A stretch of 32,000 nucleotides of DNA. Origin: Rhodobacter capsulatus SB 1003. Its GTDB lineage: Bacteria; Pseudomonadota; Alphaproteobacteria; Rhodobacterales; Rhodobacteraceae. Made by a program: the position numbers and the translations under genes. The stretch is taken from NCBI RefSeq assembly GCF_000021865.1, contig NC_014034.1, positions 30,001 to 62,000 of the forward strand, written 5' to 3'. Under the pieces are notes generated by a model. That model ran no database searches. It was not told the DNA's origin and saw only the letters and a program-made list of their open reading frames with translations. Below, one piece after another: positions 1 through 32,000 of the stretch. Numbering within the stretch: position 1 is the stretch's first letter; the number at the start of each line of letters is the position of its first letter.

Positions 1-1
1 A

Positions 2-649
2 CTGATCGCGCGCGCCTCGCTGGGGCTGCGGGCCAATCCGGGCGGTGGAGTTTTGAACCTCGCCATCCTGCCCACCTTCGGCACGCGCTGGCTGGCGCCG
101 CGGCTGGCCGGTTTTCTGGCGGAAAACCCGGGGGTGACGCTGAACCTGGGCACGCGGCTGCGGCCCTTCGATTTCGCCACCGAGACTTTCGATGCCGCGA
201 TCCATTTCGGTATCCGGCCCTGGCCCGATGCCGAGCAGATGCTGCTGTTCGAGGAACGCATCATCGCCGCCTGTTCCGAAGATTTCGCCCGCACCCATCC
301 GATGCAAAGCCCGACGGATCTGCTCGATCAGTCTCTGTTGCAGCTGGAATCGCGCCCGAATGCCTGGACGGCCTGGTTCGCGCATCACGGGCTGCAGGCG
401 CCTGCCACGCGCGGGATCATGTTCGATCAATTCGCGCCGATGATGCAGGCGGCCGCGCATGGCGTCGGCATCGCGCTTTTGCCCGAGTTTCTGGCGCTGC
501 CCGAAATCGCCGAGGGGCGCTTGATCCGCACCCCGGGCGAAGCCGTCTCGGGCGTCGGCGCCTATTACCTTGTCTGGCCCGAGGGCGTCGCCCCCTCGCC
601 CGCGCTGGTGGCGTTCCGCGACTGGATCGGCCGGGCCGCGGCTCAGTAA
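2..649 (+). CDS. LysR-family transcriptional regulator, C-terminal effector-binding part (5' end outside window)
   Basis: The frame is open from base 2, with no stop before the TTG at 53 listed in the ORF track, so the gene enters from the left edge. The layout is a typical LysR substrate-binding domain (LNLAILPTFGTRWLAPRLAGF..., C-terminal ...YYLVWPEG...ALVAFRDWI). It resembles the GcvA/AmpR/HvrB subgroup. Stop TAA is at 647-649. Confidence 0.8.
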   Translation: MIARASLGLRANPGGGVLNLAILPTFGTRWLAPRLAGFLAENPGVTLNLGTRLRPFDFATETFDAAIHFGIRPWPDAEQMLLFEERIIAACSEDFARTHPMQSPTDLLDQSLLQLESRPNAWTAWFAHHGLQAPATRGIMFDQFAPMMQAAAHGVGIALLPEFLALPEIAEGRLIRTPGEAVSGVGAYYLVWPEGVAPSPALVAFRDWIGRAAAQ

Positions 650-3600
650 TCCTTTTCGAAGAATACCCCAAGCGAGCTGTCCCCCGCCGAACCGACCGAG
701 GCCTTGGCGGTGATCTGTTTGGTGATGTCGAGGTTCAAGGTCACCTCGGCCTGACCGGAACTGTCCACCGACACGTCGGAATAGACGTTCTTCGCCAGAT
801 ACTTGCCCGCTTTCACCGTGGCATTGCCGCTGTCATCCGTGCCGACATCGAGATCATCGAGGCCAAAGCCCTGCCGCAGCTTCGACACGATGCCATCGCC
901 GCCCTTGCCCGCGAGCGTCGCCACCGCCGAGGCCAGCTGTGCCGCCTGCAGCGGCGAAAGGTTGGTCAGCCCCTTGTCGAACAGCAGCCGGGCCAGAACC
1001 TCTTCCTCGGGCAGTTCGGGCGATGAAGAAATGGTCAGATCGGGCGCGGTCGCCGCGCCTTCCAGCGTCAGGGAAATGTCCAGATCCTCCTGCGCCGTCG
1101 TCGCCTTGAACATCACCCAGGGCACCAGAGCGCCCTGCAGCGCCACCTGCCCGTCGGTCAGATCGAAGCGCTTGCCCAGAACGTCCAGCCGTCCGCGGAT
1201 CAGGCTGAACTGACCGACCGGAACGATCTTCGCCGTGGTGCCGGTGACGCGCAGCTGCCCGCCCAGCTCGGCATCCAGCCCGCGACCGCGCACGAAGATC
1301 TGCTGCGGCGCGGAAACCGACACGTCGAGCGCGATCGCCCTGCCGCCCCCGTTCGCCGCCCTGGCGGTTTCAATCAGCCCCGCGCGCTGCCGCGTCTGAC
1401 GCACCGCGCCGGGTTCGTGCCGATGCGTGATCGCGGGGATCGCCCCGGCCCCGCCCAGCCCGCCCGCGGGGATCCGCAGCTCGGTTTCCTCCAGCGTCAG
1501 CGCGCCGGAAATCCGCAGCGCGCCAGTCAGACCGCCGTTGACCGCCAGCTTGCCACTGACGCGGGTGTCGTAAAGCTCGGGGTCGCGCAGCCGGGCGCGG
1601 TCCAGCACCAGCGCCAGTTTCGCCGGAAAGGGCCCGGTCAGACCGACAGGCCCCGACAGCGAAAGCCCGCCGCCGCCCGCGAAACTGGCCTGACCCGACA
1701 GCTGCGCCGTGCCATTGGCCAGTTTCGCCTGCAGATCCACATCGCTCAGCGCCTGCCCCAAAGTCGGGGCCGCCACGCGCAGGTTCGACCCCATGACCTG
1801 CCCGGAAAGCGCCGAAAGCCCCGGCTTGCCCTTCAGCGCCAGATCGAAGGTCAGCGGCCCCTGCACCGATTGCGGCTCGATGAAACTGTTTGCCAGCGCG
1901 GTCTCGGCCCGGCCCGAAATCGCCAGATCGACGCTGGAGGCATCGGCGGCCATCGTGCCCTTGACCGTCGCCTGCGTGCCGCCCGGCCCGGTGCCGCGCA
2001 GATCCAGCCCGTAGCGGGCGCCCTGATCGGTCAGGCTGCCCGAAATCGCCAGCGGCCCCGGAAAGCCGGGCGCCAGCAGCGCGACATTCGAGAGTTTGGT
2101 GGACAGATCGAAGACCTTCGGCTGATCCTTGCGCGGCTTGGCCGAGGCGGACAGCTGCGGCGTGGACAGGGTCAGATCGGCCAGATGGAAGGTGCCGCCG
2201 TCTTGCCGGAAGCTCAGCGCAAAACGGCTCTCTCCCGCCAGAATCCGGTTCAGGCTCGGCTGCGGCAGCGCCATGTTCCGCGCCGTCCCGCTGACCGAGA
2301 TCCCCCGCGCATTGAGCGGCCCGGACAGGTGCGCCTCGATCGCCACCGCGCCGCCGTAACCGGCGCCAAGACGCCCGAGATTCGGCGCCTGAAGCCGGGC
2401 AGACAGCGTGCTCTCGCTGCTGCTGATCGTCCCCGAGGCTTGCAGCGTCGCCCCCCCGGCCTCGGCCGCCAGTTGGCGCAGGGTCAGACCCTTGTCATCC
2501 CGCGCCGCCGAAAGAAGGATCTTCGCCTGTCCCGCCAAAAGCGCATCCGCCTGCGCCTGATCCAGATGCAGATCGGTCGCGTCAAGATCGGCTTCGGCCT
2601 CGAAGGCGCCGCTGGAAAGGACATAGGTGCCGTCAAGATGGGTCGAAACAGAGCCGGACAGGGCCCGGCCCGCCAGCGCGGAGAGGCTTGCCAGCTTGCG
2701 GTGCGACGCCTCGAGATGACCGGAAAGCGCCAGATCCTCGCCCAGCGCGAACCGGCCGCGGACGGTGGCATCGCGGGTGCCAAGGGTCAGGCCGGGCACG
2801 GTCAGCGGATGCCCCTTTTGCCAGAAGAATTGCAGCTTGCCCGAGGCAAAGGGGCCCAGCGCCTCGGCCAGGGCGGCATCGGCGGGGGCCAGCCCGGTCG
2901 CGATCAGGGTCAAGGCCCCGCCCACCGTCTGCGGCCCGATCCGGCCCGACCCGGACAGGCTGAGCCGGTCGAGCACATCCGCGCCGCGCGCAAGCCCGGT
3001 CAGGTCGGAGACCAGGCTCCAGCCCTCGCCGGTGGCGCGATCATAGCGCAGCTTCACCTGACCGCCGCGCAGGCTGACCGGGTCACCGGACAGCGGCAGA
3101 ACCACGGGCGCGCCCCCCTCGATCCCCAGCTTTGCCGTCAGATCGAAACGGTCGGGAAGACCGTCGGGGCGCAGATCAAGCCCGCCCGAGAGACTGACCG
3201 CCTGCCCGCGCAGATCCAGCTGGCGCAGCCGCACCATCCCGGTGGTGCTGCGCTCGCCCAGAAAATCCAGCCGCGTCTCGGGCCCGAAGAAGTCGCGATA
3301 GGCCTCGGGCAGCAGCGCCGCGACATCGCCGCCAAGACTTGCCGCCACCGTCCGGGCGCCGTTCTTGCCGGTCAGCGCCACCGTGCCGGTGATCCGCGAC
3401 ACGCCCGCAGTGCCCAGCAGCACATCGGCCTTGAAATCGTCCAGACTGCCCAACCCGCTCATCGACAGCGTCAGCGACGGCCGCCCCGGCAGGCCGATCA
3501 GCCCCGCGGCAATGCCGTCCTGCGCTTCGGTCAAGAGCATATCCAGAAGCAGCGCCCGGCTGTCCTCGACATAGCTGGCCTTGAGCGCGAAGCGCCCCTT

Positions 3601-4143
3601 GCGCCCGTCGGTGCGGATTGCGGTCAGGTCGGTTTCACCGTCCCCGCCCGACAGCCGCAGCGCCCCTTCCAGCTGAAATTCGGCCGCCTGCCCCAGAACG
3701 GGCGCGCCCAGAACCACCTTTTCCGCCTTTACAGAGCCGATGTCGACCGCGACCGGCAGCTTCGGCAGGGAAAACGGTTTCGCCTCGGGCGGGGTTTCCT
3801 GCGGCGGCGCCACCGGCAGACGCGGCAGATCGATCTCGGCGGCCGAAAGTTCCTCGACCGAAATCCGGCCCAGCAGCAGCGCCGCCCGGTCCCAAGTCAC
3901 GGCGCCATTGCGCAGGGTCAGCCAGACCCCCTGATCGTCGGCGATCGTCAGCGTGTCGAAACTGGCCCGCGAGGACAACGCGCCGCGGAACCCTTCCAGC
4001 CGGATCTCGCGCCCGGCGCCGGAGAGATTGTCCTCGATCAGGCCGGTCAGATAGGACCGGTCGCGTTCGGTCTGGGCGGGGTCCGCCTCCTGCGCCAGGG
4101 CGGGAAGCGGCAACAGAAGAAGGGGAAGAAGCCACCACCGCAT
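643..4143 (-). CDS. tamB: Translocation and assembly module protein TamB (DUF490 family)
   Basis: 1166 aa. It has an N-terminal signal-anchor (MRWWLLPLLLLPLPALA), a long Gly/Ala/Leu/Ser-rich beta-type body and a TamB/DUF490-like C-terminus (...GKYLAKNVYSDVSVDSSGQAEVTLNLDIT...FFEKDY). ATG 4143-4141 overlaps the TGA of the upstream Omp85 gene (TGATG). This is the canonical tamA-tamB pairing. Confidence 0.85.
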   Translation of the reverse strand: MRWWLLPLLLLPLPALAQEADPAQTERDRSYLTGLIEDNLSGAGREIRLEGFRGALSSRASFDTLTIADDQGVWLTLRNGAVTWDRAALLLGRISVEELSAAEIDLPRLPVAPPQETPPEAKPFSLPKLPVAVDIGSVKAEKVVLGAPVLGQAAEFQLEGALRLSGGDGETDLTAIRTDGRKGRFALKASYVEDSRALLLDMLLTEAQDGIAAGLIGLPGRPSLTLSMSGLGSLDDFKADVLLGTAGVSRITGTVALTGKNGARTVAASLGGDVAALLPEAYRDFFGPETRLDFLGERSTTGMVRLRQLDLRGQAVSLSGGLDLRPDGLPDRFDLTAKLGIEGGAPVVLPLSGDPVSLRGGQVKLRYDRATGEGWSLVSDLTGLARGADVLDRLSLSGSGRIGPQTVGGALTLIATGLAPADAALAEALGPFASGKLQFFWQKGHPLTVPGLTLGTRDATVRGRFALGEDLALSGHLEASHRKLASLSALAGRALSGSVSTHLDGTYVLSSGAFEAEADLDATDLHLDQAQADALLAGQAKILLSAARDDKGLTLRQLAAEAGGATLQASGTISSSESTLSARLQAPNLGRLGAGYGGAVAIEAHLSGPLNARGISVSGTARNMALPQPSLNRILAGESRFALSFRQDGGTFHLADLTLSTPQLSASAKPRKDQPKVFDLSTKLSNVALLAPGFPGPLAISGSLTDQGARYGLDLRGTGPGGTQATVKGTMAADASSVDLAISGRAETALANSFIEPQSVQGPLTFDLALKGKPGLSALSGQVMGSNLRVAAPTLGQALSDVDLQAKLANGTAQLSGQASFAGGGGLSLSGPVGLTGPFPAKLALVLDRARLRDPELYDTRVSGKLAVNGGLTGALRISGALTLEETELRIPAGGLGGAGAIPAITHRHEPGAVRQTRQRAGLIETARAANGGGRAIALDVSVSAPQQIFVRGRGLDAELGGQLRVTGTTAKIVPVGQFSLIRGRLDVLGKRFDLTDGQVALQGALVPWVMFKATTAQEDLDISLTLEGAATAPDLTISSSPELPEEEVLARLLFDKGLTNLSPLQAAQLASAVATLAGKGGDGIVSKLRQGFGLDDLDVGTDDSGNATVKAGKYLAKNVYSDVSVDSSGQAEVTLNLDITKQITAKASVGSAGDSSLGVFFEKDY

Positions 4144-5957
4144 CAGAACGCCTGCCCTATGCCAAGATAGAGTTGCGGGCCGTCGCCCGTGGAGCCATCG
4201 ACCGGGGCGGCCACATCCAGCCGGATCGGGCCGATCGGGGTCTTGTAGCGCAGGCCAAGGCCCGCGCCGGAATGCCAGTCGCCGCCGTCGCCGAAGAAAT
4301 CCGAGGCGCTGATGTAGCCCGCGTCGTAAAAGGCAACGACGCCGATCTTTTCGGTGACGCCCGCGCGCAACTCGGCCGAGAGCCCGACAAAGCGGGTGCC
4401 GCCGGTGTGCAGCGTGCCGCCCTGCAGTTCCCTGACGCCCAGCGCCTGATAGGGTTGCCCGCGCACGGTGCCGCCGCCGCCGGAATAGAACAGGTAATCC
4501 CGCGGCGTTTCCGCCAGATCAGAGCCGAAAACGCCGCCGATCTGCGCCCGTCCGGCCAGCACGAAGCGGTCATTGGCGCCAAAGCCGCGATAGGCGCGGA
4601 AATCGCCCTGCAGCCGCGCCCCGGATCCGGTGGTGCCCAGCCCGTAAAACGGCATCAGATCGAGTTTCGCATAGGTTCCGCGCGTCGCATCGGCGGGCAG
4701 ATTGCGGTTTTCCCAGGTCGCGGACATCGGGAAGGTCATCTGCCGATAGATCAGCTCGCCTGCGCCATCCTCGATCTTCGCCCATTCATAGCCGATCCCG
4801 GCCTCGGCCGAGAGTTTCGCGCTGAAGATATGGCTGAGCCCGAAGCTGAGTCCGTAACCGCTCAGCGTGTAATCATCCTCGTGCTCGCGGGCGATTTCGG
4901 TTTTCAGGAAGGCGGCGGTGTCGGGCGAGAAAGTGGCGGGCCGGTCCAGCCGGGCGCCGAAACTGTAATCGGTGCCGCCGCTGCCGACGCCGACACCGGA
5001 GACCTCGGCGTCCAGCCGCAGCTTTTCGCCGCCGCCCAGCAGATTGCGGTGCAGCCAATAGCCCGAGAGCTTGCCGCCATCCGAGGTCGAGACCTCGGCG
5101 CCAAAGCCGAGACGGCGCAGCTTCGCCTCGACCACGGTCAGTTCGCCGTCCAGCAACCGGCCGTCGCGCAGGGTGTCGGCTTCGGTCAGCGTCACCGCGC
5201 TGAAAATGCCGGTGCGGCGCAGCCGGTTGCGGACTTCCTCGAGGGCGGCGGGCGAGAAGACCTCTCCCGAGGGGAACCCGGCGATCTTCGCAAGGCGGGC
5301 GCTGCGCAGCCGTTCGTTGCCGGTCATCTGCAGCGTGCCGAACCAGGCCTGCGGACCGGGATCAAGCGCGATCTCGGCCGCCAGTTCCTGATTGCGGTGA
5401 TCGGCGGTGATCGTCTGCCGCGCCACCGCAGCCTTGGCATGGCCCGCATCGCGCCAGGCCGAGACACCGTTGCCCGTCGCCGCGACGATGGCCGAGGACC
5501 GCGCCACCTCGCTCACGCGAAAGCTGGGCGGCAGCTGCGTCACTGGCGCCAGCGGACCGATCGTGGCGCGGGAAAACCGGAACACCGGGCCGGGATCGAC
5601 CCGGATTTCGACCTTGCCGATCCGGGCGGGCGCATCCATCGGCGCGATCGTCGCCGCCTCGCGCCCGTCGATCAGGATCGAGACCGTGCCGCCATAGCGG
5701 CCCTCGTCATAAAGCGCGCCGATCAGCCGGGCGTAATCGGCCCGTGCCGCGCCGAACAGATCCTGGGCATCGGCCTCCTTGTTGCCCGCCGCCTCGCGCG
5801 ACAGGGACACCTGGGAAAGCGCCCTCGACAGCGCCGCATCGGGCGCCGGAAGCTCCAGCCGGAACTCCGTCTCGGCCAGGGCCGCCCCGGCACAGGCGGC
5901 GACAAAAACGATCACGCTTGCGGAAAGACGCGCAGACACCACCACCCCCCGGTCCAT
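4143..5957 (-). CDS. tamA: Omp85/BamA-family outer membrane protein TamA
   Basis: 604 aa. It has a signal peptide (...VFVAACAGAALA/ETE), a POTRA-like N-terminal part and a beta-barrel ending in the OMP signature (...LYLGIGQAF). It is translationally coupled to tamB by a 1-nt stop/start overlap. Confidence 0.85.
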   Translation of the reverse strand: MDRGVVVSARLSASVIVFVAACAGAALAETEFRLELPAPDAALSRALSQVSLSREAAGNKEADAQDLFGAARADYARLIGALYDEGRYGGTVSILIDGREAATIAPMDAPARIGKVEIRVDPGPVFRFSRATIGPLAPVTQLPPSFRVSEVARSSAIVAATGNGVSAWRDAGHAKAAVARQTITADHRNQELAAEIALDPGPQAWFGTLQMTGNERLRSARLAKIAGFPSGEVFSPAALEEVRNRLRRTGIFSAVTLTEADTLRDGRLLDGELTVVEAKLRRLGFGAEVSTSDGGKLSGYWLHRNLLGGGEKLRLDAEVSGVGVGSGGTDYSFGARLDRPATFSPDTAAFLKTEIAREHEDDYTLSGYGLSFGLSHIFSAKLSAEAGIGYEWAKIEDGAGELIYRQMTFPMSATWENRNLPADATRGTYAKLDLMPFYGLGTTGSGARLQGDFRAYRGFGANDRFVLAGRAQIGGVFGSDLAETPRDYLFYSGGGGTVRGQPYQALGVRELQGGTLHTGGTRFVGLSAELRAGVTEKIGVVAFYDAGYISASDFFGDGGDWHSGAGLGLRYKTPIGPIRLDVAAPVDGSTGDGPQLYLGIGQAF

Positions 5958-6046
5958 ACAGGCTGAATGATGCAGCTTTGCGCGCGGATTGCCAGAGCCA
6001 GCTTTGCCGGGCGGTGGGTTTTTGCCGTTTTCCGCGATCGCGCCCG

Positions 6047-6577
6047 TCAGCCGCGCAGGATCGATCCGAAAATCCGGTCAAGATGGCTCGACAGATAGAT
6101 GTTGAGCCATTTCGAGAACCGCTCGGGATGCCGACCGGCCTCGGCCGCCAGATCGTAAAGGCCGATCCAGCGCACCTCGGCCACTTCGCGCGGATCGGGG
6201 GTGATCCGCATATGCGGTTTGGCATAGGCCAGATAGATGTCGACCACCTCATGCTCGATCATGCCGCCGCCGACATCGGCGCGATATTCCAGCCGGTCGG
6301 CATGGGCGGGATAAAGCCCGGTGATCCCCAGCTCCTCGCGCAGCCGCCGCACCGCGCATTCCTCGGGGCGTTCGGTCCAGCCCGGATGGGTGCAGCAGGT
6401 GTTCGCCCAAAGCCCGGGAGAGTGATATTTCTCCTCCGAGCGGCGCTGGATCAGCACGTTTTCGCCATCCATGACGAAAACAGACACCGCCTTGTGGCGG
6501 AGCCCTTTCAAATGCACCTCCAACTTGTCCACCGGAGCCAGTCTGTCACCAACCCAGGCGGGTATAAGCTCACTCAT
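6047..6577 (-). CDS. idi: Isopentenyl-diphosphate delta-isomerase, type 1 (Nudix fold)
   Basis: 176 aa. It carries the type-1 IDI motifs WANTCCTHP (catalytic Cys region), the ECAVRRLREELGI Nudix box and ...MIEHEVVD... Length and sequence fit my recollection of R. capsulatus idi (ORF176). ATG is at 6577-6575, with no obvious SD upstream. Confidence 0.9.
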   Translation of the reverse strand: MSELIPAWVGDRLAPVDKLEVHLKGLRHKAVSVFVMDGENVLIQRRSEEKYHSPGLWANTCCTHPGWTERPEECAVRRLREELGITGLYPAHADRLEYRADVGGGMIEHEVVDIYLAYAKPHMRITPDPREVAEVRWIGLYDLAAEAGRHPERFSKWLNIYLSSHLDRIFGSILRG

Positions 6578-6589
6578 GTGACCGACCCG

Positions 6590-6623
6590 AAAGCAAAAGC
6601 CATCGCATTTTGAATGCGATGGC
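6590..6623 (-). terminator. Rho-independent terminator downstream of secB
   Basis: Perfect 11-bp stem: GCCATCGCATT (6599-6609) pairs with AATGCGATGGC (6613-6623) around a 3-nt loop. On the minus strand it is followed by UUUUGCUUU (complement of 6590-6598). All pairs were checked base by base. Confidence 0.8.
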
Positions 6624-6692
6624 CTGCGGTGTCAGCGGGTCACCTTGTCCCTGAGGCACGTTGACGCGCCGAAAATATCAACCCTTGGTTGA

Positions 6693-7187
6693 TCAGTTCA
6701 CCAATGCTTCACTTGCCTTTTGCGCCTCGGCGCGGCGGGCCAGTTCGGCCCGATAGAGCGCGACGAAATCGACCGGATCGAGGTTGAAGGGCGGGAAACC
6801 GCCGTCGCGGGTCACATCCGAGACAATGCGCCGCACATAGGGGAAAAGCTGGCGCGGGCATTCGATCAGCAGGAAGGGATGCATCTGATCTTCGGGCACG
6901 CCCTCGATGTGGAAGATGCCGCCGTAGTCGATTTCCAGCAGGTAAAGCGCCGAATTCGTCGCCTTGTTGGTCGAGGTGATCTTGAATTTGGTGATCACCT
7001 CGTACTGATGCTCGGCCGGGCGCTTGCGGGCGTCGAGGCTGACCTGCACCTGCATTTCCGGCTGCACTTCCGGGCTTTGCAGCCCGTTCAGCGCCACCGC
7101 ATTCTCAAACGACATGTCCCGCACGAATTGCGCGAGGATGCTCATCTTCATCTGCGGCTGGGCCGCCTCGTTCGGGACTTCGGTCAT
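6693..7187 (-). CDS. secB: Protein-export chaperone SecB
   Basis: 164 aa with SecB-like sequence throughout (ILAQFVRDMSFENA...; ...IEGVPEDQMHPFLLIECPRQLFPYVRRIVSDVTRDGGFPPFNLDPVDF). A GGAG SD lies about 8 nt upstream of ATG 7187. Confidence 0.9.
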   Translation of the reverse strand: MTEVPNEAAQPQMKMSILAQFVRDMSFENAVALNGLQSPEVQPEMQVQVSLDARKRPAEHQYEVITKFKITSTNKATNSALYLLEIDYGGIFHIEGVPEDQMHPFLLIECPRQLFPYVRRIVSDVTRDGGFPPFNLDPVDFVALYRAELARRAEAQKASEALVN

Positions 7188-7236
7188 GGGTCACTCCAGA
7201 ATATCTGCGATCTTCTAGCATTCCGGGGCAGGTGTC

Positions 7237-7728
7237 TCAATGGCGTGTCCAGCCCGAATTCCCCTTGATCGACGGGTTTTTCGGATCGATTTCCTGAAAG
7301 TCGCCGTCGATCACCTGCCCGGCATCGGCACCCGGCCGGGGCGCCTGCGCCATCGTGCCGAAGCCCTGGCCAAAGCCCTGCACCACCACCCGTTTCGACA
7401 GCCGCGCGATCAGCAGCCTGCGCAGCGGCGGCACCAGCAAAAGCAGCCCGAGCGTATCGGTCAGAAACCCGGGCAGAATCAGCAGCCCCCCGGCCACGAG
7501 GATCAGCGCCTCCTCGGCCAGCGGCACGGCCGGATTGCCGATCCCCGCCATCGCCTGGCGCAGCCCGGCCTGCGCCCGGTCGCCTTGCGCGCGCAGCACC
7601 GCGATGCCCAGCGCCGCCGTGCCCAGAACCAGCCCCAGTGTCGGCCAAAGCCCCAGCCGCCCGCCGATCTCGACGAAAAGACCGATTTCGATCAGCGGCC
7701 AGGCGATCAGCAGGATGAAAAACCACAT
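7237..7728 (-). CDS. fxsA: FxsA-family cytoplasmic membrane protein
   Basis: 163 aa. The N-terminus MWFFILLIAWPLIEIGLFVEIGGRLG and the following TM helices are typical of FxsA/UPF0716. A GGAGGT SD lies 5 nt upstream of ATG 7728. Confidence 0.8.
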   Translation of the reverse strand: MWFFILLIAWPLIEIGLFVEIGGRLGLWPTLGLVLGTAALGIAVLRAQGDRAQAGLRQAMAGIGNPAVPLAEEALILVAGGLLILPGFLTDTLGLLLLVPPLRRLLIARLSKRVVVQGFGQGFGTMAQAPRPGADAGQVIDGDFQEIDPKNPSIKGNSGWTRH

Positions 7729-7838
7729 TGTTACCTCCGAAGGTGGGACAAGGGCGTCGGTGGACTTGAACGAAGCGCTCCCTTACATAAGTGGGAGAAG
7801 CACACGTTCCAATCGTCAACATCGCCGCGGAAAAGCCC

Positions 7839-8498
7839 ATGAGCCCAGCACTGTTCCAGTTGATCGTTCTTGCCGCTATCGCGATCTTCCTGATCTTGAA
7901 GCTCAAGAGCGTTCTGGGCACCCGCGAGGGCTACGAAGACGAGCCGATGCCCGTCGAAGCCCCCGGGCCCCGCGCCGCCGACCGCTTCGAGGTGATCGAG
8001 GGCGGTCCCGATCATGACATCATCGACCATGTCCCCGAGGGTTCGGATGCCGCGGTGGCGCTGGCGCAGATGAAACGGGTCGAGCCCACGTTCAATGTCG
8101 GCGCCTTCCTGCAGGGCTCCAAGGTCGCCTATGAGATGATCCTGATGGCATTCGAACGCGGGGATCTGTCCGCGGTGCGGCGGTTCCTGGCGCCCGAGGT
8201 GCTGGAGGCCTTCGAGACCGCGGTGGCGGATCGGCAACGGCAGGGCCTGACCGTGGAGGCAAGTTTCCTTGGCCTGCGCGAGCTGGTGCTGACCGAGGCG
8301 AGCTTCAACGAGTCCTCGCGCGAGGCGGAGGTGACGGTGCGGTTCGGCGGCGAGCTGATCTCGGTGGCGCGGGATGCGAACGGGCAGATTGTCGAGGGCG
8401 ATCCGAAGGCGCCGCGCAAGCAGCGCGACAGCTGGACCTTTGCGCGCGTGATGGGCAGTTCCGATCCGAACTGGCAGCTTGTCGCCACGGGCGGCTGA
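7839..8498 (+). CDS. Tim44-like domain protein (membrane anchored)
   Basis: I prefer ATG 7839 over the upstream GTG 7791 listed in the track. One N-terminal TM helix (LFQLIVLAAIAIFLILKL) is followed by a Tim44-type C-terminal domain (...FLQGSKVAYEMILMAFERGD..., ...WTFARVMGSSDPNWQLVAT). It is divergent from fxsA-secB, an arrangement I recall as common in alphaproteobacteria. Confidence 0.8.
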   Translation: MSPALFQLIVLAAIAIFLILKLKSVLGTREGYEDEPMPVEAPGPRAADRFEVIEGGPDHDIIDHVPEGSDAAVALAQMKRVEPTFNVGAFLQGSKVAYEMILMAFERGDLSAVRRFLAPEVLEAFETAVADRQRQGLTVEASFLGLRELVLTEASFNESSREAEVTVRFGGELISVARDANGQIVEGDPKAPRKQRDSWTFARVMGSSDPNWQLVATGG

Positions 8499-8503
8499 GC
8501 CAG

Positions 8504-9103
8504 ATGCGACGGCGGCGGCTGCTTTCGGCGGAAGATCGCGATCTTTGGGAAAAAGTGGCCGCCACGACGCAGGCGATGCATCGTCACGCGCCGATTTCCG
8601 CCGAAACAGAGCCTGATCCGGCGCATCCGCCCCACCATCCGCCGAAAAAGCCCCGCTTCGAAATGAAGGATTTCCGCGTCGGTCAGCAGGCGCCGGAATT
8701 GGCCTGGCGGCTCGATCTGGCGCCGTCGATTTCGGACCAGCTGCACCGCCAGCCGATCGTGATGGACCGCAAGACCCACCGGGAAATGAGCCGCGGCAAG
8801 CTGGAACCCGAGGCGCGGATCGACCTGCATGGCATGACGCTGTCGCAGGCGCATCCGGAGCTGACGCATTTTCTGCTCTCGGCGCAGGATCGCGGCTGCC
8901 GTCTGGTGCTGGTGATCACCGGCAAGGGCAAGCGCGGCCTGGATGACGGGCCGATTCCGCAGCGTCAGGGCGTGCTGCGCCATCAGGTGCCGCAGTGGCT
9001 GCGCCTGCCGCCGCTCGGCGCCGTGGTGATGCAGGTGACCGAGGCGCATCTGAAACACGGCGGCTCCGGCGCCTATTACGTCTATCTGCGTCGGATGCGT
9101 TAA
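8504..9103 (+). CDS. Smr (MutS2-related small nuclease) domain protein
   Basis: 199 aa. The C-terminal Smr domain reads IDLHGMTLSQAHPELTHFLLSAQDRGCRLVLVITGKG...GGSGAYYVYL. It starts 5 nt after the Tim44-like stop, so the two are probably co-transcribed. Confidence 0.8.
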   Translation: MRRRRLLSAEDRDLWEKVAATTQAMHRHAPISAETEPDPAHPPHHPPKKPRFEMKDFRVGQQAPELAWRLDLAPSISDQLHRQPIVMDRKTHREMSRGKLEPEARIDLHGMTLSQAHPELTHFLLSAQDRGCRLVLVITGKGKRGLDDGPIPQRQGVLRHQVPQWLRLPPLGAVVMQVTEAHLKHGGSGAYYVYLRRMR

Positions 9104-10203
9104 TTCGCTCCGCCCAGCGCGGTGATCGGCGACAGCACGATCCGCGTGGCATTCTGCACCGACAGCACCACCCCCGCCGCAAGATTGCGCTTGCCGGTCT
9201 GATCGCCTTCGAGGATCTTCACGACCTGCCCGGTCTGCCCCAGAAGCCGGATCAGCGCCGGGTTGTTCGCCACGTTGAAATGGCCATCCGCCGTCGAAAA
9301 CGCCCCGGTGTCGATCATCGTCACCTTGAGGTCGGCCACCCGGCGCAGATCCTGCAACGTGCCAAGCCGGTCCGGTTCCCCCGCGATTTTCGACGACAGC
9401 AGCAAGGCCTTGTCCTTTTTCGAGGTGAAAATGACGAAGGGCTGCGGCAGCTGCCCGATCGTGCGGGCCTGTTCGCGGAACATGTCAACGTCGATATCGG
9501 GCGAAATCAGGATCACCCCCTCCAGCTCGGCCAGCGTGGACCTTTCGCCCGAGAGCGCCATGTCGCGCAGGGTTTCCATGGTGACCGACGACCCCATCGA
9601 ATGCCCGACCAGCAGGATGCGCTTTGCCCCGGCCCGGTGCAGCTCGCGCAGGGTCTCGCGCAGGCCGTCGCGGGCGAAAATCGCGGAATCGCGGTCATAG
9701 GCATAGCCAAGCAGCTGCCCGCGCGAGGGCCAGGCGTAATAGACCAGCGTCTTCGGCAGGTCGAAATCGACGCCCATCTGCGCCAGACGATACAGCCCCT
9801 CGGCAAAGGTGTTGTTGAACCCGTGCACGAAAACGACGGCCTCGCCGCCGCTTTTTTTCAGGCTCTGCCGCAAAGCGGCCTGAAACGCCTCCGCCCCGGG
9901 GTATTTCTGCGATCCCGCCAGAACGAAATCTTTGCGCGGATCGATCTTGCGGCCCTGCAACGGATAGCTCAGCTGCCCCGTGCCGCGATCGGGCGGAACA
10001 GAGACATCGAACCGCGCCCGCTGCAGCGTCTCGCTGCGGCTGTGGCCGAATTCCGCCCCGGTTTCCGGGTCCAGCCCCCGGGTCGAGCCGACAAAGACCG
10101 GCCGGATATCGGCGCTTGGCTCGGGCGTATAGGCGATCTCTCCGCGCGGGGCGCAGCTGATCAGGGCAAGAAAGGCGGCAACGACAAGAAGACGGCTCTG
10201 CAT
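9100..10203 (-). CDS. Alpha/beta hydrolase lipoprotein (DUF900-like)
   Basis: I prefer ATG 10203, giving MQSRLLVVAAFLALISCAPRG with lipobox L-I-S-C. It has the alpha/beta-hydrolase motifs VFVHGFNNTF and the nucleophile elbow LVGHSMGS. It lies only 39 nt downstream of hslU, with no terminator between. The alternative GTG start at 10236 is less likely. Confidence 0.75.
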   Translation of the reverse strand: MQSRLLVVAAFLALISCAPRGEIAYTPEPSADIRPVFVGSTRGLDPETGAEFGHSRSETLQRARFDVSVPPDRGTGQLSYPLQGRKIDPRKDFVLAGSQKYPGAEAFQAALRQSLKKSGGEAVVFVHGFNNTFAEGLYRLAQMGVDFDLPKTLVYYAWPSRGQLLGYAYDRDSAIFARDGLRETLRELHRAGAKRILLVGHSMGSSVTMETLRDMALSGERSTLAELEGVILISPDIDVDMFREQARTIGQLPQPFVIFTSKKDKALLLSSKIAGEPDRLGTLQDLRRVADLKVTMIDTGAFSTADGHFNVANNPALIRLLGQTGQVVKILEGDQTGKRNLAAGVVLSVQNATRIVLSPITALGGAN

Positions 10204-10242
10204 GTCGGGGAGGATAGCACATGCCTCCCCGATCACCAGAGG

Positions 10243-11540
<1,298 letters not shown>

Positions 11541-11544
<4 letters not shown>

Positions 11545-12098
11545 TTCGAGATGCTCTCCACGGTCAGATTGCCGTTGGTGTAAACGCAGATGTCGGCGGC
11601 AATCGCCATCGCCTTGCGGGCAATCGCTTCCGCATCAAGGTCACTGTCCATCAGGGCCCGCGCCGCGGCCAGCGCGTAATTTCCGCCCGAGCCGATCGCC
11701 GTCACGTCATGTTCGGGTTCCAGCACGTCGCCCGCGCCGGTGATGACATAAAGATCGGCGCCATCGGTGACGATCAGCATCGCCTCCAGATTGCGCAGAT
11801 ATTTGTCGGTCCGCCAGTCTTTCGCCAGCTCGACACAGGCGCGGGCCAATTGCCCCGGCGCGGCTTCCAGCTTTTTCTCCAGCCGTTCCAGCAGGGTAAA
11901 GGCATCCGCCGTCGATCCGGCAAAGCCCGCCACCACTTCGCGCCCGCCGGGGCTCAGCCGTCGCACCTTGCGGGCCGTGCCCTTGATCACGGTCTGACCC
12001 AGGCTCACCTGCCCGTCACCGGCCACCACCACGCGGCCACCCTTGCGCACGCCGATGATCGTCGTGCCATGCCAGCCGGGAAATTTCTCGTCGGTCAT
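11541..12098 (-). CDS. hslV: ATP-dependent protease subunit HslV
   Basis: I prefer ATG 12098 ([21 protein letters not shown]...), which has a GGAGGG SD 5-6 nt upstream. The catalytic N-terminal Thr context is GTTI. The track start at 12146 would run into the promoter region. Confidence 0.93.
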
Positions 12099-12118
12099 CT
12101 TGCCCTCCGTTTGCGCAG

Positions 12119-12147
12119 ATATGTGCGGCGCCGACACGGCTTGCAAG
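12119..12147 (-). promoter_or_regulatory. Candidate sigma-32 (RpoH) type heat-shock promoter for hslVU
   Basis: The minus strand reads CTTGCAA (12147-12141), a 14-nt spacer, then GCACATAT (12126-12119). The E. coli sigma-32 consensus is CTTGAAA-N13-15-CCCCATNT. This gives 6/7 in the -35 and the C-CAT-T core in the -10. It is placed between the trxA terminator and the hslV SD. Confidence 0.5.
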
Positions 12148-12163
12148 ATGACGGATTGCGCGC

Positions 12164-12191
12164 ATGCAAAAGGGCGCCCGAAGGCGCCCTT
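12164..12191 (-). terminator. Rho-independent terminator downstream of trxA
   Basis: Perfect 9-bp stem: AAGGGCGCC (12170-12178) pairs with GGCGCCCTT (12183-12191) around a 4-nt loop. On the minus strand the stem runs into UUUUGCAU. Confidence 0.8.
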
Positions 12192-12209
12192 GCGGTTGCT
12201 TGGCGGCGA

Positions 12210-12530
12210 TCAGAGCGAGGCTTCGATCCAGGCCTGCAGCGCGGCTTTCGGCGCGGCCCCGACCTTGTTCGAAACGACCTGACCGTCCTTGAACAGGAAC
12301 AGCGCCGGGATCCCGCGCACGCCCAGCGCCGCCGGGCTGTCGGGGTTTTCGTCGACATTGACCTTGACGATCTTCACCTTGCCGGCCAGCTCGGTCGACA
12401 GGTCTTCCAGCGACGGGCCGATCATCTTGCAGGGGCCACACCATTCCGCCCAGAAATCGACGACGACGGGCAGGTCGGATTGGCGCACTTCGGCGTCGAA
12501 GGTGGCATCGGTGACGGCGACGGTAGCCAT
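12210..12530 (-). CDS. trxA: Thioredoxin
   Basis: 106 aa with the active site WAEWCGPCK and a standard TrxA fold sequence. A GGAGAA SD lies upstream of ATG 12530. Confidence 0.95.
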
Positions 12531-12582
12531 GGGATTCTCCAGATTGAGGGTTGGGGGAAGCTAGGTCTGCCCCGGCCGCGCG

Positions 12583-15500
12583 TCAAGATGCTGTGGCGGA
12601 AAGCAGGGCTTCCTCCAACAGGGTGTCACCCAACGGCATGACCGCGCCGGTCTCGGTCCAAAGCAGGAAGCATTCGACCGCCCGCCCCGGATAGATCTGC
12701 CGCAGCGCCGCGCGATAGGCCGCCATCTGCCGGACCAGCCCCAGCGGCACCTCGGCCGCGGTGTTCGGCACGATGGCATTCGATTTGTAATCCAGCACCC
12801 GGATGCGGTCGGGCCCGATCTGCAGCCGGTCGATGATCCCGTGCAGCCGCTGCCCGCCCAGCTCCGGCAGCTCGGCGGTCAGCTCCACCTCGGCCAGGGT
12901 GTCGGGGCCAAGGAAACCGGCCTTTTCGACCGCCGTCAGCACCTGAAGCGCCCGGGTCAGCAGCGCCTCGATCTCATCGGGAAAGGCTCTGTCATTGCCG
13001 AACCCCAGCAGCGACTGCGCCAGATCGGGCCAGGTTTCCGACGGCGCCTGCGGCAGATGTTCCAGCAGCAGATGCAGGCGCCGCCCGCGCAGCATCGCCG
13101 CTTCGGTCGAAAGCTCCGCCGTCTCTCCGGGCAGAGCCTTCGGCCCGCCCAGATCCGACGCCGAGAGCGCCTTGGCGGTTTTGTGCACAGGAAGAACCCG
13201 CTCCCGCGCCCAATTCGGCAGCGCGATCCGCACCACCTCGGCCGCGCCGACCGGCGTGCCATTTTCAGGCCAGTCGCCATGCGAGAACCGCAAGACCGGA
13301 CCCAGCGCCTGCAAGGGTTCAGAAAGCGCCGAAACCGTCTCTGTTCCGGCCGATTTCATCCCGCCGGAGACCAGCGCATGCCAGCTTTCGGCACCCTCCT
13401 CCTCGTCACCCGCGGTGGCGACGATCAGCCATTTCTCCGCCCGGGTCATCGCCACATAAAGCAGCCGCAGACGTTCGTGCCTTTGCCGTTCCAGAACCTC
13501 GGCCTGCGCCTGCGCCAGCACGGGCGGCAGCGTCGCCGCGGCAGATTTCCAGAACGGGATGCCCTCGGCCAGCAGCAGCTCGCCGCGCTGCGAATTGCGC
13601 AGCTTCGCCGTGTCGGGCAGGATCACGATCGGCGCCTCGACCCCCTTCGACCCATGCACCGTCATCACCCGCAGCGCGGTCCCCGCACTGTCGGACTGCC
13701 GCTTGATCTCGATCTCGTCGGCACCAAGCCAGACCAGAAAGCCGGTCAGGCTGGGCACTTCGGTCTGTTCATAGGCCAAAGCCTGGGCGATCAGCGCGTC
13801 GATCCCCTCCTCGGCCTCGGCGCCAAGGCGGGCCACCAGCCGCTTGCGGCCCTCGTGCCGGGTCAGAAGCCGCTCGATCAGATCATAGGGCCGCAGGAAA
13901 TCCGACCGATCCAGAAGATCGCGCAGAACGGTCAGCGTCGCCTCGTCGCCCGCCTCGCGCAGCGCGGCCCAAAGATAGCCCTTGCGCGGCTGCGCCAGCC
14001 GGAAAAGCTGGTCCTCGCTCCAGCCAAACAGTGGCGATCGCAGCGCCTCGGCCAGCGACAGATCATCCTCGGGCGTGGCCAGAAAGGCCAGAACAGAGAC
14101 GATATCCTTGACCGCAAGCTCGCCGCCAAGCTTGAGCCGATCCGCCCCCGCAACCTCCAGCCCCTGCGCCTTGCAGGCCAGAATGATCTCGTAAAACAGC
14201 CCGGACCGGCGTTGCACGAGGATCAGGAAATCCCCGGCAGTGACCGGCCGCGGCCCCTCGCGCCCCGGAAGCTGCACCCCGGCATCCACCATCGCGCGGA
14301 TCTCGGCGGCAATCGCCCGAGCCAGCACGACGGGCGCGGTATCGGCGCCGGGCCGATCGACGGGGTCGTCCCACTCCTCCGGCTCGGTCTTGTCGGGTTT
14401 CGGCACCACGGGCCAAAGATCGACTCGGCCCGGAAGTTTGTCGTGAAAGGCAAGATGTTCCGGGGCACCGCCCAGCGCCAGCGCGGGATCGCCGCGGAAG
14501 GTCAGATCGACCAGACGCAGGATCGCCAGCGACGAGCGGAAGGAATGCAGCAGGGCGGCATCCTGAAGCGGGCGCGAAATCGCCGCGAATTTTGCGGAAA
14601 ACAGGCTCTTCATCGCCTCGAAATGGGTCAGGTCGGCGCCCTGAAAGGAATAGATCGACTGCTTCCGGTCGCCGACGACAAAGATCGTGCGACGGCTGTC
14701 CCGGGCCCCGTCGCCCGAGGTGAATTCATCGGCCAGCCGCTCGATCACCCGCCACTGCCCGGGCGAGGTGTCCTGCGCCTCATCGACCAGAATGTGATCG
14801 ATGCCGCCATCCAGCCGGAACAGCACCCATTGCGCAACCGAAGGGTCGGACAGAAGCGCCCCGGCCCGCTCGATCAGGTCGTCGAAATCCAGCCAGCCCC
14901 CCTGCGCCTTCTTCAGGGCCAGAGCGGGCAGCAGCACCCGGGCGAAATCATGCAGCGCAAGGGTCCGGTTCAGCGTCGCAAGGGCGTTTTCCTGCTCCCG
15001 CGCCCAGCGCACGCGCTCGGCCAGGTCAAGGACATCCTCGGCAAGATCGGGACCGAAAGCCTCGATGGCGCCTTTGGTCAGAAACCTGGAGGAGACGCGG
15101 CTGCCGTCCTTGACGAGACAAAGATCGGCAAGACGCGCCAGATCCGCGGGCCCGGGGGCCAGCAGATCAAGCAGCGAAAGCTGCGCCGCCAAGGTTTTCA
15201 TCGTCGCCGATTGCGTCTTCAACAGCGGAATCGCCGCGGCAATCACCCGATCGGTGCCGGGCAGAAAGACCGCATCGGGCAGGGTTTCAGGACGCAGATC
15301 CGGGGCCAACCCCAGCACCTTGCGCAGATCCGCCTCGGTCAGGCGATGCGAAAAAGCGTCTCTGTCATGGCTGATTTCGGCGATCATCCCGGTCAGATCG
15401 GCCCCGGTGAAGGCCTGCAGGAAGAGGTCCAGAACCGGCCGGTCCGGACCCGAGGCGATCTCTTCCAGAACCTCCTCGCGCATCCGTGCGGCGGTGCGGT

Positions 15501-15948
15501 CGTCGATTTCGGCAAATCCGTGCGAAACTCCGGCTTCCAGCGGAAACCGGCGCAACAAGGCGCCGCAAAAGGCATGGATGGTCTGGATCTTCAACCCGCC
15601 CGGGGTCTCGATCGCCTGGGCGAAAAGCCGCCGTGCCCGGGCAAGGCTTTCCGCATCGAGCGGCCCGCACTCGCCCAAAGCCGCAAGCTGCGCCCGCAGA
15701 TCGGCATCGGGCAGCATCGCCCAATCGCCCAGACGCTTCAGAAGCCGGTTTTGCATCTCGGCCGCGGCGGCCTTGGTATAGGTCAGGCACAGCACTTTTT
15801 GCGGCTCTGTTCCGGCCAAAAGCAGCCGTGCGACGCGGTCGGTCAGCACCTTGGTCTTGCCCGATCCGGCATTGGCGGCCAGCCAGGTCGAGGCCGCAGG
15901 ATCGGCGGCCTGAACCTGCCGTTCGCTGGCGGGATTGCGCTGGGTCAT
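12583..15948 (-). CDS. addA: Double-strand break repair helicase-nuclease AddA (alphaproteobacterial type)
   Basis: I prefer ATG 15948 (MTQRNPASERQ...), which forms an ATGA overlap with the addB stop. It has UvrD-type helicase motif I (ANAGSGKTKVLT) and a C-terminal RecB-type nuclease motif (RVLDYKSN). Length is about 1120 aa. Confidence 0.9.
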   Translation of the reverse strand: MTQRNPASERQVQAADPAASTWLAANAGSGKTKVLTDRVARLLLAGTEPQKVLCLTYTKAAAAEMQNRLLKRLGDWAMLPDADLRAQLAALGECGPLDAESLARARRLFAQAIETPGGLKIQTIHAFCGALLRRFPLEAGVSHGFAEIDDRTAARMREEVLEEIASGPDRPVLDLFLQAFTGADLTGMIAEISHDRDAFSHRLTEADLRKVLGLAPDLRPETLPDAVFLPGTDRVIAAAIPLLKTQSATMKTLAAQLSLLDLLAPGPADLARLADLCLVKDGSRVSSRFLTKGAIEAFGPDLAEDVLDLAERVRWAREQENALATLNRTLALHDFARVLLPALALKKAQGGWLDFDDLIERAGALLSDPSVAQWVLFRLDGGIDHILVDEAQDTSPGQWRVIERLADEFTSGDGARDSRRTIFVVGDRKQSIYSFQGADLTHFEAMKSLFSAKFAAISRPLQDAALLHSFRSSLAILRLVDLTFRGDPALALGGAPEHLAFHDKLPGRVDLWPVVPKPDKTEPEEWDDPVDRPGADTAPVVLARAIAAEIRAMVDAGVQLPGREGPRPVTAGDFLILVQRRSGLFYEIILACKAQGLEVAGADRLKLGGELAVKDIVSVLAFLATPEDDLSLAEALRSPLFGWSEDQLFRLAQPRKGYLWAALREAGDEATLTVLRDLLDRSDFLRPYDLIERLLTRHEGRKRLVARLGAEAEEGIDALIAQALAYEQTEVPSLTGFLVWLGADEIEIKRQSDSAGTALRVMTVHGSKGVEAPIVILPDTAKLRNSQRGELLLAEGIPFWKSAAATLPPVLAQAQAEVLERQRHERLRLLYVAMTRAEKWLIVATAGDEEEGAESWHALVSGGMKSAGTETVSALSEPLQALGPVLRFSHGDWPENGTPVGAAEVVRIALPNWARERVLPVHKTAKALSASDLGGPKALPGETAELSTEAAMLRGRRLHLLLEHLPQAPSETWPDLAQSLLGFGNDRAFPDEIEALLTRALQVLTAVEKAGFLGPDTLAEVELTAELPELGGQRLHGIIDRLQIGPDRIRVLDYKSNAIVPNTAAEVPLGLVRQMAAYRAALRQIYPGRAVECFLLWTETGAVMPLGDTLLEEALLSATAS

Positions 15949-18878
15949 CCGACATCCTCCGGGACCGGCAGATCGGTGATGTCCCATTCGCCGAAACGGG
16001 ACAGGTGGTCATAATCCCCGATGTCGCGGCTCATCTGCATCGCGCGGCGCGCGGCGAAGCCCTGCGACCTGGCAAGATAGCGCGCGATGAGCTCCTGCAA
16101 CCGGGTCCAGGTCTGCGCGACATCCTCGCGACCCAGGGCCAGCATCCGGCATTCGCCACTGCCGCCCAGATGCACATAGCTCATCCCCGCCACCTGCCGC
16201 GGCCCGATCTGCGCAAAGGCGCCGCGTTCGATCATCGCCGCCTCCAGCAACAGCTGCTTGTCGAAATGCCGGACCTCGGCCTCTTTCGGGGGGGTGCCGG
16301 ATTTGTAATCGTAAACAAGCGCCGTGCCGTCATGCTGCAGATCGATGCGATCGGGTCGTGCCGTCAAGGTGAACCCCGTCGGGCCAAGTTCGATCGACGC
16401 CGAGGTCTCGATCACCGCCGGCGTCGCTTCCGCGCGCCGTTGCGCTTCCTGTGCCACCAGCTGCGGCGCGATCCTGAGCAGACGATGCAGCCAGAGCCGC
16501 TGCGTCGAAGGCCAGGGGATCATTTCCTGCAACACCGTCTCGGCAAGCTCCGAGAGGTGTTTTTGGCCGGAATCGAGACTGTTTTTCGGATCGAAGCCGG
16601 TGACGAACAGCTCGACGACACGGTGCAGGGCCTCGCCGCGCAGACGCGGGTTCGGGCCGGGTTTCAGCGGATCGAGCGGCCGCAGCCGCAGGATTCGCGC
16701 CGCATAGATCGCATAGGGATCGCGGATCAGCGTCTTTATTGCGGTCACCGGAAGCTGGCGCGGACGCGCCTCGGCCGGGGGGCGCGGCGCAGGCCGGGGG
16801 GCGGGCGCAAGCCGCTCCTGCGGCAGATCAAGCTGAGAGGCGAGGTCGAGAAACCGCGCTCCCCGCGCCCGCATCTGCGCCAGCGCCTCGGGGCCCTGCG
16901 CCGCGGTCAGGCCCCCCGCAAGATTGAGCAGCCGGTTCAACCAGCGCGAGGGCACCGTTTCCGCCTCGCTGTCACGACGCGCCCGCGACAGCACGACTTC
17001 GGGTGCCGCAATCGCCTGCTGGAAGTCATGCGCGGACAGGCCGATCTGCCGTTCCGGCAACAACAGACCCGCATCCAGCCGCATCTTCCGGCTGAGCCAG
17101 GGATCGGGCGACGGCGCCTCGGGCCAGCTTTTTTCATTCAGACCGGCCAGAACGACCAGCTCGGCCCCATGCGCCCGCGCCTCGAGCGTGCCAAGGAACG
17201 TCACAAGCGGATGCGCCGCGAGGGTCGAGCGCACCTGACCCTCGTTCAGCAGCGTGTCGATCAGATCGGCGAAATTCGCGGCACTCACCGTGAGGCCGGT
17301 TTCGTCCTGCGCGGCCAGATCCGAGAGGGTTCGAAACGCCGCCTGACCGGCTTCGCCCAACCAGAGTTCACTCGCGGCAACGCTGCCGCCCGGCCCGGCG
17401 GCAAAGCCGTCCAGAAGCGCTGAAAGCGTCTCCAACCAGGCTGAAACCGGATGATTTCCGCCGGCAGGCACCGCGTCGATCAGGGCCGCCAGCCAATCGG
17501 ACCAGTGCTGACGCTCGGGATCTGCGGTGCCGCCCCAGTCCCGCAAGGCCTCGGCATCGGGAAAGGCGGGGCCCTTGCGGCGCAGCGACAATTCGAATTC
17601 GCGCGTCAGCCGCAGATGCGCTCCGCGCAGGGCCGATCCCGTCGCCACCAAAGGATGCTTGAGGATGACAAGCAGGCTCTCCATCGGGATCTTGCGCCCG
17701 GGCAGGCGTGCAAGATGCCGGATCAGACGGCCGGGTGCAGTCAGTGGCAGCGGTTGACCGGCGGAATCGTCCGGCAGAATCGACCAGCGGTCCAAGGCCG
17801 CCGCAACGCGACGGGTCAACATGCGGTCCGGGCTGATCAGCGCCGCCTTTTTGCCCCGGAACACCGCTTCCCGCAGAACCAGCGCGATCGCCAGCGATTC
17901 CTGCCGCGGATCGGTGGCCTCGATCAATGTCACATTCGCGCAAGCGGCGGGCAGATCGGCAAGGGCCTGACCCTCGCGCATCCATTGATCCGTGACCGGC
18001 GCGGGCCGCAGCGCCAGCGAGACCAGCGCATTGCGCCCGGGCGCCTCCGGCAGTGTTTCGGTCCAGCGGGCCACCTGCGCGGGCGACAGAGTCAGCCCAT
18101 CGAGCAGGGCGCGAAAGCGGAATTGCGGGTGATCTTCGATCGGAATCGGGCCGGAACAGAGACTGGCCCAGGCGGGTTCCGGCATGTCGAAATCGAAGCC
18201 CGGCAGGACCAGAGCCCCCCGCGGCAAAGCGGCGACGGCCTGCATCAGAAGCCGCGTCGCCCCGCGCGAGCCGGTGGAGCCCGCAAGGATGATGCGCTCC
18301 TGCGGCGGGCGGTCCGCCCAGGTCCGTGCCATCGTCTCGACGACACGCCTTTGCCGCCCCTCGGCGTCGAGGTCGGTCTCGAAATACCGCGACACGATGC
18401 GGATGAAGGCCAGGCTTTGCCGCCAATGTTCCGCATGCGAGGCCTGAATGTCGAGACGCTCGAAAACCTCGGGATGCACGCCTTCGCTTTGCATCTCAGC
18501 GAGCAGCGCCAGCAGGCTGTCGGTCAGGCTGAAGACGCCCGATCCGGTCTCGAATCCCGGCAGCCCCCGGGCGAGACGGTCCACCAGACAGGCCAGTTCC
18601 AGCTTGCGGCGCAGCGCGGGGACCGGCGCGGGCAGACCGGGCATCGGCACCCGGGCCAGATCCGAAATCAGCTCGATCCGCGGTAGAAAGCGGGTGCCCA
18701 GACCGTCGAATTCCTCGCGGACACGTCGGCTCATCCGCCCGGCGTTGAGGATCAGGCGAACCCGGGCCATCGCCTCGGGCGGCTCGTCCCGCATCCGCTG
18801 GACCAGCCCCTGCACCAGCTCCCGGGCGAAATCGACGCCGGGCGGCAGGGCGAAGACCTGCGGGTCAGCGGGCGGCAT
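15945..18878 (-). CDS. addB: Double-strand break repair protein AddB (alphaproteobacterial type)
   Basis: I prefer ATG 18878 (MPPADPQVFALPPGVDF...), which overlaps the upstream murU-like gene by 14 nt. It has a degenerate P-loop (LAGSTGSRGATR) and a C-terminal PD-(D/E)XK/RecB-like motif (LVYDYKSGTPP). I see no cysteine cluster in the C-terminal region. Confidence 0.85.
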   Translation of the reverse strand: MPPADPQVFALPPGVDFARELVQGLVQRMRDEPPEAMARVRLILNAGRMSRRVREEFDGLGTRFLPRIELISDLARVPMPGLPAPVPALRRKLELACLVDRLARGLPGFETGSGVFSLTDSLLALLAEMQSEGVHPEVFERLDIQASHAEHWRQSLAFIRIVSRYFETDLDAEGRQRRVVETMARTWADRPPQERIILAGSTGSRGATRLLMQAVAALPRGALVLPGFDFDMPEPAWASLCSGPIPIEDHPQFRFRALLDGLTLSPAQVARWTETLPEAPGRNALVSLALRPAPVTDQWMREGQALADLPAACANVTLIEATDPRQESLAIALVLREAVFRGKKAALISPDRMLTRRVAAALDRWSILPDDSAGQPLPLTAPGRLIRHLARLPGRKIPMESLLVILKHPLVATGSALRGAHLRLTREFELSLRRKGPAFPDAEALRDWGGTADPERQHWSDWLAALIDAVPAGGNHPVSAWLETLSALLDGFAAGPGGSVAASELWLGEAGQAAFRTLSDLAAQDETGLTVSAANFADLIDTLLNEGQVRSTLAAHPLVTFLGTLEARAHGAELVVLAGLNEKSWPEAPSPDPWLSRKMRLDAGLLLPERQIGLSAHDFQQAIAAPEVVLSRARRDSEAETVPSRWLNRLLNLAGGLTAAQGPEALAQMRARGARFLDLASQLDLPQERLAPAPRPAPRPPAEARPRQLPVTAIKTLIRDPYAIYAARILRLRPLDPLKPGPNPRLRGEALHRVVELFVTGFDPKNSLDSGQKHLSELAETVLQEMIPWPSTQRLWLHRLLRIAPQLVAQEAQRRAEATPAVIETSASIELGPTGFTLTARPDRIDLQHDGTALVYDYKSGTPPKEAEVRHFDKQLLLEAAMIERGAFAQIGPRQVAGMSYVHLGGSGECRMLALGREDVAQTWTRLQELIARYLARSQGFAARRAMQMSRDIGDYDHLSRFGEWDITDLPVPEDVG

Positions 18879-19557
18879 CGGACAACAGCCCCTCTGCCAG
18901 CGAAATGCATTCGGGTCGACCGACGTCACACCAGCCGCCGGGATGGACGACACCATAGGCACTCCCTTCGGCCAGGATCCGGTTCCAAAGCAGATTGAGC
19001 GAGAAAACCGGGTCCGGAATCGTCTCTATTCCGGCCGGATCGAGGATTTGCGCCCCGGTATAAACATAGCCCGTTCCGCGACGGATCCGGCCATCGGGCG
19101 CCAGCGCGAAATCCCCGGCGCCGGTATAACCCAGCGCCGCCTCGCGCGGGACCAGCGCCAGAAGAGCGGACATCCGACCGCCGTCCCAAGCCTGAGACAG
19201 GGACGTGAGCACATTCGGACCGGTCCAGACCGCATCGGTGTTGAGCGTGAAGACCGGCCCGGGACCAAGAAGCGGCAGGGCCTTGCGCAATCCGCCGCCG
19301 GTTTCCAGAAGAAGATCGGTTTCATCGGACACCAGAACCCCGGTTCCGGCCAGATGCGTCAGGATCTGATCGGCGTGATAATGCACATTCGCGACGATGC
19401 GACCGATCCCCGCCGTCCGCGGCAGATCAAGCGCATGGTCAAGCAGCGGCCTGCCTGCCACTTCCAGCAGCGGTTTCGGCCGGTGCAGGGTCAATTCCTT
19501 CATCCGCGTGCCAAGACCGGCCGCGAAAAGCATCAGCGCATCGGGTGTTGACCGCAT
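18865..19557 (-). CDS. Nucleotidyltransferase, MurU-like (N-acetylmuramate-1-phosphate uridylyltransferase family)
   Basis: It has the sugar-nucleotidyltransferase signature LFAAGLGTRMKELT near the N-terminus and is paired with an AmgK-like kinase gene. The start is ambiguous. ATG 19557 overlaps the upstream gene by 25 nt, while ATG 19533 makes a TGATG junction with it. Confidence 0.7.
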   Translation of the reverse strand: MRSTPDALMLFAAGLGTRMKELTLHRPKPLLEVAGRPLLDHALDLPRTAGIGRIVANVHYHADQILTHLAGTGVLVSDETDLLLETGGGLRKALPLLGPGPVFTLNTDAVWTGPNVLTSLSQAWDGGRMSALLALVPREAALGYTGAGDFALAPDGRIRRGTGYVYTGAQILDPAGIETIPDPVFSLNLLWNRILAEGSAYGVVHPGGWCDVGRPECISLAEGLLSDAAR

Positions 19558-20534
19558 TGCCGTCTCATCCTTTCGAGCAGTGCCGCATCGGGCGGCAGCA
19601 GCGCTTGTGTCACCAGCGCGCGCAGCGGTGCAAGAGCCTCGTGGCCAAGATCGCGGTGCAGTTGGCCCCAGACCCGCGGGATCAGATCGACATAGCCGGG
19701 CTTTCCGCCCGCCAGACAGAGACGCGCGAAAATGCCGAGGATGCGCAGCGCCCGTTGCGCGCCGATCAGGGCAAAGGCGCGCTCAAGCTCCGCCAGATCC
19801 AGCCCGCCTGCGCTGGCATAGCGGCGAAGTTCGGCCGCAAGGACGGCGGGCGCCACATCGCGGCGGGCGTCTTGCAGGGCCGAAACCAGATCGTAGACCG
19901 GATGGGTGGCCACCGCGTCCTGAAAATCAAGCAGTCCCAGGCGGGCGACACCGCTGCGGTCGGGCAGCCAGATCACGTTTTCGGCGTGAAAATCGCGCAG
20001 GGACAGAACCGGCGGCAGGGGCGCAAGACCCTCGCAAAGCCGGGTGACAAGGGGCGCGATCGCCTCGGCGGCGGCGGGGTCGCGCAGCGGATACCAGTCG
20101 CGGGCCAGCGACACGAGCGCGCCAAGCCCCGTCGCATCGAGGCGGGGAACGAAGTCGGGCGGCGGCCGACGGTGCAGATCAAGCAGGAAATCGGTGATCA
20201 CGGCGTAATGCGCCGCCTCGCTTGCGGGATCTTGCCGCAGCAGCCGGGCCAACTGGTCGTCGCCGAAATCCTCGAGCAGCATCAGCCCGGTCTCGGTGTC
20301 GATACCGAAAATCCGCGGCGCGGAATAGCCCTGCGCCAGCAGCCAGGCATCGATGCGCTGAAACCGTGTCATCTCCGCGCCCGGGGGGGCGATCATCAGA
20401 ACGGCGGTGTCGCCCTTGCGATGCAGCCGTTCATACCGGCGGGCAGAGGCATCCCCGGCCAGGGGGCGGCGCCTGGCCCCGGCCCAGCCGCAACGGCTCA
20501 GGAAGGTAAGGATGTCGGGTTCGGTCGCGGCCAT
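19533..20534 (-). CDS. Aminoglycoside-phosphotransferase-fold kinase, AmgK-like (anomeric MurNAc/GlcNAc kinase family)
   Basis: I prefer ATG 20534 (MAATEPDILTFL...), 1 nt after the tsaE stop. APH-fold motifs are RRYERL, the catalytic loop LRDFHAENVIWL and GLLDFQDA. The specific function is inferred from family membership and the pairing with the murU-like gene. Confidence 0.7.
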   Translation of the reverse strand: MAATEPDILTFLSRCGWAGARRRPLAGDASARRYERLHRKGDTAVLMIAPPGAEMTRFQRIDAWLLAQGYSAPRIFGIDTETGLMLLEDFGDDQLARLLRQDPASEAAHYAVITDFLLDLHRRPPPDFVPRLDATGLGALVSLARDWYPLRDPAAAEAIAPLVTRLCEGLAPLPPVLSLRDFHAENVIWLPDRSGVARLGLLDFQDAVATHPVYDLVSALQDARRDVAPAVLAAELRRYASAGGLDLAELERAFALIGAQRALRILGIFARLCLAGGKPGYVDLIPRVWGQLHRDLGHEALAPLRALVTQALLPPDAALLERMRRQCGQHPMR

Positions 20535-20535
20535 C

Positions 20536-21012
20536 TCAGTCCTGCCCCAAGGTCGCAAGACGCGCCCCCCAATCGGCCTTGCCGCGCAGCAGAACCCGCC
20601 GCGAGGCACCGGCGTCAAGCAGCGAAAACTGCAGGGACAGAGCCTTTTCGGGCAGAAGATCGCCCAGACGTTCGGGCCATTCGATCAGACAGATCGCGGT
20701 GTCGAAGGCCTCCTCCAGACCGAGTTCGACGGCTTCGTCGGGATGGGTCAGGCGGTAAAGATCGGCATGCCAGATTTCGGGATCGGCGCCATAGACCTGC
20801 ACCAGGGTAAAGGTCGGCGAGGGCACATCTTCGGGTCCCCCCAGACGGGCGCGGATCAGGGCGCGGGCGAAATGGGTCTTGCCCGCGCCGATCGGACCCT
20901 CGAGCAACAGCACATCCCCGGCCCGCAACAGCCGGGCCATCGCGATGCCGAAACGGTCGGTGGCATCGGCGTCAGGCAGATTCAGGGACAGAAGAACGGG
21001 GGCATCTTGCAT
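20536..21012 (-). CDS. tsaE: tRNA t6A37 biosynthesis ATPase TsaE
   Basis: 158 aa with P-loop LEGPIGAGKTHFARALI and the TsaE-type ...SPTFTLVQVY...HADLYRL motif. Confidence 0.85.
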   Translation of the reverse strand: MQDAPVLLSLNLPDADATDRFGIAMARLLRAGDVLLLEGPIGAGKTHFARALIRARLGGPEDVPSPTFTLVQVYGADPEIWHADLYRLTHPDEAVELGLEEAFDTAICLIEWPERLGDLLPEKALSLQFSLLDAGASRRVLLRGKADWGARLATLGQD

Positions 21013-21051
21013 GGCCGCACTCTAGCGGCCCTGCCCCCCGCGGCAAGCCCC

Positions 21052-22659
21052 TTAACTGGCCAGAACCTTCACCGCCCGGTCCTCGTCGAAGATCGCCCGG
21101 CTGGGCGGGTCCAGGGTCACGACGCCTTTCGGCAGAAAGCTGGCCATCATCGCCCCGCCGGTCATCGGCGCAAAGCGGCAGCCGATCATCATCCCGTCTT
21201 CGCGACGCCGCACCGTCCCCTCGATCAGCGAACGCTGGCCGAGACGGTTGTTGAACCCCCGCGCCAAGGACCAGAGATCGGAGCCGTCGCATTTGCCCTG
21301 CCACAGCCGGACCGCATCCAGAATGGTGGTGCGACGCAGCGAAGTATCGGTTTCCACGCCCCAAAGCCGGTCATAGGCGGCATTCGAGGCCGTCAGCTCG
21401 CCCGAGGGCTGGAACACCGCCACCGCCTCGCTCATCATGTCGAGGATTTCCTGGCCCTGTTCCAGTTCCGCCCGGAACCGGCGGGTCAGCGACACTTCGG
21501 ACGAGATGTCCTCGAACAGGAAGGCCACGGCGCCATCGGGATGCGGACGGCCGGTGACGCGGTAGGTCTGACCCGAGGGCAGCATCCAGGTTTCCGAATG
21601 GAAGCCCGCGGCGGCGGCCTGTTCCAGTTCCGTCATCTTCAGCCGCCAGCTGCGATAATCCTTCGGCTCGGGCATCATCCGCGCCTCGCGCAGACGGTCG
21701 AGAAAGGCATAAAGCGTCGGCCGGTTCGACAGGAAATCGGTGCCAAGCTGGGTCAGATCGATCAGCGCCGGGTTGAACAGCTGCAGCTGCCGGGCGCGGT
21801 CGAAGATCGCCAGACCGATCGGCAGATCGGCAAAGGTCTTGGTCAGGGTCTGCACGAAATCGCGCAGCGCCTTTTCCGCCCGCACCGTCGAATCGGCCGG
21901 CAGGGCGAAATGCAGCGCGCCCTTGTCCATCGGGAAGGAATGGCAATCGAACCAGGCCGCCCGCTGATCGCCGTCATCCAGACGCAGCCGCCGCGGTCCG
22001 GTGTGCCGGGCGTTCTCATCCATCTGGAACAGCCGCGGCAAGGGCCAGAGCATCGCCTCTTCGGTTTCGGCAAAGGCGCCCGAGCGCAGCACATAGGCGC
22101 GGTTCGCCCAGGTGATCGTGCCGGTCTCGTCCTCGCGCCAGATCAGCGTCGGCGCCCGGTCCAGCGTCAGCCGCATCAGATCCAGTTCATCTTCCAGCGC
22201 GCGTTGCGACAACCCGTCGACCAGAACGCCGCGGCCCTCGGCCTCGGGATCGATGAGGGTGATGCGCGCCAGGCCGTTCACCTCTTCGGCGATCAGCTTG
22301 ATCTGCGTGCGACGACCCTCTTCGGGTTTCGACACCATCTCGATCCGGCCGCGTTCGGCCAGGGTCAGCATCGCGGCCGCGAAACCGTCGAACCGCGGCG
22401 CGACAAAGGCAAGGAGCCGCGCCCAATCCGAGAGAGCCATCGGCGAGGATTCCAGCAGCGCCCGCGCCGGGCCGGTCGCATCGATCAGATCCTGATCGTC
22501 GAACAGGAACACCGTCTGTTCCAGCACCGGATGCGTGGCCACCCTTGCATCCGGACCGGTCTTGCGCACCGAGACCATGCTCAGCAGCAGCAGCGCCAGA
22601 AGCGCCGATCCGACCGAGGTCGCGACAATCAGGATCGCCTGGAATATCTCAATCTGCAT
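21052..22659 (-). CDS. Membrane-anchored multi-PAS protein without recognisable output domain
   Basis: 535 aa. One N-terminal TM helix (IFQAILIVATSVGSALLALLLLSMV) is followed by three PAS-like modules. They are recognisable from LDRAPTLIWREDETGTITWANRAY..., FADLPIGLAIFDRARQLQLFNPALIDL... and ILDMMSEAVAVFQPSGELTASNAAYDRLWG... I see no H-box, no N/G1/G2 ATPase boxes and no GGDEF/EAL/HTH. ATG is at 22659 with a GAGAGGG SD about 9 nt upstream. Confidence 0.8.
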   Translation of the reverse strand: MQIEIFQAILIVATSVGSALLALLLLSMVSVRKTGPDARVATHPVLEQTVFLFDDQDLIDATGPARALLESSPMALSDWARLLAFVAPRFDGFAAAMLTLAERGRIEMVSKPEEGRRTQIKLIAEEVNGLARITLIDPEAEGRGVLVDGLSQRALEDELDLMRLTLDRAPTLIWREDETGTITWANRAYVLRSGAFAETEEAMLWPLPRLFQMDENARHTGPRRLRLDDGDQRAAWFDCHSFPMDKGALHFALPADSTVRAEKALRDFVQTLTKTFADLPIGLAIFDRARQLQLFNPALIDLTQLGTDFLSNRPTLYAFLDRLREARMMPEPKDYRSWRLKMTELEQAAAAGFHSETWMLPSGQTYRVTGRPHPDGAVAFLFEDISSEVSLTRRFRAELEQGQEILDMMSEAVAVFQPSGELTASNAAYDRLWGVETDTSLRRTTILDAVRLWQGKCDGSDLWSLARGFNNRLGQRSLIEGTVRRREDGMMIGCRFAPMTGGAMMASFLPKGVVTLDPPSRAIFDEDRAVKVLAS

Positions 22660-22716
22660 GACTGCAGCCCTCTCGCCTGTCCCGCAGTCATGATTGATGA
22701 ATAAAGGTTAATGTGC

Positions 22717-22729
22717 CGTTAAGTTAACG
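22717..22729. promoter_or_regulatory. 6-1-6 palindrome CGTTAAGTTAACG in the AT-rich regB/PAS-gene spacer
   Basis: Seen directly: CGTTAA-G-TTAACG. It lies in an unusually AT-rich stretch (22690-22743) between the regB stop and the PAS gene start. It is a candidate operator; function unknown. Confidence 0.35.
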
Positions 22730-22743
22730 AACGATTGTGATCA

Positions 22744-24138
22744 TCAGGCGGTGATCGGAACATTCTCGCCCAGCGGCCCGGTTTCGGGGGCGATCAGACG
22801 GCCGATGTGCCAGCGCAGCTCGACCACCGCGCCCGAGCGCCGCGGCACCGGCGCATTCTTCTGATAGGGCTCGGATCCATTGGCGAATCGCAGTTTCGCC
22901 CCGGTGCGTTCCAGAAGCGTCTTGGCGATGAAGAGGCCCAGCCCCATGCCCTCGTATTCCTTGCGCTCGGCCGAGCGGGTCGAGATGAAGGGATCGCCGA
23001 TGCGGTTGAGAACATTGGGCGAATAGCCGCGGCCATCGTCGGTGACGCGCACGATGATGCTGCGGTCGGTCCATTCCGCATCGACCCAGACCGTGGTCTG
23101 CGCGAAATCGACCGCGTTCTGGATCAGGTTGCGCAGCGCATGCACCAGCTCGGGGTAGCGATAGATCGTCGGCTGCCGTTCCGAGCCGCCCTCGCCCGGG
23201 ACAACGTCGAAATAGATCATCTTGCCGCGGTCCAGATGCGGCTCGGCGGCCTCGCGCAGCACGGCCAGCAGCGGCGCCGTGCGCAGATGCACGTCATCCT
23301 TGCCCGCCCGCCCCATCGACCGCAGGATGTCGCGGCAGCGTTCGGCCTGTTCACGGATCAGCACCGCATCGTCGTGCAATTCGGGATCGTCGACCAGCTC
23401 TTCGGCCAGTTCGGTCGAGACCAGCTTGATCGTCGCAAGCGGCGTGCCCAGCTCATGCGCGGCGGCCGCCACCACCCCGCCCAGATCGGTCAGTTTCTGC
23501 TCGCGCGAGAGCGCCATCTGCGTCGCGAAAAGCGCATCCGACATCGAATGGATCTCTTGCGCGATGCGGTGGGCATAGGCGCCCAGGAAGATCACCCCGA
23601 TCACGATCGCCACCCAGGAGCCGAATTCGATCATCGGCGGCACGCCGATATGCGCCCCGTCGCGGGTCTGCAGCGGCTCGTTGAACACGGCGACAAAGGT
23701 GATCATCGCAATCGTCGCGCCCCCCAGCAGCAGCGTCGGCCGCAGCTTCAGCGCCGTCGCGGCGATCGTCACTGGCACCAGGATCAAAAGCGCGAAGGGG
23801 TTGTTCAGCCCGCCCGTCAGCGACAGCAACAGCGCCAGCTGCGCGGTGTCAAAAAGCAGCGTCGCCGTCACCTCGGCCTGCGACAGCCGCCGGGATTCGG
23901 GATAAAGATAGATCGCCGCAATGTTGGCGGCGACCGCAAAGCCGATGGTTCCGATGCACATCGGCAGGTTCAGCGCGATGTCGTAATAGCCGTAAGCGGC
24001 AATCAGCGCCGCCAGCTGACCGACGACCGCGGCCCATCGCAACAGGATCAATGTCCGCAGCCGGACCCATTCCTGATGGCTCAAACTTGCCGACATGTCG
24101 AATTCCGGCCGGTCGACAGCCCTCATCATATCTGCCAT
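22744..24138 (-). CDS. regB: Redox-responding sensor histidine kinase RegB (PrrB)
   Basis: The N-terminal half has multiple TM helices and the conserved quinone-site heptapeptide GGLNNPF. Kinase boxes are the H-box AAAHELGTPLATI, the redox-active Cys context EQAERCRDIL, the N-box LRNLIQNAVDF, G1 VTDDGRGY and G2 GMGLGLFIA. I prefer ATG 24138, which has a GGGAGGGA SD about 7 nt upstream. ATGs at 24129 and 24126 are alternatives. The TTG at 24198 in the track is unlikely. Confidence 0.93.
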   Translation of the reverse strand: MADMMRAVDRPEFDMSASLSHQEWVRLRTLILLRWAAVVGQLAALIAAYGYYDIALNLPMCIGTIGFAVAANIAAIYLYPESRRLSQAEVTATLLFDTAQLALLLSLTGGLNNPFALLILVPVTIAATALKLRPTLLLGGATIAMITFVAVFNEPLQTRDGAHIGVPPMIEFGSWVAIVIGVIFLGAYAHRIAQEIHSMSDALFATQMALSREQKLTDLGGVVAAAAHELGTPLATIKLVSTELAEELVDDPELHDDAVLIREQAERCRDILRSMGRAGKDDVHLRTAPLLAVLREAAEPHLDRGKMIYFDVVPGEGGSERQPTIYRYPELVHALRNLIQNAVDFAQTTVWVDAEWTDRSIIVRVTDDGRGYSPNVLNRIGDPFISTRSAERKEYEGMGLGLFIAKTLLERTGAKLRFANGSEPYQKNAPVPRRSGAVVELRWHIGRLIAPETGPLGENVPITA

Positions 24139-24185
24139 CGTCGTCCCTCCCGCCTCACCCTTACCGCAACCCCTTGATATTCCCG

Positions 24186-24198
24186 TTGCGCTGCGCAA
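24186..24198. promoter_or_regulatory. 6-1-6 palindrome TTGCGCTGCGCAA in the regB/senC divergent control region
   Basis: Seen directly: TTGCGC-T-GCGCAA. It sits about 29 nt upstream of the senC ATG, between a TTGATA hexamer (24174-24179) and the senC SD. The GCGC-rich dyad is reminiscent of RegA/PrrA half-sites, but the spacing differs from the consensus I remember. Confidence 0.4.
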
Positions 24199-24226
24199 TC
24201 AATCTCCAGCACGTGAAGGAGAGGCG

Positions 24227-24892
24227 ATGAACGTTTCGAGCAAGACCGCCGCGCTGGCTGCCACGGCAGCCGTCGTCGTCGTGGTGGGCATCTCTGCCGC
24301 CGTCACCCTCGTCCCCCATGAGACGGATCGCTTTGCCGCCTGCCGCAAGGGCACTGGCAGCGCCTCGGCGCAGATCGGCGGTCCATTCACGCTGATCTCG
24401 GAAACCGGCGCAACCGTGACCGACAGGGACGTGATCACCAAACCGAGCCTTGTCTACTTCGGTTACAGCTATTGCCCCGACGTCTGCCCGATCGACAGCA
24501 CCCGCAATGCCGCCGCGGTCGATCTGCTGGCCGAGCGCGGCCATGACGTGACGCCGGTGTTCATTTCCGTCGATGCCGCGCGGGATACGCCGCCGGTGCT
24601 GACGGAATTCACCGATCTGATGAGCCCGAAGATGATCGGCCTGACCGGCACGCCGGAGCAGATCGATGCGGCGGTCAAGGCCTATCGGGCCTATTACCTG
24701 ATCCGCAATCCCGGCGATCCGGCGACACTGGTCGATCATTCGACCCAGACCTATCTGATGGATCCGAAGCTTGGCTTTCTCGATTTCTATGATCGCGACG
24801 CCACACCGGAAATGGTGGCCGACAGTGTCGGATGCTTCCTGGACGCGCTGCAGACCCCCGGGGATACCCCCGCGGCGGGCAACGGAAATTGA
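24227..24892 (+). CDS. senC: Sco1-family copper chaperone SenC (PrrC)
   Basis: ATG 24227 is preceded by GAAGGAGAGG. The gene encodes 221 aa with an N-terminal membrane anchor (AALAATAAVVVVVGISAAV), the Sco CxxxC motif YSYCPDVCP and the conserved His context LVDHST. It is divergent from regB and upstream of regA, as in the published reg locus. Confidence 0.92.
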   Translation: MNVSSKTAALAATAAVVVVVGISAAVTLVPHETDRFAACRKGTGSASAQIGGPFTLISETGATVTDRDVITKPSLVYFGYSYCPDVCPIDSTRNAAAVDLLAERGHDVTPVFISVDAARDTPPVLTEFTDLMSPKMIGLTGTPEQIDAAVKAYRAYYLIRNPGDPATLVDHSTQTYLMDPKLGFLDFYDRDATPEMVADSVGCFLDALQTPGDTPAAGNGN

Positions 24893-24944
24893 CCAGCGCA
24901 AAATATAGATTTAGAACCGAAAAAGAGGGTGAAAGGGGGGAGCC

Positions 24945-25499
24945 ATGGCCGAAGAAGAATTCGCCGAACTCGGAAGCGACAGGTCGCTGCTTCTGGTCGA
25001 TGACGATAATGCGTTCCTGACCCGCCTTGCGCGCGCGATGGAAAAGCGCGGGTTTCAGACGGAAATCGCCGAAACGGTCTCGGCCGGCAAGGCGATCGTG
25101 CAGAACCGGGCACCGGCCTATGCGGTGATCGACTTGCGTCTGGAAGACGGCAACGGGCTCGAAGTGGTGGAAGCGCTGCGCGAACGCCGCCCCGAGGCGC
25201 GGATCGTCGTTCTGACCGGCTATGGCGCCATTGCCACCGCGGTTGCGGCGGTGAAAATGGGCGCGACGGATTATCTGTCGAAACCGGCCGATGCGAATGA
25301 CATCACCAATGCGCTTCTGGCCAAGGGCGAAGCCCTGCCGCCGCCGCCGGAAAATCCGATGAGCGCCGACCGCGTGCGCTGGGAACATATCCAGCGGGTT
25401 TACGAGCTGTGTGACCGAAATGTGTCGGAAACTGCCCGCAGGCTGAATATGCACCGTCGCACCTTGCAGCGGATTTTGGCCAAACGCAGCCCGCGATAA
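24945..25499 (+). CDS. regA: Global redox response regulator RegA (PrrA)
   Basis: 184 aa. The receiver domain has the phospho-acceptor context YAVIDLRLEDGNG, followed by the PPPPENPMS linker. The invariant Fis-type HTH is NVSETARRLNMHRRTLQRILAKRSPR. The sequence matches my memory of R. capsulatus RegA. Confidence 0.97.
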   Translation: MAEEEFAELGSDRSLLLVDDDNAFLTRLARAMEKRGFQTEIAETVSAGKAIVQNRAPAYAVIDLRLEDGNGLEVVEALRERRPEARIVVLTGYGAIATAVAAVKMGATDYLSKPADANDITNALLAKGEALPPPPENPMSADRVRWEHIQRVYELCDRNVSETARRLNMHRRTLQRILAKRSPR

Positions 25500-25531
25500 A
25501 CAAATATATCTTGATTGCGCGAACATAATAT

Positions 25532-25576
25532 TCGATATCCATGAAACCACTCACTGGAGGTTTTCATGGATATCGA
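25532..25576 (+). promoter_or_regulatory. Perfect 15-bp inverted repeat (stem-loop) spanning the hvrA ribosome binding site and start codon
   Basis: TCGATATCCATGAAA (25532-25546) is the exact reverse complement of TTTCATGGATATCGA (25562-25576). The 15-nt loop CCACTCACTGGAGGT carries the GGAGG SD. The right arm contains ATG 25566-25568. All 15 pairs were checked individually. Confidence 0.7.
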
Positions 25577-25874
25577 CGCGCTTTCACTGAACGAACTCAA
25601 GGCGCTGCGGTCCAAGGTCGACCGCGCAATCGTCACCTACGAAGAGCGCAAGAAAAAGGAAGCCTTTGCCGAACTCGACGAGATCGCGCGCAAGATGGGC
25701 TATCCGCTGGCTGAAATCCTGACCATGGTCGAGACGAAACCGCGCAAGACCGTCGCGGCGAAATATGCGAACCCGGCCAATCCCTCCGAAACCTGGACCG
25801 GCCGCGGCCGCAAGCCGAAATGGGTCGAAGCCGCGCTGGCTTCGGGCAAGTCCCTGGAAGATCTGACGATCTGA
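25566..25874 (+). CDS. hvrA: H-NS-like nucleoid-associated regulator HvrA
   Basis: 102 aa. It has an N-terminal coiled-coil (LSLNELKALRSKVDRAIVTYEERKKKEAFAELDEIA) and a C-terminal H-NS DNA-binding motif (TWTGRGRKPKW). Its position downstream of regA matches the R. capsulatus locus. Confidence 0.9.
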   Translation: MDIDALSLNELKALRSKVDRAIVTYEERKKKEAFAELDEIARKMGYPLAEILTMVETKPRKTVAAKYANPANPSETWTGRGRKPKWVEAALASGKSLEDLTI

Positions 25875-26753
25875 TCAGGCTTCGGCCTTCAACCAGTCGA
25901 TGAATATCTTGGCCGCCGGGTTCAGCCGACCCGGCGGCCTGACAATATAATAGCCCAGGCTTTCCTCGGTCAGCTCGTGGATTTTCACCAGCCAGCCGAG
26001 TTTCAGATCCTCGACGATCAGCGCCTCGGTTTCCAGATGCAGGCCGATGCCTTCACGTGCCGCGGCCAGCGCCAATTCCTCGTTCGGAAAATCGACGAAT
26101 TTCAGCGCTGCCGGAACCAGCCCCATCGATTCCAGCAATTGCATCTGCTCCGGCCAATCGCCTTCTCGCACCCATGGCAGCATCGCCATTTCCCGCAGCG
26201 ATAGTTTTTTTCGCCCGCCAAGCAATTCCGGCGCCGCCACCACAACCTGCGGGGCAGCGGTCAGAAACACCGAAATCACCCCGGGCCATTTTCCGACCCC
26301 GAAACGAATGCCGATATTCGCGCCGATTTCCTTCAGATCGACCAGCCGGGCATCGGGCAAAAGCGACAGCGGAATATCGGGGTGTTTCTTCCAGAACCGC
26401 GCCAGTCGCGGCATCAGCCATTCCGAGGCGAAAACCGGCGGCACCGTCACCGTCAGCGCCTTTTCGCTGGTGTCGGCGCGCAGCATGTCCGCCGCCGACT
26501 GGATCATCGAAAACCCGTCTGCCAGCGCCTTGGCAAAGCGTTCGCCCTCGGGCGTCAGGTGCAGATGCTTGCCGTCGCGCCACACGAGCGGCACGTCCAG
26601 ATCGGCCTCCAGCGCGCGGACTTGTTGCGCTATGGCAGCGTGGGTGACATTCAGCTTGCGGGCCGCCGCGCTGAACCCCCCCTCGCTTGCCGTTGCGGCA
26701 AAGGCGCGCAGGGCTGTCAGCGGCGGCATCTTGCGCCAGTCGATTTCGCTCAT
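25875..26753 (-). CDS. hvrB: LysR-family regulator HvrB
   Basis: 292 aa. It has an N-terminal LysR wHTH (LTALRAFAATASEGGFSAAARKLNVTHAAIAQQVRALE) and a GcvA/AmpR-type effector domain. Its position between hvrA and orf5/ahcY matches the described hvrB. Its stop codon abuts the hvrA stop (TGATCA). Confidence 0.88.
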   Translation of the reverse strand: MSEIDWRKMPPLTALRAFAATASEGGFSAAARKLNVTHAAIAQQVRALEADLDVPLVWRDGKHLHLTPEGERFAKALADGFSMIQSAADMLRADTSEKALTVTVPPVFASEWLMPRLARFWKKHPDIPLSLLPDARLVDLKEIGANIGIRFGVGKWPGVISVFLTAAPQVVVAAPELLGGRKKLSLREMAMLPWVREGDWPEQMQLLESMGLVPAALKFVDFPNEELALAAAREGIGLHLETEALIVEDLKLGWLVKIHELTEESLGYYIVRPPGRLNPAAKIFIDWLKAEA

Positions 26754-26849
26754 CTGTTAGCCTGCCTATCATCTGTGGAAAAATTCCTGACTCGCCTTGC
26801 GGCCCGCGTCAAGGCATTCAGAAGGCACAGAGAGAAAAGGAGATCCGCG

Positions 26850-26942
26850 ATGTTCCGGATTCTTGGAGAAGTGATGGCCCTTGCCATGGGTGGCTATGCC
26901 CCCCGCGCCCGCAACGCTGGCGAATACAAGTTCAACCGCTGA
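26850..26942 (+). CDS. Candidate 30-aa small ORF divergent from hvrB (hypothetical)
   Basis: ATG 26850 is preceded by AAGGAGA (26837-26843) with a 6-nt spacer. It encodes [30 protein letters not shown] and stops at TGA 26940-26942. It is the only part of track ORF 26382-26942 that lies outside hvrB. I recognise no homology, and about 70 percent GC3 by hand count is only moderately coding-like for this genome. Confidence 0.3.
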   Translation: MFRILGEVMALAMGGYAPRARNAGEYKFNR

Positions 26943-27522
26943 GGGACCTCAGAAGCACATGGTGACGCGCGGTAAAGGCTGCGCGCACCTCGGGCGGGGG
27001 ACGCAGGCGGATCGCCAGACCCCGCACAAGGACAGGATCGGGCTTTCCGAAGATCCTGTCCGCCTCGGCCTCTGAAAATCCCGCGATCTGTTCGGCCTCG
27101 AGCCGGGCCGAAACCGTGTCTGCCGCCTTGATCGCGCGTTTGATCGGGGCGGGCAGCACCGCGGGCAGGCCGAAGCGCAGATGCACCGCCGCCGTCAGCC
27201 GGTCATCCAGCTCCACATAGCCCTTGCCGATCGCCGCCTTGACCGGGGTGATCATGTCGCCCAGCACATATTCGGGCGCGTCATGCAACAAGGCCGCCAG
27301 CCGCCAGCGTTCGCCGATGCCGGGATTGGCGCGGGCGAAAAGCTCTTCGACCAGCAGCGAATGTTCCGCCACCGAATAGGCGTAATCCCCCGTCGTCTGG
27401 CCGTTCCAGCGCGCGACAAAGGCCAGCCCATGGGCGATATCCTCGATTTCGATGTCCATCGGCGTCGGGTCGAGCAGATCCAGTCTGCGTCCCGAAAGCA
27501 TCCTCTGCCACGCCCGTTTCAT
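26932..27522 (-). CDS. HD-domain phosphohydrolase (YfbR-like; corresponds to orf5 of the hvrB-ahcY region)
   Basis: 196 aa with the HD-superfamily motifs [10 protein letters not shown] and [28 protein letters not shown] lies 6 nt upstream of ATG 27522. It is divergent from ahcY. Confidence 0.8.
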
Positions 27523-27532
27523 CGCATTCCCC

Positions 27533-27573
27533 CGTTTACCCCCTGCTAGCCAAAGCGAAACGGACTGTAAACG
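27533..27573. promoter_or_regulatory. Inverted repeat CGTTTAC-N27-GTAAACG in the orf5/ahcY divergent promoter region
   Basis: Seen directly: 27533-27539 and 27567-27573. A second, imperfect dyad GTGCGC-N6-GCGC(C)AC lies at 27580-27598. These are candidate binding sites for the neighbouring LysR regulator HvrB, but I found no clean T-N11-A box. Confidence 0.3.
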
Positions 27574-27647
27574 TCGCAGGTGCGCTTCGTTGCGCCACGG
27601 GGCTCAAGATGCTATGCAACCACCGACTGAAATTCGAGGAGCGCCCG

Positions 27648-29039
<1,392 letters not shown>

Positions 29040-29060
29040 TCCTGCCATTTGCGGCAGCGG

Positions 29061-29088
29061 GCGGGGCCTTCGGGCCCCGCTTTCATTT
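29061..29088 (+). terminator. Rho-independent terminator downstream of ahcY
   Basis: Perfect 8-bp GC stem: GCGGGGCC (29061-29068) pairs with GGCCCCGC (29073-29080) around a TTCG tetraloop. It is followed by TTTCATTT. Confidence 0.85.
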
Positions 29089-29199
29089 GTCCCCTGCCCT
29101 CTCGGCAAAGACATGCCGGTGCCGCGGAAATTCCTTTGTCTCGCTGCGCGGTCCCGCCTAGGCTTCTGGCGGAGGACGCGCCAAACCGGAGAGAGGCAG

Positions 29200-29541
29200 A
29201 TGGGCAAACGGGACGCATTGATCGCAAAATATGCCGAGGCTCTGCAGGGCAAATGCGGGATCACGCCCGACATGGCGCTGCTGGAGAAAGTCACCATCGG
29301 CTGCGGACCGGCGATCTATGACCCCGATGCCGAGATCGTCGCCGCGACGCAGAAATCCGAGATCGATCAGATCCGGCGCAATTTCCTGATCCGGAAGCTG
29401 GGCCTGCCCGACGGCCCCGATCTGGAGGATGCGATCGATGCCGCGATCGAGACCTATGGCCGGTCGGAACCGCGCAAATATCGCGCGGTGATCTATTACA
29501 TGCTGGTCCGGCACTTCCGCAGGGAAAGCCTGTATCTGTAA
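29200..29541 (+). CDS. Conserved hypothetical protein (DUF2853-like)
   Basis: ATG 29200 is preceded by GGAGAGAGG. It encodes 113 aa, MGKRDALIAKYAEALQGKCGITPDMALLEKVTIGCGP...RKYRAVIYYMLVRHFRRESLYL. This resembles the small alphaproteobacterial DUF2853 family as I remember it. The family assignment is unverified. Confidence 0.7.
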   Translation: MGKRDALIAKYAEALQGKCGITPDMALLEKVTIGCGPAIYDPDAEIVAATQKSEIDQIRRNFLIRKLGLPDGPDLEDAIDAAIETYGRSEPRKYRAVIYYMLVRHFRRESLYL

Positions 29542-29542
29542 G

Positions 29543-30154
29543 TCAGATCAAGGCCTTGATCGCGGCCACATGGGCGGGCCTTGCGGCGGTCGCATCGGCG
29601 AGCAAATCGGCCAGCGCCGCATCCATCGCCTCGGGGGCGACGATCCGGTCGAGCAACCCCCAGGCAAGCGCCTCCTCGGCCTCGATCTTCTGCCCGGCCA
29701 TCAGGATCATCTTGGCCCGCGACGGCCCGACAAGCGCCGCAAGCCGCTTCGGGTCCGAGGGCTGCGGCAGGAAGCCCAGCTTCATCACCGGGTAGAACAG
29801 CTTCGCCTGCGGCACCGAAATCCGCAGATCGCAGGCCAGCACCATCCCCATCGCCCCCCCGGCCAGCGTGCCGTTCAGCGCCGCGATGGTCAGACAGGGC
29901 AGCGCCGCGACCGCGCCGGACAGCCGTTCCCAGACCGGATCGGTGGCCAGCCCCGCCCGGGCCTCGTCCAGATCGGCCCCCGCCGAAAACACCTTGCCGG
30001 TGCCGCGCAGCACAAGCGCATGCGCCTCGGCCCGACCGGCGGCCTCGGCCGCATCGGCAATGTCGGAGAGCATCCCCCGGGTCAGCGAATTCGCCTTTTC
30101 CGGCCGGTTGATCGTCACCGTCCAGATGCCGTCCGCCGATTTCACCTCGATCAT
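29543..30154 (-). CDS. Enoyl-CoA hydratase/isomerase (crotonase) family protein, short form
   Basis: 203 aa. It has crotonase signatures (TINRPEKANSL, oxyanion motif KVFSAGADL, ...AALNGTLAGGAMGMVLACDLR). A GGAGGG SD lies upstream of ATG 30154. It is shorter than the usual crotonase of about 260 aa. Confidence 0.8.
   Translation of the reverse strand: MIEVKSADGIWTVTINRPEKANSLTRGMLSDIADAAEAAGRAEAHALVLRGTGKVFSAGADLDEARAGLATDPVWERLSGAVAALPCLTIAALNGTLAGGAMGMVLACDLRISVPQAKLFYPVMKLGFLPQPSDPKRLAALVGPSRAKMILMAGQKIEAEEALAWGLLDRIVAPEAMDAALADLLADATAARPAHVAAIKALI
29546..29561. repeat. Perfect 16-bp palindrome GATCAAGGCCTTGATC at a convergent gene junction
   Basis: Seen directly. It begins 5 nt after the DUF2853-like stop and encodes the last five residues (IKALI) of the convergent crotonase gene. 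It can fold as a 6-bp stem with a GGCC loop on either strand. Confidence 0.6.
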
Positions 30155-30262
30155 CTTGCCCTCCGCCTGCCGCCTTGCCCCCGTGTTAGCAACCCCATTG
30201 CCCCTTGACCATTACCGATGTGCAGCGGAAGGTGGAGCCATTCCTTATCCAAGAGGCCCCCG

Positions 30263-31771
30263 ATGGCACGGCTCACATCCGCTGGCACAACCACTTTCAT
30301 CGCCCTTCTCATGAGTTCGACCGCCGTCATGGCCGATGTGACGCCGGAAGAGGTCTGGGACAGCTGGCAAAAGCAGTATTCCGCCTATGGTTTCACCGTC
30401 ACCCCCGGCGCGGTCGCGCGCGACGGCGACGTTCTGACGATTTCCGATCTTGTCCTGACGAACGAGAGCACCACCGAAATCGGCACCGACAAGCAGGTGT
30501 CGAAAACCGTGCTGACCGTGCCCGCGATCCTGCTCGAGGATCTGGGCGACGGCACCGTCGAGGGCACGATCGAGGGCGAGATCACCGGCAGCAATGACAC
30601 CACCGACGCCACCGGCAAGACCGAGACGGCAAAGATCAGGATCGACAAGACCGATGCCAGCGTGGTGATCTCCGGCACGCCCGAGGAAATGTCCTATCTG
30701 GTCGATGCGCCCGAGATTTCCGCCAGCATCGAGGCCCAGCCCTCGGCCCCGGGCGCGCAGCCGGCGCTTTTGGGGATGACGCTGACCGGGCTTGCCGGCA
30801 CGCAGATGATGACCACGACCGGCGGCCAGGGCACCAAGGCCGATCTGACCGCCGAAACCATGGCGCTGACGATGACCGGCAGCGATCCCGAAGACGCGAC
30901 CACGATCGATGCGACGATCGAGATGCAGGATCTGGCGATCAAGGGCGACAGCCTGATGCCCGAAGGCGCGGATGCCGCGGAACTGGGCGATGCGATCGCC
31001 AAGGGGATGCGCACCAACAGCCAGATGAGCTATGGCGCGCTGAGCTACACCATGTCCTCGAAGACGAAGACCGGGCCCGTCAGCATGTCCGGCTCTGCCG
31101 AAAGCGGTCAGGCGATCATCGCTTTCTCGCGCGAGGCGGTGCGGTATTCGGCCACCGGCAGCAAGACCAAGGTCGATATCCAGACCGCCGAATTCCCGAT
31201 GCCGCTTTCGGCCACCATCGATCAGGGCGAAGTCGACTTTGCCATGCCGCTGAGCGCCAAGCCCGAGCCGCAACCCTTCACCAGCAAGGTCTCGCTGGTC
31301 GGGCTGAGCCTTTCCGATCAGATCTGGTCGATGCTCGACCCGACGGCGCAGCTGAGCCATGGTCCGGCGACGCTGATCGTCGATCTGACCGGCACCGGCA
31401 AGCCGCTGGTCGATCTGTTCTCGGCTGCGGCGGCCGCCTCGCCGGTGCCGCCGGTGCAGATCGACAGCCTGAACGTCAACAAGCTGCAGCTGACCGCCGC
31501 GGGCGCCGAGCTGACCGGCAATGGCGCGCTGACCTTCAACAATGCGACGGCCACGCCGATGCCGCTGGGCGCCATCGATCTGAAACTGTCGGGCGCGAAC
31601 AAGCTGATGGACGGGCTGGTGGCCATGGGGCTGATGCCGCAAGATCAGGTGATGTTCGCCAAGATGATGATGGGCATGTATGCCGTGCCCGCGGGCGAGG
31701 ATCTGTTCACCTCGAAGATCGAGTTCAAGGAAGGCGGCCAGATTCTGGCCAATGGCCAGCCGATCAAGTAA
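30263..31771 (+). CDS. Secreted uncharacterised protein (possibly DUF2125 family)
   Basis: I prefer ATG 30263, giving the signal peptide MARLTSAGTTTFIALLMSSTAVMA/DV. The protein is 502 aa, rich in Thr/Ala/Gly/Asp/Met, with no Cys in the mature part and very few Arg. GC3 is high in this frame. The 526-aa antisense ORF is Arg/Gly/His-rich shadow. The family call is from memory only. Confidence 0.7.
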   Translation: MARLTSAGTTTFIALLMSSTAVMADVTPEEVWDSWQKQYSAYGFTVTPGAVARDGDVLTISDLVLTNESTTEIGTDKQVSKTVLTVPAILLEDLGDGTVEGTIEGEITGSNDTTDATGKTETAKIRIDKTDASVVISGTPEEMSYLVDAPEISASIEAQPSAPGAQPALLGMTLTGLAGTQMMTTTGGQGTKADLTAETMALTMTGSDPEDATTIDATIEMQDLAIKGDSLMPEGADAAELGDAIAKGMRTNSQMSYGALSYTMSSKTKTGPVSMSGSAESGQAIIAFSREAVRYSATGSKTKVDIQTAEFPMPLSATIDQGEVDFAMPLSAKPEPQPFTSKVSLVGLSLSDQIWSMLDPTAQLSHGPATLIVDLTGTGKPLVDLFSAAAAASPVPPVQIDSLNVNKLQLTAAGAELTGNGALTFNNATATPMPLGAIDLKLSGANKLMDGLVAMGLMPQDQVMFAKMMMGMYAVPAGEDLFTSKIEFKEGGQILANGQPIK

Positions 31772-31792
31772 GACAAACCTGCCGAACCAGCG

Positions 31793-31819
31793 AAACCGCC
31801 CGGCTTCCCGGGCGGTTTT
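31793..31819 (+). terminator. Rho-independent terminator downstream of the secreted-protein gene
   Basis: AAACCGCCCGG (31793-31803) pairs with CCGGGCGGTTT (31808-31818) around a CTTC loop. The stem ends in TTTT. Confidence 0.8.
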
Positions 31820-31834
31820 CCACAAGGAGAGCCG

Positions 31835-32000
31835 ATGCCCCCCGTTCTTGCCGATCTGACCGATGCCCTGCTTTCCGCCGCCCGCAAGGCCGGAGCCGAG
31901 GCGGCCGATGCCCTGGCCGTCGATGGCCGCGCCGTGTCGATCGATGTCCGCGGCGGGGCGCTGGAACAGGCGGAACGTTCCGAAGGGCTGGAAATCGGCC
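31835..32000 (+). CDS. pmbA: TldE/PmbA-family metalloprotease, N-terminal fragment (3' end outside window)
   Basis: ATG 31835 is preceded by AAGGAGA (31824-31830). The frame stays open to the window edge and is not in the ORF track because no stop is reached. The translation MPPVLADLTDALLSAARKAGAEAADALAVDGRAVSIDVRGGALEQAERSEGLEIG fits the PmbA/TldD N-terminal pattern. Confidence 0.6.
   Translation, partial: MPPVLADLTDALLSAARKAGAEAADALAVDGRAVSIDVRGGALEQAERSEGLEIG

Follow-up and report, generated by a model that had tools for sequence, protein, structure and literature searches.

The start codon of hvrA, in the regB–senC–regA–hvrA locus of Rhodobacter capsulatus SB 1003, lies within the 3′ arm of a perfect 15-bp hairpin whose 5′ arm coincides with the predicted promoter of hvrA itself. 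The reading that best fits this arrangement is fold-back inhibition, whereby the plus-strand hairpin would lock the hvrA start on mRNA that reads through from regA, while mRNA from hvrA's own promoter would lack the 5′ arm and be open for translation. We hold this reading with evenly balanced confidence. What was computed here is the helix and how stable it is, its preservation through compensatory changes, the promoter motif shared among loci, and the gap in opening energy between the two classes of transcript. Positions refer to the window, the whole 32,000-nucleotide stretch of DNA that was analysed, numbered from its first letter.

As a locus of redox and light regulation the regB–senC–regA–hvrA region is a textbook case, in which hvrA is generally assumed to be merely co-expressed with regA. 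According to the list of open reading frames, regB lies on the minus strand at about 22744–24198 (its product scores above the curated NCBIfam cutoff for RegB), and senC stands between regB and regA in the listed gene order. The response regulator gene regA occupies 24945–25499 on the plus strand (NCBIfam NF033791, ActR/PrrA/RegA, 322 bits against a cutoff of 250) and ends with a TAA stop codon at 25497–25499. It is followed by a spacer at 25500–25565 and by hvrA (25566–25874, plus strand), an open reading frame for an H-NS-family DNA-binding protein of 102 aa. Homologues of HvrA carry the H-NS domain PF00816 and are given the name HvrA by several sources, and the HvrA of the window gives a weak match to the StpA C-terminal domain. 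The same list places a convergent LysR gene in the position of hvrB (25875–26753, minus strand) and ahcY at 27609–29039 (NCBIfam AhcY, score above the curated cutoff). The spacer is 66 nt long, and 24 of its 66 bases (36%) are G or C by count from the sequence, in line with the roughly one third given in a first-pass annotation of this DNA. In windows of 60 nt the G+C fraction is 0.40–0.42 at the spacer, compared with 0.55–0.73 in the flanking coding sequence.

The stop codon of hvrA (25872–25874) abuts that of the LysR gene (25875–25877, minus strand) with no intergenic bases between them, and each transcript must therefore end within the opposite gene. An 11-bp G+C-rich perfect inverted repeat, GGCCGCCGGGT / ACCCGGCGGCC (25911–25921 / 25929–25939, with a loop of 7 nt), lies 37 nt 3′ of the hvrA stop, in the 3′-terminal part of the convergent LysR gene. 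Neither strand has a T-run after this repeat, which could be where the hvrA transcript ends.

The hairpin is formed by a 5′ arm, TCGATATCCATGAAA (25532–25546), and a 3′ arm, TTTCATGGATATCGA (25562–25576), both on the plus strand and both recovered from the sequence, the repeat finder and the fold. The arms lie 15 nt apart and are 100% complementary; inspection of the sequence and the repeat finder agree on all 15 of 15 positions, as first annotated. The 3′ arm contains the last 4 nt of the spacer between the Shine–Dalgarno (SD) sequence and the AUG, the ATG itself (25566–25568), codons 2–3 (GAT ATC) and the GA of codon 4. The hairpin begins 32 nt after the regA stop and covers 34 of the spacer's 66 bases, roughly a half and not the majority claimed initially, together with 11 coding bases. 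Its arms are the longest perfect inverted repeat of the 32-kb window when loops of 3–40 nt are allowed, and a 15-bp repeat appeared anywhere in the window in 2 of 100 dinucleotide shuffles of the 32 kb. A 53-nt segment containing the hairpin folds with a ΔG of −24.7 kcal/mol, compared with −8.4 ± 2.3 kcal/mol for its shuffles (z = −7.1; none of 200 shuffles as good), and in a 141-nt context the value is −49.9 kcal/mol (z = −6.1). Other long perfect inverted repeats in the window are a terminator-like 11-bp repeat, AAACCGCCCGG / CCGGGCGGTTT, with a loop of 4 nt at 31793–31803 / 31808–31818, a 12-bp repeat with a 26-nt loop at 1679–1690 / 1717–1728, and an 11-bp repeat with a 3-nt loop at 6599–6609 / 6613–6623.

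Several known classes of element were considered and set aside. The hairpin is not an intrinsic terminator: CGCGCTTTCAC stands directly 3′ of the stem with no U-tract, the stem is AU-rich (5 G–C pairs out of 15) and the terminator scan was negative at this position, all of which bears out the view taken in the first-pass annotation. A REP or MITE repeat was rejected because the sequence is single-copy in the window, no second copy with three or fewer mismatches being found in the 32 kb. No Rfam match was obtained at E ≤ 1 over 24000–27000. A 57-aa open reading frame at 25541–25714, which starts from an ATG within the 5′ arm in a different frame from hvrA, is probably no gene, since it has no SD and its ATG is lost in three related loci (L001, L146 and L154).

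A stable hairpin without a U-tract, placed in an AU-rich intercistronic region 32 nt past a stop codon, also has the features of a processing or stability element. It might block 3′ exonucleases and so protect senC–regA, or fix the regA:hvrA ratio as an RNase III or RNase E determinant, in the manner of the puf hairpins. Such a role would fit both the ΔG and the conservation described below, and is compatible with fold-back inhibition. However, a stabiliser could do its work clear of the next start codon, yet the SD or the AUG falls within the 3′ arm both in the clade of R. capsulatus and in the non-homologous hairpins of other genera. A helix of 15 bp is, moreover, short for RNase III. On this balance a processing role appears distinctly unlikely.

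The 15-nt loop (25547–25561, plus strand) contains the SD, GGAGG (25556–25560), and an anti-SD CUC (25550–25552), which together form a weak apical mini-helix. The SD had been described as displayed in the loop; its location was correct, but it is not freely exposed, because in both the minimum-energy and the centroid folds CUC 25550–25552 pairs with GAG 25557–25559 and C25548 with G25560. In the fold of the hairpin, the mean unpaired probability of GGAGG is approximately 0.3. The AUG is fully enclosed, with an unpaired probability of 0.00 at every temperature from 20 to 60 °C in silico, and at 60 °C the opening of the region −13 to +13 is still predicted to cost 18 kcal/mol. Forcing either arm to be single-stranded costs 22–24 kcal/mol, and no replacement helix forms. 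The minimum-energy fold also contains an outer helix of 5 bp between GCGCG 25517–25521 and CGCGC 25577–25581, which is unconserved in the alignment of relatives and was left out of the element. When a wider region is folded, the minimum-energy structure encloses the hairpin by pairing the 3′-terminal part of regA (25461–25492) with hvrA codons 12–18 (25600–25618), an inverted repeat that the repeat finder also lists; this pairing may be a folding artefact.

These properties bear on the earlier proposal of a translational gate on hvrA within the polycistronic mRNA. The gate itself is favoured by the complete pairing of the AUG, by the compensatory and wobble changes in relatives and by the restriction of such structure to regA-linked hvrA; the triggers suggested for it found no support. 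An RNA thermometer is rejected, since the stem does not melt below 60–70 °C in silico. Opening by ribosomes terminating at regA is likewise rejected, as the stop codon lies 32 nt before the stem and thus beyond the reach of a terminating ribosome, given its footprint. A riboswitch or attenuator switch is rejected as well, given the lack of a competing fold and the cost of opening either arm.

The first-pass annotation did not recognise that the 5′ arm corresponds to the predicted −10 box, discriminator and +1 of a conserved hvrA promoter. The alphaproteobacterial promoter consensus is CTTGAC-N17-CTATAT (PMC2873474), to which the window offers CTTGAT-N17-CGATAT with a distance of 17 nt between the −35 and −10 boxes. 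The predicted −35 box is TTGATT (25511–25516, plus strand; CTTGAT 25510–25515 in the alphaproteobacterial register) and the predicted −10 box is GATATC (25534–25539, plus strand; CGATAT 25533–25538 in that register), which lies within the 5′ arm and does not have the usual T at −12 and −7. From this geometry the +1 of an hvrA-only mRNA on the plus strand is predicted at 25546 ± 2 nt, the last base of the 5′ arm, leaving a 5′ UTR of about 20 nt. The 5′ arm thus spans −14 to +1 of the predicted promoter, and the promoter's own mRNA would therefore lack the arm. Consequently, silencing of hvrA by the hairpin would probably occur only on mRNAs reading through from regA, and what had been taken for a gate becomes a putative discriminator between two transcript classes.

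The promoter motif extends well beyond R. capsulatus. Within 91 distinct regA–hvrA loci, TTG is concentrated 62 to 55 nt before the hvrA start, with 73 matches compared with about 2 per position elsewhere. A profile anchored on this TTG, cTTG[A/C]-N17-(c)TAwa, is found at 75 of the 91 loci, which span many genera of the Paracoccaceae; the −11 A is present in 53 of the 75 anchored loci, and in these a purine-rich SD follows 46–49 nt past the TTG. The layout is that of a predicted σ70-type promoter with a leader of 18–31 nt, and its fixed distance from the start codon across genera suggests that hvrA generally has a promoter of its own. Neither the hairpin nor an hvrA promoter is mentioned in the accessible literature covered by a full-text search on hvrA, a scope that excludes the primary papers of 1994 and 1999.

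Conservation of the pairing was assessed in 80 genome loci with the HvrA profile and in 19 loci from close relatives. Of the 80, 77 have regA immediately upstream of hvrA. The capsulatus clade, defined by at least 77% HvrA identity, comprises R. capsulatus strains, R. viridis, R. lacus and uncultured relatives. The same hairpin architecture is found in all 11 distinct sequences of this clade, with ΔG values of −20.9 to −28.9 kcal/mol and z-scores of −2.9 to −7.7. RegA of the window matches that of R. capsulatus SP36 (L003) with 100% identity, and the SP36 spacer has three base differences near the regA stop, its promoter and hairpin being identical to those of the window. HvrA of the window is only 86–89% identical to the HvrA of other R. 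capsulatus strains (25566–25871 compared with P0003 and L003/L147), despite the full identity of RegA (L003) and a spacer that is identical (L147) or differs at the three bases (L003). There are 11 differences from P0003, of which 7 fall in residues 27–56 and the other four are C-terminal (residues 71, 93 and 98).

Compensatory changes in the arms, which the first-pass annotation had suggested looking for by aligning spacers, occur within this clade, although the statistics are modest. In L152, L153 and L156, another R. capsulatus strain among these, the upper stem GAAA/TTTC has become GAGA/TCTC and a 16th pair has been gained, while in R. lacus (L001) the top of the stem reads CCA/TGG. At stem position 3, G–C has been replaced by A–U in L001 and L158 (R. 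lacus), the change on the coding side being synonymous (ATC to ATT). L153 also carries one U·G pair, which would be C·A if read on the minus strand. In L154 and L160 one base of the 5′ arm is lost and 10 + 4 pairs are kept around the resulting bulge, and L146 has a single A·C mismatch in the stem. Overall, 84.9% of alignment cells are paired in the given register, compared with at most 50% in slid registers. In the covariation set of 13 distinct sequences, both partners have changed in 3 pairs. Counted by alignment cell there are 6 such double changes, where shuffles give 2.3, and 4 of 500 shuffles reached 6. Other covariation measures on the 13-sequence alignment were not significant, and RNAalifold keeps only the lower 8 pairs when two sequences without the upper stem are included. 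The sequence evidence for what is probably a selected plus-strand RNA helix is good, and comes from few independent events.

An alternative is that the palindrome acts in DNA, as an operator over the hvrA promoter and start through which HvrA would regulate itself or another dimeric regulator would act. The inverted repeat does overlap the predicted −10 box and +1, and an AT-rich spacer suits the preference of H-NS-type proteins for AT-rich DNA. Nevertheless, relatives keep the complementarity and not the sequence of the half-sites, both of which change together to different bases, while the U·G pair works only in plus-strand RNA and bulges are tolerated. The compensatory changes, the plus-strand-only U·G pair and the bulges favour an RNA helix over a protein operator. 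The centres of the half-sites are, in addition, 30 bp apart, and the single-copy status of the sequence within the 32 kb applies here also. The operator, which had been put forward in the first-pass annotation, is therefore very improbable.

The complementarity could also be a by-product, the GATATC −10 box matching the ATG GAT ATC GAC codons by chance and pairing without function. Part of the lower stem does indeed come free once the GATATC −10 box and the GAT ATC codons coexist, because GATATC and CATG are self-complementary, and the repeats of this length in shuffled windows show that such a stem can arise somewhere in 32 kb. Against this, the upper stem GAAA/TTTC, neither half of which is coding or part of the −10 hexamer, changes in a compensatory manner in two lineages, and structured start regions are enriched only in regA-linked hvrA. 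A functionless pairing is accordingly judged extremely improbable.

The two predicted transcript classes differ strongly in the accessibility of the hvrA start. On RNA starting at 25480, representing read-through, opening of the region −13 to +13 costs 32.4 kcal/mol, whereas with the RNA 5′ end at 25545–25547 the cost is 10–11 kcal/mol. Across the family, the opening energy on read-through RNA exceeds that on own-promoter RNA by a mean of 6.2 kcal/mol, compared with 1.3 kcal/mol for the identically truncated regA start (p = 9e-7). When the capsulatus clade is removed the difference is 4.0 kcal/mol (p = 2e-4).

If hvrA transcription began at or upstream of about 25540, its own mRNA would keep at least 7 bp of the stem; a start 6–10 nt above the predicted site would leave 7–10 bp. 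The hairpin might then lie within the functional hvrA mRNA, as it also would if hvrA were expressed from polycistronic mRNA only, and would serve as a constitutive damper or as a gate opened by a helicase, an sRNA or a protein. Sequestration of the AUG and conservation of the helix apply equally to such an arrangement, and hvrA has been termed ‘transcriptionally coupled’ with regA (PMC5359404). However, in 75 of 91 loci the conserved −35/−10 motif would have transcription begin where the 5′ arm ends. The helix is also more stable than a thermometer would allow, and no alternative pairing partner was seen for either arm. Proteins of the H-NS type are usually abundant, and an opening cost of 32 kcal/mol on the sole mRNA fits such abundance poorly. 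A hairpin retained in the functional mRNA therefore seems unlikely.

Structure at the start codon is a particular feature of hvrA genes linked to regA. Start regions were classed as structured when the segment from −45 to +15 relative to the start codon folded with a z-score below −2. By this measure, counted without correction for kinship, 24 of 91 regA-linked hvrA starts are structured, compared with 1 of 73 regA starts and 0 of 42 H-NS homologues unlinked to regA, this last control consisting of distant H-NS homologues, the sole return of a metagenome scan with the HvrA protein. Strong structure is absent in most of the distant relatives. Non-homologous hairpins whose 5′ arm falls on the predicted −10 or +1 are nevertheless found in R. 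flavimaris L059, in L028 and L079, and in Thioclava L008, L009; the hairpin of R. flavimaris L059 has 15 pairs covering both SD and AUG, and that of Thioclava L008, L009 masks the SD.

The occurrence of structure varies with the length of the regA–hvrA spacer. With kinship ignored, 42% of loci with spacers of 60–80 nt are structured, compared with 12–13% at longer spacers (Spearman 0.44). Conversely, and again with kinship ignored, 5 of 40 loci with spacers of at least 85 nt carry a canonical hairpin-plus-T-run terminator upstream of the promoter. In these loci (L012, L021, L022, L006 and L010) the terminator lies between the regA stop and the predicted hvrA −35; that of L021 has a ΔG of −22.7 kcal/mol and is followed by TTTTAAC.

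We tentatively suggest, as a possibility that we regard with some doubt, that the promoter DNA comprising the −10 box, discriminator and +1 is under dual selection, serving as a promoter in DNA and also, within read-through RNA, as the complement of the hvrA start, and that this has arisen with unrelated sequences in several short-spacer genera of the Paracoccaceae while long-spacer lineages use a terminator. The arrangement would then be a general, as yet unnamed way to uncouple genes with internal promoters in packed operons.

Under fold-back inhibition, the proposed sequence of events at hvrA would be as follows. Transcripts from the senC–regA promoters would run through the spacer; no terminator between regA and hvrA was found in the scan of the window, and hvrA is the gene termed ‘transcriptionally coupled’ with regA in PMC5359404. 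On transcripts begun upstream of 25532 the hairpin would form, locking the hvrA AUG and, in part, the SD in a very stable helix and blocking initiation at hvrA. Transcripts begun at about 25546 from the spacer promoter would be missing the 5′ arm, so that their initiation region would be open and translated. With own-promoter mRNA open and read-through mRNA closed, HvrA synthesis would therefore follow its own promoter, and would be insulated at the level of translation from the redox-regulated transcription of regA. Where hvrA transcription starts, whether and how much read-through RNA is made, and how translation responds are inferences.

If this is correct, the level of HvrA would be set by a separate promoter and would be blind to RegA-controlled read-through. 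This would call for reinterpretation of polar mutations in regA and hvrA, of plasmid constructs (such as ‘RegA* + HvrA’) and of hvrA levels in RNA-seq. The locus would also provide a clean example of one DNA segment doing double duty, as promoter and as an anti-initiation sequence in RNA, and would extend fold-back inhibition from insertion sequences to ordinary chromosomal operons.

The mechanism class is itself known; hvrA would add a new chromosomal case, in which promoter and anti-initiation sequence overlap in an unusual way. In fold-back inhibition of IS10, the element's own promoter starts inside or after the pairing segment, and only transcripts entering from outside are silenced; the same principle operates in IS50. 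PMC13181058 cites Davis, Simons and Kleckner (1985) for the sequestration of IS10 translation signals in secondary structure. As in IS10/Tn10, an upstream segment at hvrA pairs with the initiation region, forming the 15-bp helix in which the AUG has an unpaired probability of 0.00. For hvrA's own transcript, the promoter motif predicts a start at the end of the 5′ arm (+1 at 25546). The differences are that hvrA is a chromosomal regulator within an operon and not a transposase, that its 5′ arm itself constitutes the −10, discriminator and +1 of the internal promoter, and that here the start site and the translational effect are predictions.

Other systems resemble hvrA in part. In IS200, a stem–loop in the 5′ UTR sequesters the Shine–Dalgarno sequence (PMC4513863). 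This is likewise a cis-acting mRNA hairpin directed against translation initiation, but it resides in the element's own mRNA and masks the SD, whereas the hvrA hairpin masks the AUG and, by prediction, forms no part of the mRNA made from hvrA's own promoter. RNA thermometers such as ROSE and fourU also occlude the SD or AUG in a helix; theirs, however, are short and imperfect and melt at 30–42 °C, in contrast to the perfect 15-bp stem of hvrA, which stays closed above 60 °C in silico. The puf hairpins of R. capsulatus, located 3′ of pufA, protect the upstream segment from decay. They resemble the hvrA element in being stable hairpins, in lying between cistrons of this organism and in having no U-tract, but do not contain the start codon of the next gene. 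Finally, in the int–sib system of phage lambda, sib takes effect at the 3′ end, by way of RNase III and decay. There too, a structure that is complete in only one of two transcript classes decides the fate of the transcript, while at hvrA the difference between the classes would lie at the 5′ end and its target would be initiation.
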